DNA of 64,000 nt from Clostridia bacterium (GCA_003246365.1 QKAN01000190.1:35253-99252); one strand, 5' to 3'; counted from the stretch's first letter, positions 1 to 64,000 are shown. The notes: a model not told the origin generated them from the letters alone. Made by a program: numbers and translations.

Positions 1-401
1 AGACAAGTCTGCACCTCGAACAGCAGTCTTTCTTTTTCTCCGCGCAAGTCGAGCCAGCGATAATCCAGCCGTGTGTCGATGTTAGCTTCGTGCGTCAGCG
101 GCAGGGGAGCGGCAAGAGATTCAATTGTGATCGCGGTCGGAATCAGTTCGCGGCCGCCGAGCTTCACCTGCGGATTTTCCTGTATAGTGCCTTCAATCGA
201 AACAACCGATTCTGCGGTGAGCGTTTCGATGAGCGCGGTCCATTCGGGATGCGCGCTTTTTTCGATTGTCACCTGCATCTTTCCGCTTCTGTCGCGCACG
301 ACGAGAAACGCCATATAACGCGTGTTCCGAATATGTTCCAAAAAGCCTTGTATTAAAACGGGCTCTCCCGTTTTTGCCTGTTGTATAAAACTCCGTTTCA
401 T
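1..401 (-). CDS. aspS: Aspartate--tRNA ligase, archaeal-type (probably non-discriminating Asp/Asn); 5' part only, runs off the window start
   Basis: Not in the ORF track; manual translation from ATG at 401 gives MKRSFIQQAKTGEPVLIQGFLEHIR...FLVVRDRSGKMQV...ESVVSIEG...DTRLDYRWLDLR (OB-fold anticodon-binding domain plus RLDxRxLDLR motif of class IIb Asp/Asn synthetases); RBS AAGGAG upstream. Confidence 0.85.
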   Translation of the reverse strand, partial: MKRSFIQQAKTGEPVLIQGFLEHIRNTRYMAFLVVRDRSGKMQVTIEKSAHPEWTALIETLTAESVVSIEGTIQENPQVKLGGRELIPTAITIESLAAPLPLTHEANIDTRLDYRWLDLRGEKERLLFEVQTC

Positions 402-405
402 GTTT

Positions 406-477
406 TCATCTCCTTATTAAATTTGATTTGCGGCTGCCGGTTGCCGCGTCCTTTCCGGCATCATCCGTATGCCGCAT
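406..477 (-). CDS. Putative 23-aa small ORF MRHTDDAGKDAATGSRKSNLIRR whose end overlaps the aspS RBS
   Basis: Strong RBS AGGAGGTGA just upstream of the ATG; TGA stop 4 nt before the aspS ATG. Confidence 0.3.
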   Translation of the reverse strand: MRHTDDAGKDAATGSRKSNLIRR

Positions 478-497
478 TCGATCACCTCCTGATTGAT

Positions 498-532
498 AAA
501 ACAAAAACCGCCAGACATTTCTGCCGGACGGT
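498..532 (-). terminator. Intrinsic terminator (attenuator) in the aspS leader
   Basis: Minus strand ACCGTCCGG-CAGAAATGT-CTGGCGGT followed by TTTTGTTTT. Confidence 0.7.
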
Positions 533-624
533 AATCTATCCTTCGCAATTAAACTTAGTCAATTGCGATTCTATGTATTCCGGCCGGCGCGACAGATTCG
601 CACTCGAGCCGGAAGAATTCTGCT

Positions 625-678
625 TCAGCGGCTCAAGTGCTGTCGATCGATATCCAGAATAGCCGGATTATAACGCAC
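625..678 (-). CDS. Candidate aspS leader peptide MRYNPAILDIDRQHLSR (GTG start)
   Basis: GAGGAG 10 nt upstream of GTG; Asn4, Asp9 and Asp11 codons; overlaps the 5' arm of a long hairpin (576-661). Confidence 0.4.
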   Translation of the reverse strand: MRYNPAILDIDRQHLSR

Positions 679-710
679 AGCGGGTTTTCTCCTCATCAAA
701 GATTTTCTAC

Positions 711-739
711 AGTATAGTTCTTTCTTTTTGCCGCGTCAA
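711..739 (-). promoter_or_regulatory. SigA-type promoter for the aspS leader
   Basis: TTGACG (739-734), 17 bp spacer, TATACT (716-711). Confidence 0.8.
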
Positions 740-855
740 CATTGTTAAAACAAACAAATCATAACCGAACACAATACAGGGCATAGCTGCTGTGGTTGCC
801 GCAATAAGTGCAAGCTCTTTATGCTTTAAAAAATTCAGTAAAGAGCGATGCTTAC

Positions 856-886
856 AAAAAAGAGCTTCTTTGTCAGAAGCTCTTTT
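856..886 (-). terminator. Terminator after parB
   Basis: AAAAAAGAGCTTCT-TTGTC-AGAAGCTCTTTT inverted repeat with flanking A/T runs. Confidence 0.75.
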
Positions 887-916
887 CTATAGTTATAGAT
901 TTCTATCGAATTCAAA

Positions 917-1798
917 TCACTCTTTACCAGAGATTTTCTCAAACACGCGTTCAAGATCCTCGCGGCTGAAATATTCGATGGTGATTTTACCGCGGGTGTT
1001 GCTGCCGGCGAGGGATACCTTTGTTCCAAGCGATTCGCGGAACGATTCCTCCAGGCTAGCCAATTCAGCGGAGAGCGCCGGTTTATCTTTTTTCACAGCG
1101 GGTGCAGCTTTTTTCTTTTCGTTGAGCTGCTTGATTTTTTCTTCCAGCGCGCGAACGGAATATTGCTTTTCAACGGTCTCTTTTGCAAGCTGTTCCATCT
1201 GTCCGTTGTCGGTCAATCCCGCAAGCGTTCTTCCGTGTCCTGCGGAAAGCGTTCCGTCGCGCAGCAGGTTGATGACCGATTCCGGCAGTTGCAATAAACG
1301 AAGCGAGTTTGCAATCGCCGGACGGCTTTTGCCGAGACGGCTGGAAACTTCTTCCTGCGTCATATCGTGCTGCTTCATTAAAAAGCGGATTGCCGCAGCT
1401 TCTTCAACCGGGTTCAGGTTTTCACGCTGAATGTTTTCTATCAATGAGACTTCGTGAATTTGCGCTTCGTCATAGTCAACCGTAAGAACGGGAACTTCCG
1501 TCAACCCAGCGAGACGCGCGGCGCGGAAACGGCGTTCACCGGCGATGATCATATAACGATCGCCTTTTTTCTTAACGATTAACGGCTGCACAATACCATG
1601 TACGCGAATGGAAGCGGCAAGCTCGTTCAGAGAAGTTTCGTCAAACTGTTTTCTAGGTTGCAGTGCGTTGGTATCAATATCGCGCACATTGACGGTCAAC
1701 ACACCCGCGCCGGATTTTTCCTGTTCTTCCAGCGATCCGGAATATGGATCCAGCAACGCGTCAAGACCTCTGCCTAAACCTGATTTTACCGCAGCCAT
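917..1798 (-). CDS. parB: Chromosome partitioning protein ParB/Spo0J
   Basis: GLGRGLDAL, QPRKQFD, IIAGERRFRA, ENIQRENL and HTH motifs; overlaps the parA stop. Confidence 0.97.
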   Translation of the reverse strand: MAAVKSGLGRGLDALLDPYSGSLEEQEKSGAGVLTVNVRDIDTNALQPRKQFDETSLNELAASIRVHGIVQPLIVKKKGDRYMIIAGERRFRAARLAGLTEVPVLTVDYDEAQIHEVSLIENIQRENLNPVEEAAAIRFLMKQHDMTQEEVSSRLGKSRPAIANSLRLLQLPESVINLLRDGTLSAGHGRTLAGLTDNGQMEQLAKETVEKQYSVRALEEKIKQLNEKKKAAPAVKKDKPALSAELASLEESFRESLGTKVSLAGSNTRGKITIEYFSREDLERVFEKISGKE

Positions 1799-2562
1799 TA
1801 TTTTCCCTCCTTCTTGATCATCTCCGAAGCAAGAGAGGAGTATGCTGTCGATCCTGCGCTGTTCGGCGCATAGAGAGAAATTGGAAGACCGAAAGACGGC
1901 GCTTCACCGAGGCGTACGCTTCTTGGAATAATCGTATCGTAAACTTTGTTTTTAAAGAATTTTTTCACTTCTTCTACAACCTGTTGCGAAAGATTCGTAC
2001 GGGAATCAAACATAGTTAACACAACGCCCTCGACATCCAAATCCGGATTCAAGCTCTTTCTGACCAGTTTTACCGTGTTCATCAGAAGGCTAAGTCCTTC
2101 TAGCGCGTAAAATTCGCACTGAATCGGAACCAGAAGTGTATTGGCCGCAGTCAAAGCGTTGAGCGTCAGCAAACCGAGAGACGGGGGACAATCGATAAAA
2201 ACATAGTCATATTCCGCCTTTGTCGCGTTCAACGCACGTTTGAGAACCTGTTCGCGCGCCATCATATTGACCAGTTCAACTTCTGCGCCGGCAAGAGAAA
2301 TATGCGCGGGAAGAAGTTTTAATGTCGGAATCATCGTGTCTTTTGTTGCTTCGTCAACGGAAACATCATTGATAAGAACATCATAGATGGACTTGATGTC
2401 TCCTTCTTTTTTTACGCCAAGACCGCTTGTGCTGTTACCCTGCGGATCTGCGTCTACAATCAGAACACGCTTTCCCTGTTCTGCGAGGCATGCGCTGAGG
2501 TTGACGGTTGTGGTGGTTTTTCCGACGCCGCCTTTTTGATTGGCTACCGCAACGATTTTCAT
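1798..2562 (-). CDS. parA: ParA/Soj ATPase
   Basis: NQKGGVGKTTT, DADPQGN, DCPPSLG, QCEFYALEG. Confidence 0.97.
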   Translation of the reverse strand: MKIVAVANQKGGVGKTTTTVNLSACLAEQGKRVLIVDADPQGNSTSGLGVKKEGDIKSIYDVLINDVSVDEATKDTMIPTLKLLPAHISLAGAEVELVNMMAREQVLKRALNATKAEYDYVFIDCPPSLGLLTLNALTAANTLLVPIQCEFYALEGLSLLMNTVKLVRKSLNPDLDVEGVVLTMFDSRTNLSQQVVEEVKKFFKNKVYDTIIPRSVRLGEAPSFGLPISLYAPNSAGSTAYSSLASEMIKKEGK

Positions 2563-2633
2563 AATCGATTGAGTCCTCCGATTCCAATTTTGAAATTTAT
2601 GAAAAGAGAAATTCTCTTTTTACCGCTAACGCC

Positions 2634-2662
2634 ATTCTAGCAGAATCAGCAATACGATTCAA
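2634..2662 (-). promoter_or_regulatory. SigA-type promoter of parAB
   Basis: TTGAAT, 17 bp spacer, TAGAAT with TG extension. Confidence 0.65.
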
Positions 2663-2678
2663 TGTTTCACGTGAAACA
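2663..2678. promoter_or_regulatory. parS: parS site 1
   Basis: TGTTTCACGTGAAACA, perfect consensus palindrome. Confidence 0.97.
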
Positions 2679-2754
2679 TTCATTCTCCGGAACAGTATTT
2701 AACAAAATTGACATTAATGAATATAGATAAAATGATTTGTCTTGATTTGAGTAA

Positions 2755-2770
2755 TGTTCCACGTGAAACA
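2755..2770. promoter_or_regulatory. parS: parS site 2
   Basis: TGTTCCACGTGAAACA. Confidence 0.95.
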
Positions 2771-2820
2771 TTTATAATGATACGAAACACGTCATATTTA
2801 ATATATCTCACTTTTAATAT

Positions 2821-2836
2821 TGTTTCACGTGAAACA
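2821..2836. promoter_or_regulatory. parS: parS site 3
   Basis: TGTTTCACGTGAAACA. Confidence 0.97.
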
Positions 2837-2858
2837 TAGTTTTAAATTAATCAAAGTT

Positions 2859-2890
2859 AAAAAAGAGACGCTTTCACGTCTCTTAAAAAA
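2859..2890 (-). terminator. Terminator after dnaN
   Basis: AAGAGACG-CTTTCA-CGTCTCTT stem with a T-run on the minus strand. Confidence 0.7.
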
Positions 2891-2907
2891 GTTTATATAA
2901 CGCCTTT

Positions 2908-4011
2908 TTAGTAATTCGAGTAAATGCGGACAGGAACGATTAAATAATAGTAACCTTCTGTTGTAGAGGGGCGAATGACACACGGGCTGATGCTCGTGGT
3001 GAAATCCATATATATCTTTTCATCAGGGATATTCTTTAATACATTGATGCAGAATCTTGGATTGAACGCAATGTCGATATCCTCGCCATTGATTTGAACA
3101 TCCATCTCTTCGTTGATTTTTCCGACGAAGCTGTTCGCGGTAATCGTCAATTTATTATCATGAAATTTCATGACGATATTATTATTTCCTTCCCGCGCCA
3201 TCAACTGCGCGCGGTCAATGCTTTCCATTAATTCGCATTTATCAATCATAACGCGCGTCGTATGATCTTTCGGTAAGATGTTTTTATACTTAATATAATC
3301 GCCGTCGAGTAACCGCGCGACAAGACGCGAATGTTTGATGTTCACACAGACATGCGTTTTTGTAAACGTAAGCTCTACATCTTCTTCCGTTTCGTCCATC
3401 ATGCGAGAAATCTCAACCATAGATTTTCCAGGTATAACGACGTTTCTTTCCGGAATCGGATTTTTCAACGGCATGGAACGTTTTGCAAACTGAAACGCAT
3501 CCGTCGCAACAATGGTTATCTCATCGCCGAGTTCCATCAATACGCCGGTCAGAATCGGTTTGCTGTCATCCTGCGCTGTTGCAAAAACGGTTGTGTTGAT
3601 CATATCACGGCAATCGTTGTGATCCATCTTTACCGTGAATGTTTCTCCCGTAAAACGCATCTCAGGAAACTCTTCCGTTGTTTCAACGCATTGCAGGCTG
3701 CTCTTTGCTCTGCCGCACGAAATATCCAGAGATTTTCCTGTCAGCGTCACTTCTGCTATTGATTCCGGCAGCTTTCTGACGATTTCAGAAAATAGTTTAC
3801 CAGGAACGATTGCAAAGCCTTCTTCTTCTATTGTCGCAGGAAGAATACATTCCTTCTGCAACATTAAATCCGAACACTTGAGTTTTACGCCTTCCTGAGT
3901 CGCTTCCAGATAAACGCCTTCCAAAATAGGCATTGTTGTGCGTACAGGAAGCGCCTTGATCACAGAAAGGACGCCTTCAGTTAATTCTTTCGAGTCAATG
4001 TAAAAATGCAT
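2908..4011 (-). CDS. dnaN: DNA polymerase III beta sliding clamp
   Basis: 367 aa; PILEGV, ATAQDDSKPILTGV, ATDA, ARLLDGDY, IAFNPRF, YLIVPVR; downstream of dnaA. Confidence 0.97.
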   Translation of the reverse strand: MHFYIDSKELTEGVLSVIKALPVRTTMPILEGVYLEATQEGVKLKCSDLMLQKECILPATIEEEGFAIVPGKLFSEIVRKLPESIAEVTLTGKSLDISCGRAKSSLQCVETTEEFPEMRFTGETFTVKMDHNDCRDMINTTVFATAQDDSKPILTGVLMELGDEITIVATDAFQFAKRSMPLKNPIPERNVVIPGKSMVEISRMMDETEEDVELTFTKTHVCVNIKHSRLVARLLDGDYIKYKNILPKDHTTRVMIDKCELMESIDRAQLMAREGNNNIVMKFHDNKLTITANSFVGKINEEMDVQINGEDIDIAFNPRFCINVLKNIPDEKIYMDFTTSISPCVIRPSTTEGYYYLIVPVRIYSNY

Positions 4012-4404
4012 AGTTGTCTTCCTTTCTCAGTGTTCGGCATATTTGAAAATCGCTTCATATTATTAGTAAGCTTATTTATTATTGTGGCTTTAAATTTAAA
4101 ACCAAGCTTTTATTTTCTGAAACATATTATATGCGCTCGACTACACGGTTGGTGTAAATACGTTATCCACAGAAATTTGCTTTTTAGAGCGTTAATTATA
4201 TTTAGTAAAATAGAAGTAGAAGTAGTAGTGTGGTGCGAGTCGTGTGGATAATCCGAAAAAGCCGCAATACGAAACGATTTTACCGGTGGAAACTTTTGTG
4301 GAGAACGAACGCCGGTTTTCCAACGTTTTCCACACAGTCCATAGAATCCACGCAATCCACATCGCGTCCACAAAACGCATCCACAAAATGTGGATAAAAA
4401 AGGA
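4012..4404. other. oriC: Chromosomal replication origin oriC (dnaA-dnaN intergenic)
   Basis: Perfect DnaA boxes at 4163-4171, 4243-4251 and 4389-4397; TTTTCCACA at 4326-4334; TGTGGAGAA at 4297-4305; several degenerate xxTCCAC boxes 4338-4385; DnaA-trios TAG AAG TAG AAG TAG TAG at 4211-4228 next to an AT-rich tract (~4192-4210). Confidence 0.93.
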
Positions 4405-5715
4405 TTACATCATCCTCTTTTTTATATCCTCGATCACAGAGGAAAATGAGTTGTCCGATTCGATCATTTCATCAACGCGTTTACAGGCGTTGATGGCTGT
4501 CGTATGGTCGTTTTTATCGAACAGGGTACTGATTCTTTTATAAGGAATGCTCAGCATATCGTGGCACAGATACATAGCAACCTGGCGGGGGAGTACAATT
4601 TCGCGGTCGCGCCGTTCGGAAAGCAGACTTTCGACCGGTATGGAATAATATTCCGCGACGGTGCTTTTGATGATCTGCGGCGTTACTTCCTTTTTCTTAA
4701 CGTCCGGCAAGAGATCGCGCAGGGCCTCGATGGTCAATTCCAGCGTCAACGGCCGGCGACGCAGCTGCGAATAGGCAACGACGCGCGTTAAAGATCCTTC
4801 GAGTTCACGAATATTGCTTACCACATGCTCCGCGATAAACTGTATGATTTCGTCGTCGACGTCCAGATTGTCAAGCCGTGCACGGTTGCGCAAAATGGCG
4901 ATTCGTGTTTCAATGTCCGGCGGCTGAATGTCCGCAATCAAACCCCATTCGAAACGGGAACGCAAACGTTCTTCCAAACTGGATATTTCCTTCGGCGGAC
5001 GATCGGAACTGATGATAATCTGTTTGTTGGCATTATGCAGTGTGTTAAAGGTGTTGAAAAACTCCTCCTGAACAGACTGCTTTTTCGCGATGAACTGCAC
5101 GTCGTCGATCAGAAGCACGTCTACGTTGCGATAACGCTTGCGAAACTCCAAACGTTTATCCATCTGAATTGCGGTGATGAGTTCGTTGGTAAATGTTTCG
5201 CTGGTCACATACATAACCCGCGCGGAAGGATCGTTTCCTTTTACTGCGTGTCCAATGGCGTGCATTAAATGCGTTTTGCCCAAACCGACGCCGCCGTAGA
5301 GGAACAGCGGGTTATAGGCCGCAGCCGGATTCTGCGCAACAGCAAGCGCCGCCGCGTGCGCAAAATGGTTTGATCCGCCGACAACGAACGTTTCGAATGT
5401 ATACTTCGGATTCAACGCAAATACATTGATGGGTTCCGAACTGATGGGATTGATATAGATATCCCGATCTTCCGGCAGAATAATCTTGATGTCCGCAATG
5501 GTTTCGTTCGCGGCCTTGACCGCGTCCCGCAGATTTTCAAAATAAAAATCTTCCAGTGTCTTTTGAATGTCCGGTGAAGGAGCCTCCAGAACCATGATAT
5601 CTTTCTGAAGCGCGATGGGTACGATCACGTCGATCCAGGCGTGAAACGACAGCCCCGTCATCTGAGGACGGATATTTTCTCGAGCCGCCGCCCAAATCGA
5701 TTGTAGTTGATCCAT
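4405..5715 (-). CDS. dnaA: Chromosomal replication initiator DnaA
   Basis: LNPKYTFETFV, YNPLFLYGGVGLGKTHL, LLIDDVQF, RLRSRFEWG, NIRELEG, RQVAMYL, DHTT. Confidence 0.99.
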   Translation of the reverse strand: MDQLQSIWAAARENIRPQMTGLSFHAWIDVIVPIALQKDIMVLEAPSPDIQKTLEDFYFENLRDAVKAANETIADIKIILPEDRDIYINPISSEPINVFALNPKYTFETFVVGGSNHFAHAAALAVAQNPAAAYNPLFLYGGVGLGKTHLMHAIGHAVKGNDPSARVMYVTSETFTNELITAIQMDKRLEFRKRYRNVDVLLIDDVQFIAKKQSVQEEFFNTFNTLHNANKQIIISSDRPPKEISSLEERLRSRFEWGLIADIQPPDIETRIAILRNRARLDNLDVDDEIIQFIAEHVVSNIRELEGSLTRVVAYSQLRRRPLTLELTIEALRDLLPDVKKKEVTPQIIKSTVAEYYSIPVESLLSERRDREIVLPRQVAMYLCHDMLSIPYKRISTLFDKNDHTTAINACKRVDEMIESDNSFSSVIEDIKKRMM

Positions 5716-5742
5716 AGTGACATACCCCCTATATTACCCATC

Positions 5743-5771
5743 ATCATAGCAAAAATCCGGTCAATTTACAA
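5743..5771 (-). promoter_or_regulatory. Putative dnaA promoter
   Basis: TTGTAA, 17 bp spacer, TATGAT with TG extension. Confidence 0.55.
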
Positions 5772-6114
5772 GCCGCCGTTCGGGTTGGTTCAGTTGGCAG
5801 AAAGACAACGAAACAAGTGCTTGAAACGCGTTGGTCACGTATCAGATCGCGAAGGAAAAAACCGTATAATGGTATGTCTTATGCAGTTGAAGCGGCAAAT
5901 GCTTCCTTTTTTCGGGGAAAACACGGAAAATGAATTTTACGTGAACAATTGGTTTTTTTGCGCGATTTTAGACGTTTTGGACAAGAAACGAAAATGTGAA
6001 ATCTGATAAAACAAATAATTAGCGTAAATACGAGCCTTTTTCCCCACAAAACGCGAAAAAAAGCTGAAAATACGAGTGAATGGGTTAACAATCTGTGACA
6101 AACAGCCCGTTTGA

Positions 6115-6143
6115 TTGCAAACCAACTTTTCAGGGTTTAAAAT
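6115..6143 (+). promoter_or_regulatory. Putative promoter of the hydrolase-DUF951-lepB-lepB operon
   Basis: TTGCAA, 17 bp spacer, TAAAAT. Confidence 0.6.
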
Positions 6144-6172
6144 AAAGAAAGAATATAGTAATCGGGGGAAGT

Positions 6173-7114
6173 TTGCCCGTGGGAGAATCGCTGCGCAGTC
6201 AGTTGTTCATAAACTCCGAAAAAGTGGGGGATTTCGTCGAAATCACCTTGCCTGCGCTCGGGGAGGATGAGGAATCCGAAATTGCGCGCATACACTATCT
6301 GGAAGCCGGCGTTGGCGAGCCGCTTTTATTGATCCATTCGCTGGGACAGTCTTTGTACACCTGGCGAAATGTCTTTGCTGAACTCTCGGATAATTACCGC
6401 GTCATTGCCATCGATTTACCCGGACACGGGTATTCGTCCCGGCCGGATACGTTTAGTTATACTGCGGATGATTTCGCATTTCTGTTCAATGCGTTTTTAG
6501 ATGCGCTCAACATCAAGTCCTCGCATATCGTTGGGTTTTCCATCGGTGCGATGTATATGTTGCGCTTCCTTTCGCTTTATCCGAAACGCGTTGCCAACTG
6601 TGTTGCAATTTCGCCCGGCGGAATTACGGAACAGATGCCGCAGCTCATCCACAACATGACCAAGCCTGTGGTTGCAACGTTCGCGCGGAACCTCTATACG
6701 GCAAACGACGTTCGGAAACTGCTGACGGAATGCGTCACGGATCCGGTGTTGATCGACGATTATGTAGTGCGCCAATATTATGAGCCGATTTCGGACGGAC
6801 TCGCCAGAGAGGCGCTGATGTATGCGCTTCGCAACTATGATCAGGAGCGCATTGCCGAGGGGCTGCTTCCCGTCGAGCATGAGGTCCTGGTTCTTTGGGG
6901 TAAAAACGACCGTTGGCATCCGCCTTCGGGCAGCGTATATTTCCAGAGCATCCTCCGCGCCGGACGGTATTATCTCGTGCGGAACGCCGGGCATCTCCTG
7001 CAGGAAGAAGCGCCGGTCAAACTGCTGGAAATCATATACAGCTATATCCCGCCGGCTGTGCCGAGTTACGACGTTTATCGCTACACGCAGAACCTTGCGG
7101 AAGATACGGAATGA
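6173..7114 (+). CDS. Alpha/beta hydrolase
   Basis: PLLLIHS, IDLPGHGYS, nucleophile elbow GFSIG, WGKND, AGH. Confidence 0.9.
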   Translation: MPVGESLRSQLFINSEKVGDFVEITLPALGEDEESEIARIHYLEAGVGEPLLLIHSLGQSLYTWRNVFAELSDNYRVIAIDLPGHGYSSRPDTFSYTADDFAFLFNAFLDALNIKSSHIVGFSIGAMYMLRFLSLYPKRVANCVAISPGGITEQMPQLIHNMTKPVVATFARNLYTANDVRKLLTECVTDPVLIDDYVVRQYYEPISDGLAREALMYALRNYDQERIAEGLLPVEHEVLVLWGKNDRWHPPSGSVYFQSILRAGRYYLVRNAGHLLQEEAPVKLLEIIYSYIPPAVPSYDVYRYTQNLAEDTE

Positions 7115-7317
7115 TTACGGATTTTGCCTTGGGTGATGTGGTGCTCATGAAAAAACCGCACGCCTGCGGCGCCAACGAATGGACGATTATCCGCGTTGGC
7201 GCAGACGTAAAAATCAAATGCAACCAATGCGGGCGCATCGTGATGCTCGACCGGCCGGATTTTATACGTATGGGCAAAAAAATACTGATAAGACAGGAAC
7301 AACCGAGTGAAGCGTAG
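7111..7317 (+). CDS. DUF951 (YyzM-like) small protein
   Basis: From ATG 7111: GDVVLMKKPHACGANEWTIIRVGADVKIKCNQCGR. Confidence 0.9.
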   Translation: MITDFALGDVVLMKKPHACGANEWTIIRVGADVKIKCNQCGRIVMLDRPDFIRMGKKILIRQEQPSEA

Positions 7318-7918
7318 AACATTTACGCCCAGCCAGATACGTTTTCTGCGCGACCGCGCCGAAGAACAATATGAAAACATGAACGGCTCCCGTTCCTTTC
7401 GGAATCTGGAGTTTTTGTTATACATTGCCGTCGTTGTGTTAACCGCGCTCGCCATTCGTTCGTTTATTGCCGAACCCATCCGCGTAGACGGGGATTCGAT
7501 GATACCGACGCTTGTGCATAACGAAGACATGTTCGTTGAAAAGGTAAGCTACTGGGTTCAGGAGCCGGAGCGCGGCGACATCGTAATTTGCTTTTATCCC
7601 GGCTACACCGAGAGCTGCGTGAAGCGCGTAATCGGTCTGCCCGGCGAAACGGTGCAGGTGCTAAACGGCGTGGTTTTGATCAACGGCGTAGAAATTGACG
7701 AAAGCGCATATTGGAACGGCGAGATCCTAGGAAACACAAATCCCGTTACAGTGGGCGAAAAGGAGCTGTTTGTCATGGGCGACAACCGCAACGGCAGCAA
7801 GGACAGCCGGAATTCATCCGTCGGCTGTATTCCGTATGCTAAAGTTGTCGGTCGCGTCATCGCCGTCGTATTTCCGTTTGACGAGTTTGAAACATTTTCC
7901 AAGGTGACGTATCCTTGA
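7307..7918 (+). CDS. lepB: Signal peptidase I (copy 1)
   Basis: TM helix, GDSMIPTL (Ser), VKRVIGLPG (Lys), GDNRNGSKDSR. Confidence 0.93.
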   Translation: MKRRTFTPSQIRFLRDRAEEQYENMNGSRSFRNLEFLLYIAVVVLTALAIRSFIAEPIRVDGDSMIPTLVHNEDMFVEKVSYWVQEPERGDIVICFYPGYTESCVKRVIGLPGETVQVLNGVVLINGVEIDESAYWNGEILGNTNPVTVGEKELFVMGDNRNGSKDSRNSSVGCIPYAKVVGRVIAVVFPFDEFETFSKVTYP

Positions 7919-8469
7919 GCGAAGGACGCAAACGCCGCCGCAGCGAAGGGCGCGCGCGAATTTATAGAAACGCCAGGCGACTCGGATGGCTGTTTTCCGT
8001 GCTGGTTACGCTATCCGTCCTCAGCCTCGTTTTTTTTATCTGGCTGATTCCTACCAGTATTTCCGACGAAAGCATGGCTCCCGCGCTCACAAGCGGGGAG
8101 GCGGTGCTTTGCGACCGGCTTTCGCGCTTCGTGCGCATGCCGGAGCGCGGCGATATCGTTCTGTTTCAAACCGAGGACGGACTCTTTATCAAGCGCATTG
8201 TCGGTATGCCCGGCGAAACGGTTGAACTGGTAGACGGGCACGTGTTTATCAACAGCATTCCGCTCGACGAAAGCAGTTATACGGTCAACTATGTCGGGGA
8301 TATGGAACCCGTTGATGTACCTGCGGGTTGCGTGTTCGTGCTCGGCGACAATCGCGAAGAAATGTACGACAGTCGTTTGGATTCGGTCGGATGCATTCCG
8401 TTTGACCGCATCGAGGGGTTGTTGCGCCTGCGTGTTTCGCCCTTCAGCCGCATCACTTACTTTTCTTAA
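7915..8469 (+). CDS. lepB: Signal peptidase I (copy 2)
   Basis: TM helix, ESMAPAL, IKRIVGMPG, GDNREEMYDSR. Confidence 0.9.
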   Translation: MSEGRKRRRSEGRARIYRNARRLGWLFSVLVTLSVLSLVFFIWLIPTSISDESMAPALTSGEAVLCDRLSRFVRMPERGDIVLFQTEDGLFIKRIVGMPGETVELVDGHVFINSIPLDESSYTVNYVGDMEPVDVPAGCVFVLGDNREEMYDSRLDSVGCIPFDRIEGLLRLRVSPFSRITYFS

Positions 8470-8662
8470 AAGAAAAGTAAGCAAAAGAACTTCTCAAAAA
8501 AATTTTGTTAAAATGTTCGTAAAGTCAACATCTAATTATTCTATAAAAAGAATTACATCTAACAATTATGACTTCTCGATTCAGAGAAGTTTTTTGTTGC
8601 AATAGTACATGATTCCAATATAATAAAACAAACATCAGAAAGAATGGGTTGAGGCGAAACAT

Positions 8663-9154
8663 ATGCTGATTCGAAAAGCGGAGCAAAAGGATTTACCGGA
8701 GTTGCTCGCCATCTATAATTATGAAGTGGTCAACAGCATCGCAAATCTGGACCTGACCCCGCGCACGCTCGACGAATGGCAGATTTGGTTTGATCACCAC
8801 AATGTGGAAAATCATCCGCTGTACACTGCCGAAATAGACGGACGCGTTGCGGGTTATGTTTCTCTTTCTTCCTATCGCGAAAAAGAAGCGTTTCGCTCTA
8901 CCGTTGAACTTTCCATCTATGTTTCGCCGGAATACCGAAAACGCGGCGCTGCGAAAAAAATGATGGAGTTCATTCTGGATGAAGCGCGCGCAGACGAACG
9001 CACGCACGCCGTCGTCTCCGTTATCTCCGCCGGAAACGAGGCCAGCATCCGCCTGCATGAAAAACTCGGTTTCGTATACTGCGGAACGATTCCGGAAGTC
9101 GGGGTCAAGTTCGGCGTATATCAGGATATCGTGAATTACACGCTATTGGTCTAG
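8663..9154 (+). CDS. GNAT N-acetyltransferase, YncA/phosphinothricin acetyltransferase-like
   Basis: IYNYEV, TVELSIYV, NEASIRLHEKLGF, EVGVKFG. Confidence 0.88.
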   Translation: MLIRKAEQKDLPELLAIYNYEVVNSIANLDLTPRTLDEWQIWFDHHNVENHPLYTAEIDGRVAGYVSLSSYREKEAFRSTVELSIYVSPEYRKRGAAKKMMEFILDEARADERTHAVVSVISAGNEASIRLHEKLGFVYCGTIPEVGVKFGVYQDIVNYTLLV

Positions 9155-9171
9155 TAAATTCGTAAGAGTCA

Positions 9172-9199
9172 AAAAGGGAATCTGTTCGGATTCCCTTTT
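9172..9199. terminator. Bidirectional terminator between the GNAT gene and the adenosyltransferase gene
   Basis: AAAAGGGAATC-TGTTCG-GATTCCCTTTT. Confidence 0.75.
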
Positions 9200-9200
9200 A

Positions 9201-9216
9201 TGTTTCACGGGAAACA
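9201..9216. promoter_or_regulatory. parS: parS site 4 (one mismatch)
   Basis: TGTTTCACGGGAAACA, intergenic. Confidence 0.75.
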
Positions 9217-9218
9217 TT

Positions 9219-9728
9219 TTAAAATTCAATTCCTTTTCTTGCCGAAACACCCTTTTCATACGGGTGCTTGAGGAGCTTCATCTCGGTAACGTAGTCTGCC
9301 CGTTCCAGTATCTCCGGTTCGGGGTCACGTCCGGTGATCACTAGTTCCGCGTCTCCGTGATCGTCCAGAAGCGCATAGACCGCATCGCGGTCGATCAGAC
9401 CCAGTGCAAGTGCAGAATTCAACTCGTCCAGCACCAAAAGCGAACACATGTTTGTTTTAGCAAGCTGCGATACAGCTTCCAGCGTACGGTTATGCAGATC
9501 GCGCACTGCTGACTTTGTTTCATTGCTCATGTTGGGGAAGAAACCGTGCGGCAGATCGTTGCGGTAAACAGGAACGCCGAGGGTTTCCAGTGTTTTTAGC
9601 TCGCCTGTCGGCGTACTTTTGAGAAATTGCGCAAGCACGGCTTTTCCGCCCGTACCCACATGGCGAAGAATCAACCCCAGCGCAGCCGTCGTTTTTCCTT
9701 TTCCGTCGCCGCAATACACGTGAATCAT
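9219..9728 (-). CDS. Cob(I)alamin adenosyltransferase, CobA/CobO/BtuR family
   Basis: VYCGDGKGKTTAALG, QFLK, LVLDE, ELVITGR, ADYVTEM..KHPY..G..ARKGIEF. Confidence 0.93.
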   Translation of the reverse strand: MIHVYCGDGKGKTTAALGLILRHVGTGGKAVLAQFLKSTPTGELKTLETLGVPVYRNDLPHGFFPNMSNETKSAVRDLHNRTLEAVSQLAKTNMCSLLVLDELNSALALGLIDRDAVYALLDDHGDAELVITGRDPEPEILERADYVTEMKLLKHPYEKGVSARKGIEF

Positions 9729-9755
9729 ATGGATTCCTCCGAATCAATCACACTG

Positions 9756-9787
9756 TTATCCACATTTTACGATAGAACTGTGGAAAA
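9756..9787. promoter_or_regulatory. Pair of opposed DnaA boxes upstream of the adenosyltransferase gene
   Basis: TTATCCACA at 9756-9764 and TGTGGAAAA at 9779-9787. Confidence 0.6.
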
Positions 9788-9857
9788 AGGCAACCGCGCG
9801 CAGATTGGAGCACGGTTGCCTTTGATTATCCTTCGAATCTGTTTTTAACGCGATGTC

Positions 9858-10475
9858 TTATAGCTTCTCATGATTTGAGCGTTTTAAATAGCCGCTGACC
9901 GTCTGTTCGGTGCCAGCCAGAGCGCGGCGGAAGTTTTCCGTGTGCTTAAAAATAAGGCACATGCAAGGGAAAAGCAAAATCGCGAAATTCATGCTGCTTT
10001 GTGTGCTGATTCCATAGGCAAAGGGAAACAGTCCCGCGGCTGAAACGGGCAGCGCCCAAGGGTAATTGATGACAAACGAAAGAGCGATGCCGAGCAACAG
10101 TAAAACAAAGAATATTCTGACATCCAGCGCAATGACGACACCGGCAAGACAGGACGAGCCTTTGCCGCCCTTGAAACCGAGCGAAAACGGAAACATATGC
10201 CCCAGCATTGCTGCGGCTCCGGCAAGAACGCCTGCATATGCAAACTGCGGAAAAAGCAATTTGGCAATTGTCACGGCGGCAAACGCCTTCGTTATATCCA
10301 AAATCATCACAATGACGCCAATGCTTTTACCAATGGTCAAAAAGACGTTGGTTGCGCCCAGATTTTTTGTGCCCTCGCTTCGCAGTTCTTTTTTCTTGAA
10401 CTTGGATATGATCCATGCGGGATTGATGCATCCGAGTAAATATCCCAGTAATAGGACTGTGGGTATTTTATACAT
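9858..10475 (-). CDS. plsY: Glycerol-3-phosphate acyltransferase, PlsY family
   Basis: YLLGCI, GTKNLGATN, LDITK, GHMFP..GFKGGKG, KHTEN..R. Confidence 0.9.
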   Translation of the reverse strand: MYKIPTVLLLGYLLGCINPAWIISKFKKKELRSEGTKNLGATNVFLTIGKSIGVIVMILDITKAFAAVTIAKLLFPQFAYAGVLAGAAAMLGHMFPFSLGFKGGKGSSCLAGVVIALDVRIFFVLLLLGIALSFVINYPWALPVSAAGLFPFAYGISTQSSMNFAILLFPCMCLIFKHTENFRRALAGTEQTVSGYLKRSNHEKL

Positions 10476-10790
10476 TGGCTGTCATCCTCCTTTTGTGAAT
10501 ATATGGCGAATGTTCACCGAAAGCGTGAATCCAGGGTCGTTCAAATTACTACGCGCTGTTTCCCGTATTCTACATGAGAACGGGGAGAAAGGCAAATAAA
10601 AGGATTCGGTTTAACTATTTGCTGATCTATTAACAAAATTGGAAAATTTGTTGAGCAATCATTTGCAGCGTCGTTGCGCGAGATTCACGCTCGTTTCACA
10701 ACTAATCAAAGTATATTGTGCTAGGATAAGTAAAACAAGTCGATTTTATCAAACAGACACGATAAACAGATCGAAAGGACGGAACATCCT

Positions 10791-11462
10791 ATGCGATTGA
10801 TTGTGAAACGCACGGTATATCTATTCATCGCCGCGCTGTTTCTTTTGCCGTCATTTGGCGCGAAACCGCAATTGGTCAGCGAGGAGGAAGCAAAGGAAGC
10901 AGGGTTGGCGTTTATCAACCGTATGTTTGACGTCAACGAGACAGAAGCAAAGGTTGCTTTTGTAACGCAAGCCGGATACAGCTTTATCGACGGAGAAACT
11001 ATCGAAACAGGAAAAGAAGAACCCGTATACATTTATTCGGTTTCGATATCGGAAAGTGATAACGGACTATACCGTTACTATGCATATATAAATGCAGAAA
11101 CAGGCGTTGCCTATTATGCTGCCAGGGGCTATTCTCTCGGGGCAGAAATGACAACCGAACAACGAAACGCGATGGAAGAGGAGAAGGGCGATGATTTCTG
11201 GGAATCCTGCAATTATTCGAGAATCAGCGTAAACTGTAAGGATGCTGCGCGGGAATGGATTTCGCAAAAATTTGACCTGAACGCGAAAATACTCGGATTC
11301 ATCGATTGTGGTTTTCTGGCTGATGAAACGGGAGTAACAGCAAACTTCTATGTAGTGATTCGAGACGGCACGATTTATTACATCAATATGGCATGGCCGC
11401 AGTTGATTGTTTTGGAAGTTGGTATTCTGAATCAAATCGGGCCATATTGGAGTGAACTATGA
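10791..11462 (+). CDS. Exported protein, PepSY-like, paralog 1
   Basis: Signal peptide; VSEEEAKEAGLAFIN...YYAYINAETG; clear similarity to the next two ORFs. Confidence 0.75.
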   Translation: MRLIVKRTVYLFIAALFLLPSFGAKPQLVSEEEAKEAGLAFINRMFDVNETEAKVAFVTQAGYSFIDGETIETGKEEPVYIYSVSISESDNGLYRYYAYINAETGVAYYAARGYSLGAEMTTEQRNAMEEEKGDDFWESCNYSRISVNCKDAAREWISQKFDLNAKILGFIDCGFLADETGVTANFYVVIRDGTIYYINMAWPQLIVLEVGILNQIGPYWSEL

Positions 11463-12139
11463 GGAAAAACGAAAATTGCTTGATTGCACTATTCTGTGCT
11501 GCACTGCTACTCTCCGGTTGTTCGCCGCACCTTGTGAGCAAAGCCGAGGCGAAAGAAGCGGGACTTGCGCTGATTAATCAGACTTTTGAAATAAATGAAA
11601 CCGACGCAACGGTAACCTATGCCGAATACGCAGGGTTCTCCTATGCCAACGGCGTAATGGTGCAATATGGAACCGAAGAATCGGTGCGGGTGTATTCGGT
11701 TTCGATTCCGCAGGAAAACAGCGAAAATCCGCTATATTACGCGATGGTGAATGCGGAAACGGGGTTTGCCTATCACGCGGAAAAAAGCGATAGGTTGCTT
11801 TCCCCAATGACGGCAGAACAGCAGAAGCAGGCGGAAGAACTGGCTTCTATTGATGTGTTCAGCAGCGATTATGATTTTGCAGTCGATGAATATCAGAAAA
11901 AGCTGAACGAGTCGAATCCCGCAGGCGTCGCAACAGATTGGGTAACGGAAAAATTTTGTCCGGGGGAGCCGTCCATTGCGACGCTGGAAAACGGAACGAC
12001 AAGCGATAGCGTAATCGCTCCGCTTGTCTATGCGGATTATTCGATTGTATTTGATGATGGAGCGGTCTATCAGGTAACGCTGATTTGGCCGACTATGGAG
12101 ATAAAGCAGGTGTCGATTCTGAGCCAAAGTGTGCAATAA
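11459..12139 (+). CDS. Lipoprotein, PepSY-like, paralog 2
   Basis: Lipobox LSGC; VSKAEAKEAGLALIN...YYAMVNAETG. Confidence 0.8.
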   Translation: MRKNENCLIALFCAALLLSGCSPHLVSKAEAKEAGLALINQTFEINETDATVTYAEYAGFSYANGVMVQYGTEESVRVYSVSIPQENSENPLYYAMVNAETGFAYHAEKSDRLLSPMTAEQQKQAEELASIDVFSSDYDFAVDEYQKKLNESNPAGVATDWVTEKFCPGEPSIATLENGTTSDSVIAPLVYADYSIVFDDGAVYQVTLIWPTMEIKQVSILSQSVQ

Positions 12140-12150
12140 GGAGGATACGA

Positions 12151-12804
12151 ATGAAAAGAAAAATCAATCTTGCTTTGCTATTTATATTTTGCTGTACAAT
12201 ATTTCTTTCCGGCTGCGGTCAAAGGGACATCGGTGAGTCGAAAGCGAAGGAAATCGGGCTGGCGTATATTAACAAGTATTTCGGGGCAGATGAAACGGAA
12301 GCGGAAGTTACGCGCGAGCAACTGGAATACTTCACCTATAAAGATGGACTGGCCGTTTCCGGCGGGGATGCTGACGGAACGCGCGCTGTGTATCATGTGC
12401 GCGTTGCAAACAGCGAAACGATCACGCGATACGAAGCCTGGATTGTTGCCGATTCGGGGAATTTGCTTTACTGCAACCAGAGCGAACTGAATATTGTTTT
12501 GACGGACGAACAGAAGGAACAAGCAAATATTCTTTTTACGGAAGAACGCAATTGGGGCGAGAAACATGAAGATGCGTTAAAGAGATTGAAAGCAGAAAGC
12601 ACTTTATGGGTGATGAACAACTTAATGGAGGATGAGCCCATACTATTCGTCGCGGAAACGGGAGAGAATCCACGGGTAAACGTCACGACAACATTTGTTG
12701 AGAGTTATTATGTCGCAATGCGCAATGGCACGATTTATCAGATAGCGATGCAGTGGCCGTCGTTTCAGGTGCTTCAAGTTTCGATGCTGAATGAAATGAA
12801 CTGA
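12151..12804 (+). CDS. Lipoprotein, PepSY-like, paralog 3
   Basis: RBS AAGGAGG; lipobox LSGC; IGESKAKEIGLAYIN...YEAWIVADSG. Confidence 0.8.
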   Translation: MKRKINLALLFIFCCTIFLSGCGQRDIGESKAKEIGLAYINKYFGADETEAEVTREQLEYFTYKDGLAVSGGDADGTRAVYHVRVANSETITRYEAWIVADSGNLLYCNQSELNIVLTDEQKEQANILFTEERNWGEKHEDALKRLKAESTLWVMNNLMEDEPILFVAETGENPRVNVTTTFVESYYVAMRNGTIYQIAMQWPSFQVLQVSMLNEMN

Positions 12805-12827
12805 TTCAGAAAAAATATTGCAAAACA

Positions 12828-12858
12828 AAGCGCGCCGTTTCCGGCGCGCTTATGCTTT
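12828..12858. terminator. Bidirectional terminator
   Basis: AAGCGCGCCG-TTTC-CGGCGCGCTT between convergent genes. Confidence 0.7.
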
Positions 12859-12870
12859 ATCGCTGTGAAA

Positions 12871-14070
12871 TTAGATGCCGAGGTGGCGGAGTGTTCCGCG
12901 CTTTTCCAGCTGCTTGAGCATGGCGGCCGGGTCCTTCGTCTTGGCGAGGAAGATCATCGCCGCGATGACATACGGCTTGAAAGAAGCCTGCTTGTAGAGC
13001 GGGTCGCGGTAACGGTCAAACACCGTTGCGGCAACTTCGCCTGCTTCGCAGCTGACGCCCGTGATGTCGGCAGGCAGGCAGTGCAGATACAGCGCTTTGC
13101 CGTTCTTGGTCTTTGCCATGAGTTCTTCGGTGCATTCCCAGTCTTTGTGCTGGGCGTTCTGCGCGAGCAGCTTTTTCTCCAGCGCTTTGATGCCGTCGAA
13201 ATCGCCGTTGCCGTAGAGTTCCGTGCGCTCTTCCATGGCTTTAAACGGCGCCCAGCTCTTCGGATAAACGATGTCCGCATCCGCAAACGCGTCGGACATG
13301 CTGTTGGTTACGGTGAACTTGCCGCCGCTCTGGGCGCTCTGACGCTTGGCAACTTCTACCACGTCGTCCATGACTTCGTATCCCTCGGGATGCGCAAGGG
13401 TAACGTCCATGCCAAAGCGGGTGAACAGACCGATGACGCCCTGCGGAACGGATAGCGGTTTGCCGTAGCTGGGGCTGTAAGCCCAGGTCATGGCAATCTT
13501 CTTGCCCTTCAGGTTTTCCACACCGCCGAACTCGCGAATGCAATGCGCCATGTCGGCCATGCACTGCGTCGGGTGGTCGATGTCGCACTGGAGATTGACC
13601 AGCGTCGGTTTCTGCTCGAGCACGCCGTCGATGTTGCCCTGCTTCACGGAGTTGACCACTTCGTGCATATAGGAGTTGCCTTTGCCGATGTACATGTCGT
13701 CGCGGATACCGATGACGTCCGCCATGAAGCTGATCATGTTGGCGGTTTCGCGAACGGTTTCGCCGTGCGCAATCTGGCTCTTGCCTTCGTCGAGATCCTG
13801 AACTTCCAGACCGAGCAGGTTGCAGGCGGACGCAAACGAGAAACGCGTGCGTGTGCTGTTGTCGCGGAAGAGGGAGATGCCGAGGCCGGAATCAAAAATC
13901 TTCGTGGAGATGTTGCGCTCTCTGAGGTTGCGCAGCGCGTTGGCGACGGTGAACACCGCGTCGAGCTCGTCGCGCGATTTTTCCCATGTGAGGAAGAAAT
14001 CGCCTTCATACATGTTGGCGAAGTTCAGTCCGTCCAGCGTCTTGGTGAACTGCTTGATGTCGTTACCCAT
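12871..14070 (-). CDS. ygeW: Knotted carbamoyltransferase YgeW
   Basis: FRDNSTRTRFS, HGETVRET, NLQCDIDHPTQ, WAYSPSYGKPLSVPQ, YPKSW, LHCLPAD. Confidence 0.95.
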   Translation of the reverse strand: MGNDIKQFTKTLDGLNFANMYEGDFFLTWEKSRDELDAVFTVANALRNLRERNISTKIFDSGLGISLFRDNSTRTRFSFASACNLLGLEVQDLDEGKSQIAHGETVRETANMISFMADVIGIRDDMYIGKGNSYMHEVVNSVKQGNIDGVLEQKPTLVNLQCDIDHPTQCMADMAHCIREFGGVENLKGKKIAMTWAYSPSYGKPLSVPQGVIGLFTRFGMDVTLAHPEGYEVMDDVVEVAKRQSAQSGGKFTVTNSMSDAFADADIVYPKSWAPFKAMEERTELYGNGDFDGIKALEKKLLAQNAQHKDWECTEELMAKTKNGKALYLHCLPADITGVSCEAGEVAATVFDRYRDPLYKQASFKPYVIAAMIFLAKTKDPAAMLKQLEKRGTLRHLGI

Positions 14071-14130
14071 AAAAACTCACTCCTGTAATCTTCTTGTTTG
14101 TACTAAATTGCTGTTCAATAGAGAAAATAA

Positions 14131-14158
14131 GTGCAGAACGGAGCGTTCCGTTCTGCAC
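14131..14158 (-). terminator. Perfect 12-bp hairpin between ygeY and ygeW (terminator or mRNA stabiliser)
   Basis: GTGCAGAACGGA-GCGT-TCCGTTCTGCAC followed by TTATTTT on the minus strand. Confidence 0.6.
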
Positions 14159-14169
14159 AATGCTTGCTT

Positions 14170-15543
14170 TTAGCAGGCGGACTTGTCCGACTTGGTGTCT
14201 GTGCCGCCCGCGCGGAACTGACAGGCGTCGTCATCGCCCTGGCCTTTGTACATGGAAGGAATCAGCGCATACACAGCAGCGCAGGTGACGAGGTCCTGTT
14301 TCCAGGTGATCTCATTCGGCGCGTGCGCCTGGCTTTCCGCACCCGGGCCGAAGCCGACGCAGGGGATACCATAGCGACCCTGAATCGCAACACCGTTGGT
14401 GGAGAAAGTCCATTTGTCGATCAGCGGACGGTTTCTTAAGTGCATGGAGCCTTCGGCGCCGATGCGCTTTTCGCCGTAGAGCGCCTTGTGCGCATCCGCA
14501 ACGGCCTGCACGTGTCCGGCAGTTTCCTTGTTGATCCATGTCGGGAAATAGCATTCGGTTTCGTACACGAGGCCGGTCCATGCGGGACGGTCATACATGT
14601 ACATGCTCACTGTTGCGCCGTGCTTCTTGCAGGCGGGAAGCGCTTCGATTTCCTTGATGCAGCTGTCCCAGGTTTCGCCGGCGGTCATGCGGCGGTCGAT
14701 AGAAATCGAGCAGCTGTCCGCAACGGCACAGCGGGACGGGCTGGTGAAGAAAATCTGGGAAACCGTGCAGGTGCCGCGACCGAGGAAGCGCGCGTCTTCA
14801 TAGTGATCCGGGTTGAATTTCGGTTCAAGCATCTTGCAAAGACCCTTAATCGAATTTTCGTCGTCGCAGCCGTTGGCGTTGAGGGCTTCTACATCCTTGA
14901 GGATTTCCGCCATCTTGTAAATCGCGTTGTCGCCGCGTTCCGGCGCGCTGCCGTGGCAGGAAATGCCCTTCACGTCCACGCGGATTTCCATACGTCCGCG
15001 ATGTCCGCGATAGATGCCGCCGTCCGTCGGTTCGGTGGAAACGACGAATTCCGGCTTGATCTTGTCTTCGTTGTGAATGTACTGCCAGCAGAGACCGTCG
15101 CAGTCTTCTTCCTGTACGGTTGCCGTCACGAGGATTTTGTAGCCGTCCGGAATCAGGCCGAGATCTTTCATGATCTTTGCGCCGTAAACAGCGGAAACAA
15201 CGCCGCCCTCCTGATCGGAGCCGCCGCGTCCGTAGATCACGTCGTCGGTTTCATACCCTTCGTACGGATCCTTTTCCCAGTTGTTGATATTGCCGATGCC
15301 GACGGTGTCGATGTGTCCGTCAAACGCGATGATCTTGTCGCCCGTGCCCATCCAACCGAGGGCGTTGCCTTCGGGGTCGATTTCAGCTTTGTCAAAACCA
15401 AGCGCTTCCATCTCTTTGATGGTGCGCTTGATGACGCCTTCCTCTTCGCAGCTCTCGCTCGGAATGGCGATCAGATCGCGAAGGAACTTCGTCATCTGCT
15501 TTTCGTAAGCCTGCGCGGCTTGTTTTACCTTGCTGGTATCCAT
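14170..15543 (-). CDS. ygeY: YgeY-family M20 amidohydrolase
   Basis: [50 protein letters not shown]...AHAPNE. Confidence 0.93.
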
Positions 15544-15600
15544 GGTAGATTGCTCTTCCTTTCTTCTGCTGTGACCGGGGCCGCAGCATGCAGGCCGAGG

Positions 15601-16230
15601 TCAATCTTTTTTTGCGTCAATGTAGGAATACAGGGTATATTTGCTGATGCCGAAATATTTCGACACCTTGTCGCCGCTCTTGGTTACGAGGAATGCGCCC
15701 GCCTGATAGAGGAACTGGATCGCCGAGATCTTGTCCTCTTTTGTCATCATGGCAACAGGTTTGCCGACGATGGCGACGCTCTGCTCGATCAGATCGTCCA
15801 GCAGATCGTTTACGTTCTGCGGGATGCGCTCCGGCATGGTCGGTTCGCTGTTATGGTGGAGTACGGAAGAAATCGCCCGCTCCGCCATCAACAGTTCCGT
15901 GATGTCGTAGTTAATCGAAAGTACGGCCTCGATTACGTTATCCGCGTTGCGCAGGTAGACTGTGCTGGATTTGAGCACACGCCCGTCGCGCGTTTTGGTG
16001 AGATAACCAAGTTCGTCTACAAGCGTAGGGTCGTTTTTGCGCTGAATTGCTTCCAGCACAACGCGGGAGGCGCTGCCGCCCGTCTGACGATGGGATACAT
16101 GCCCGTTTTCAATCACCGCGATCGTGTGTTCGGTGTCGTCGCGGGAGATGTCGTGCACGACGACTTCGCTGCTTTCGCCAAACTCCGAAGTGATGGCTTT
16201 GGCAAGCCGCTGCAAGAATTCAAGATCCAT
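15601..16230 (-). CDS. YheO/DauR-like PAS + HTH transcriptional regulator
   Basis: EVVVHD, IENGHVS.R..G, GRVLKSST, LSINYD, GAFLV...VSKYFGISKYTLYSY; start placed at MDLEF. Confidence 0.9.
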   Translation of the reverse strand: MDLEFLQRLAKAITSEFGESSEVVVHDISRDDTEHTIAVIENGHVSHRQTGGSASRVVLEAIQRKNDPTLVDELGYLTKTRDGRVLKSSTVYLRNADNVIEAVLSINYDITELLMAERAISSVLHHNSEPTMPERIPQNVNDLLDDLIEQSVAIVGKPVAMMTKEDKISAIQFLYQAGAFLVTKSGDKVSKYFGISKYTLYSYIDAKKD

Positions 16231-16653
16231 GTCGCGAACCCTCTTCCTTATCAATAATATACAGAACAATACAAAAAAACAAGATGAATTACAAATATAT
16301 TTTATGGAACCAGAAAGATTTTTTGCTTTAAGTCGTTTGATTCGTCATTTTGTAACGTTTCGACCAATTTTCTGACCAGATTCTTTTTGATTGTTTAGAC
16401 TAAATATTTATTTTATTGTATCACAAACAGAAATTTGATGCAAAAAACTTTCATGTGTTTTCTGCCTCCGATATCGAAAGATTGAAACGGATCAAACTCG
16501 ATTGCCGCAAATTTTGTCGAAATCGTGATGAAATCAAATATCTGTCACGGTTTATGCGTAACAAACTCACGTTTCCTTCCTTGTGCAGTTGCGGGAAATA
16601 GGTTAAAATGAGATAACCTGAGATCAGGTAGTAATTGTAAGGTGGTGAACCGC

Positions 16654-17001
16654 ATGGAAGAACAGCGCGATTTAGTGGTTTTTTCCGATGATGAAGGCAA
16701 TGAATTCGAACTGGAAATCGTAGATTATTTTGATCACGAAGGTCAGGAATACGCGGTGCTGATCGATCCCGAGTCCGGCTGCGACTGCGGCTGTGAGCAC
16801 GACGAATGCGACGAAGAGCACGGCTCGGAAGTCTACATCATGAAAATCGTCGTCAATGGCGAATATGAAGAATTCCTCCCCGCGGACGAAGACAAAATGG
16901 AAGCTTTGTCCAAAATCGTGGAAGAGCGCTTCGAAGCGATGGACGAAGATGAAGATTGCGGCTGCGGCTGTGGCTGCGGTTGCGGTTGCGACGAAGACTA
17001 A
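16654..17001 (+). CDS. DUF1292-family acidic protein with Cys-rich insert and (CG)n tail
   Basis: DDEGNEFELEIVDYFDHEGQEYAVL; CDCGCEHDECDEEH; C-terminal CGCGCGCGCGCDED. Confidence 0.85.
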   Translation: MEEQRDLVVFSDDEGNEFELEIVDYFDHEGQEYAVLIDPESGCDCGCEHDECDEEHGSEVYIMKIVVNGEYEEFLPADEDKMEALSKIVEERFEAMDEDEDCGCGCGCGCGCDED

Positions 17002-17029
17002 GTCAAACGTACCCGGCGAAAGAACCCAT

Positions 17030-17059
17030 AAACCCGCGGCGATCTTGCCGTGGGTTTTT
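17030..17059 (+). terminator. Terminator after the DUF1292 gene
   Basis: AAACCCGCGGC-GATCTT-GCCGTGGGTTTTT. Confidence 0.7.
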
Positions 17060-17095
17060 CCGTTTTTTTGTGTAGATGTAACGGATTGAAAAAAG

Positions 17096-17152
17096 TAATC
17101 CACACATCGTCCACATGGAGTTATCCACAATGGTGGATAAATCGGTGGATAA
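17096..17152. promoter_or_regulatory. Cluster of five DnaA boxes outside oriC
   Basis: TAATCCACA, TCGTCCACA, TTATCCACA, then GGTGGATAA twice in the opposite orientation, within 57 bp. Confidence 0.8.
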
Positions 17153-17265
17153 CCAATCGGAATTAAATTTCCGATTCTCGAAAAGCGCAATCAAGAGATG
17201 GGGTTAACGGTGAATTGTGAAATTTAATAAATTACGCCAAAACCCGCGCAAATGATTTTATATTC

Positions 17266-17301
17266 TGGTATAATCGCTAGGACGGTACGAACAAGTGTTT
17301 G
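17266..17301 (+). promoter_or_regulatory. uvrA promoter (extended -10) and LexA/SOS box
   Basis: TGG-TATAAT at 17266-17274; CGAACAAGTGTTTG at 17288-17301 matches Firmicute GAAC-N4-GTTY. Confidence 0.8.
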
Positions 17302-17355
17302 GAACAAAACACAGCATCCGGTAACGAACCGGATTTTCACGGAAAGGGACTCCTC

Positions 17356-20175
17356 ATGAAGGACATCATCATCAAAGGCGCGAGGGAACACAATCTCAAG
17401 AATGTCGATCTTGTGATTCCGCGCGACAAACTCGTTGTATTTACGGGACTTTCCGGCAGCGGAAAGTCGAGCCTTGCGTTTGACACGATCTATGCCGAAG
17501 GGCAGCGGCGCTATGTCGAAAGCCTTTCTTCTTATGCGCGCCAATTTTTGGGTCAGATGGAAAAGCCGGACATCGACAGCATCGACGGACTTTCCCCGGC
17601 AATCTCCATTGACCAGAAGAGCACGAGCCACAACCCGCGCAGTACGGTCGGCACCGTAACGGAAATTCACGATTATCTGCGCCTGCTCTATGCGCGCTGC
17701 GGCGTGCCGCACTGCCCGGACTGCGGACAGCCGATTGAAAAACAGAGCATCGACCAGGTGGTAGACCGCGTACTCGCCCTGCAGGAGGACACCAAAGCGC
17801 AGATCATCGCGCCCTGCATCCGCGGCAGAAAAGGCGAACATCAAAAATTGTTTGACGAACTCAAGCGCGAAGGCTATGTTCGCGTTCGCGTGGACGGAAC
17901 GGTCTACGATATTTCGGACGTACCCGCGCTGGATAAAAAGGTAAAACACACCATCGAAGCGGTCATCGACCGCATCGTTATCCGACCCGGCATCGACGGG
18001 CGGTTAACGGATTCGCTGGAAACGGCGTTCCGGCTTGGAAACGGGCTTGCCATCGTGGCGATTGTAGACGGCGAAGAGATGCTCTTTTCGCAGAACTATG
18101 CCTGCCCGGATTGCGGCATCAGCATTGAAGAACTGACGCCGCGCATGTTTTCGTTTAACAATCCATATGGCGCATGTCCAACCTGCTCCGGATTGGGCAC
18201 GCAACTAAAAATCGATCCCGATCTGATCATTCCGGATCAGAAATTATCGCTTGCGCAGGGTTGCGTCAATGTGATGGGCTGGAACAGCGGTTCCAAGGGA
18301 ACCATCGCGAGCATGTATTTTGACGCGCTGACCAAGCATTACGGCGTTTCGATGAAAACGCTATATGAAGAGCTGCCGGAAGAAGTGAAACACGCGATTC
18401 TATACGGCACAGGAAAAGAAAAACTGCACATTGCCTATAAAAAGGAATTCGGCAGCGGCAGTTTCGATGCGCCGTTTGAAGGAATCGTCGTCAACATGGA
18501 ACGCCGGCACCGCGAGAGTACCTCCGACTATAGCAAGCAGGACATCGAGCGCTTTATGACGCAGACGCCCTGCCCGGACTGCAAAGGCAAACGACTCAAA
18601 CGCGAAAGTCTTGCCGTTACCGTTGGGGACATCAACATTGCGGATCTTTCCGATCTGCCTGTGCGCAGCGCGCGGGATTTTCTGCGCAACCTCAAACTCG
18701 GCAAAACGCAGGCGATGATTGCCGAACAGATTCTCAAAGAAATCGACGCGCGTCTTGGTTTTCTCGTCAACGTCGGGCTCGATTATCTGACGCTTTCGCG
18801 TTCCGCCGTGTCGCTTTCCGGCGGCGAGGCGCAGCGCATCCGTCTGGCAACGCAGATTGGCAGCGGATTAATGGGCGTGCTGTACATCCTCGACGAACCC
18901 AGCATCGGCCTGCATCAGCGGGACAACGCGCGTCTCTTAAAGACCCTGCAGCGCATGCGCGATCTTGGAAACACGCTAATTGTGGTGGAACACGACGAAG
19001 AAACGATTCGAACCGCGGATTATGTGGTGGATATCGGCCCGGGCGCGGGAGAACACGGAGGAGAAGTGGTGGCGATTGGCACACCGGATGAAATTGCGGC
19101 CAACGAACGTTCCATCACCGGCGCATACCTAAGCGGGCGCATGAGCATTCCCGTGCCGAAAGAACGGAGAGCCGGAAACGGAAAATCTCTGATTATTCAC
19201 GGCGCACGGGCGCACAACCTGAAAAACATCGACGTTGAGATTCCGCTGGGCAAGTTTGTCTGTGTAACCGGCGTGTCCGGCAGCGGTAAATCGAGCCTTG
19301 TCAACGAGATCATCAAAAAATCGCTGCTGCGCGACCTCAACCGCGCGCATACGCACCCCGGCGATCACGACCGGATCGAGGGCGTTGCGGCGCTGGATAA
19401 GGTAATCGACATCGACCAAAGCCCGATTGGCCGCACACCGCGCAGCAATCCCGCAACCTATTGCGGGTTGTTCGACCTCATCCGTGCTGTGTTTGCCAAC
19501 ACGCCGGACTCGCGTATGCGCGGCTACAGCAACGGAAGATTCAGTTTCAACGTAAAAGGCGGACGCTGCGAAGCCTGCAACGGAGACGGTATCATCAAAA
19601 TCGAGATGCACTTTTTGCCGGATATCTATGTTCCCTGCGAAGTTTGCGGCGGCAAACGATATAACCGCGAAACGCTTGAGGTGCATTATAAAGGAAAAAG
19701 CATTTACGATGTGCTGGAGATGACGGTGGAAGAAGCGCTGCGTTTCTTCAAGCCGTTGCCGAAAATTGCAAGAAAATTGGAAACGCTTTACGACGTCGGC
19801 CTCGGATATGTAAAAATCGGACAGCCGAGCACGCAGCTTTCCGGCGGCGAAGCGCAGCGCGTGAAACTCGCGACGGAACTCAGCCGCAAGGATACGGGGC
19901 GCACGCTCTATATTCTCGACGAACCGACGACGGGATTGCATGTGGACGACGTGAAACGCCTGCTCGAAATTCTTCAGCGGCTTTGCGAAACGGGAAGCAG
20001 CGTTCTGGTGATTGAGCACAATCTGGACGTGATCAAGTGTGCGGATCATGTCATCGACCTCGGCCCCGAAGGCGGAGACGCGGGCGGCGGCATCGTCGCA
20101 ACCGGCACGCCGGAAGAGGTTGCCGCTGTGGAAGGCAGCTATACCGGACAGTTTTTAAAGCAGGTTTTGCTGTAA
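17356..20175 (+). CDS. uvrA: Excinuclease ABC subunit A
   Basis: [19 protein letters not shown], two LSGGEAQR signatures, zinc fingers; start placed at MKDII. Confidence 0.99.
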
Positions 20176-20232
20176 ACGGTACGGCGGCAAACAAACAAAA
20201 TGGAGTTGCTTTTTGTAACAATGCTGTGACGA

Positions 20233-20268
20233 AACGGGAATGCGTGTTTGCGCGTTCCCGTTCTTATT
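20233..20268 (+). terminator. Terminator after uvrA
   Basis: AACGGGAATGCG...CGCGTTCCCGTT followed by CTTATT. Confidence 0.6.
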
Positions 20269-20378
20269 ATATAATCCAGTTGTTCTTCAAAAAGCTTTTG
20301 AATGAACCGAGCGATTCATAAAGAAGTTATTCGTTTTTACAGGAATAGACAAATGACCGGAAAGGAACTTGACCGGCT

Positions 20379-21227
20379 ATGTATACCAGATGGAGACTCT
20401 ATATCCTCGCCGTTTTTCTAGTTGTAATCGGCGTATTGCTGTTTGGCTGCCGCATCTGGCGCAAACGCGGCCATCCATTCAGCGCGCTGCGCGAAGTGTT
20501 TCTCATCCTCGGCGTGGTGCTGATTGTAGAAACCTTGATCGTTTCGACGCTGTCTAACTATAACCTCGGCGTAATCCTGCCCGCGTTTTTCGGCGTGCCG
20601 CTGGTGTTTCTGGCGTTTATGCTGCCGAAGATGGACAAAGGATTTCTGCTGTTCCTCAAGTGGCTTATGGCAATTTGCTACGCCGTCGCCATCGGCATTT
20701 TCCTCGTGTGCGGATTTTTAATGATCCGCGCGGCGAATGAGGGCAGCGATGTAGAAGCGGATGCGGTAATCGTGCTCGGTGCGGCGGTGCACGGGGACAA
20801 GGTGACCTGGGTGCTCGAAAACAGGCTGAATACCGCCATAGATTATATGGAAAAACATCCGAACGCCATCTGTGTCGTTTCCGGTGGACAGGGCAGCGGC
20901 GAAAGCGTAACGGAAGCTTCCGCGATGAAAAAATACATGGTAGAATACGGCATGGACGCCAGTCGCATCTATACCGAAGAAAAAGCGAAAAACACGAAAG
21001 AGAATTTTGAGTATTCCAAGATCATCATCGACGAGGTGTTCGGCAACAACGCGCGCATCGCGTTTATCACCACAAACTTTCATGTTTACCGCGCGGGACA
21101 GGTTGCGCGGGAACAGGGGGTCAACGCCGTCGGTATTCCGGCGGACGACGTCTGGTATCTTCGGCTTAACAACTTTCTGCGGGAATGCGTCGGCATCTGT
21201 GTGTATGCGCTCCGGGGCGATATCTGA
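20379..21227 (+). CDS. YdcF/ElyC (DUF218) family membrane protein
   Basis: N-terminal TMs; IVLGAAV, VSGGQG...TEA..M, EEKAKNTKEN, TTNFHVYRA, FLRE. Confidence 0.88.
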   Translation: MYTRWRLYILAVFLVVIGVLLFGCRIWRKRGHPFSALREVFLILGVVLIVETLIVSTLSNYNLGVILPAFFGVPLVFLAFMLPKMDKGFLLFLKWLMAICYAVAIGIFLVCGFLMIRAANEGSDVEADAVIVLGAAVHGDKVTWVLENRLNTAIDYMEKHPNAICVVSGGQGSGESVTEASAMKKYMVEYGMDASRIYTEEKAKNTKENFEYSKIIIDEVFGNNARIAFITTNFHVYRAGQVAREQGVNAVGIPADDVWYLRLNNFLRECVGICVYALRGDI

Positions 21228-21313
21228 CGGGCGCTTCCAAATCGGATCGGGTTGCGGGAAAAGCGGAATGTGTGTATGATGTTTTGTGGAATTGAAATTG
21301 TTGAGGTAACGAT

Positions 21314-22150
21314 ATGACGATATGGCTTGCGATGCTGCTGGGGTTTGTTCAGGGAATAGCCGAATTTTTGCCGGTGAGCAGCAGCGGACACCTGCTCCTG
21401 CTCCAAAAACTGTTTGGCGTTTCGGAAGGCGCGTTGTTTTTCACCGTTATGTTGCATCTTGCAACGTTGATTGCGGTGTTTATCGTATATTGGGAAACGT
21501 TGATTGCGCTGATCAAAAAACCGTTCCAAAAAACGGTGCTGTTGCTGATCATCGCGACCATCCCTGCGGTGGTCGTCGCGCTGCTTTCTTCAAAAGTAGA
21601 GTTGTTTGCCTCTTTCTTTGCCGCCGCGGAGGCGGGGCAGTATCTCGGCTATTGCTTCCTTCTCACTTCGGTGTTGCTGTTGCTGAGCGATAACATCAAA
21701 CACACACAGACAGACGAAAATGGAAACAAGGTTCCGAAAAAAGGGAAGAAGATGAAGGACGTTACGGTGACCGACGCGGTCGTCATCGGCTGTATGCAAG
21801 GCGTCGGTGTTCTGCCCGGCGTGTCGCGTTCCGGCAGCACGATTTCCGGTGCGCTCTTTACGGGGTTAAACCGCAAAACCGCGGCGGACTTTTCCTTTCT
21901 GATGTCGATTCCGGCGATCCTTGGCGGCGCGGTGTTCGAGATTCCGGGTGCAATTGAAACTGGAATGAGCGGCATGCACTGGACGACGCTCGTCGCCGGC
22001 ATGATTGTTGCGGGATTGACGGGGTATTTCGCCATCAAGCTGATGATCTCCGCTGTCAAGAAAAAGAAACTCTGGGGATTCGCGGCGTATACCGCCATAC
22101 TCGGCGTGCTGATTCTGATTGACCAGTTCGCAACGCATCTGTTCTTCTAA
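21314..22150 (+). CDS. uppP: Undecaprenyl-diphosphate phosphatase
   Basis: QGIAEFLPVSSSGH, PGVSRSGSTI, FSFLMSIPA. Confidence 0.97.
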   Translation: MTIWLAMLLGFVQGIAEFLPVSSSGHLLLLQKLFGVSEGALFFTVMLHLATLIAVFIVYWETLIALIKKPFQKTVLLLIIATIPAVVVALLSSKVELFASFFAAAEAGQYLGYCFLLTSVLLLLSDNIKHTQTDENGNKVPKKGKKMKDVTVTDAVVIGCMQGVGVLPGVSRSGSTISGALFTGLNRKTAADFSFLMSIPAILGGAVFEIPGAIETGMSGMHWTTLVAGMIVAGLTGYFAIKLMISAVKKKKLWGFAAYTAILGVLILIDQFATHLFF

Positions 22151-22163
22151 AGAAAACGCATTT

Positions 22164-22195
22164 AAAAACCGGCGGGAGCTCCCGCCGGTTTTTTT
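22164..22195. terminator. Bidirectional terminator
   Basis: Perfect palindrome AAAAACCGGCGGGAGCTCCCGCCGGTTTTT. Confidence 0.85.
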
Positions 22196-22203
22196 GCTTA
22201 TGG

Positions 22204-22713
22204 CTAAAGTTGAATGATATAGCGTACCGCCTGCAGCTCAATTTCGATGGTTACCGTTTGGCGCGCGCCGTCGCGGCGCATACCCTGCGATTCATAAAAC
22301 GAGATTGCGCGGAGATTTTCTTCCAACACCCAGCAGCAAAGATGTGTGAACCCTTGCGTGCGTGCTTCGCTTTTCAGGTGTTGAAGTAAATGTTTTCCGT
22401 AGCCAAGCCGCCAAACTTCCGGCAGAAAATAGAAAAAACTGAATTCCGCCGTGTTGGTTAAATCCTGATCGCGCGTCGGGTGCAGATCCGCCGTGCCGAC
22501 GGGTATGCTGTCCGCTTCCAGCAGATAACAGCGCAGGCTTGCCGTGTGGCGCAATCCTTCGGCAAGCTGCCGCTCGCGCGGCAGGCGATCCAGCTTATCC
22601 AGATAGCTCTGTGGCACGATGCCCGCGTAGGCTTTTTTCCATGCAGAATTGATGATTGAGGCGATAACGGGCGCATCATCGACGGAAGCGGGACGGATTT
22701 TAATTTCATTCAT
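22204..22713 (-). CDS. GNAT N-acetyltransferase
   Basis: SAWKKAYAGIVP, PEVWRLGYG, WVLEEN.RAISFYE; RBS CAGGAGG before MNEIK. Confidence 0.85.
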   Translation of the reverse strand: MNEIKIRPASVDDAPVIASIINSAWKKAYAGIVPQSYLDKLDRLPRERQLAEGLRHTASLRCYLLEADSIPVGTADLHPTRDQDLTNTAEFSFFYFLPEVWRLGYGKHLLQHLKSEARTQGFTHLCCWVLEENLRAISFYESQGMRRDGARQTVTIEIELQAVRYIIQL

Positions 22714-22785
22714 AATATCCTCCTGCATCTGCCGGGAACGAACCCGTCGTTGCTGCATCATTGATATTGTTTTGCGAATGCGCGG

Positions 22786-24003
22786 TTATTGCGCGGTTGG
22801 CGGAGCAACCGGCGGAACCGCGTGTTTATGTTTGGGTTCCACCTCGATTTCGCCCGCTTTAATGAGCGAGAACTTGGTTACGATCGGGCCGACCAGCTCG
22901 TAAATTAGCGTTGCGCAGAGGATGACGGCCTGAATGGACGCGCCATATTCCGGCAGCTCGCGCACAACCAGCTGCGCAATACCGATTGCGACGCCGGCTT
23001 GCGGGATGAGCGAGAAGCCGAGATATTTTCGTATTTTATGCGATGTTTTGGAAATTGTGCAGCCGATGAACGCGCCGAAATATTTGCCCAGTACACGCGT
23101 GATAATGTACACAACGCCGATTACGCCGAGAGACGGCAAAACGGAAACGTTCAGCTCCGCGCCGGAGAGCACGAAAAACAGCATGAACAGCGGGGGCGTC
23201 CAGGCGTCCGCTTGCTCAAGCGTTTGAATCGCGTCGTCACGCAGGTTGACATAGGTTGCGCCGATTGCCATGCAGACAAGCAGATGGGACAGATTGAACT
23301 GCTGCGCAAGACCAACACCGAGCAGCACCGCCGCAATGCTGATGGTAAGGCGGTTGGCACGACTCTTGAAAAACCGGTTGGAGAGCGCGACCAGCAATCC
23401 GATAACCGCGCCGCCGCCGAGTGAGAATACGATTTCCAATACGGGATCGACGATGGTGGTCATCACGTTGAATGCTTCGCCGTTTTGAATCATTTTCGCA
23501 ACAGAGACCGAAAGCGCATAGGCCATGAGCCCGATCGCGTCGTCCATCGCAACGACGGGCAGCAATGTGCTGGTCAGTTCGCCCTTTGCGTGATATTGCC
23601 GAACGACAAGCAGCGTTGCCGCAGGCGCAGTCGCCGCGGCAATTGCGCCGAGGCAGAGCGCCATCGGAACCGGAAACCCGAGCAAGCTCACAACGACGTC
23701 AACCAGAATTACGGCGCCGAGCGCTTCGCAAGCCGTGATGACGAGAATCTTGCTGCCGATTGCCCGGATATGCGCGAGTTTAAATTCACTGCCGATGGAA
23801 AAGGCGATAAAGCCCAGCGCCGCGACGGTGATGACGTCCAGCGTTGCAAGCGCATCGACGGAGATCAGTTTGAAACAATACGGTCCGATCAAAAGACCCG
23901 CAACAAGGTATCCCGTTACGTTCGGAAGATTGACTAGTTTGGCGACGCGGGTTAAAAGAAGTCCCGCGATCATGGCAAGAGAAATAATGAATAACGTATG
24001 CAT
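22786..24003 (-). CDS. Cation:proton antiporter (CPA2-like)
   Basis: About 12 TMs; LPNVTGYL, AIAAATAPAAT, VAMDDA, PQAGVAIG. Confidence 0.88.
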   Translation of the reverse strand: MHTLFIISLAMIAGLLLTRVAKLVNLPNVTGYLVAGLLIGPYCFKLISVDALATLDVITVAALGFIAFSIGSEFKLAHIRAIGSKILVITACEALGAVILVDVVVSLLGFPVPMALCLGAIAAATAPAATLLVVRQYHAKGELTSTLLPVVAMDDAIGLMAYALSVSVAKMIQNGEAFNVMTTIVDPVLEIVFSLGGGAVIGLLVALSNRFFKSRANRLTISIAAVLLGVGLAQQFNLSHLLVCMAIGATYVNLRDDAIQTLEQADAWTPPLFMLFFVLSGAELNVSVLPSLGVIGVVYIITRVLGKYFGAFIGCTISKTSHKIRKYLGFSLIPQAGVAIGIAQLVVRELPEYGASIQAVILCATLIYELVGPIVTKFSLIKAGEIEVEPKHKHAVPPVAPPTAQ

Positions 24004-24004
24004 G

Positions 24005-24352
24005 TTACTTGTGCGAAACTCCTTCCCAGTTCATAACCGGCACGGTGAAAAAGATACCGGTATTCGGGCCGTGAAGATCTCCAGCAACGCTGTGAATAAT
24101 GTCTTTCACAAGGGGAACGTCTTCGTCTTTCAGCACGATCAATATCATCTTGTTCGTTTGACGGCAGGGGTTGATGAACTGACGAAGCGAGCCGAAAATC
24201 GGCGGGGCGTCTTCCGCGTTGCATTCGCTCAGCGTGGTGAGCATACCTTGGCAGTCGACAACGCTTGCGCCTTTTAACCCGGCTTCCATCATTTTGGTAA
24301 AAATCGGCGTAACGCTTTCCTCATGGTTGGTGATATGGACAAAGAGCTGCAT
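24005..24352 (-). CDS. PII-like signalling protein
   Basis: 115 aa; GLKGASVVDCQG, PPIFGSLR, GDLHGPNTGIFFTVPV...G (PII B-loop-like); stop 1 nt before the antiporter ATG. Confidence 0.75.
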   Translation of the reverse strand: MQLFVHITNHEESVTPIFTKMMEAGLKGASVVDCQGMLTTLSECNAEDAPPIFGSLRQFINPCRQTNKMILIVLKDEDVPLVKDIIHSVAGDLHGPNTGIFFTVPVMNWEGVSHK

Positions 24353-24482
24353 AGACCCGTCTCCTTTTCAGCGACGCAGGCGTTTTTTGTGTTGGAGCAA
24401 TCGCCTTTTCGCGCCGCATTATTCGATGTGTTTTCGACTTGGTAACAATAGAAAACTACGCCGATTTACCGCGTTTGTCAAT

Positions 24483-24511
24483 AGACGCACGCGTGTTGCG
24501 CGTGCGTCTAA
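24483..24511 (-). terminator. Hairpin after yhaM, abutting a TTGACA -35 element for the PII-like/antiporter operon
   Basis: TAGACGCACGCG-TGTTG-CGCGTGCGTCTA. Confidence 0.5.
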
Positions 24512-24544
24512 ATGATTTAACCGTATTCTATTATTTTATTTGGT

Positions 24545-25522
24545 TTACTTGCTTTCGCCGCGTTTCAGGTGCCCGTGACCGTGGCAATAAATCTGGCGGT
24601 TGTCCAGCGCCCACTGCCGCTCGGAAAATGCGCCGACGGATACACCGGAGAGCGCATCAAACATTTCATACATCTTGCTGTCGAGCAAGTCGATTTCTGC
24701 GAGCACTTCCGCCTCCGGAAACATTGGCAGTTTCGGACTGCCAAACTCCGCCTGTCCGTGATGCGCCAGCAGCATGTGCTCCACCAGCATTGCGGTTTCT
24801 TCCGGCACGCCGAGCATTTCGCAGGCGGCGGAAACATCCGATATGCCGATGGATATATGTCCGACCAGTTGCCCGCGTGCGGTGTATCCGCTCGCGATGC
24901 CAAGCTCGCCGGTTTCCAATTCCTTGAGTTTGCCGATATCGTGCAGAATTGCGCCGGTATAAATCAAATCCCCGTCCAGCGCGGGATAGATGTCGATGAT
25001 GGACTTGGCGAGTTTCGTCAGCGTCCAGGTGTGGTGCAGCAGACCGCCGCGCGTTGCGTGATGCAGCTTGACCGCAGCGGGGAAAAACAGAAGTTTGTCT
25101 TTGTTTTCCCGCATGATGTATTGCACCAACCGTCTTAAGTCGTCGTCCTGAAACTTTTCCGCAAGCGAAAACAGCTCGTCGAACAGCCATTCCGGATCAA
25201 ACGGCGAACACGGCAGCAGTTTGGACATATCAACATCGTCCTCCGGCGTTACGCGGCGGATTTTGTCGATTTTGAGTTGTTCTGTGTCTTTCCAGATATT
25301 GATTGATCCGCGCACTTTGATGACGTCGTCCGGATCATAGGTGCCGTGCAGTTCTTTGCTGTAGTCCCAGAGTTTCGCGGCGCAGTCGCCTTCGCTGTCC
25401 GCAACGATTAAATCGAGGTATTCGGTTCCTTTTATATTGGTTTTTACGCTTACGCTTTTGATGAGGCAGAATCCCTCGAATGTTTGTCCGTTGCTTTCGT
25501 TGAGTAAACGCATGCGGCTCAT
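24545..25522 (-). CDS. yhaM: 3'-5' exoribonuclease YhaM family (OB + HD)
   Basis: DSEG...AKLWD, PAAVKLHHA..GGLLHH, ILHDIGK, GHI, LAHHG..EFGSP. Confidence 0.9.
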   Translation of the reverse strand: MSRMRLLNESNGQTFEGFCLIKSVSVKTNIKGTEYLDLIVADSEGDCAAKLWDYSKELHGTYDPDDVIKVRGSINIWKDTEQLKIDKIRRVTPEDDVDMSKLLPCSPFDPEWLFDELFSLAEKFQDDDLRRLVQYIMRENKDKLLFFPAAVKLHHATRGGLLHHTWTLTKLAKSIIDIYPALDGDLIYTGAILHDIGKLKELETGELGIASGYTARGQLVGHISIGISDVSAACEMLGVPEETAMLVEHMLLAHHGQAEFGSPKLPMFPEAEVLAEIDLLDSKMYEMFDALSGVSVGAFSERQWALDNRQIYCHGHGHLKRGESK

Positions 25523-25694
25523 GATTGTTTTCCCCCTGGTCATTTGGCGCAATCACGCCTTTTTCTTAGTATAGCATACTCCCGTCCGCCCCGCGCAACC
25601 TTTCGCGCAATCCGCCGCGTTGCCAGCAACCGCCTTGTGTGGTAAAATGCGCGTGTGCATGGACGCGGGACGATATTGATCGCGTCCAAAAGGA

Positions 25695-27611
25695 ATGGAA
25701 CAAAGAAACCAAATGACATTTGATTCGCAAATTTACGACATCGTCGTTATCGGCGCGGGGCACGCGGGGGTGGAAGCATCGCTTGCCTGCGCACGAATGG
25801 GGCAAAAGACGCTTCTATTAACATTAAACCTTGACTCGGTGGGGCTTATGCCCTGCAATCCGGCCATTGGCGGCACAGGAAAGGGGCATCTCGTGCGCGA
25901 GATTGACGCGCTCGGCGGAGAGATGGGTCTTGCCGCGGATGATACGCTGATTCAGATGCGCATGCTCAACACCGGCAAAGGTCCGGCGGTGCATTCTCTG
26001 CGCGCGCAGATGGACAAACGCCGCTATCACGAGCGCGTGAAGCGCGCGATGGAAGAACAGGAAAACCTCACCCTCGTGCAAGGCGAGGCGAGCCGCTTTC
26101 GTACAGAAGGCGGACGCATCAGCGGAGTAGAGACCGCGGAAGGGTTTGTCTATGAGTGCCGCGCGGCTGTCGTCTGCGCGGGCGTTTATATGAAGAGCCG
26201 GATTCTCATCGGCGAGCTCGCGCGAAACAGCGGTCCCGCTGGATTGCTGCGGAGCGAAACGCTCTCGGATGCGCTCAAGGAACTCGGCGTTCCGTTGCAG
26301 CGGTTTAAAACGGGTACGCCCGCGCGCGTCAACGGATTAACACTCGATTACAACGAAATGGAACGGCAGGACGGTGATGTACCGATGCCCGCGTTTTCGT
26401 TTCTCAACGGTAGACTGGAACGCGAACAGACGCCGTGCTATTTAACCTATACCAACGACGAAACGCACCGCGTAATACTGGAAAATCTGCATCGTTCTGC
26501 CATGTACAGCGGAAAGATCAACGCGACGGGCACGCGATATTGTCCCAGCATCGAGGACAAGCTTGTTCGCTTTGCGGACAAGGAACGGCACCAGATTTTT
26601 ATCGAACCGGAAGGAAACACGACCAACGAAATGTATGTACAGGGCATGAGCACGAGCCTGCCGGGCGAAGTGCAGATTGCGATGCTGCGCACCATGCCGG
26701 GATTGCACCGCTGCGAAGTGATGCGCCTTGGCTATGCGATTGAATACGACTGCATCGATCCGACTGCGTTGGATGCTTCGCTGAATGTGCGCGCCGTGCC
26801 CGGTCTCTATCTGGCGGGACAGGTGAACGGCACAAGCGGATATGAGGAAGCCGCCGCGCAAGGTCTGCTCGCGGGCATCAATGCCGCGTTCTACTGCCGC
26901 GGGGAAGAACCGCTGACCCTCGGGCGCGATGAAGCATATCTTGGCGTACTGGTGGACGATCTTTCGGTCAAAGGAACGCCGGAACCGTATCGCATGATGA
27001 CGTCGAGATGCGAATACCGTCTGCTGCTCCGACAGGACAATGCGGACGATCGGCTGACGCACAAATCTCTGCGCACGGGGTTAATCTCCGCCGAGCGGTA
27101 CGAGCGATTGATGCAAAAGCGCGAACGCGTAGAAACCGCATTGCTCTCTCTCGAAAAAAACGCGCCGCCGACGGAAACGCTCAAACAGCTTTTGATCGAT
27201 CGCGGAGAGAGCGTGCCGCAAAATGGCGTAAAGTTATTCGATTTGCTCAAGCGCACAAACATCCGCTATACCGATTTGCTTTCGATCTTCGATTCGCTTT
27301 CCCCGCTGGATTGGGAAACGGAAGAGCGCGTGGAAACCCTTGCGCGATATGACGGATATATCCAGAAACAGCAGGAGCAGGTCAACCGCAGCCGCGCGCT
27401 GGAAAACACGCCGCTGCCGCAGGACATCGACTATCTGACGCTGGACGGGCTTCGGTTGGAAGCGCGCCAGAAGCTCAACAAACATAAACCCGCGAACATC
27501 GGCATGGCGGGGCGCATCTCCGGCGTTACGCCGGCGGACGTAAACGTGCTGCTGATCTACCTGAAGCGCGGGTTTCACGCCGCGGAACCGAAAGGGGAGG
27601 AACGCGCTTGA
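25695..27611 (+). CDS. mnmG: tRNA uridine 5-carboxymethylaminomethyl modification enzyme MnmG/GidA
   Basis: GAGHAG, MPCNPAIGG, RFKTGTP, RYCPSIEDK, GYAIEYD, AGQVNGTSGYEEAAAQG; start may be 25713. Confidence 0.98.
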   Translation: MEQRNQMTFDSQIYDIVVIGAGHAGVEASLACARMGQKTLLLTLNLDSVGLMPCNPAIGGTGKGHLVREIDALGGEMGLAADDTLIQMRMLNTGKGPAVHSLRAQMDKRRYHERVKRAMEEQENLTLVQGEASRFRTEGGRISGVETAEGFVYECRAAVVCAGVYMKSRILIGELARNSGPAGLLRSETLSDALKELGVPLQRFKTGTPARVNGLTLDYNEMERQDGDVPMPAFSFLNGRLEREQTPCYLTYTNDETHRVILENLHRSAMYSGKINATGTRYCPSIEDKLVRFADKERHQIFIEPEGNTTNEMYVQGMSTSLPGEVQIAMLRTMPGLHRCEVMRLGYAIEYDCIDPTALDASLNVRAVPGLYLAGQVNGTSGYEEAAAQGLLAGINAAFYCRGEEPLTLGRDEAYLGVLVDDLSVKGTPEPYRMMTSRCEYRLLLRQDNADDRLTHKSLRTGLISAERYERLMQKRERVETALLSLEKNAPPTETLKQLLIDRGESVPQNGVKLFDLLKRTNIRYTDLLSIFDSLSPLDWETEERVETLARYDGYIQKQQEQVNRSRALENTPLPQDIDYLTLDGLRLEARQKLNKHKPANIGMAGRISGVTPADVNVLLIYLKRGFHAAEPKGEERA

Positions 27612-28288
27612 TTCAAGAATTGCTATCACCGCTGCGTCCCGACCTGAAACCGGAGCAGTTAAATCAGTTTGAAACCTATTTCAATATGCTCGCGGACTGG
27701 AACACGCGGGTAAACCTCACCGCGATTACCGACCCGGAAGGCGTTGTAAAAAAGCACTTTTTGGATTCGCTTGCCGCGGAACCATACTTAAAACCTGGTG
27801 CGCGCGTGATCGACGTCGGCACCGGTGCGGGGTTTCCCGGCGTGCCGCTGCTGATTGTGCGGCCGGATCTGAAAGTGACGCTGATGGACAGCCTGCAAAA
27901 ACGGCTTGTATTTCTGGAAGCGCTATTAAATGAGCTAGGGTTATCGGCGGAGCGCGTACATGCGCGGGCCGAGGACGCAGGACAAAACCCGCTGTATCGG
28001 GAAAAATTTGACGTTGCGTTGACGCGCGCGGTGTCCGGCCTGCCCGCGCTTTGCGAACTGACGCTGCCGCTGGTCAAAGTCGGCGGAATCAGCATTGCGT
28101 ATAAGGGCGATGCAGAAGAAGAACTTCAGTCGGCAAACAATGCGCTGCAAATATTGCATGCAACGGCGGAGCGCGTTTCGGTTTCTTCCGATTATGGTGC
28201 GCGGGAATTGGTTGTTTTAACGAAACACGGAGCAACACCGAAGCAATATCCCAGGAAAGCCGGAACGCCTTCGAAGAAACCGTTATAA
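27608..28288 (+). CDS. rsmG: 16S rRNA m7G527 methyltransferase RsmG/GidB
   Basis: NLTAI, HFLDS, DVGTGAGFPG, RAE, YPRKAG. Confidence 0.97.
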   Translation: MIQELLSPLRPDLKPEQLNQFETYFNMLADWNTRVNLTAITDPEGVVKKHFLDSLAAEPYLKPGARVIDVGTGAGFPGVPLLIVRPDLKVTLMDSLQKRLVFLEALLNELGLSAERVHARAEDAGQNPLYREKFDVALTRAVSGLPALCELTLPLVKVGGISIAYKGDAEEELQSANNALQILHATAERVSVSSDYGARELVVLTKHGATPKQYPRKAGTPSKKPL

Positions 28289-28355
28289 AAGCTTATATTA
28301 TTCGAAACAAAATAGAAGAATTAATTTTGAAGTACTTGCTATAAAGGAAAAAGAG

Positions 28356-29360
28356 TTGGAGAGAAAAACTGCCGCAAAAAAAGCATCTCAAACACGAAAT
28401 GCGAAAATGACAACCGCATCGATTACGGCCGGCGTTGCCGGCCTTCTTCTCGCCGCCTGGCTTATCTATGGCACGGTGAGCATCGATCCCTTTCTTTGGG
28501 GAATTTTTACGGAAGAGATGATCGCCGCGCTCTGCGCGCTGTTTGCGTTGAGACTGTTGTGCTTTTTGCGGTTCCCCAAATGGATAACGATCGCCTCGGT
28601 AGCGGTGCTGCCCGCCGTAATTGCGCTATACGGGGCGCTTTCGCTGCCGGAAGATATCGCGGGTTTTCTTCGTGCGCTTTGTCTGGCATCCGCGGTGCTG
28701 TTTGCTCTGATGGCTGCAACAGAATTGGACAATAAGCCGGACGGGGTGTTGCTTTCGGCGGTGTTTGCTGCGGTTTGCATGCCGGTACTGCTTTCTGCTC
28801 AAACGAGGTTGATTGACGAAATGATGCGCGCGTTGGTGATGGGCGGCATCTATTTGAGCGTTTTAGCGCTGCGCCGGAAATCAACGGGTATTGCGGCGCT
28901 TGCGTCTGTGCCGGTTGCGCTTGCGGGCGCGGCGGGATTTTACGCCGCGTTTGCCGGACTCGGAACAGGAATCGGACTGCTGTTGCTTGCGCCGAAACGG
29001 AAACGAAGCGGATGGGTGTTGGCTGCCGTATTGTTGGTTGCGCTGCCGGTTGCGGTTCGGCTTTTTGCAGGCGCACTGTTGCCGGAATCGAATATGATAT
29101 TTGCGCAAAACACGGCAGTTGCGGGTGCGTTTACGGAATTGGTGAAAACGCATTTGCTGCGCGCGCTTGCGCTGGGACTTTTGCTGATATCGATCCGATT
29201 TTTTATTCGGCGGGAAGACGCGGCGATTCCCTTGGTTCTTGCGCTGGCGGGTTGTGCTGTGTTTCGACTTTTGTTTTTCGCCATTGCGCCGGATGTCTGG
29301 ATGGATGCGCTCCCGCTTTGCGTGCTTGCCGGCGTAGGCGTGGCAAAGACCGCTCGCTGA
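28356..29360 (+). CDS. Polytopic membrane protein, possibly a degenerate GT-C paralog
   Basis: About 10-11 hydrophobic segments; C-terminal IPLVLALAGCAVFRLLFFA resembles the motif in the downstream GT-C proteins. Confidence 0.7.
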   Translation: MERKTAAKKASQTRNAKMTTASITAGVAGLLLAAWLIYGTVSIDPFLWGIFTEEMIAALCALFALRLLCFLRFPKWITIASVAVLPAVIALYGALSLPEDIAGFLRALCLASAVLFALMAATELDNKPDGVLLSAVFAAVCMPVLLSAQTRLIDEMMRALVMGGIYLSVLALRRKSTGIAALASVPVALAGAAGFYAAFAGLGTGIGLLLLAPKRKRSGWVLAAVLLVALPVAVRLFAGALLPESNMIFAQNTAVAGAFTELVKTHLLRALALGLLLISIRFFIRREDAAIPLVLALAGCAVFRLLFFAIAPDVWMDALPLCVLAGVGVAKTAR

Positions 29361-29495
29361 CCGGCTTGTTGACTTTGAAAAGACATAATCTGTTCTTGAT
29401 AACGCCGCATTTCGCGGCGTTTTATCGCATAGAATAGTTACGAAATCTATCGCCGGGAAAAAACGCGTTAGAAACGTCCAATGTACTGCTTGATT

Positions 29496-29524
29496 TTGTT
29501 TTACAGTCGGCTCGGTGGTATAAT
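29496..29524 (+). promoter_or_regulatory. Putative promoter of the GT-C triplet
   Basis: TTGTTT, 17 bp spacer, TATAAT with TG extension. Confidence 0.6.
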
Positions 29525-29687
29525 GCTTGTAAAGCGAATTGGAAATACAAAAATGCGACTGATTTCAGATGGGATATTGCTGGATGCCAAACCTAGATAG
29601 AATCATGATTCGTGGAGCGATCAATGATCGCCTGATATCGACTAATAGCCATCGATATTCCGCGTCGCTCAGAGGAAAAAGAATGAT

Positions 29688-31310
29688 ATGAACAGAAAAC
29701 CAATGGCTGCAAAAATTGAGAGAACGGTTACGGCGCGCGCGGCGAGCACACTGGAAATCATCGCTCTTTGCGCGGTGCTTCTCGCGGCCCTAATGCTGAG
29801 CGTTACCAGCTTGACGACAACGAATGTGATTGATTCGACGCAATACAGCGCCCAACACATTCTTGCCCAGAAAGATTCTTTGCTGCTCAACCTTGCTGTA
29901 GCAATTGTGGCAATTGCTGCGTTTCGAATTCTGCGTGTTGCGCACGTTTCGAAATCTTTTATGATAACCGCATCCGTCTTATGTTTCCTTGCGCTTGCCG
30001 CTTTCGGCTCTGCGTGGTCTCTTATGATGCGCGCAACGCCAATATCTGATCAGAGTGTACTATTGAATGCTGCGGTAACCATGTGGACGGGAGATCGTTC
30101 TATTCTGCGGGACCTTGCTAGTTACGAGCATTTTTACTTTGTCCGGTTCCCGTTTCAATTTGGCTTTTTGAGTTTTCTTGAACTGGTCGTCCGCTGCTTA
30201 GGCGAAATGAACACGATGGTATTCCTGCCAATCATCAATATTTTTCTTTTGATATCAGGATATGCCGTGTTGTTGATGACGACCGACCGCCTCTTTCAAG
30301 ACAATCGCATTACGTTTCTTACGTTGGTTTTGCTCTGCCTCTGTCCGCAGCCACTGTTTGCCTGCGTCTGGCTCTATGGTTTGATTCCCGCGCTTGCGTT
30401 TACGCTCTGGAGCGTCTATTTTGCGGTTCGGTATTTAAAAGACGAAAAAACCCGTTTCGCGGTTTTTGCCGCTGTGTTTTCAGCAATTGCGGTTTATCTG
30501 AAACCCAACGCTTGGATTGGCGCCGCAGCGATTGCAATTGTGTTTCTATTGCATGCGCTGAAAACGCGCGGTTGGAAACCCGCCGTTGCCGCAATTCTTT
30601 TACTGGTTGCCTGCTATCCTCTGCCAAAGATTGCGCAGGCAGTCTATGAAGATCGAATCGGGGTAACGTTCGGAAAAGGATATCCGATGTCGAGCTGGAT
30701 GGCGATGGGTATGCGCGACAGTTGGATGGCGGCGGGCTGGTATAACGAATATTCCAAGGATATGTATTATACCTATGGAACGGATTTGGAAGCGATTGGC
30801 GAGCAAAATGCGGCTGACATAGCGGAAAGCCTGCAAGCGTTCGCGGACAATCCGGAAGAAGCATATGATTTTTATCAGGAAAAATTCGCGTCGCAATGGA
30901 ACGAGCCGACGTTTGAAAGCCTTTGGATCGCAATCGTTTGTAACCCATATGACGATGCGGAACGGTCGACGCTGGCGCAGAGTTTATATGACGGACGCTG
31001 GCCGGGTGTGATGCTTGAAAAAGAAATGAACTATACGCTGCAAACGCTTTATATTGGCTTTGCGCTGGGTGCGATTTTGCTGCTGCGAAAACGCGAAAGC
31101 GCACAGTTAATCTTTCCGCTTGCGATTCTTGGCGGCGTATTGTTTCATCTGTTGTTTGAGGCAAATTCGAAATATACGTTAACCTATTTGCCGATGTTCG
31201 CGCCAATTGCCGCATACGGAATATTGATGTTTGGCATAAACGCAAAGCAATGGTTCATACGCGAAGGGAACCCCGCCGGAAAGGGAAAAAATGGAGCCGC
31301 TGTCAATTAA
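29688..31310 (+). CDS. GT-C fold integral membrane glycosyltransferase (PMT/ArnT-like), paralog 1
   Basis: About 13 TMs; Asp in first large external loop (PISDQ), YFVRFPFQFG, KPNAWI, WMAMG, QWNEPTF, LFHLLFEANSKY. Confidence 0.8.
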   Translation: MNRKPMAAKIERTVTARAASTLEIIALCAVLLAALMLSVTSLTTTNVIDSTQYSAQHILAQKDSLLLNLAVAIVAIAAFRILRVAHVSKSFMITASVLCFLALAAFGSAWSLMMRATPISDQSVLLNAAVTMWTGDRSILRDLASYEHFYFVRFPFQFGFLSFLELVVRCLGEMNTMVFLPIINIFLLISGYAVLLMTTDRLFQDNRITFLTLVLLCLCPQPLFACVWLYGLIPALAFTLWSVYFAVRYLKDEKTRFAVFAAVFSAIAVYLKPNAWIGAAAIAIVFLLHALKTRGWKPAVAAILLLVACYPLPKIAQAVYEDRIGVTFGKGYPMSSWMAMGMRDSWMAAGWYNEYSKDMYYTYGTDLEAIGEQNAADIAESLQAFADNPEEAYDFYQEKFASQWNEPTFESLWIAIVCNPYDDAERSTLAQSLYDGRWPGVMLEKEMNYTLQTLYIGFALGAILLLRKRESAQLIFPLAILGGVLFHLLFEANSKYTLTYLPMFAPIAAYGILMFGINAKQWFIREGNPAGKGKNGAAVN

Positions 31311-32895
31311 GGAAACGGGCAGCGCACGCATTGCGCACATACTGGAATGTCTGGCGTTGATCGTTGTGCTGTTTGCCGCACTGGCGCTTGCCTGTACGGG
31401 TTTGTTTGCTTCCGCAAGGATTAGCCCGGAAAGATATGATATATTACAGATCAACATATTCGACGAAAACGAATTAACAAACGTAATTGCCGTTATTTTC
31501 GCAATTGCTGCAATGGCGCTGATCGAAAGAATTCCCGTCAGTCGAAAGTTCAATCTTTATTTCGGCGGTGCGGCGCTTTTGCTTCTCTTCGTATTCGGGG
31601 CGCTCTGGGCAACCTCCGTAAAAGCGCAGGCGGAGTCGGACGGCGATGTTCTAACGCTGATCGCGGAGTATATCATCGCCGGAGATTATGCTCAAGTTAC
31701 GACGAGTGGTCAGTATTTGCATTATTATTTGGTACGGTTTCCCTACCAATGCGGGTTGCTAACGTTTCTTGAGGTGCTGGTCCGGCTGTTTGGTTCGACC
31801 GGCGCGCTTGGAATCGCCCGGTTGATGAACGTGGGGCTTCTTGTTTCATCATACGCGGCGTTGCTGCTGATCACGCAGCGCTTGTTCAAAAACGACAGAA
31901 TAACTTTTGTTACGATTCTTTTATTGTGTGCAACGCTGCAGCCTCTTTTCTCCTGCACATTTGTCTATGGTCTGATTCCTGCTTTTTCGCTTTGTGTTTG
32001 GGCGGTCTATTTTGTGCTGCGCTATTTGCAGGATGGAAAAAGATGGAACATTGCGCCTGCCGCAATTCTGTTTGCGTTTGCGGCGCTGATCCGCTCGAAT
32101 ACATGGATTGTGATCGTAGCGGTTGTTATCGTGCTGTTGCTTGCAGCGCTGCGGAAGAAGGCAGTTTTTCCAATTGTGTTTGCGGCCTTGATCGTAGCTT
32201 TGGCAATTCCTATGCCGAAACTTGCGCAAATAAGATATGAGACGATGCTTGATACGTCTTTTGGCACGGGATATCCGAAAAGTTACTGGATGGCGATGAG
32301 TTTGCAAGACGGTTGGAAAGCAAGCGGTTGGCACGTTCGCAGCTATCAGCTGATGATGGAATCGTCTTATGGCGAAGATGTTGAGGCAATCGACGAGCGC
32401 GCAAAAAGTGATATTCAGGAGAAGCTGAGCGAGCTGATCAGCAATCCGGCGCGGCTAGAGCAATATTTCTTTGAGAAGTTGGTTTCGCAATGGGACGAAC
32501 CGACGTTTATGAGCATATGGATTACCAAGTCGGTTGGAACATATAAAGAACCCGGGGCTATAACGCAGCTGGTCTACAGCGACTCGTTTGACTGGACCTA
32601 TCGATTCTTTGAAGGGAAGGTTACAAAAACGCTTTATTTTGGATTTCTGCTTTTTGCCGCCGCATCCCTTAGAAAACACAAACCGGAATGGATGCTCTTG
32701 CCGTTGATCATTCTCGGCGGAATATTGTTTCATTTGCTGTTTGAGGCAAAATCGCAGTATGTGCTCGAATACATTCCGCTATTTTGCCCGTTGGCGGCGG
32801 CGGGCGCATACTCGTTTGGAAACAGTATGGACAAATTAGTGTTTGATAAAATAAAGAAGAGAAAGCTGGCAAAAATGCAAGAGGTGGCGAGATGA
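31291..32895 (+). CDS. GT-C fold glycosyltransferase, paralog 2
   Basis: AESDG, YLVRFPYQCG, RSNTWI, WMAMS, QWDEPTF, LFHLLFEAKSQY. Confidence 0.8.
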   Translation: MEPLSIKETGSARIAHILECLALIVVLFAALALACTGLFASARISPERYDILQINIFDENELTNVIAVIFAIAAMALIERIPVSRKFNLYFGGAALLLLFVFGALWATSVKAQAESDGDVLTLIAEYIIAGDYAQVTTSGQYLHYYLVRFPYQCGLLTFLEVLVRLFGSTGALGIARLMNVGLLVSSYAALLLITQRLFKNDRITFVTILLLCATLQPLFSCTFVYGLIPAFSLCVWAVYFVLRYLQDGKRWNIAPAAILFAFAALIRSNTWIVIVAVVIVLLLAALRKKAVFPIVFAALIVALAIPMPKLAQIRYETMLDTSFGTGYPKSYWMAMSLQDGWKASGWHVRSYQLMMESSYGEDVEAIDERAKSDIQEKLSELISNPARLEQYFFEKLVSQWDEPTFMSIWITKSVGTYKEPGAITQLVYSDSFDWTYRFFEGKVTKTLYFGFLLFAAASLRKHKPEWMLLPLIILGGILFHLLFEAKSQYVLEYIPLFCPLAAAGAYSFGNSMDKLVFDKIKKRKLAKMQEVAR

Positions 32896-34544
32896 AGAAG
32901 AAAAACGGGACTATGCCGCTGCCTGAATTGGGACGCTCCCGCGTCGCAAATTTGCTCGGAACAACGGCGGTCGGCTTTGTTTTGCTGGCGGCGTTGAGCT
33001 TGTTTTTGCTGAGTTTGTTTTTCGGCGCTCGTTTGCGCGCGTCTGTCTATGCGATTGCATCCCGCGTGGATTTGTTTCAGGAAAACGCAATAGTAAACAT
33101 CATCGCTTTTTGCATTCTTTTTATACTGGTTCGTCTGATCGGAAAAATCAGAATTTCACGCAATGTAAATATTATTGCGGGTATCGTTGTCCTACTGATG
33201 CTTACAATCGGCGGAATTGCCTGGGTCTGGTCGATATCGGGAATTCCTTCGTGCGACGCCGGTATTCTATACGATGTGGTTTTAAAAATGCATGGCGGAG
33301 AAAACGCCGCTGCCGAATTGCTGGAACAAGGCAATATGTACCGCTATTATTTGGTGAGCTATCCGTTCCAATTCGGATATCTTTCCTATATGGATTTGAT
33401 TTATTCCATCGTTGGAAGCGGATATTTTGCGGCTGCGCTTCGCGGGGCGAGCGTTTTGCTCATCGTCGGCTCCTATGCGGCAATCATGCTTTTAACGCAG
33501 GAACTGTTTTCGGATGATCGCGTAACGCTGGTTACAATTCTGCTGCTGGGATTATGCATACAACCGGTGCTTTACGCCGCTGCTTGCTATAGCCAGATTC
33601 CGTCGTTCACGGCGTCTGTTTGGGGCATATATGCGATGGTGCGTTACTTCAAGCACCGAAAGTTACGGAGTCTTGGTTTTGCCGTCATCGCGTTGGCAGT
33701 TGCAGTTTATATCAAACCAAACGCTTGGATCGTTATCGCCGCGCTGTGTATCGTTCTGGTGTTGGATGCGATTCGCGAAAAACGCTGGCGTTCGCTGATT
33801 GCCGTGGTCATCATTGTTGCGTGCGCGCTGCCCGCGCCAAAGCTGATTCAGACATACTATGAAAAGCAGACCAACACAACATACGGAGAAGGGTATCCGC
33901 TGGTCAGTTGGATCGCGATGTCTCTGCAGAGCGGAGAACATAGCACCGGGTGGTATGATAACGACTATAACCTTTTACTCAAAGCGGAAGCCGGAGAGGA
34001 CATGGATGCGATCAAGCAACAGAGCCTAGCAGACATTCAAACCGGATTGGCGGAAGTTATGTCTAGTGATGGCGGAATTTTCAGGTATTGCATAGAAAAA
34101 ATCGGAACGCAATGGCTTGAACCGACCTTTATGTCGATTTGGGCGACAAACGGCGGCGGCGATATTCACCCTGAACCGAAAAATGCGTTTGCGAGCATGA
34201 TCTATAGCGATGCATTTGACGTAGTATTTCGTTTTGTTATGCGGTTCTATATTGTTTTTCTCTATGGCGGGTTTGCCATTTGCGCGATTTTGCTTTTGCG
34301 CAACCGAACGGATAGCCAATTGATTCTGCCGCTGATCATCCTCGGCGGTGTGCTGTATCATTTGATCTTTGAGGCACAGTCCCGCTATACGCTCAGCTAC
34401 CTGCCGCTGTTTGCACCCCTTGCGGCATATGGCGTCCTCTTCTTCGGCGTAAATTCCGGAAAATTATTTGCAAAAGACAAGCAAAAAACTGCGTTTAACA
34501 AGGCCGAAACAGCAAACGACGAGATTACGCCGGCGGCTTCTTGA
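32892..34544 (+). CDS. GT-C fold glycosyltransferase, paralog 3
   Basis: PSCDA, YLVSYPFQFG, KPNAWI, WIAMS, QWLEPTF, LYHLIFEAQSRY. Confidence 0.8.
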   Translation: MKKKNGTMPLPELGRSRVANLLGTTAVGFVLLAALSLFLLSLFFGARLRASVYAIASRVDLFQENAIVNIIAFCILFILVRLIGKIRISRNVNIIAGIVVLLMLTIGGIAWVWSISGIPSCDAGILYDVVLKMHGGENAAAELLEQGNMYRYYLVSYPFQFGYLSYMDLIYSIVGSGYFAAALRGASVLLIVGSYAAIMLLTQELFSDDRVTLVTILLLGLCIQPVLYAAACYSQIPSFTASVWGIYAMVRYFKHRKLRSLGFAVIALAVAVYIKPNAWIVIAALCIVLVLDAIREKRWRSLIAVVIIVACALPAPKLIQTYYEKQTNTTYGEGYPLVSWIAMSLQSGEHSTGWYDNDYNLLLKAEAGEDMDAIKQQSLADIQTGLAEVMSSDGGIFRYCIEKIGTQWLEPTFMSIWATNGGGDIHPEPKNAFASMIYSDAFDVVFRFVMRFYIVFLYGGFAICAILLLRNRTDSQLILPLIILGGVLYHLIFEAQSRYTLSYLPLFAPLAAYGVLFFGVNSGKLFAKDKQKTAFNKAETANDEITPAAS

Positions 34545-34569
34545 TTCGCATCCGCTTTCCTGATATACT
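34541..34569 (+). promoter_or_regulatory. SigA-type promoter of the MATE gene
   Basis: TTGATT, 17 bp spacer, TATACT with TG extension. Confidence 0.75.
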
Positions 34570-34574
34570 GAGCA

Positions 34575-34670
34575 AACCAAATTTGTTGCTGTAACGACGT
34601 TCGCATCGAACCGTTACAAGACTGCGCAAGATAAAAGCCTGCGAGGGCAATGCCCCCACGGGCCTTTTTT
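34575..34670 (+). ncRNA. Structured 5' leader with terminator (candidate riboswitch or attenuator)
   Basis: Hairpin at 34590-34618, hairpin at 34625-34643, terminator at 34637-34670 ending in T6, all before the RBS AAGGAG. Confidence 0.5.
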
Positions 34671-34686
34671 CCGTAAGGAGCAAACA

Positions 34687-36108
34687 ATGTTAAAAAAGCG
34701 TTTGGCAGATTTATTTGACCGCGGCTTCTGGGCCGCGGCGCTTCCACTTGCCCTGCCGATTGCAATGCAGAATTTGCTCATGACGTCGTTTCGCCTGATC
34801 GATACGTTGATGGTCGGCCGGCTGGGAGACGTCTCTATTGCGGCTGTCGGCCTCGCGGGGTGGGCTTCGTTTTTTGTGGAGCTGCTTGCGTTTGGCATGG
34901 CCAGCGGCGCGGCGGTGTTTGTTGCGCAATATCACGGCGCGAACAATCAAAAAGGGATGCTGCAAACTTACGGTATGATGCTCAGCTTCATGGTGCCGCT
35001 CGGGTTGATTTTTACGCTCGGCGTCGGGTTGTTTCCGGCGGCGGTAATGCGGTTGTTTACCGAAGACGCCGCACTGATCAGCGAGGGCGTAAAATATCTG
35101 CACTATGCCTGCATTTCCTATTTATCACTGACCATCAATTTGGCGCTTTCTACGATGCTGCGCTGCACCGAACAGGTGAAGATACCGATGTGGACCAGCG
35201 GTATTGCGGCGGCGTTGAACGCCATATTGAACTATACGTTTATCTTCGGCGCATTCGGCCTGCCCGCGATGGGCGTTGCCGGGGCGGGCCTTGCAACGGC
35301 GATTTCGTCTCTTGCAAACCCGGTTTTGATGCTGATTATTTCCGCCATTCGTAAAAACATCGTTATATCCCCGCTGCGTCAAATGTTTGCGTTAAAGGGG
35401 TTTTTCCGGTTGTTCTGGTCGCGCGCGCTGCCGGTGCTGCTCAACGAATTGTTCTGGAGCATTGCGATCATCGTCGTGAATATGGTATTGGGGCGAATGG
35501 GCACAGATAATTACGCGGCGCTTACCGTGGAACGCACAATTGAAGGCCTGGTGTTCGTGTTCTTTGTCGGCCTTTGTAACGCTTGTAACATTCTCGTCGG
35601 AAAACTCATCGGCGCGGGAGACCAGGAAAACGCAAAAGCATATTCGCGCCGCTTTATGGTGCTAACGCCGACGATCGGTTTTATAATGGGACTTGTCATC
35701 GTTTCGCTGCGCTATCCGCTCATCGGGTTGTTTGACCTGTCTGAATCGGCAAAATATACGGCGCGCGTATTGTTGGTCATCTTTTCCATCGACGCGGTTG
35801 TTCGTTATATTCCGTATGTCGAAGTTGTCGGCATTTTTCGCGCGGGCGGAGACACGCGCATCGGCCTGATTACAGACGTTGTGTGCCACTATTTGTTTGT
35901 TGTCCCGGCGGTTGTACTCTGCGGACTGGTTTTTAAACTATCGTTCATTCAGACGTATATTGTCATGCTCGCGGCAGATGACATTTCCAAACTGATAATC
36001 ACAATTCCGTATTACCGATCTATGCGCTGGATCAAACCGATTCAGCAGCAGGAACCGGAACGCCGGGAAGAAGCATTGATTGAGAGCGGAAACGAAACTG
36101 TTCTATAA
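34687..36108 (+). CDS. MATE family efflux transporter
   Basis: 12 TMs; LALPIAMQNL...IDTLMVGRLG, VAQYHGA, LNYTFIFGAFGLPAMGVAGAGLAT, IFRAGGDT. Confidence 0.95.
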   Translation: MLKKRLADLFDRGFWAAALPLALPIAMQNLLMTSFRLIDTLMVGRLGDVSIAAVGLAGWASFFVELLAFGMASGAAVFVAQYHGANNQKGMLQTYGMMLSFMVPLGLIFTLGVGLFPAAVMRLFTEDAALISEGVKYLHYACISYLSLTINLALSTMLRCTEQVKIPMWTSGIAAALNAILNYTFIFGAFGLPAMGVAGAGLATAISSLANPVLMLIISAIRKNIVISPLRQMFALKGFFRLFWSRALPVLLNELFWSIAIIVVNMVLGRMGTDNYAALTVERTIEGLVFVFFVGLCNACNILVGKLIGAGDQENAKAYSRRFMVLTPTIGFIMGLVIVSLRYPLIGLFDLSESAKYTARVLLVIFSIDAVVRYIPYVEVVGIFRAGGDTRIGLITDVVCHYLFVVPAVVLCGLVFKLSFIQTYIVMLAADDISKLIITIPYYRSMRWIKPIQQQEPERREEALIESGNETVL

Positions 36109-36303
36109 ACGCGGTGCACAGCGCGCAGATATTTTGTTTTTGTGGTATAATCAGGCATCCGACCGACGGATATAATGTTGCATAGAGATGTATATTAAAA
36201 ATATATCTTCTGAAAAAAACAAAAACAGCGATAATGCATCTGGAATGATTCCGTTTTGCAACGCGGATATCAAACATATCCGCCAGGGGGGCAGTTCAAG
36301 CAT

Positions 36304-37659
36304 ATGGGCAAGGCGAAAACAGGCATAAAACCGATCAATGTTCTGCCGCTTGGCTTTCTTGTTATTATCTTGATCGGTACGACATTGTTGATGCTGCCGA
36401 TATCGAGCAAAGATCACTCTTCGCTTCCTTTTTTAAACGCATTGTTTACGGCAACGAGCGCGACCTGTGTTACGGGTCTTGTTGTCGTTGACACCGGAAC
36501 CTTTTTTTCTGCGTTTGGACAAACGGTCATTTTGGTGCTGATCCAGCTTGGCGGTCTCGGACTGATGACCATGTCGATGGTTCTGTTTTCGCTGACCGGC
36601 AGAAAAGTTTCCCTCCATGACCGGATGAGTATGGCGGAAGGCCTCGGAGAAAACCGCCTGCAGGGGATTGTTCGTCTCGCGCGCGGCGCGCTGCTTGTGA
36701 CGGCGCTGGCTGAATTGACAGGAACCGCGCTGCTTTCATTCCGGTTTATTCCGCAATATGGCTTCTTGAAGGGCCTTTGGTTTTCAATTTTTCATAGTAT
36801 TTCCGCGTTTTGCAACGCGGGGTTCGATCTGATCGGCGGCTATCGCTCGTTTACGCAGTACAGTCACGATCCATACATGTTGTTTGTACTCATGACGCTT
36901 ATCGTGTCCGGCGGACTTGGGTTCGGCGTTATTTTCAACTTGCGGAACACGCGGGATTTAAGGCGACTTCGCCTGCACAGCAAAATTGTTCTGACCGGTA
37001 CTGCGTTTATGATCGTGATGGGCATGCTGCTGTTTTTCTGGATTGAATACGATAATCCGAACACCATTGGCGACATGAATCTGTTTGATAAACTGATGAA
37101 CTCGCTTTTCCAGTCGATTACACTCCGTACGGCGGGATTTAATACGATTGATCAATACTCGCTCCAAGATGCGAGCAAAGGAATCAGCATCATGTTTATG
37201 CTCGTCGGCGGCGGCCCTGCCGGAACGGCGGGCGGCCTGAAGATCACCACGATCTTTACGCTGCTTCTTGCGGCGCGGGCTTATATCCGCGGTCAGTTTG
37301 AAGCGGTTGCGTTCGGGCGCACGATTCCGCTGGAGCAAATTCGGCGTGCGCTGACCATCGTGCTGCTTGGCGGGTTGTTCCTGCTTGCGATGGCGATCAT
37401 GCTCTCTTTCTCGGAGCAGGATATGGTGGCGGGCAATCTGGGGTTTGTAAACCAGATGTTTGAATCGACGAGTGCGTTTTGCACCGTTGGACTCTCGACC
37501 GGGGTTACCGGCGCAACGTCACATGTGACGCGGGTCATATTGATTTTGTTAATGTATGCGGGCCGCATCGGCATCATCACGGTTGCGGTTTCGCTTGTGG
37601 ACAGCACAACGAAGGAAACGGTGCTGCATTATCCGCAGGAAGACATCCTGATCGGCTGA
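36304..37659 (+). CDS. ktrB: Trk/Ktr potassium uptake permease
   Basis: FTATSATCVTGL, SAFCNAGF, RTAGFN, TAGGLK, SAFCTVGLS, MYAGRIG. Confidence 0.92.
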   Translation: MGKAKTGIKPINVLPLGFLVIILIGTTLLMLPISSKDHSSLPFLNALFTATSATCVTGLVVVDTGTFFSAFGQTVILVLIQLGGLGLMTMSMVLFSLTGRKVSLHDRMSMAEGLGENRLQGIVRLARGALLVTALAELTGTALLSFRFIPQYGFLKGLWFSIFHSISAFCNAGFDLIGGYRSFTQYSHDPYMLFVLMTLIVSGGLGFGVIFNLRNTRDLRRLRLHSKIVLTGTAFMIVMGMLLFFWIEYDNPNTIGDMNLFDKLMNSLFQSITLRTAGFNTIDQYSLQDASKGISIMFMLVGGGPAGTAGGLKITTIFTLLLAARAYIRGQFEAVAFGRTIPLEQIRRALTIVLLGGLFLLAMAIMLSFSEQDMVAGNLGFVNQMFESTSAFCTVGLSTGVTGATSHVTRVILILLMYAGRIGIITVAVSLVDSTTKETVLHYPQEDILIG

Positions 37660-37710
37660 TGCGAAAAAGGACGAACTACAATTTGATCTGCAAGGAGCGG
37701 AGAAACGGAT

Positions 37711-38352
37711 ATGAGTAAAAGTTTTTTAATTATCGGACTCGGGCGTTTCGGACAGAGTACGGCGCGTATGCTGACTATTCTCGGACATGAAGTGTTAGCA
37801 GTCGATAAACGCGCGGACCGCGTTAACGCCGTAAAGGAAAGCGTGTTGCATGCAGTGCAGGCGGACACGACGGACGAACGGGCAATTACGCAGCTCGGCA
37901 TCCGCAACTTTGACTGCGTCGTGATTTGCATTGGAGACGATATCCGCGCTTCCGTTCTTGCGACGGTGCTTTGCCGCGAGATGGGCGCGAAAAAAATCGT
38001 TGCCAAGGCGCAGGACGATCTGCACCAGAAGCTGCTGATTAAAACCGGCGCAGATCGCGTTGTACAGCCGGAGCACGACGGCGGAATCCGTCTTGCGCGG
38101 TCGCTGGTTTCGGACGGGGTGCTCGATTCGCTGGATCTTTCCGAAGAATACAGCATTCACGAGGTCGAAATTCCGCGGGACTGGGTCGGCCGTTCCCTCG
38201 CGCAGATCGACGTCCGCAACCGCTATGGTGTTTCGATTATCGCAATGCGGCGCGACGGACATGTTACGGTGAACATCGACCCGAACGAGACGTTCCACAA
38301 AGACGATTCTATTTATCTGCTGGGCGATGATAAGAGCCTTGAAAAATTCTGA
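37711..38352 (+). CDS. ktrA: Ktr/Trk RCK regulatory subunit
   Basis: IGLGRFG, GADRVVQPE, C-terminal RCK_C domain. Confidence 0.92.
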   Translation: MSKSFLIIGLGRFGQSTARMLTILGHEVLAVDKRADRVNAVKESVLHAVQADTTDERAITQLGIRNFDCVVICIGDDIRASVLATVLCREMGAKKIVAKAQDDLHQKLLIKTGADRVVQPEHDGGIRLARSLVSDGVLDSLDLSEEYSIHEVEIPRDWVGRSLAQIDVRNRYGVSIIAMRRDGHVTVNIDPNETFHKDDSIYLLGDDKSLEKF

Positions 38353-38373
38353 TTTGAACACACGGATATGATG

Positions 38374-38402
38374 AAAAGGCGGCGCAGTGCGCCGCCTTTT
38401 TT
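38374..38402 (+). terminator. Terminator after ktrA
   Basis: AAAAGGCGGCGCA-G-TGCGCCGCCTTTTTT. Confidence 0.8.
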
Positions 38403-38484
38403 GCGGGTAAAAATTTGCCGTTTTTCGTATGTTCTGTTAAAATGCTTTTCATATATGCGATTCATCAACATCGGGAGGGGTCTC

Positions 38485-39774
38485 ATGGCAAAGCCGGAAA
38501 AAACGCTTGCGCAAACGCTGCACGCACGAAAAATTAAGAATCCGCCGAAACTGATCTATCTAATGCTCGGCTATATCTGGCGGCTTCTGTATTTTAAGAA
38601 ATTGAATCTTCATGTGGAAATGAAGGACGACCCGCGCAAATGCAAAGGACCGTATATCGTTGTGAGCAATCATGCGTCGCGGCTTGATTACATCTACACC
38701 GGCGCGGTGCTGCTGCCGCATACGTACAATTTCGTTGCGGGATACAACGAGTTTTTCCGCTCGCATCTAGCGGGAATTTTCCGGTTGTTGCAGGTGATCC
38801 CGAAAAAGAATTTTACGCCGGATATCTACACCATCAAGGAAATCGCGCGCATCATCCGCGGCGGCGGACGCGTGATGCTGTTTCCGGAGGGCATGAGCAG
38901 CATCGGCGGTGGAAACCAGCCTTGCGCCATCGGCAGCGGAAAACTGCTGAAGCATTTCGGTGTTCCGGTCTATTTCTGCAAAATCTCCGGCGGATATTTG
39001 ACGAGCACAAAATATTGTCTCGACGAGCGACCCGGCGAGGTGCGCGTTGTAGTTGACAAACTTTTTTCGCCGGAGCAGATGAAAGAGATGACCGCGGACG
39101 AGATTCAGCTTGCGCTCGATCGCGCCATTCAAAACGACGACTACGAATGGAATCTGACCGAGAAAGTCCGTTACGAAGCAAACGGCAGAATTGCGCATCA
39201 ACTGCATACGCTGTTGTATCGCTGCCCGCGCTGCGGCGAGGAGTTTTCCATGCGCGGTGAAGGCGAGACGATCCGCTGCACATCCTGCGGCAACGGTGCG
39301 CGGCTGAACGCGGACTACAGTTTCGAACCGCTCGAAGAAACCAGCGTTTTGCCGACCACCCCGAAGCAATGGTTTGAACAGGAGAGAAAGTTTGTTTATC
39401 AGGAGATTCTCGATCCCGCGTTCAAATTGATCGAACGCGTGCGCCTCGGCGTACTTCCGAAATTTGAACCATTGAAAAATCTGGCGACGAGCCTGATTGC
39501 GGGAGAAGGGGAAATCTGCCTCGACCACAGCGGGTTTACCTATACGGGAACGAAAGACGGCGCGCCGTTTAGCTTCCATTTGGACCCGCATCTGCTGCCG
39601 ACTTATGGCATGTGTACGGATGTTTCCCGCGTTTATACGTTTTTCGAAGGCGAGTTTTACGAGTTCTTTCCGGAGACGGAGTGCATCGGCAAGCTGTTGC
39701 TTGCAACGGAAGAACTGCATCGTCTGCACGGGGGAGAGTGGAAGAACTTTCCCTGGGCGGACACCTACGCGTAA
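38485..39774 (+). CDS. Lysophospholipid acyltransferase (PlsC family) with C-terminal Zn-ribbon extension
   Basis: NHASRLD (HX4D), LFPEG; CPRC...CTSC; RBS GGGAGGGG before MAKPE. Confidence 0.85.
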   Translation: MAKPEKTLAQTLHARKIKNPPKLIYLMLGYIWRLLYFKKLNLHVEMKDDPRKCKGPYIVVSNHASRLDYIYTGAVLLPHTYNFVAGYNEFFRSHLAGIFRLLQVIPKKNFTPDIYTIKEIARIIRGGGRVMLFPEGMSSIGGGNQPCAIGSGKLLKHFGVPVYFCKISGGYLTSTKYCLDERPGEVRVVVDKLFSPEQMKEMTADEIQLALDRAIQNDDYEWNLTEKVRYEANGRIAHQLHTLLYRCPRCGEEFSMRGEGETIRCTSCGNGARLNADYSFEPLEETSVLPTTPKQWFEQERKFVYQEILDPAFKLIERVRLGVLPKFEPLKNLATSLIAGEGEICLDHSGFTYTGTKDGAPFSFHLDPHLLPTYGMCTDVSRVYTFFEGEFYEFFPETECIGKLLLATEELHRLHGGEWKNFPWADTYA

Positions 39775-39794
39775 TCGGGCGGAGAGAAGGCGGC

Positions 39795-40052
39795 ATGCAA
39801 AAAACAGCGGGCGCAGGCGCGGCGGCGGTAACGCTGGATCTGCACGGAAAAACGCAATATCAGGCGCGGGTAACAATTGACGCGGCGCTCAGGCGAAGCA
39901 GGGGATTGTATCGAATCCATATCATCCACGGGTATCATAACGGCACCGCGCTGAGGGACATGATCCGGAGCGAGTATGCCGACAATCCGGCAGTTCTTCG
40001 GATCGACTTGGTTTCCGAGAGCGCGACGGATTTGGTGCTGAGGGAGTTATAA
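39795..40052 (+). CDS. Stand-alone Smr-domain protein
   Basis: LDLHG, IIHGYHNGTALR, 85 aa. Confidence 0.85.
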   Translation: MQKTAGAGAAAVTLDLHGKTQYQARVTIDAALRRSRGLYRIHIIHGYHNGTALRDMIRSEYADNPAVLRIDLVSESATDLVLREL

Positions 40053-40053
40053 G

Positions 40054-40084
40054 AAAAAGAGCAGAGAAGGTTCTCTGCTCTTTT
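40054..40084 (+). terminator. Terminator
   Basis: AAAAGAGCAGAGAA-GG-TTCTCTGCTCTTTT. Confidence 0.8.
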
Positions 40085-40213
40085 GTGATTTCGCTATTTT
40101 AACGATCGCAAACGCCGCGCTTTGTAAATCAAACGATTCCTAGATATGTATAATCTTTTGATGGAACGGCTAATCAAAAAAGCTAAATTAGAAAAAAGGA
40201 GCAAAAGCTCCTT

Positions 40214-41386
40214 TTATTTGTAGTTAGCTTTGTGTTGCTCGATTAGCGCTGCGTAGCGGTCTATCGCGTTTTTCGCGATGTCGTCCCACGAAAGATAGAT
40301 CGTCTTTCGCGCTGTCTTGCCGATTTTCTTTGTCATGTCCATGTCGCTCAGCGCCATGTCGATAATCTGGCAGAGGCTTTCGGATGTGTTTTCGCAGAGG
40401 AATCCGTTTTCGCAGTCCAATATCGGTTCCGCTGTTGCGCAGCCGCGCACGACCACGCTCGGCGTTTCCATTGCCGCCGCCTCGCGCACCACCATGCCGG
40501 AGGTATCGTAGAGCGACGGAAACACGAACAAATCCGCGTTTTCATATAGCCCGTACAGGTCTTCTTCTTCCGTAATGTGTCCGGTGAACCGCGTCCGCTC
40601 GCCAAGGCCGAGATCTTCCGCTTTCTGGCGGATGGCTTTTGCGTCCGGCCCCTGCCCGGCAAGGACGAGGGTAAACGGTTTTCCGGTTTTCTGATACAGC
40701 GCGCATGCTTCGAGAATGCGCAGAATATTTTTCTTCCAGTTCATCTGGCCGCAGTAAAACAGAATCGGCTCATCCGGCAAGTCAAACCGCTCCTTCACAA
40801 CCGCCGCGCGCGCCGCGTTCGGGTCGATATCCGGTGTGCCGTTCGGCATCACGATAATTTCGCCCACATAGCCGTAGTCGTAAAGCGTGTCTTTCGAACT
40901 TTGGCTGACCGTCCAGACTTCGTCGCAACGCTGATAAAAATTGACGATGGTTGCAACCGCGATGTTGGCGAGCATTTCCGTTTTTGTCAGCTGATAAAAA
41001 TCGTCATAGTAGCGCGAATGGAACATACCGATCATGGGAATGTTGCGCCGCCGCGCTACCCGTTGCGCCTCCAGTCCGGCGATAAAAGGCGAGTGCGCAT
41101 GAATGACGTCCAGCTGTATGCTGCGCATACGCGCGTCATAGTGTGTGTCGAGCGAGGGAATCCCCGTGCTGTACTGCCGTTGCCGCGGTAGCTCCATGCT
41201 GATGAAATCGACCAACTCAAACGGATAGCCGCCCCGGTAACCCGCGTCCAACATGGGCGCGATCACATAACACTCCTCGCCTCTGCGGGAGAGCGCGGTT
41301 GCATAGTTGTATACGACGCGGCCGACGCCGTCGACAATCGGAAGAAACGAGTCGCTGAACTGACCTATTTTCATTTTTTTATTCAT
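40214..41386 (-). CDS. GT4 glycosyltransferase (monoglycosyl-diacylglycerol synthase-like)
   Basis: KIGQFSDSFLPIVDGV, IHAHSPF, FVFPSLYDTSGMVVREA. Confidence 0.88.
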   Translation of the reverse strand: MNKKMKIGQFSDSFLPIVDGVGRVVYNYATALSRRGEECYVIAPMLDAGYRGGYPFELVDFISMELPRQRQYSTGIPSLDTHYDARMRSIQLDVIHAHSPFIAGLEAQRVARRRNIPMIGMFHSRYYDDFYQLTKTEMLANIAVATIVNFYQRCDEVWTVSQSSKDTLYDYGYVGEIIVMPNGTPDIDPNAARAAVVKERFDLPDEPILFYCGQMNWKKNILRILEACALYQKTGKPFTLVLAGQGPDAKAIRQKAEDLGLGERTRFTGHITEEEDLYGLYENADLFVFPSLYDTSGMVVREAAAMETPSVVVRGCATAEPILDCENGFLCENTSESLCQIIDMALSDMDMTKKIGKTARKTIYLSWDDIAKNAIDRYAALIEQHKANYK

Positions 41387-41689
41387 ACCTTTCCGGCAAG
41401 AGAAAATTACGAAGATAATGGATAGAGCCGCTATCGCACCAGCAAATCACCGGCGCGAAAGACAAACGCTCGCAGTAGGAACACTGCTACAGGAACATTC
41501 TACCACAACACCTGAAAACGTGTTATGATGAATGGCAAGGTTTTCGCCGGACGGATGTAAAATCATTGTGTCAATTTGCAAGAAAACCGCGTGTTTTTTC
41601 CACGAACAGAACCCGAAAAAGCCGAAAAAATAAACGCGGTACGGATTTTTCCGTGTTGCCGAACACACAACGCGTTGAATGGAACCCGA

Positions 41690-42766
41690 ATGAAAAAAAG
41701 AACCGCTACCCTGATTACAATCGGATTGTTTATCGTTCTTTTTATGGCAGCCCCATCCGCGGCTGAAGAAGCGCCTTTTTGCGGCGACTTGACCGGGGAC
41801 GGGATTACCAGCGCTGCGGATGCGGCGGCGATGCTGCGCGGCCTTGCTTTCGGCAGGCTTTCTGCGGACGACCGGCCGGATCTGGATTTCACCTATAACG
41901 GCGAGATCGACGGAATGGATGCGCGCGCGGCGCTGCTCTATGCCTGCGGCGGGATCGAATCTTTGGTTGACTTTGGCGAGCGCGTTGCAAGCGGACTTTG
42001 CGATGAATCGCTGTTTGATCATTTCTCGTATACGGGAATTCGGGACGACGGGGAAGGTAACTATAAAAGCGATACCGTCTCGGTTACGATTTCAAGCGGA
42101 CGCGTGGAAACCAGCAACTATCATCTGGCGGACATTTACGTGCAGGATATCGCCTGTATGCAAACCGCGTTCAGCGGCGGGGTGTATCGCGGCGGAACGG
42201 CGACCGTTCGTAAAATGTTTGATGCGACATCCGGCGCGGTCATCGCCATGAACGGGGATTATTACACGCAGCATTATTACGGCCCGATCATTCGAAACGG
42301 AATTACCTATTCGGATCGAATCAATCGCAGCTGGGATATTGCGGTTCTGCTGACAAACGGGGAACTTTTAACTTATAACTATCGCGAACTCACGACCGAA
42401 ATACTGGAAGGACTGGAAGTCTATCAAAGCTGGGTGTTTGGGCCGGCGCTTCTGGACGCGGAAGGGCACGCGAAAACAAAATTCCGAAGCGCCGTAACGA
42501 CGGCCAATCCGCGCTCGGTAATCGGATATTACGAACCGGGACACTATGCGTTTTTAGCGGTGGATGGACGATCCAGCAAATCCAAAGGATTGACGATGAG
42601 CCAGCTTTCGCAGCTTTGCGAAGATTTAGGGTTTGCGGCGGCGTATAATCTCGACGGCGGGCAGTCCAGCGTGCTGCTTTCGCAGGACGGGCCGATCAAT
42701 GTTCCTTACCGGGACGGACGACCCATCAGCGATGTGCTCGTTGTTTGCGATCTGCAGGAAGAATGA
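41690..42766 (+). CDS. Secreted dockerin-like domain + phosphodiester glycosidase (NAGPA family)
   Basis: Signal peptide; GDLTGDG...D / DFTYNGEIDGMDA duplicated motif; ADIYV, AMNGDYY, FGPALL, NPRSVIG, VDGR, AYNLDGGQS. Confidence 0.85.
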   Translation: MKKRTATLITIGLFIVLFMAAPSAAEEAPFCGDLTGDGITSAADAAAMLRGLAFGRLSADDRPDLDFTYNGEIDGMDARAALLYACGGIESLVDFGERVASGLCDESLFDHFSYTGIRDDGEGNYKSDTVSVTISSGRVETSNYHLADIYVQDIACMQTAFSGGVYRGGTATVRKMFDATSGAVIAMNGDYYTQHYYGPIIRNGITYSDRINRSWDIAVLLTNGELLTYNYRELTTEILEGLEVYQSWVFGPALLDAEGHAKTKFRSAVTTANPRSVIGYYEPGHYAFLAVDGRSSKSKGLTMSQLSQLCEDLGFAAAYNLDGGQSSVLLSQDGPINVPYRDGRPISDVLVVCDLQEE

Positions 42767-42908
42767 CGGTACACGTTTCATTGACTAATAAGAAAATAAA
42801 CAGAAAACACACCAGGGACACAACTGAAAACGAAAGATAGTTTAAAATAAAACAGTATAATTCAACAAAAAGACGGAATAAAACAAGAACCAAACGAAAA
42901 CAAGAAAA

Positions 42909-44255
42909 ATGGAAGATTTATTTCAAAACCATATAGAAGTAAATGCGCCGCTTGCCGACCGCATGCGCCCGCGCACGCTGGATGAGTTCATCGGACAGCG
43001 GCATATCGTTGGCGAAGGCAAGCTGCTCAGGCGCGCAATTTTAACAGACCGGCTGCAGTCGTCCATCTTTTTCGGCCCGCCGGGCACGGGGAAGACGACG
43101 CTCGCCGCCATTGTTGCCAATGCGACCGGCGGCGCGTTTGTAAAACTCAACGCCGTTACCGCGGGGGTCAAGGAGCTCAGGGTTATCGTGGACGAGGCGG
43201 AACGGAGGCTGAAGCTATACCGCCAGCCGACATATCTTTTGCTGGACGAATGCCACCGCTGGAACAAGACGCAGTCGGACTCGCTTCTGCCCGCGCTGGA
43301 AAAAGGCATCATCCGCTTTATCGGTTCCACAACGGAAAATCCGATGATTTCGATGACGAGCGCTATCGTTTCGCGCTGCCGCGTGTTTCAGTTTTATCCG
43401 CTGACAAACGAAGACGTGGAACAGGCGGTGCAAAACGCGGTTTTGGACGAGGAGCGCGGGTTCGGCAAACTGAATGTCGTTTTGGAAGACGAGGCGCTGC
43501 ATACCATTTCCGCAATTGCAAACGGAGACTGCCGCAACGCGCTCAACGCGCTGGAACTCGCGGTGCTGACCACTTCGCCGGATGAAGCGGGGGAGATTCG
43601 CGTCACGCGGGAAATCGCCGCCGAATCCAGCCAGAAAAAAGTGATCAAATGCGACGAGCAGCTTTTTTACGATATGCTCTCCGCGTTTTGCAAGAGCCTA
43701 CGCGGCGGAGATTCCGACGCGGCGATCGCCTGGTTTTCGCGCCTTTTATATGCGGGGGTTGACCCGCGCATTATCGCACGTCGGCTCATCGCCCATGCGA
43801 GCGAGGACGTTGGCCTCGCCAACCCGCAGGCAATGGTGCAGGCTGTTGCCGCGGCGGACGCGCTGGAGCACATCGGTTTGCCGGAAGCGCGGCTTTCGCT
43901 CGTGCAGGCAATCATTTTTATCTGCGAATCGCCAAAGTCCAACAGCGTGGTCGTTGCGCTGAGCGAGGCGGCGGCGGACGCGGAGGAGAGTTTTGACGAA
44001 CCGGTTCCGGTCTATCTTCGGGATACATCCTATTCCGGCGCGGGCAAACTAGGCCACGGAAAAGGATATCTCTATCCGCATGATTATCCGGGTCACTGGG
44101 TCAAGCAGGATTATATGCCGCCTTCGCTGAAAGGCCGGCGATACTATCTGCCGTCCGAACAGGGGCAGGAGGCGAAGATTCGCGAAAACCACGAAAAACG
44201 GGAAAAACTAAGACGCGGAGAGCCGATATCAACCGAAGAGAAAACCGAAGTTTAA
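42909..44255 (+). CDS. rarA: Replication-associated recombination protein A
   Basis: PLADRMRP, GPPGTGKTT, DECHRWNK, TTENP, ASEDVGLA, YLYPHDY. Confidence 0.96.
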   Translation: MEDLFQNHIEVNAPLADRMRPRTLDEFIGQRHIVGEGKLLRRAILTDRLQSSIFFGPPGTGKTTLAAIVANATGGAFVKLNAVTAGVKELRVIVDEAERRLKLYRQPTYLLLDECHRWNKTQSDSLLPALEKGIIRFIGSTTENPMISMTSAIVSRCRVFQFYPLTNEDVEQAVQNAVLDEERGFGKLNVVLEDEALHTISAIANGDCRNALNALELAVLTTSPDEAGEIRVTREIAAESSQKKVIKCDEQLFYDMLSAFCKSLRGGDSDAAIAWFSRLLYAGVDPRIIARRLIAHASEDVGLANPQAMVQAVAAADALEHIGLPEARLSLVQAIIFICESPKSNSVVVALSEAAADAEESFDEPVPVYLRDTSYSGAGKLGHGKGYLYPHDYPGHWVKQDYMPPSLKGRRYYLPSEQGQEAKIRENHEKREKLRRGEPISTEEKTEV

Positions 44256-44285
44256 CGCGCGTGATGCAAAGAGCAGGAGGCTAAG

Positions 44286-44738
44286 ATGACTGCACTGATT
44301 CCAATGACCAATATTACGTTTGCGCAACTGTTTGTCGCGATTTTTTCCGGCACATTCGGCTTGATGGGGCTTACCTTTCTCAGCGTCGGGCTGGGCATCA
44401 TCTTTGCGCAGAACCGGAAACGTACGCTCTGCACCGCTTATACGGAAGGCGTTGTCAGCGCCATGCAAAGCCAGTTTGGCACAAACGCACTTCGCGCTGT
44501 ATACAGTTTTTCCATCGAAGGAAAAGAGATGCAGTATATTTCCAACTATTCCGGCATGAACGATCTGCTCGTCGGGCAAGCGGTTCATGTGTATTACGAT
44601 CCGTCGCGGATCGGGCGCATTTATATTGAAGAAGATTCTCTGCAACTGCGTCGATTTTCCCGCATGTTCACGATTCTTGGCGGCATCTTTCTTGCCGTCG
44701 CGCTCATCGTTGCCGTCGTTTTGCTGGGCGTGCTGTAA
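44286..44738 (+). CDS. DUF3592-like membrane protein
   Basis: Two terminal TMs flanking TEGVV...YSF.IEG...VGQAVHVYYDP. Confidence 0.7.
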   Translation: MTALIPMTNITFAQLFVAIFSGTFGLMGLTFLSVGLGIIFAQNRKRTLCTAYTEGVVSAMQSQFGTNALRAVYSFSIEGKEMQYISNYSGMNDLLVGQAVHVYYDPSRIGRIYIEEDSLQLRRFSRMFTILGGIFLAVALIVAVVLLGVL

Positions 44739-44852
44739 AAAGGAACAAAACAACCGAAAAAAACGGTGGAATCCGGCCAAATTACGAAAAAAACCGCCGT
44801 TGCAGGATTGCGATGATATTTCGGACATTTTGTGAATAATCTTGGGGCATCA

Positions 44853-44881
44853 TTGGCAGAGCTCCGGCCTTATGGTAAACT
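44853..44881 (+). promoter_or_regulatory. Putative promoter of the CotH-VTC-DUF4956 operon
   Basis: TTGGCA, 17 bp spacer, TAAACT with TG extension. Confidence 0.6.
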
Positions 44882-44932
44882 GGACGTTGCGAAAATGCGA
44901 TTTTGCAGCTTCGCGAAAGGAGCATTTATCCC

Positions 44933-47900
44933 ATGGCGAAACGAAGAAGGAGAGCTTCCGGCGCACGCAAGATGCTGATTATTCTGCTTCTTGCCGTCTG
45001 CGTTGTTGCGCTCATTCTTTATTTAAGAAACGGCGGACAGGCTTCCGATACAACCGGCGCGGGGCAGGTCGAGATCAACGAGGTCATGACCAGCAACAAA
45101 GGTACCGTGCCGGACGAAACCGGCGATTTTCCGGATTGGGTGGAAATTTACAACAACACCGATTCGGCGCTGGATATATCGGGCTATGGTTTGACGGACG
45201 ATTTAATCTCCGCTGCAAAGTGGACATTCCCCGAGGGCTCGGTGATCGAAGCCCGCGGGTATCTTGTGGTTTTCTGCAGTGGGGACACTACGCGCGGCAG
45301 CATGCATACGCCGTTTAAACTCTCTGCTTCGGACGATGTAATTCTTTCCAACGTATCCGGCAAAGTGGTTGACAGCATCAGTCTGACGCCCGTGACGAGC
45401 GGGTATTCCCTCGGACGCAGCGCGGACGATGGAACCACCTGGAAAGAAATGCTGCCAAGTCCGGGTTATGCAAACACGGATGAAGGCGCGGCACAGTATC
45501 TTTCGACGCTTTCCGCCTCGGCGGACGAGTCCATCGGCGTATATATCAATGAGTTTATGCCGAGCAACGCTTCTACGCTGATCGGTCCGGACGGATCGTA
45601 TTGCGATTGGATTGAACTATACAACACCACCGGTTCGGAAATCGATCTTTCCGGATACGGTATTTCGGATTCCGCGACGCAGCCGCTGAAATACACGCTG
45701 CCCTCCGGAACAAAGATTGCGGCAAACAGCGTTCTGCTGATTTACTGCACAGGTCGAGAAACGCCGGACGGTTCGGAAAAAATCGAGGCGCCGTTTGGCC
45801 TTGCGGCATATTCCGAAAGCGTGGTGTTCTCAACGCCCGCCGGACGCATTCTCGACGAATACGACTATACCCGCGCAGGCACCGACATCAGCTACGCAAG
45901 AAATCCGGACGGCACGGGTGAATGGGCAACCACATCCCAGCCCACACCGGGATACACGAACAACAACGCGGGTTTGCAGGCGTTTATGAAAACGCTCTCC
46001 TTCGGCACGGGAGATATCGTCATCTCCGAAGTGCTCAACGCAAACGTTTCGTATTTGAAACAGCCGGACGGAGAATACTACGACTGGATCGAAATTCATA
46101 ACACGACGGGATCTCCCATTTCACTGGCCGGATATGCTCTGAGCAACAATGCGAAGAATCCGGCCAAATGGACGTTTCCCGACGTAACGCTCGATGCGGG
46201 CGAATATTTAACGGTTCTGGCGTCGGGAAAGAATGTCTCCGACGCGCAAAAAAAAAATAATCTAGAAACCAACTTTACCCTCTCTTCGGAAGGGGACGTC
46301 GTGTTTCTCTTTTCCCCGGACGCTACGATCCTCGATAAAATTCTCGTGCCACAGGGTCACGCGGACGTGAGCTACGGCAGAACGGATTCGAGCCTGCTCT
46401 TTTATGCAACGCCGACGCCAAACGCGGCAAACGGTTCCGGTGTGCTCGGTTATGCGGAAGAGCCAACCATTGTTACCGCGGGCGGCGAGTTTGGCAGCGC
46501 GCAGCTGGTGACCATCGAGGTACCGGAAGGCTGCTCGGTTACCTACACCACAGACGGAACGGTTCCAACCGAAAATTCTACGCGGTATTCCGGCCCGATT
46601 ACGATTTCCAAGACGACGCCGCTGCGTGCGCGCGCGTTTCAAACGGGATATTACGGCAGCGATACCGCGAGCCAGACGTTTGTCATCTATACCGGCGAAA
46701 GCACGATTGAGAACCATCAATTTACGCTGCCGGTGGTCAGCATCGTCACCGATCCGGATAACCTCTGGGATCCGGACACCGGCATCTATGTCATCGGCAC
46801 GGAATATGCCGCGACGACCACAGACCAAAGCCCGACCGACCTTACGATGACAAAAGGCATGAACGACTCGAACTGGTACCTTGCCAACTTTAATGCGGTT
46901 TCATCTTCGCACCCCGATCCGCTCGGCAGAGACTGGGAGCGGGACGTGCATTTTGACTACATCGACGAAAATGGCGTTTCCCAATTCAGCGGAGACGGCG
47001 TCGTTCAGATTCAGGGACAGTATTCGCGCAACAAAGAACAAAAGGGTCTCGCGTTGATTGCGAAGGGCGCATACGGCGACTCGATGTTCAATTATGCGTT
47101 TTTTGAAAACCGCGATATTACGAGCTATAAATCGATCATTCTGCGTGCCAGCGCACAGGACGCGACGAACAGCAGAATCCGCGACAACCTGGTGACCACC
47201 CTTTTTGAAGAAGGAGACACCGGACTGCCTGCGGATCGCAACGTAATTGTGCAGGCGCATAAACAGGTTGTCGTGCTGATCAACGGACAGTATTGGGGCG
47301 TATACGACCTGATGGAGCGCATCACGGCGGACTTTATCGCCGAGCGGTTCAATCTGAACAATCCTGATTCTGTCGATCTGCTCTATGGCAACGGTAACGA
47401 CAAGTGCGTCCTCGCCGGCGACGGCTGGGAAGACTACACCGATATGGTGGAATGGGCAGGCAGTCACGATTTAAGCAATTCCGCCAATTATGAATACATC
47501 AGCTCGCTCATGGACGTGGAAAACTACGCAACCTATGTCGCGGCTGAAATCATCGTTGGCAACTCCGACTCCGGCAACATCAAATACTGGCGCAGTACAG
47601 AAACGGACAACAAGTGGCGTTGGATTCTCTATGACTTCTGCTGGGCGATGAACCGCAACGACAGCTATTCCGATACGGCAACTGTCGGATACCGCAGAGA
47701 CTTTTTCTCCCGCTACTTTAACGTGGAAGGTCATGGTTCCAGCAAAGCAACCTCAACGGTGCTGATTCGCGCGTTGCTTGAGAATGCTTCGTTCCGGCAG
47801 ATGTTCCTCGAAAAAACGGCGATCATGATCAACGACATCTATTCTCCGGAAAAGATCAACGCCATGGTAGACCGTCTGCAGGGCAACATTGCCGAAGAGA

Positions 47901-48100
47901 TGAAGTATGATGTAGATATCTGGAACGACATCAACTATAGCTCCTGGCAGCAGCATTGCGATAACATCCGCGCATACGCGGACAACTATAAGCCATACGC
48001 GCTGAAATACGTGCAGAACTATTTCAGCCTCAGCGACGCAGAGATGCTCAGCATCTTCGGCAGCACAACAACACTGGAAGATACAACAAATGACGGCTAA
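44933..48100 (+). CDS. Membrane-anchored protein with 3 lamin-tail domains, an Fn3-associated/CHB_HEX_C-like domain and a CotH kinase domain
   Basis: Basic N-terminus + TM; three (I)NE/SE...DWxExxN...xSGYxLxD/N...TP repeats; YTTDGTVPT...PLRARAF; NGQYWGVYDLMER, GNSDSGN, KWRWILYD. Confidence 0.9.
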   Translation: MAKRRRRASGARKMLIILLLAVCVVALILYLRNGGQASDTTGAGQVEINEVMTSNKGTVPDETGDFPDWVEIYNNTDSALDISGYGLTDDLISAAKWTFPEGSVIEARGYLVVFCSGDTTRGSMHTPFKLSASDDVILSNVSGKVVDSISLTPVTSGYSLGRSADDGTTWKEMLPSPGYANTDEGAAQYLSTLSASADESIGVYINEFMPSNASTLIGPDGSYCDWIELYNTTGSEIDLSGYGISDSATQPLKYTLPSGTKIAANSVLLIYCTGRETPDGSEKIEAPFGLAAYSESVVFSTPAGRILDEYDYTRAGTDISYARNPDGTGEWATTSQPTPGYTNNNAGLQAFMKTLSFGTGDIVISEVLNANVSYLKQPDGEYYDWIEIHNTTGSPISLAGYALSNNAKNPAKWTFPDVTLDAGEYLTVLASGKNVSDAQKKNNLETNFTLSSEGDVVFLFSPDATILDKILVPQGHADVSYGRTDSSLLFYATPTPNAANGSGVLGYAEEPTIVTAGGEFGSAQLVTIEVPEGCSVTYTTDGTVPTENSTRYSGPITISKTTPLRARAFQTGYYGSDTASQTFVIYTGESTIENHQFTLPVVSIVTDPDNLWDPDTGIYVIGTEYAATTTDQSPTDLTMTKGMNDSNWYLANFNAVSSSHPDPLGRDWERDVHFDYIDENGVSQFSGDGVVQIQGQYSRNKEQKGLALIAKGAYGDSMFNYAFFENRDITSYKSIILRASAQDATNSRIRDNLVTTLFEEGDTGLPADRNVIVQAHKQVVVLINGQYWGVYDLMERITADFIAERFNLNNPDSVDLLYGNGNDKCVLAGDGWEDYTDMVEWAGSHDLSNSANYEYISSLMDVENYATYVAAEIIVGNSDSGNIKYWRSTETDNKWRWILYDFCWAMNRNDSYSDTATVGYRRDFFSRYFNVEGHGSSKATSTVLIRALLENASFRQMFLEKTAIMINDIYSPEKINAMVDRLQGNIAEEMKYDVDIWNDINYSSWQQHCDNIRAYADNYKPYALKYVQNYFSLSDAEMLSIFGSTTTLEDTTNDG

Positions 48101-48803
48101 GCGGGATCTCGCCGGAAAGCAATACCGGCACGAATTAAAATACGTCATCTCCGAAGGGGAGCACCACCTCCTGAGCACGCGCATCAAGGCGTGCCTCAGG
48201 CAGGATTATCACGCTTCCATCAACGGCGGAGAGTATTTTATCCGCAGCTTATATTTTGACGATCCGTTTGACTCCGCGATATGGGAAAAGTCGATGGGCG
48301 TGAGCTCGCGCGATAAGTTCCGCATCCGCATTTACAACCTTTCCGACAGCGCGATAAAACTCGAACGCAAGCATAAGGAAGGGCAGTATATCAAGAAGGA
48401 CAGCGTGTCGTTAAGCCGCGCGGACTGCGATTCGATTTTGCACGGCAATATCGAGTGTCTGCGGTTCAACGAAAACCCGATGGCGATGCAGTTTTACGGC
48501 ATCTTCAAGGCGAATTATCTCAAGCCGAAAGTGCTGGTGGATTATACGCGCGAACCGTATGTGTTTCCCGATGAGGAAGTGCGCATCACATTCGATAAAA
48601 ACGTCCGCACCGCAATGCGCAACACAGATCTGTTTAATCCACATTTGGTGACGTACCCCGTTTCGGAGTTGCGCAATTGCATGATCCTCGAGGTCAAGTT
48701 CAACCGCGAACTGCCCGAATATGTGCAGCAACTGCTCACGCTCGGCTCAGCGGAGCGCACCGCCGCAAGCAAATATGTTTTTTGCCGTCAATATGAGTTT
48801 TAA
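48090..48803 (+). CDS. VTC-domain (CYTH/TTM) polyphosphate polymerase-like protein
   Basis: RHELKY, RSLYFD, KFRIRIY, KLERKHK, YTRE, RITFD, ILEVKF, SKY; overlaps the CotH stop. Confidence 0.92.
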   Translation: MTAKRDLAGKQYRHELKYVISEGEHHLLSTRIKACLRQDYHASINGGEYFIRSLYFDDPFDSAIWEKSMGVSSRDKFRIRIYNLSDSAIKLERKHKEGQYIKKDSVSLSRADCDSILHGNIECLRFNENPMAMQFYGIFKANYLKPKVLVDYTREPYVFPDEEVRITFDKNVRTAMRNTDLFNPHLVTYPVSELRNCMILEVKFNRELPEYVQQLLTLGSAERTAASKYVFCRQYEF

Positions 48804-48925
48804 AACGATCTCGCTGTTGTAGTATATATGCATCTGAATTACAACAGGGAAACGAAATTCGATTTCTTCACGCGGAACGCGTGAGCAAGATATTTGTTAT
48901 CAGGACGATGGTAAGGAGGAACTAT

Positions 48926-49618
48926 ATGAATCCCATTTTTCGCGCGGCGGACGATCCCCTCGCAACCGCGTTCAACCTCAAGGACCTATTCTCCAGCACG
49001 CTCAACCCATTGCAGGTGATCCTGACGCTGATCATCGCGCTCGGTATCGGCGGATTTCTGTATTTCATCTACAAGAAGACGTTTGCCGGGGTTGTGTATT
49101 CGCGCTCGTTCAACATGAGCCTGATCCTGCTTACCATGGTTTCCGCGATGGTAATCATGCTCATCAGCTCCAACCTGACGCTCTCTTTGGGCATGGTCGG
49201 CGCGTTGTCCATCGTGCGTTTCAGAACCGCAATCAAAGACCCCATCGACACGGTGTATATGTTCTGGGCGGTGGGCGAAGGCCTTGCGCTCGGCGCCGGG
49301 TTTGTGGACGTCGGCCTCATCGGTGCGCTGGTCATCGGCGTGATCATGGTGATCATCACCTCGGCAAAGGGCAACAACACCATGCCGTATCTGCTGATTC
49401 TGCACTTTGACGACCGCGCGAGCCAGCAGATCAAAGGCTTGATCCGCCAGCTGCCCAAGGCGCACATCAAGAGCAAAACCGTGCAGCACGACGGAATTGA
49501 GCTGACGATCGAACTGCGCATCCGCGAGAGCGACACCGACTTTGTCGATAAGTTCCTGCGCGTGCCCGGCGTTTTCGATGCAACGCTTGTTGCGCATCAG
49601 GGAGACCTGCTCGCGTAA
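48926..49618 (+). CDS. DUF4956 membrane protein
   Basis: About 4-5 TMs; LSLGMVGALSIVRFRTAIKDP; soluble C-terminal domain; RBS AAGGAGG. Confidence 0.92.
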   Translation: MNPIFRAADDPLATAFNLKDLFSSTLNPLQVILTLIIALGIGGFLYFIYKKTFAGVVYSRSFNMSLILLTMVSAMVIMLISSNLTLSLGMVGALSIVRFRTAIKDPIDTVYMFWAVGEGLALGAGFVDVGLIGALVIGVIMVIITSAKGNNTMPYLLILHFDDRASQQIKGLIRQLPKAHIKSKTVQHDGIELTIELRIRESDTDFVDKFLRVPGVFDATLVAHQGDLLA

Positions 49619-49647
49619 ATAACAGAAAACCAACAAAAAACAGATCG

Positions 49648-49686
49648 GCCGGAAGGACGGATACTACCGTCTTTCCGGCTGTTTTT
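49648..49686 (+). terminator. Terminator closing the CotH-VTC-DUF4956 operon
   Basis: GCCGGAAGGACGG-ATACTA-CCGTCTTTCCGGC-TGTTTTT. Confidence 0.8.
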
Positions 49687-49864
49687 GCGCGCAAAAATTG
49701 CGATTACATGCCTGCTTTAAAAAGACCGCGTAAAAATGCGTAAAATTACGGAAAAAAGCGTGTAAATTCAAAAAAATCAACCCAAAATCGGGAGTTCTTT
49801 TCTATAATATATATACGGACTATGAATTTTATGTTATACTATACAAGAATAAATTTGGGGAAGT

Positions 49865-50977
49865 TTGAGCAGCGAACGCATGCGCGTGACCGGTCTACGG
49901 CTTGTCAATTTCAGAAATTATCCGTCGCTCTCCCTGCGTCCCGACGCGGGCCTTTGCGTACTGACGGGTGAAAACGCCGCAGGCAAGACCAACGTGCTGG
50001 AGTCGCTGTTTTTATGCTCTCTCGGGCGCAGTCACCGAACGGTAAGGGACGGGGAAATGGTGCGCGCGGGAGAACTCTACGCCAGCGTGGCGGTAGATGT
50101 CGACACGCGCGGCGGCCCAAGAAGAATTGAATGCAAACTCTTTCCCGGCGAGCGTAAAAAGATATTGATCGACGGCGCGCCGATTGCCCGAAGCGGCGAA
50201 CTGCTGGGCTGTCTCAATGTGGTTATGTTTGCGCCGGAGGATCTGGAACTCGTCAAAGGCGGACCGGGCGAGCGCAGGCGCTTTCTCGACATGGCGATAT
50301 CTCAGCTGCGCCCGTCATACTATTACACCCTGCAGCAATACAACGCCGCGCTCAAGCAGAGAAACGTTCTGCTAAAAGACCCGGAAGGGCTGGACTACGA
50401 CGCGCTGGAGAGCTGGGACGAACAGCTTGCCGTTCTCGGCGCATCCATCATCCTAAATCGTTCGGAGCTGGTCGATCGGCTTTCCGCCATTGCGGAAGAA
50501 CAGCACGAAACCCTTTCCGACGGAGCGGAGACGCTCGCGGTTGAATACGAACCGAACGTGGCGCCCGTGTCGACCAGCGATTTGGCAAAGACGCTGCGCC
50601 TCGCGCTTTCGGACACGGCGGAGCGGGACGTTTTTCGCGGCAGCACATCCGTCGGCCCGCATCGGGACGATCTTGCGCTCCGCGTGAGCGGAAAAGATGT
50701 GCGCGTATACGGTTCGCAGGGACAGCAGCGAACGACGGTGCTGAGCCTGAAACTTGCCCAGCTGGAAATTCTACGCATAGAAAAAGAAGATGCGCCGGTG
50801 TTGTTGCTGGACGACGTGTTTTCAGAGCTTGACCGCAACCGGCAGAAGATGCTGCTCATCGCCGCGCAGGACTGTCAAACGTTTCTCACCTGCACGCATC
50901 TCGAAGAGGTTGCGGCGGCGGGCGTGGAGCAGATGCAGGTGTATGAGGTTGCGAATCGACGCGTGACGGAACAATAA
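49865..50977 (+). CDS. recF: DNA replication/repair protein RecF
   Basis: NFRNY, GENAAGKTN, GGPGERRRFLD, GPHRDD, GSQGQQR, LLLDDVFSELD; start may be ATG 49880. Confidence 0.97.
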   Translation: MSSERMRVTGLRLVNFRNYPSLSLRPDAGLCVLTGENAAGKTNVLESLFLCSLGRSHRTVRDGEMVRAGELYASVAVDVDTRGGPRRIECKLFPGERKKILIDGAPIARSGELLGCLNVVMFAPEDLELVKGGPGERRRFLDMAISQLRPSYYYTLQQYNAALKQRNVLLKDPEGLDYDALESWDEQLAVLGASIILNRSELVDRLSAIAEEQHETLSDGAETLAVEYEPNVAPVSTSDLAKTLRLALSDTAERDVFRGSTSVGPHRDDLALRVSGKDVRVYGSQGQQRTTVLSLKLAQLEILRIEKEDAPVLLLDDVFSELDRNRQKMLLIAAQDCQTFLTCTHLEEVAAAGVEQMQVYEVANRRVTEQ

Positions 50978-50990
50978 GGAGGCAGACGAA

Positions 50991-53329
<2,339 letters not shown>

Positions 53330-53359
53330 TAGCAGGGCACAGGAATCGAGAGTGAGAAT

Positions 53360-55921
53360 ATGGAAGAAAAAGACGTAACATTGAACCCTACCCCGACGGC
53401 AACTGCAAACCGTATCGTGCCGATCAAGCTCGAAACCGAGATGAAAAAGAGTTTCATCTCCTACGCGATGGCGGTCATCATCAACCGCGCCCTGCCGGAT
53501 GTGCGGGACGGCCTGAAACCCGTTCACCGCCGCATCCTTTATTCGATGGACGAATTGGGTTTGCAGCCGGATAAACCGTTTCGTAAAAGCGCGCGTATCG
53601 TCGGCGATTGTCTGGGTAAATATCACCCGCACGGCGACTCCTCCGTTTACGACGCGATGGTCCGCCTTGCGCAGGATTTCTCCACGCGCTATATGCTCGT
53701 AGAAGGCCACGGCAACTTTGGCAGCGTGGACGGCGACGGCGCGGCGGCAATGCGTTATACCGAGGCGCGTTTGTCCAAGATGGCAAGCGAAATGATGGCG
53801 GACATCGAAAAAGATACCGTCGATTTTATGCCGAACTTCGACGAAACGCTCATGCAGCCGACCGTGTTGCCGAGCCGATATCCGAATATCCTCGTCAATG
53901 GTTCCGGCGGTATCGCTGTCGGCATGGCGACGAATATTCCCCCGCATAACCTCGGCGAAACGATCGATGCGCTCTGCGCGCTCATCGACGATCCCGAAAT
54001 CGACAGCGATGCGCTGATGCAGTATCTGCCCGGCCCGGATTTTCCGACGGGCGGCATCATCATGGGTCTCTCCGGCATTGCGAGTGCTTACCGCACGGGA
54101 CGCGGCCGCATCGTTGTGCGCGCGCGCGCCGAGATTGAAGCCTATGGCGTTGGCAGAAGTCGCATCATCATTACTGAAATTCCCTATCAGGTGAATAAAG
54201 CGCGGTTGGTGGAACGCATTGCCGAACTCGTGCACGAAAAGCGCGTAGAGGGCATTTCCGATCTGCGCGACGAAACCGACCGCACGGGCATGCGCATCGT
54301 CATCGAACTCAAAAAAGACGTCAACGGCAGCGTCATTTTGAACCAGTTGTATAAGCACACGGATTTGCAGTCCACCTTCGGCGTGATCATGCTCATGCTG
54401 GTGGACGGCGAGCCGAAAGTGCTGCCGCTGCGGGACGTACTCTACTATTATCTGGAGCACCAGAAAAACGTTGTCACCCGCCGCACGAAATACGACCTCA
54501 ACCGCGCGAAAGAACGCCTCCATATTTTAGAAGGCCTTATCATCGCGCTGGACAACATCGACGAGATCGTAAACCTCATCAAAGCGAGCGGAAGCCCCGC
54601 GGAAGCGAAACAGAAACTGATCGACCGGTTTGGTCTGTCCGAACGGCAGGCACAGGCGATTCTCGACATGCGTCTCCAGCGGCTGACCGGTTTGGAACGC
54701 GACAAGATCATGGACGAAGACCGGATGCTGCGCGAGCGCGTGAGCTATCTGCAGGGAATTCTGGACGACGAGGGCAAGCTGCTTTCGATCATCAAGGAAG
54801 AAGCGCTTGCGGTTAAGGAACGTCACAACGATAAACGCCGCACCGAAATCACGCAGATGATCGACGACATCGACCTCGACGACGTGATTCAGGAAGAGGA
54901 TATGGCCGTCACCATGACGCACTTTGGCTATATCAAACGCCTCACGCCGGACACCTATCGCGCGCAGAACCGCGGTGGACGCGGCGTCATCGGTCAGGGT
55001 ACGCATGAAGAAGACTTTGTGGAGCGTCTGTTTGTAACCAGCACGCACAACCAGATTCTCTTCTTTACGAATTTGGGACGCGCGTTCCGGAAAAAGTGCT
55101 ATACGATTCCGGAAGCGGGCAGAAACGCCAAAGGCATGCCGATTGTCAACCTGCTGCAGCTTGGCGAAGGCGAAAAGGTTACCGCCATGTTCCCGGTGCA
55201 GGGCGAGGGCACGGAAGGCTATCTCGTTATGGCGACCCGCAACGGCATCATCAAAAAGACGCCGGTGAGCGACCTGCAGAACATCCGCAAGGGCGGCCTG
55301 ATTGTGCAGAGCCTGCGCGAAGGAGACGCGCTCATCGCCGTTGAATACTCGGTTGGCGACGACGAGTTCATCATCGCGAGCAAAAAGGGCAAGTGCGTTC
55401 GCTTCGCGGAAGAGGATGTGCGACCCATGGGCAGAAACGCGATGGGCGTCCGCAGTATCAACCTGGCGGACGACGACGAGGTCGTCGACATGGTCAAGGT
55501 TGTCAAAGGTGGAAACGTGCTGACCGTAACCGAACTCGGCATGGGTAAGCGTACGCCGGAGGATCAATATCCGGTGCACCACCGCGGCGGCAAGGGCGTT
55601 CTGGCCACGCAGCTGACGGACAAGACGGGCGATCTGGCGTGCCTCAAGATGACGGCCGAGGATGAGGACGTCATGCTGATTCGCGATGATGGAACTATCA
55701 TCCGTATGCCGCTGGATCAGGTAAACGTGATCTCCCGCAACACGCAGGGCGTGCGCCTGATGCGCGTTGACGAAGGCACCCGCGTGGTGTCCGTTGAAAT
55801 CGTTCCGCATTCGGACGAAGAAGAAAATCCCGAAGAAGTAACGGAAGCAACCGCCGAAGCTACCGCAACAGAAACATCTGCAACGGAAGCAGCCTCAGCG
55901 GAAGAAACAACAAAAGAATAA
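53360..55921 (+). CDS. gyrA: DNA gyrase subunit A
   Basis: [24 protein letters not shown], GyrA-box QNRGGRG, acidic tail. Confidence 0.98.
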
Positions 55922-55930
55922 CAGGCGATC

Positions 55931-55965
55931 GGGGGTCCGCGCTGAAGCGCGGAACCCCATATTTT
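55931..55965 (+). terminator. Terminator after gyrA
   Basis: GGGG(G)TCCGCGC-TGAA-GCGCGGAACCCC-ATATTTT. Confidence 0.65.
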
Positions 55966-56165
55966 CAAAAAAATAAAACAACTGCTGTTAATTATTTAGA
56001 GCACATCAAAAGTTCATTCAAAAAAAGTAAAATATCGATTTTCACCGGTGTTGCTGGTGACTTGTCAGTAAACTTCCTTGTTCGTTTCAAACTTCAATGC
56101 TATACTGCAAGTAGTCTTTATTCCTGTTTTTAACAAATTTATATGTGGGAGAGGTGGATCAATTC

Positions 56166-57803
56166 ATGCGTCAGCGCGACGAAAGCAAGCGATTTACCAA
56201 GGTAGAAAAAAGCTGGATCTTCTACGACTGGGCAAACTCCGTCTATGCAACGAATATCATGGCGGTCATTTTCCCGATTTACTATGCCAGCGTTGCGGGA
56301 GACCTCGGCAACAAATGGTGGGGGATCGGCGTTTCGATTGCCTCGCTCATCGGCGCAATCATCTCGCCGACGCTGGGCGCGGTTGCGGACTTTAAAGGCA
56401 ACAAGAAAAAGCTTCTGTTTGCGTTTATCCTCATCGGTGCGCTGTCAACCGCCGTGCTTGCGTTTGTGGGCGACTGGAAATGGATGCTGATTGGCTACGT
56501 AATTTCGCACATCGGCTTCTCCGGTTCCTGCGTGTTCTACGATTCGTTCCTGACGGACGTTACCACGGAAGACCGAATGGATCGCGTGTCGAGCTGGGGT
56601 TATGCGATGGGTTATATCGGCGGAAGTACGATTCCGTTTGTCATCTCCATCGCAGTCATGCTCCTGCGCAACTATGATCCGATTGCCATGAAATTCGCCA
56701 TCCTGATCGTTACGGTGTGGTGGCTCGTGTTCTCCATCCCGATTTTGAAGAACGTCAAGCAGGTTCACTATGTGGAAACCCCGCCGAGCGAATTGGCAAA
56801 ACACGCGTTTTCCAACCTCTGGGATACGATGAAACGCTGCGTAAACAACAAGGGTCTCTTCATTTACCTGATTGCATATTTCCTCTATATCGACGGCGTT
56901 GGCGCGGTCATTTCCCTCGCGACCAACTACGGTGCAACGCTGGGCCTCGGCACAACCGGCATGATCTTTGCGCTGCTGGTGACGCAGCTTGTCGCCGCGC
57001 CCTGCGCAATTCTCTTTAGCAAACTTTCCGGCAAGTTCGGCGCAATCAAGATGATCATCGCTGCGATCGCGATGTATTTTGTCATCTGCGGCGTCGGGTT
57101 CTTTATGGGTCGCCTGGTCGAACCGTATCAGCTTGATCTTGTCGATTCAACGCGCTCTTCGATTGCGGCGCAGAATGTCGTATATGAGAGCAAGGAAGAC
57201 ACAAAAGCCTGGGATACGCTCACAAAAGACCTTGTGGAAGACACGCGCGCCGCGCTTTCCGAAACGGACCGCACCGCCGCGTTTGACGAAATCGTCGCAA
57301 CCTATGCAACCAAAGCCGCCGATCCGGCCGATGTGCTGTATCAGTTCAGCTCCGATGAAAGCCGCAGCGTCGCCGTGACGGCGATTGAAGCCGTTGGCGC
57401 AGATTTGGATGTTTACGCGCAGGATACGGCAAAACAGACGTCGTATGACGGCGCAAAGTCTGTTGCAACCGCGCTGTTCTGGGTGCTCGCGGTACTCGTC
57501 GGCACCGTGCAGGGCGGCATTCAGGCGTTGTCCCGCTCTTACTATGGCAAGCTCGTGCCGCAAAAACGCAGCGCGGAATACTTCGGGTTCTACGATGTAT
57601 TCGGCAAGTTTGCAACCGTCATCGGTCCGCTGCTTTACGCCATGTTCTATTTCCTGACCGACCGTGCATCCGTCGGCATCCTGAGCCTGCTGCTGCTCTT
57701 CGGCGCCGGCGGCATCCTGCTGATTTCGGGACGCAAGGAACTGGAAAAGACCGAAAAAGAAATGCGCGAAGCCAACGCAAGAATGGCGATGAGCGAAGAA
57801 TAA
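56166..57803 (+). CDS. MFS transporter, UMF1/BtlA/Atg22-like, with a large soluble insertion
   Basis: WIFYDWANS, LGAVAD, FYDSFL, SSWGYAMGYIG, GGIQALSRS, EYFGFY..GK; about 115-aa hydrophilic insert. Confidence 0.9.
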   Translation: MRQRDESKRFTKVEKSWIFYDWANSVYATNIMAVIFPIYYASVAGDLGNKWWGIGVSIASLIGAIISPTLGAVADFKGNKKKLLFAFILIGALSTAVLAFVGDWKWMLIGYVISHIGFSGSCVFYDSFLTDVTTEDRMDRVSSWGYAMGYIGGSTIPFVISIAVMLLRNYDPIAMKFAILIVTVWWLVFSIPILKNVKQVHYVETPPSELAKHAFSNLWDTMKRCVNNKGLFIYLIAYFLYIDGVGAVISLATNYGATLGLGTTGMIFALLVTQLVAAPCAILFSKLSGKFGAIKMIIAAIAMYFVICGVGFFMGRLVEPYQLDLVDSTRSSIAAQNVVYESKEDTKAWDTLTKDLVEDTRAALSETDRTAAFDEIVATYATKAADPADVLYQFSSDESRSVAVTAIEAVGADLDVYAQDTAKQTSYDGAKSVATALFWVLAVLVGTVQGGIQALSRSYYGKLVPQKRSAEYFGFYDVFGKFATVIGPLLYAMFYFLTDRASVGILSLLLLFGAGGILLISGRKELEKTEKEMREANARMAMSEE

Positions 57804-57823
57804 CATCCGAAAGGGAACGTTGT

Positions 57824-59251
57824 TTGAACGCTGGAACGAAAGCAATCAATGCGCTTCTGCTCGTCGGCGCAGCCACGGTATTGTTGGCTGCGCCGGCGAT
57901 TTCGCATGCGGAAGAAAGCGAAACGGCACAGGACGTCACCGCGCAGGCGGTCGTCTCCGCGCCGGTAGAAGCGCGCGCTGTAAAACGCACACGGGACGGA
58001 AACGTCAACACCTACACGACCTTTGCAGCGGAAGAACCGTTTTCCTGTACATGGCTACAGGAGACCGAGGTGCGCGGCGTATATGTGAAGTGGTATACGC
58101 TGCCGGATTCTGTTATACTGGTGCAGATGGACGAAAACGGAGTGGAGCTAAACCGCGAAACCGTTGACGAGCCGGTCTTTAACGATTATTATCCGCTGTT
58201 GGAAACGACGCGCGGACTGCAAATATGGTCGGATAGCGGTATGCAGATTGCGGAACTGACGCTGTATTCCGCGGGAGAACTGCCGGACGGCATATACGAC
58301 TGGCAGCCGCCTGTTCAAAAGGCGGATCTTCTCGTGGTTTCGGCGCATTGCGACGACGAACTGCTCTTTTTCGGCGGTACGATTCCGTATTACGCCGGAG
58401 AGCGCGGACTTGCGGTTCAGGTTGCCTATATGGCAAACGGGGAACGCGCGCGTGTTGACGAAGCGCTCAGCGGCCTCTGGCACTGCGGCGTGCGAAACGC
58501 GCCGGTGTTTCTGCCATTGCCGGATATCTACACGGAAACGTTGCGCGACGCGCTGATCCGCTGGGGAGAAGATACAACTCTCGATACGCTCGTGTCTCTG
58601 ATCCGCCGGTTTGAGCCGGAGGTAATCGTGACGCACGACCTGAACGGCGAATACGGTCACGGTGCCCATATGGCAACTGCATACTGCATGCAGGAGGCGC
58701 TGCCGCTTGCGGCGGACGCGGCGGCATATCCCGATTCGCTTAAGCAATATGGCGTATGGCAAACGCAAAAGCTCTATCTGCATCTTTATGCCGAAAACGC
58801 AATCACAATGGATTGGAATATTTCTCTCGATGCGTTTGACGGAAAATCCGCACTTGAGGTTGCCAACGAAGCGTATCATATGCACGTTTCCCAACTGGAG
58901 TACCATAGAAATATCTATAGCGCGGGAGATCTCAGCTCTGCGGAATATGGGTTGGCATATACGGCTGTCGGCGCGGATGAGGCAAAGAACGACTTTTTTG
59001 AGCACATCGATTTTACGCGGTTGACCACATATGTTGCGCCGGCTGCGACCGATACGCCCGAGATAACGGCAACACCGGAACCGACGCCGACGCAGACGCC
59101 GGAGCAGACTGCGGCAGCATCGCAGGAAGTGTCGATACAATCGAATTTCAATCCGCTAACGTACGCCATTCTGGGAATTCTGGCGCTTGCGGCGGCGGTT
59201 CTCATATGCCTGATGATCAGGCGGCGCAAGAAACAAAATAACCGGAGTTAA
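57824..59251 (+). CDS. Surface-anchored PIG-L/LmbE-family deacetylase
   Basis: Signal peptide; AHCDDE and HGAH metal ligands; Pro/Thr linker; C-terminal TM + RRRKK. Confidence 0.88.
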   Translation: MNAGTKAINALLLVGAATVLLAAPAISHAEESETAQDVTAQAVVSAPVEARAVKRTRDGNVNTYTTFAAEEPFSCTWLQETEVRGVYVKWYTLPDSVILVQMDENGVELNRETVDEPVFNDYYPLLETTRGLQIWSDSGMQIAELTLYSAGELPDGIYDWQPPVQKADLLVVSAHCDDELLFFGGTIPYYAGERGLAVQVAYMANGERARVDEALSGLWHCGVRNAPVFLPLPDIYTETLRDALIRWGEDTTLDTLVSLIRRFEPEVIVTHDLNGEYGHGAHMATAYCMQEALPLAADAAAYPDSLKQYGVWQTQKLYLHLYAENAITMDWNISLDAFDGKSALEVANEAYHMHVSQLEYHRNIYSAGDLSSAEYGLAYTAVGADEAKNDFFEHIDFTRLTTYVAPAATDTPEITATPEPTPTQTPEQTAAASQEVSIQSNFNPLTYAILGILALAAAVLICLMIRRRKKQNNRS

Positions 59252-59257
59252 CGCACA

Positions 59258-61693
59258 ATGAAGAGACGCATTGCCCTGCTTGCCTGCGCGCTGGCGGTTC
59301 TCATGATCGCCCCCGCTGCGGCGCGCGCGGAAGACACGGAACAAACGACAACCGGCGGCGTTTCGCTGCTATTCGAACTGCCCGAAGAAAGCGCGGATTA
59401 CGTGTATCGCCTGACGGACGATACTGTTTCCTCGCGCATTTCGTTTCGAGCGGAGGAGTCTTTGACCGTGCTGCCGGATGCGCCGGTGCAGGCAATTCGG
59501 CTGGACTGGTATGATGTGCCGGAAACGTATATGGTGTCGCAGATCAATGCGGGTGGCGAAGTCATGTCCGAGGAAGTCATTACGGACGGACAGTATGCGC
59601 GCCTCGTACCGATTGATGAAACTTGCAGCAAGATTGTTATCACGATGCAGACCGCGGGAGCGCTCGGCGGAATTTCCGCCTTTGCCGCAGAGGAACCATT
59701 GCCGGAAAACGCGATTTGTTGGCAGTCCACGCCGGAACAGGCGGATCTGCTGGTCGTGACTGCCGAACCGGGGATGGAATGGTTGCAATTCGGCGCTGTG
59801 CTTCCGATTTATGCGAAAGAAAACGGTACAAAAGTTGCCGTGCTGTATGTTTCGGACTATGGCAAGCGCGCCCGCGCTTATGAGGCGCTGGATGGGCTCA
59901 ACGATGCGGGCTACACCGTGTACCCGATATTCGGCGGCTTTACCTGCGATAACTACGATTCCTATAAAATGGCGGTTTCCGGATTTGACAAAAAGACGCT
60001 GACGGAATATCTGGAGGGTGAGTTTGCCGCGCTGAACCCGAAGGTGATCGTGACGCATTCCGCGCTGGATACGTCCGGCGCACATAGCTTCGTTGCGGAG
60101 TGTGTGCTCAGCGCTGCGGGTAACAGCGCGAGCGTTGAAAAAGTTTATACGACGGGAGAAACAGAGGGCACAACCGCCACCGTGCTGGATATGAACGCGC
60201 CGCTGAACGCATACGGCGGAAAGACCGCCGCGGAAGTTGCGACAAATGCCTATGCGATGCATGCGTCCAGACGGCTGTTCAACAGCGTGATTGACGCAAG
60301 CGGTGCGTTTACGCTCGCGTATACAACGGTCGGCGAAGATACCGCAAACAACGATCTGTTCGAGCATATCGATACATCTGCGCTGTTAGCCTACGCGCCC
60401 GTTACGCCTTCTCCCGCGCCTACGCTGGAGCCAACTGCAACGCCGGAGGCAACTTCGACTGTTGCAGCTCCTGAAACGACGGAGAACGGTGATTCAGAGG
60501 GTTTTTCTCTTTTGTTTTCACCTGCGCTGCTTTGCGTTGCAGCGGGACTTCTTCTTACGGCGGCGCTCTTTGTGTTTGCATATCGTCCGATCAGCGCGAA
60601 ACGCGGTAAAGGTGACGCGGTTTGTTTCTGCTTGATTCCGCTTGCGCTGGGCTTGGCAGCCAGCGCGATTCTCTCAGCGATGCAGGCAGAACCGAAAGCG
60701 CCTGCGGAACCGTCCGCAAGCATTATGCCTGCCGAACCCGCGATCGTAGAAGCGGCATCGGAACCGTCCCCAGAACCAGCAGCTGAGCCGACACCGACGC
60801 TCGATCCCGTTGCGCTGTTTGAGGAAAACTATTACCGCAAAGAGGGTGACCCTGCCGAGGTGATCGTTACCGACAGCGAACACGGACACTGGGCATACCG
60901 TTCGGATGACCTCGGTATCGACATTGAACGCGTCAGTACGACAAACAGCGAAGGAGACCCGGTTACGTATTTTGTGGCGGATATCCACATGAAGGACATC
61001 AGCCAGTTCCGCCCCGGATTCGGCGCGGAGGCGCACACCGGAAGAGGTGCAATTTATCCCTGGATCATCGCGCGCCGCGAAAGCGCCGTACTTTGGATTA
61101 CGGGTGACAACCTGATTAACGATGAGCGCGACGAAAAAGGCATATTAATTCGCGACGGTCGCTTTTTCTACTCCGCAAATGTGGAAGATACGATTGCGAT
61201 CTATCCCGACATGAGCATGCGCATCATCAAAAAGCGGTTGTCAACGGCAACGATACTGCTCGAGGACGGCGTAGAAAACGCCTATTCCTTCGGCCCGACG
61301 CTAATTGAAAACGGCGTAATCAACGAAAATGCAAAATATCACCGCGTGCGCCGTGCAAATCCGCGCTGCGGCATCGGCTACATCGAACCGGGACACTATA
61401 TTGCAATCGTGGTCGACGGACGGCAAAAGGATTACAGCGTCGGCATGCCGATTTGGGATTTTGCCGATCTGTTTGCGGAATATGGCTGCGTCAATGCCTA
61501 TAACCTCGACGGCGGACTTTCCGCGGCGATGATTTTTATGGGCGAACAGCTCAATTCCCATAACGGCAACCGCATCGGCAGCGACGACGATATTTCTTAT
61601 CAGCGCGCGGTGCCTGACGGGTTGATGTTTGGATACAGCGAATTGGTGCCTTCCGTGGACGATCCGATTTATAACAACGGAAACAAACAATAA
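59258..61693 (+). CDS. Degenerate PIG-L domain + 2 TM + phosphodiester glycosidase (NAGPA) fusion
   Basis: N-terminal half paralogous to the preceding gene but AEPGME replaces AHCDDE; C-terminal ADIHM, TGD, FGPTLI, NPRCGIG, VDGR, AYNLDGGLS. Confidence 0.85.
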   Translation: MKRRIALLACALAVLMIAPAAARAEDTEQTTTGGVSLLFELPEESADYVYRLTDDTVSSRISFRAEESLTVLPDAPVQAIRLDWYDVPETYMVSQINAGGEVMSEEVITDGQYARLVPIDETCSKIVITMQTAGALGGISAFAAEEPLPENAICWQSTPEQADLLVVTAEPGMEWLQFGAVLPIYAKENGTKVAVLYVSDYGKRARAYEALDGLNDAGYTVYPIFGGFTCDNYDSYKMAVSGFDKKTLTEYLEGEFAALNPKVIVTHSALDTSGAHSFVAECVLSAAGNSASVEKVYTTGETEGTTATVLDMNAPLNAYGGKTAAEVATNAYAMHASRRLFNSVIDASGAFTLAYTTVGEDTANNDLFEHIDTSALLAYAPVTPSPAPTLEPTATPEATSTVAAPETTENGDSEGFSLLFSPALLCVAAGLLLTAALFVFAYRPISAKRGKGDAVCFCLIPLALGLAASAILSAMQAEPKAPAEPSASIMPAEPAIVEAASEPSPEPAAEPTPTLDPVALFEENYYRKEGDPAEVIVTDSEHGHWAYRSDDLGIDIERVSTTNSEGDPVTYFVADIHMKDISQFRPGFGAEAHTGRGAIYPWIIARRESAVLWITGDNLINDERDEKGILIRDGRFFYSANVEDTIAIYPDMSMRIIKKRLSTATILLEDGVENAYSFGPTLIENGVINENAKYHRVRRANPRCGIGYIEPGHYIAIVVDGRQKDYSVGMPIWDFADLFAEYGCVNAYNLDGGLSAAMIFMGEQLNSHNGNRIGSDDDISYQRAVPDGLMFGYSELVPSVDDPIYNNGNKQ

Positions 61694-61726
61694 TGCAAAC
61701 AAAATGTGATACCGTTATTTTACCGG

Positions 61727-61755
61727 TTGACGCGTTGTATTTGCCGTGCTAAAAT
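61727..61755 (+). promoter_or_regulatory. metK promoter
   Basis: TTGACG, 17 bp spacer, TAAAAT with TG extension. Confidence 0.8.
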
Positions 61756-61784
61756 AACACCCGAACAAAAAAATTGAATACCGC

Positions 61785-61885
61785 CTTATCAAGAGTGGCA
61801 GAGGGACCGGCCCTGTGAAGCCCGGCAACCTGTTTGTGAAGAGCAAATAAGGTGCCAATTCCGGCAGCGAAAGCTGAAAGATGAG
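61785..61885 (+). ncRNA. SAM-I (S-box) riboswitch
   Basis: CTTATCAAGAG...GAGGGACCGGCCCTGTGAAGCCCGGCAACC...GGTGCCAATTCC.GCAG.GAAAGCTGAAAGATGAG. Confidence 0.97.
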
Positions 61886-61906
61886 AGTTGCACCATCGAC
61901 TTTGTG

Positions 61907-61934
61907 AAACCTCATCAGCGGATGAGGTTTTTTT
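61907..61934 (+). terminator. S-box expression-platform terminator
   Basis: AAACCTCATC-AGCG-GATGAGGTTTTTTT; CTCATC can alternatively pair with the aptamer GATGAG. Confidence 0.9.
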
Positions 61935-61965
61935 GTATCCAAACTTCAGGAGGAATCATTTTACC

Positions 61966-63147
61966 ATGACTACCCGACTTTTCACTTCCGAATCGGTAAC
62001 GGAAGGACACCCCGATAAAGTATGCGACTGCATCTCGGATGCGGTTCTGGACGCAATCTTCGCGCAGGATGCGGCGGCCCGCGTCGCCTGCGAATGCGCG
62101 GCGAGCACGAACCTTGTTCTCGTCATGGGTGAAATAACGACAACGGCGCAAGTGGATGTGAAGGACATTGTACGCGACGTCGTCAACTCGATTGGCTACA
62201 ACAAACCCGAATATGGATTCGATGCAACCTCGCTGAATGTGATCACCGCGTTGAATCACCAGTCTCCGGATATTGCGCTTGGCGTTGATCACGCGCTGGA
62301 GCAAAAGAGCGGGGAACAGGAAGCGCTTTTTTCCACAGGAGCGGGCGATCAGGGAATGATGTTCGGCTACGCCTGCGATGAGACACCGGAATATATGCCG
62401 CTGCCGATCTCGTTGGCGCATGCGTTGACGAGAAAGCTCACCGAAGCGCGCAAAAGCGGGGAAATCCCATATCTGCGGCCGGATGGTAAAAGTCAGGTGA
62501 CGGTGGAATACGACGGCAATACACCCGTGCACATCAACACCGTCGTCGTCAGCGCGCAGCACGACGAAGTAGACATGGAGCAGTTACGCACGGATATCGC
62601 GCAAAAGGTGATTTATCCAATTTTACCCGCCGCGCTATGCGATGCGCGCACGCGCATTCTCGTCAACCCGACGGGGCGGTTCGTCATTGGCGGGCCGACA
62701 GGGGATTCCGGCCTGACAGGGCGCAAGATCATCGTTGACACATACGGCGGATATGCGCGGCATGGCGGTGGGGCGTTCAGCGGAAAGGACCCGACAAAGG
62801 TAGACCGCAGCGGCGCGTATATCGCGCGCTATGCGGCAAAGCACGTCGTTGCCGCTGGGTTGGCGAAGCAGTGCGAAATCCAGCTCGCTTACGCAATCGG
62901 TGTGGCGCGTCCGGTTTCCGTGCGTGTGGATACATTCGGCACAGGCGTTGTTGACGATGCAATCATCGAACGTGCCGTGGAAAAAACGTTCGACTTCCGT
63001 CCCGCGGCAATCATCGAAACGCTTGGCTTGCGGCGGCCGATTTACCGCCAAACGGCGGCATACGGGCACTTTGGCAGACACGATCTCGACCTGCCTTGGG
63101 AACGGTTGGATCGCGTCGACGCGCTGAAAAAAGCAATTCAAGAATAA
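61966..63147 (+). CDS. metK: S-adenosylmethionine synthetase
   Basis: [41 protein letters not shown]. Confidence 0.99.
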
Positions 63148-63185
63148 AAACGCGATAAAGATTGAAAGAAACAAACAAATAGAAC

Positions 63186-63217
63186 AAAAAAAGAGCTGCT
63201 GTAAAGCAGCTCTTTTT
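63186..63217. terminator. Bidirectional terminator
   Basis: AAAAAGAGCTGCT-GTAA-AGCAGCTCTTTTT. Confidence 0.85.
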
Positions 63218-63224
63218 GTAAATG

Positions 63225-63530
63225 TCAGTGCGTTTCTTCGCTGGGGTCGATCTCCGGCAATTCTTCATTTTGCGCAGCGAGGGCGAGTGCCGCTTCCTGC
63301 TGGCGCAACGCTTTTCTTGCTTTGCGGTCGTCTTCTTTCCATTGGCGGGAAATCAGCATCACCGAGGTGGAGATTGCGCAGACGGCAAGTACCGCAAATA
63401 TCTTTTTCGAAAGTTCGCTTGCCATAAACGCCATGACGGAGTTAAATCCGTCTACGGCGAAGAACACAAGCGTCATGACGGAAAGTATGATGGTTAAATG
63501 CGGCAATGCGCGGGTAATCCAACGTTTCAT
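63225..63530 (-). CDS. Small 2-TM membrane protein
   Basis: RBS AAGGAGG; two hydrophobic helices and a charged tail; directly follows the NAGPA gene. Confidence 0.75.
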   Translation of the reverse strand: MKRWITRALPHLTIILSVMTLVFFAVDGFNSVMAFMASELSKKIFAVLAVCAISTSVMLISRQWKEDDRKARKALRQQEAALALAAQNEELPEIDPSEETH

Positions 63531-63540
63531 GCGCTCCTCC

Positions 63541-64000
63541 TTACTGTCCGCTTGTCGCGTCGACCGGTTCGCAAATATAGAGAATATCGCTCACGTCGCG
63601 CGGGTCATCGTCCTGCGGCTGATTTTCCCATGCGCCGTTATAGGTCATGACCGCGGTGTCGCCGCCGTCGAGGTTGAAGGCGACCGTGCATCCAAGATCA
63701 TAAAACACCTGCGCGAGTTCGCTGTATGTCATGCCCCAGGAATATTCCTTCTGCCGCCCGTCCACGAGGATAAAGCAGTAGTGACCTGGTTCATAGTAGC
63801 CAACGGCGGAAAGCGGGTTTGCTTTGGTGTTTGCAAACGTAGCGGGAATCTGCCCGTCTTCGAGCAGCTCCGGCCCAAAGGTCCAAATTTGATACGGGGT
63901 CTTTGCATAGATTGCTTCGAGCGTATCTTTTGAAATCGGTTCGGGATAGGTTTCCATTGTGCCGTCGTAGTACATGACACAAATGTCTCCGTACACCGGT
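63541..64000 (-). CDS. Phosphodiester glycosidase (NAGPA family), 3' part only
   Basis: FGPELL, NPLSAVGYYEPGHY, VDGRQ, AFNLDGGDT; frame is open to the window end. Confidence 0.85.
   Translation of the reverse strand, partial: PVYGDICVMYYDGTMETYPEPISKDTLEAIYAKTPYQIWTFGPELLEDGQIPATFANTKANPLSAVGYYEPGHYCFILVDGRQKEYSWGMTYSELAQVFYDLGCTVAFNLDGGDTAVMTYNGAWENQPQDDDPRDVSDILYICEPVDATSGQ

What the first reader, a model, noticed from the sequence alone, without database searches (positions are those of the whole stretch)
44853..49686. CotH ecto-kinase + VTC polyphosphate polymerase + DUF4956: candidate system that exports polyphosphate to power an extracellular kinase
Seen: a self-contained unit with its own promoter and terminator. 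It encodes a TM-anchored ~1055-aa protein (3 lamin-tail domains, an Fn3-associated domain, a CotH kinase), an overlapping soluble VTC/TTM enzyme with intact basic tunnel motifs, and a DUF4956 membrane protein. Established: CotH proteins are atypical kinases related to the secretory-pathway Fam20 kinases; in yeast the Vtc4 TTM domain polymerises polyP from ATP and threads it through a membrane channel formed by partner TM helices. Inference: a kinase outside the membrane has no obvious ATP source, so VTC (cytoplasmic) and DUF4956 (channel or adaptor) may form a bacterial VTC-like synthase/translocase that supplies polyP for phosphorylating surface proteins or glycans, or for building a polyP coat. 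The CotH motif reads YDFC rather than the usual (W/Y)DxD, which could reflect an altered donor. I recall this gene triad co-occurring in other bacteria but know of no mechanistic characterisation.
Basis: partly seen in the sequence, partly recalled or inferred. Interest (0 to 1): 0.85.

Follow-up and report, generated by a model that had tools for sequence, protein, structure and literature searches.

The report
CotH–VTC–DUF4956 surface phosphate module
Three adjacent genes encode a surface-anchored kinase-like protein, a yeast-type polyphosphate-making enzyme and its ever-present membrane partner; the trio is widespread in bacteria, its job is untested, and it may be how some bacteria bring phosphate chemistry to their outer surface.

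Summary
Window 44933-49618 (+) carries three genes:
- a signal-anchored 1055-aa protein with three lamin-tail domains (LTD), an Fn3-associated domain and a CotH kinase domain;
- a 237-aa VTC enzyme whose start overlaps the cotH stop by 11 nt;
- a 230-aa DUF4956 membrane protein, followed by a strong terminator.

Co-conservation is very strong. All 67 VTC-bearing genomes in two phylum samples (38 of 251; 29 of 149) also carry DUF4956, almost always next to it. Of 80 DUF4956 loci from other species, 78 have VTC alongside, 69 have CotH and 9 have a Cthe_2159 beta-helix lipoprotein instead.

The VTC protein keeps the Vtc4 tunnel residues. CotH keeps both catalytic aspartates. DUF4956 looks MgtC-like: five helices plus a cytoplasmic ACT-like domain.

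The trio is already in print as accessory genes of Gram-positive pel operons, said not to occur elsewhere. Here 61 of 68 trios lie away from pel genes, and no pel genes were found in this 87%-complete genome.

Export of polyphosphate to feed the outer kinase remains an untested inference. A published VTC deletion did not copy the CotH and DUF4956 deletion phenotypes.

The parts
44853..44881 (+). sigma-70-like promoter candidate (TTGGCA, 17-nt spacer, TG-extended TAAACT)
   Evidence: A 9-of-12 match; the number of such sites in the region equals the shuffle expectation, so it is a candidate only.
44933..48100 (+). Gene for a 1055-aa membrane-anchored LTD x3 / Fn3-associated / CotH protein. Signal anchor at about residues 14-31.
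   Evidence: the N-terminal hydrophobicity maximum is 3.4.
45053..46400 (+). Three lamin-tail domains. The first spans 45053-45382 by Pfam. The other two start near 45545 and 46022.
   Evidence: LTD, 3 stretches, 1.5e-50; only the best stretch is given. The repeat starts come from the I/V-N/S-E motif, so those two limits are approximate.
46478..46681 (+). CHB_HEX_C_1 / Fn3-associated domain
   Evidence: 7.3e-16 and 1.1e-12, at residues 526-593 of the 1065-aa ORF.
47003..47986 (+). CotH kinase domain. Catalytic-loop motif GNSDSG at 47558-47575. Metal-site motif YDFC at 47630-47641.
   Evidence: CotH 1.5e-41; the profile matches B. cereus CotH 5jd9 at 6.6e-56. Searches place and count the motifs.
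48090..48803 (+). Gene for a 237-aa soluble VTC (triphosphate-tunnel) enzyme, Vtc4-like. It overlaps the cotH stop codon by 11 nt.
   Evidence: the profile matches yeast Vtc4 3g3q at 1.1e-22; the tunnel residues are essentially invariant in 103 rows.
48926..49618 (+). Gene for a 230-aa DUF4956 protein: five predicted helices through the membrane, an invariant R-F-R loop (nt 49214 onward), and a C-terminal ACT-like domain.
49646..49687 (+). Intrinsic terminator: 15-pair stem, 6-nt loop, T run.

Best explanation
This is one copy of a widespread, self-contained three-part envelope module.

Core. A cytoplasmic Vtc4-type polyphosphate polymerase (VTC) works with an obligate MgtC-like membrane protein (DUF4956).

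Third part. A variable protein displayed on the outer face of the membrane. Here it is a signal-anchored protein with three lamin-tail domains and a CotH kinase domain.

Most likely mechanism.
- VTC docks on the cytoplasmic face of DUF4956, at its invariant R-F-R loop and ACT-like domain.
- VTC makes polyphosphate from ATP.
- The chain, or its phosphoryl groups, is handed to or across the membrane.
- There the CotH domain uses or attaches it to phosphorylate surface proteins or glycans, or to build a surface phosphate layer.

Shown here: the gene anatomy, the strict VTC-DUF4956 pairing, the association with outward-facing partners, the intact catalytic residues and the predicted topology.

Inferred: polymerase activity, a physical VTC-DUF4956 complex, any transfer across the membrane, and the donor and substrate of CotH.

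Confidence. That this is a real functional module: about 0.9. The mechanism as stated: about 0.4.
For: 1. Pairing of VTC and DUF4956.
- First phylum sample: VTC in 38 of 251 genomes, and all 38 also carry DUF4956. In the six genomes with more than one copy, the match counts are equal.
- By my hand count of those two tables, 44 of 46 VTC places have DUF4956 within 2 kb.
- Second phylum sample: VTC in 29 of 149 genomes. 28 have a Pfam DUF4956 match. The 29th has a divergent one next door (hhalign 99.6%, E 1.3e-24).
- In 80 DUF4956 loci from other species, VTC lies within 1.5 kb in 78.
- Among 14 control genomes, both families ring in the same three: Bacteroides thetaiotaomicron, Corynebacterium glutamicum and Methanosarcina acetivorans.

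2. The third partner is an outward-facing protein.
- CotH lies within 4 kb in 69 of 80 loci, and a Cthe_2159 lipoprotein in 9 of 80.
- Proteins with an LTD but no CotH domain sit beside the pair in three loci.
- 58 of 62 CotH proteins and 9 of 9 Cthe_2159 proteins have an N-terminal hydrophobic segment. Only 2 of 68 VTC proteins have any such segment.
- CotH occurs in 31 of 38 VTC genomes against 6 of 213 genomes without VTC. In the second sample it occurs in 19 of 29 VTC genomes against 9 of the roughly 120 others.
- Gene order varies: VTC-DUF4956-CotH in 42 loci and CotH-VTC-DUF4956 in 24. That points to selection for linkage, not inherited synteny.

3. Enzyme integrity.
- The VTC profile matches catalytic Vtc4 (1.1e-22) better than the inactive subunits Vtc2 (1.5e-12) or Vtc3.
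- The residues aligned to Vtc4 K200, R264, R266, K281, Y359, R361, R373, E426, S457 and K458 are invariant or nearly so in 103 rows. The Vtc4 residue numbers are recalled.
- CotH keeps the catalytic-loop Asp and the metal-site Asp.

4. DUF4956.
- The AlphaFold model (pLDDT 83.6) shows five helices and a beta-alpha-beta-beta-alpha-beta C-terminal domain.
- By the positive-inside rule, the invariant R98-F99-R100 loop and the ACT-like domain face the cytoplasm.

5. Not the ordinary polyphosphate machinery. The genome also has PPK1, PPK2 and PPX, yet it keeps three VTC-DUF4956 pairs.

6. No other gene family recurs around the trio, apart from a two-component system in 25 of 80 loci.
Against: - Published genetics. 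In S. intermedius, deleting the CotH gene (SIR_1594) or the DUF4956 gene (SIR_1592) cut aggregation in sputum medium by more than half and changed Pel levels, in opposite directions. The VTC deletion (SIR_1593) still aggregated, and no change was reported for it (PMC12345266). A strict donor-supply chain predicts that the VTC deletion should copy the CotH deletion.
- CotH keeps the canonical ATP-type catalytic residues. I know of no protein-kinase-fold enzyme that uses polyphosphate (recalled).
- DUF4956 resembles MgtC (19 of 28 members give a sub-threshold Pfam MgtC match; C-domain Z 10.1 to the MgtC C-domain). MgtC is known as a regulator that binds other membrane proteins, not as a channel (as described in PMC12345266).
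- A 5-helix monomer is too small to be a pore by itself.
- The bacterial VTC family has an invariant Glu (E15) in the R-x-E-x-K strand where Vtc4 has Thr. This is nearer the classic hydrolase signature of tunnel enzymes (recalled), so hydrolysis cannot be excluded.
- CotH is not obligatory. 7 of 38 and 10 of 29 VTC genomes have no CotH match.
Confidence: 0.4

Rival explanations
1. Regulatory or homeostatic pair. VTC and DUF4956 act on the cytoplasmic side only. DUF4956, like MgtC, is a regulator that binds other membrane machinery. Its ACT-like domain senses a small phosphate compound, or the polyphosphate made by VTC. The pair tunes the export, activity or expression of the neighbouring surface protein or exopolymer. 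CotH gets its donor elsewhere, for example ATP before or during export or released ATP, or it acts mainly as an adhesin.
For: - MgtC-like features of DUF4956.
- In S. intermedius the DUF4956 deletion raised Pel and the CotH deletion lowered it, with no reported effect of the VTC deletion.
- A two-component system accompanies 25 of 80 loci.
- The authors of the S. intermedius preprint suggest the polyphosphate may stay in the cytoplasm.
Against: - It does not explain why a cytoplasmic polyphosphate enzyme needs a dedicated membrane partner in 67 of 67 genomes.
- It does not explain why the partner genes are almost always outward-facing proteins.
- It does not explain why genomes with PPK1, PPK2 and PPX keep up to three such pairs.
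Confidence: 0.3
2. Exopolymer-modification accessory. The trio serves an exopolysaccharide or wall glycopolymer pathway, as proposed for Pel. CotH acts as a glycan kinase or a regulator of the synthase. In this genome the polymer genes simply lie elsewhere.
For: - Trios lie beside PelF, PelG or DUF2194 genes in 7 of 68 loci, and in 5 of the 22 trio loci examined from the first sample.
- Four loci have a family-2 glycosyltransferase (GT2) gene.
- C. perfringens NELoc-2 has the same genes beside a glycosyltransferase and a deacetylase.
- S. intermedius phenotypes.
Against: - 61 of 68 trios have no pel gene within 6 kb.
- In this genome no PelG, no PelF-type DUF3492 and no DUF4832 was found, at 87% completeness.
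- No glycosyltransferase recurs around stand-alone trios.
- Partner proteins carry LTD, LRR or beta-helix domains, not a polymer-specific set.
Confidence: 0.15
3. VTC is not a polymerase here. It is a triphosphate-tunnel hydrolase, or makes another phosphate product, and the resemblance to Vtc4 reflects shared substrate binding only.
For: - The invariant Glu at the position where Vtc4 has Thr.
- There is no SPX domain and no DUF202 membrane helices in the protein, and no DUF202 match in the genome.
Against: - The profile is closer to catalytic Vtc4 than to Vtc2 or Vtc3, and it keeps the equivalent of K200. From recall, Vtc4 needs K200 for polymerisation.
- The basic tunnel residues are invariant or nearly so in 103 rows; one position varies K/R.
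Confidence: 0.1

Closest known systems
Yeast VTC complex (Vtc4 catalytic subunit with Vtc1 and Vtc2/3 membrane helices), a coupled polyphosphate polymerase and translocase
   Same: The same catalytic domain family (Pfam VTC 3.4e-39; profile match to Vtc4 at 1.1e-22). The tunnel residues are kept. A membrane protein is an obligatory companion.
   Different: - The bacterial enzyme is a separate soluble protein.
- It has no SPX domain and no DUF202 membrane helices.
- Its membrane partner is an MgtC-like protein that gives no DUF202 match.
- It has Glu where Vtc4 has Thr in the first strand.
- Translocation is unproven.
cotH / polyphosphate-polymerase / DUF4956 accessory genes of Gram-positive pel operons (Whitfield et al., 10.1101/768473; S. 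intermedius, PMC12345266)
   Same: The same three families side by side. The same reading of DUF4956 as MgtC-like helices plus an ACT domain.
   Different: - Here the trio stands alone between rarA and recF. No pel genes were found in the genome.
- The CotH protein is about twice as long, with three LTDs.
- The papers report failing to find the trio outside pel loci, yet 61 of 68 trios surveyed here lie outside.
Bacillus spore-coat kinase CotH (PDB 5jd9 / 5jda)
   Same: The same kinase-like domain (6.6e-56). The catalytic-loop Asp and the metal-site Asp are conserved.
   Different: - Signal-anchored and multi-domain, not a roughly 360-aa protein that, from recall, works inside the mother cell.
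- The third residue of the W-D-x-D motif is Cys.
- In both samples, 360-369-aa CotH forms occur without VTC.
MgtC / SapB family
   Same: Predicted five helices plus a C-terminal ACT-like domain. Weak sequence matches (NCBIfam 0.0022; Pfam MgtC in 19 of 28 members, best 1.9e-4). Fold match of the C-domain (Z 10.1 and 9.2).
   Different: It is below every family cut-off. It has its own invariant G-x-x-S-x-x-R-F-R signature. It is always paired with VTC.

Membership tests
VTC domain / Vtc4-type polyphosphate polymerase (PF09359) | Sequence match above the curated cut-off | tested here: met
   135.2 bits against a cut-off of 23; the profile hits Vtc4 3g3q at 1.1e-22.
VTC domain / Vtc4-type polyphosphate polymerase (PF09359) | Basic tunnel and catalytic residues (Vtc4 K200, R264, R266, K281, Y359, R361, R373, E426, S457, K458; numbers recalled) | tested here: met
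   alignment; window residues K17, R78, R80, K94, Y152, R154, R165, E201, S227 and K228 are invariant or nearly so in 103 rows.
VTC domain / Vtc4-type polyphosphate polymerase (PF09359) | Membrane channel made of DUF202 helices, fused or in partner subunits (family assignment recalled) | tested here: not met
   no other domain in the protein; no hydrophobic segment; no DUF202 match in the 87%-complete genome. The partner is DUF4956 instead.
VTC domain / Vtc4-type polyphosphate polymerase (PF09359) | Polyphosphate synthesis from ATP | not testable with these tools
   Needs an enzyme assay.
CotH kinase family (PF08757) | Sequence match above the cut-off, and a match to a solved CotH structure | tested here: met
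   143.4 bits against 23.8; 5jd9 at 6.6e-56.
CotH kinase family (PF08757) | Catalytic-loop Asp and metal-binding Asp (B. subtilis D228 and D251, recalled; B. cereus chain positions 224 and 247) | tested here: met
   GNSDSG and YDFC. Both Asp are present in all 64 CotH rows that cover the site, out of 70.
CotH kinase family (PF08757) | Second Asp of the W-D-x-D motif | tested here: not met
   Cys in the window. The position varies across the family: N 40, D 15, C 9, and 6 truncated, of 70.
CotH kinase family (PF08757) | Kinase activity, and the donor used | not testable with these tools
   Needs an assay.
DUF4956 (PF16316) | Sequence match above the cut-off | tested here: met
   39.5 bits against 30.6; the family profile finds 6628 cluster representatives at E <= 1e-10.
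MgtC / SapB family (PF02308) | Sequence match above the cut-off | tested here: inconclusive
   Only sub-threshold matches. E 0.0022, 17.6 bits against 214; 19 of 28 relatives match, best 1.9e-4.
MgtC / SapB family (PF02308) | C-terminal ACT-like soluble domain after the membrane helices | tested here: met
   2lqj Z 10.1, rmsd 2.8, 82 residues aligned; 7qa5 Z 9.2.
Gram-positive pel accessory cluster (cotH, polyphosphate polymerase, DUF4956, DUF4832) | Contiguity with pelDEA(DA)FG | tested here: not met
   the flanks are rarA, a small membrane protein and recF; no PelG, DUF3492 or DUF4832 match in the 87%-complete genome.

The most novel reading that the evidence does not exclude
VTC plus DUF4956 is a prokaryotic polyphosphate synthase-translocase. 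It would be a functional analogue of the yeast VTC complex, built with an unrelated MgtC-like membrane part. It threads polyphosphate to the cell surface. There, interchangeable outer proteins (CotH kinases, Cthe_2159 beta-helix proteins, lamin-tail-domain proteins) use it as a phosphoryl donor or anchor it. This would explain how ecto-kinases can work without extracellular ATP.
Probability: 0.25. Interest if true: 0.9.

Novelty: new variant of a known kind. Interest (0 to 1): 0.62.

Why it matters
- If the pair makes and exports polyphosphate, it would be the first VTC-type coupled synthase known to me outside eukaryotes (recalled, not searched as such). It would also answer where bacterial surface kinases get their phosphoryl donor.
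- Even without that, the survey changes what is in print. The trio is not a pel-specific accessory. It is a free-standing module, and all three families are present in a Bacteroides, a Corynebacterium and a Methanosarcina control genome.
- The real invariant is the VTC-DUF4956 pair, with swappable outer partners.
- The module is common in gut Clostridia. It also sits in loci linked to aggregation in S. intermedius and to necrotic-enteritis strains of C. perfringens, so its function bears on surface biology and colonisation.

Tried and rejected
- Complex prediction of DUF4956 with VTC: score 0.00, verdict 'no answer'. This is not evidence either way.
- AlphaFold model of a natural DUF4956-to-VTC fusion, P0012, with unpaired rows: pLDDT 82.9, pTM 0.60, linker below 50. 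There is no defined arrangement of the two parts, so it is uninformative.
- Fusion ('Rosetta stone') evidence.
  - Six VTC+DUF4956 proteins are listed, each with 1 member on 1 contig. I read all six.
  - Three lack the VTC C-terminal S-K-Y and jump straight into helix 1.
  - One has a frameshift-like linker.
  - Four have VTC at the N-terminus, which conflicts with the N-terminus-outside topology.
  - I treat these as probable assembly or deletion chimeras and rejected them as evidence.
- CotH+DUF4956 proteins are many among the 120 hits listed. One type (P0120, seen on 45 contigs) is DUF4956 helices, an extra helix, CotH and a C-terminal anchor, with the ACT domain lost. That fits CotH being outside, but others (P0010, P0015) look like deletion chimeras. 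Among the best 150 family members, 6 are longer than 260 aa.
- NAGPA (phosphodiester glycosidase) as a fourth partner. It occurs near two of this genome's loci but in only 1 of 115 other loci. Rejected.
- Identity of the neighbouring two-component systems. They are generic OmpR and PhoR-like, below every equivalog cut-off. No claim of phosphate sensing is made.
- Rfam search of 44000-50000: no match at E <= 0.1.
- RNA runs: none was listed.
- Foldseek against the PDB gave no hit at E <= 0.001 for DUF4956. In both fold searches only the C-terminal domain was matched, so the membrane part is untested.
- ESM Atlas: leads only, with scores of 0.85 and below.
- Single-sequence searches against solved structures found nothing for any of the three proteins.
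- Nguyen et al. 2016 (PNAS, CotH kinases) is not held. What I say of it is recalled.
- Supplements are closed. Tables S2 and S3 of the S. intermedius preprint (10.1101/2024.04.20.589940), which underlie its 'not outside pel' statement, could not be seen.
- Claims of 'not in print' rest only. Those searched open PubMed Central papers and bioRxiv.

Full report
WHAT IS THERE

The stretch 44853-49686 holds three co-directional genes.
- The first runs from ATG 44933, behind an AAAGGAG site, to the stop at 48100 and gives 1055 aa.
- After a basic N-terminus and one hydrophobic helix (a signal anchor), Pfam finds three lamin-tail domains (LTD, 1.5e-50), a CHB_HEX_C_1 / Fn3-associated domain (7.3e-16, 1.1e-12) and a CotH domain (1.5e-41).
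- The second gene (48090-48803, 237 aa) overlaps the first gene's stop codon by 11 nt. It is a VTC domain and nothing else (3.4e-39).
- The third gene (48926-49618, 230 aa, behind AAGGAGG) is DUF4956 (39.5 bits against a cut-off of 30.6).
- A 15-pair G+C-rich hairpin with a T run follows at 49646-49681.
- The promoter-like site at 44853 is an ordinary 9-of-12 match, and such sites are no more frequent here than in shuffles.
- No RNA family matches the region.
- The flanks are a NAGPA-domain protein, rarA and a small membrane protein upstream, and recF and gyrB downstream.

IS THE TRIO MORE THAN CHANCE?

First sample: 251 genomes of the window's phylum.
- VTC is in 38 genomes and DUF4956 in 39. 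The 39th is a sub-threshold match. All 38 VTC genomes have DUF4956, and in the six genomes with more than one copy the match counts are equal.
- By my hand count of those tables, 44 of 46 VTC places have DUF4956 within 2 kb.
- One exception has both genes at contig ends. The other, G190, has a response regulator, a histidine kinase, DUF4956 and Cthe_2159 on one contig and VTC on another.

Second sample: a different phylum, 149 genomes scored.
- VTC is in 29 genomes. 28 have a Pfam DUF4956 match.
- The 29th has an overlapping 231-aa neighbour that hhalign identifies as DUF4956 (99.6%, E 1.3e-24).
- So all 67 VTC-bearing genomes have the partner.

Other evidence of breadth.
- Among 14 control genomes, both families ring in the same three: Bacteroides thetaiotaomicron, Corynebacterium glutamicum and Methanosarcina acetivorans. 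CotH rings in those three and in Bacillus subtilis.
- A profile search of 1.84 billion cluster representatives found 6628 DUF4956 proteins at E <= 1e-10. Of the best 150, 144 are no longer than 260 aa, so nearly all are stand-alone proteins.

THE THIRD GENE IS VARIABLE

In the 80 best loci, scored with profiles built from my own alignments:
- VTC lies within 1.5 kb in 78;
- CotH lies within 4 kb in 69;
- a Cthe_2159 beta-helix lipoprotein (Pfam 6.1e-100 for a representative) in 9;
- neither in 3, two of which are at contig ends.

These 80 loci are biased towards the window's DUF4956 subfamily.

In the first phylum sample, my hand count of the 46 VTC places gives:
- CotH within about 3 kb at 28;
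- Cthe_2159 at 6;
- an LTD-only or LRR-plus-LTD protein at 3;
- nothing recognisable, or a contig end, at 9.

Genome-level association.
- CotH is in 31 of 38 VTC genomes against 6 of 213 others in the first sample.
- It is in 19 of 29 against 9 of about 120 in the second.
- Three CotH genes found in genomes without VTC have 360-369-aa reading frames, about the length of the solved B. cereus spore-coat CotH chain (359 aa).

Gene order is shuffled. VTC-DUF4956-CotH occurs in 42 loci, CotH-VTC-DUF4956 (as here) in 24, and VTC-DUF4956-Cthe_2159 in 7. Other orders appear in the first sample.

No further family recurs around the trio, apart from a generic OmpR-type two-component system in 25 of 80 loci.

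The window's own genome (87% complete, 6.5% contaminated) holds three pairs:
- the window trio;
- a second trio with a 544-aa CotH;
- a two-component system, then VTC, DUF4956, Cthe_2159 and NAGPA.

It also has an orphan 1105-aa LTD-CotH lipoprotein.

THE PARTS

VTC.
- A profile of 34 bacterial sequences matches the catalytic domain of yeast Vtc4 (3g3q, 1.1e-22). It matches the non-catalytic Vtc2 (1.5e-12) and Vtc3 less well, and their matches start only at profile position 46.
- The printed alignment pairs these motifs (bacterial, then yeast): R-x-E-x-K-Y with R-Q-T-T-K-Y; K-x-R-x-R-x-Y with H-R-L-R-W-Y; E-x-K with E-R-K; Y-x-R with Y-N-R; R-I-T-F-D with R-I-S-L-D; L-E-V-K with L-E-V-K; S-K-Y with S-K-F.
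- From recall, these hold Vtc4 K200, R264, R266, K281, Y359, R361, R373, E426, S457 and K458.
- In 103 rows these positions are invariant or nearly so.
- One difference: the bacterial family has an invariant Glu (E15) where Vtc4 has Thr.
- The protein has no hydrophobic segment, no SPX domain and no DUF202. The genome gives no DUF202 match.

CotH.
- A profile of 26 sequences matches B. cereus CotH (5jd9, 6.6e-56).
- The catalytic-loop Asp (GNSDSG) and the metal-site Asp (the D of YDFC) correspond to chain positions 224 and 247. From recall these equal B. subtilis D228 and D251, the residues tested by mutation.
- Both are present in all 64 rows that cover the site, out of 70 CotH proteins.
- The nine Cys forms all read Y-D-[F/Y]-C-W. 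They belong to the window's own LTD-CotH subclade, whose sisters read Y-D-x-D. It is a conserved lineage variant, not decay, and not a departure from a family-wide rule.
- 58 of 62 CotH proteins have an N-terminal hydrophobic segment and 31 have a C-terminal one as well. Many show lipoprotein-like L-x-G-C sites.

DUF4956.
- The AlphaFold model (pLDDT 83.6, pTM 0.71) has helices at 28-52, 60-80, 84-96, 106-123 and 127-150, then a beta-alpha-beta-beta-alpha-beta domain at 153-223.
- The basic loops (K-K..R after helix 1, and R-F-R-T-A-I-K after helix 3) place the N-terminus outside. They place the R-F-R loop and the C-domain inside. This is my inference from the positive-inside rule.
- G92, S95, R98, R100 and G119 are invariant in 101 rows. 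F99 is F in 100 and Y in 1.
- The C-domain matches ACT domains (Z 11.3-10.4) and the C-domains of M. tuberculosis and P. aeruginosa MgtC (Z 10.1 and 9.2).
- 19 of 28 family members give a sub-threshold Pfam MgtC match.
- The membrane part was not matched in either fold search, so it is untested.

WHAT IS IN PRINT

- Whitfield et al. (10.1101/768473, passages read) list cotH, a polyphosphate polymerase, DUF4956 and DUF4832 as accessory genes contiguous with pelDEA(DA)FG in streptococci, clostridia and bifidobacteria.
- The S. intermedius study (preprint section 16 read in full; mBio version PMC12345266, passages read) describes the three proteins much as I do.
  - It reports that deleting the DUF4956 or the CotH gene cut aggregation in sputum medium by more than half. 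Pel went up in the former and down in the latter.
  - The VTC mutant aggregated, and no change was reported for it.
- Lepp et al. 2010 (PMC2879425, passages read) list, in C. perfringens NELoc-2, two 'VTC domain' genes, each followed by a 222-226-aa membrane protein annotated tubulin/FtsZ, then CotH, a HEAT-repeat protein and a glycosyltransferase. The layout matches my glycosyltransferase-linked loci L037-L040. That the small membrane proteins are DUF4956 is my inference from size and position only.
- I found no paper proposing that VTC and DUF4956 form a complex, that polyphosphate is exported, or that CotH uses it. Only open PubMed Central papers and bioRxiv were searched.

My counts contradict the 'only with pel' statement.
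- Pel-type genes lie within 6 kb of 7 of 68 trios.
- They lie beside 5 of the 22 trio loci I examined from the first sample; six further trio loci were not fetched.
- The window's genome gives no PelG, no PelF-type DUF3492 and no DUF4832 match.

HOW IT MOST LIKELY WORKS

The anatomy is a soluble ATP-using polyphosphate-polymerase homologue, an inseparable small membrane protein with a conserved basic cytoplasmic loop, and an interchangeable outward-facing protein. It is what one would expect of a device that carries the product of a cytoplasmic enzyme to the outer face.

The only characterised relative, the yeast VTC complex, couples synthesis to passage through a membrane (as described; details recalled).

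The genome also has PPK1, PPK2 and PPX. The three VTC pairs are therefore not its ordinary polyphosphate machinery.

I commit to the model given under Best explanation, at about 0.4 for the full mechanism.

The strongest counter-evidence:
- the silent VTC deletion in S. intermedius, although PPK or growth conditions could mask it;
- the MgtC likeness of DUF4956, since MgtC is known as a regulator and not a channel;
- the canonical ATP-type active site of CotH;
- the extra Glu in the VTC tunnel.

The main rival, at 0.3, is a cytoplasmic regulatory pair that tunes the outer protein or a polymer pathway.

VERDICT

- The feature is real and is more general than the literature states.
- Its core is the VTC-DUF4956 pair, not the kinase.
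One published phenotype argues against its simplest form.
- I rate it a new variant of a known but uncharacterised kind, interest 0.62.

Noticed in passing
window 41576-42766 (+); own genome C246:41579-42703 (-): A NAGPA (phosphodiester glycosidase) protein with a weak dockerin-like N-terminal match lies three genes upstream of the trio. Another NAGPA protein ends the VTC, DUF4956, Cthe_2159 locus on contig C246. In 115 other loci only one has a NAGPA neighbour, so this is probably a peculiarity of this genome.
   Followed up: partly
own genome C237:4537-7597, C246:41579-48024, C112:5536-8853: The genome has two further VTC-DUF4956 loci. One has a 544-aa CotH (motif H-D-L-D) and is followed by a CorA-like gene (identified by eye from its sequence, not searched). 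The other has a two-component system, a Cthe_2159-like lipoprotein and NAGPA. There is also an orphan 1105-aa LTD-CotH lipoprotein, which I read as lying between rplQ and ruvC (by eye, not searched).
   Followed up: partly
window 48814-48847 (+): An 8-nt perfect inverted repeat (CTGTTGTA, 18 nt, TACAACAG) sits in the 122-nt spacer between VTC and DUF4956. It could be a processing or attenuation hairpin. It was not scored.
   Followed up: no
L042:7612-9324 and L043:7765-9498: In pel-linked loci with two tandem CotH genes, one paralogue lacks both catalytic aspartates (S-S-F-E-D in place of W-D-Y-D, and no N-x-D). It looks like a pseudokinase partner.
   Followed up: no
L021:7545-8216, L022:9495-10661, L023:6722-7879: Proteins with only a lamin-tail domain, or leucine-rich repeats plus a lamin-tail domain, sit next to VTC-DUF4956 in place of CotH. 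This hints that the lamin-tail domain itself, not only the kinase, is tied to the pair.
   Followed up: partly
proteins P0120, P0064 and P0063: This is a recurrent protein type. P0120 is seen on 45 contigs, and P0063 stands for 662 member sequences. It joins the DUF4956 helices, without the ACT domain, to a CotH domain through an extra helix, and ends in a C-terminal anchor with a basic tail.
   Followed up: partly
window 49865-53329 (+): recF, a small 100-aa ORF and gyrB follow the trio directly, so it lies in the region that usually flanks the replication origin in Firmicutes. The closest related locus (L045, 88% DUF4956 identity, labelled an uncultured Oscillospiraceae bacterium) has upstream ORFs of the same sizes as the window's rarA and small membrane-protein genes (450 and 160 aa; not compared by sequence).
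   Followed up: no
PMC2879425, NELoc-2 table: Two 222-226-aa 'tubulin/FtsZ, GTPase' membrane proteins that follow VTC-domain genes in C. perfringens NELoc-2 are probably mis-annotated DUF4956 proteins. This is judged from size, position and predicted location only; the sequences were not examined.
   Followed up: no
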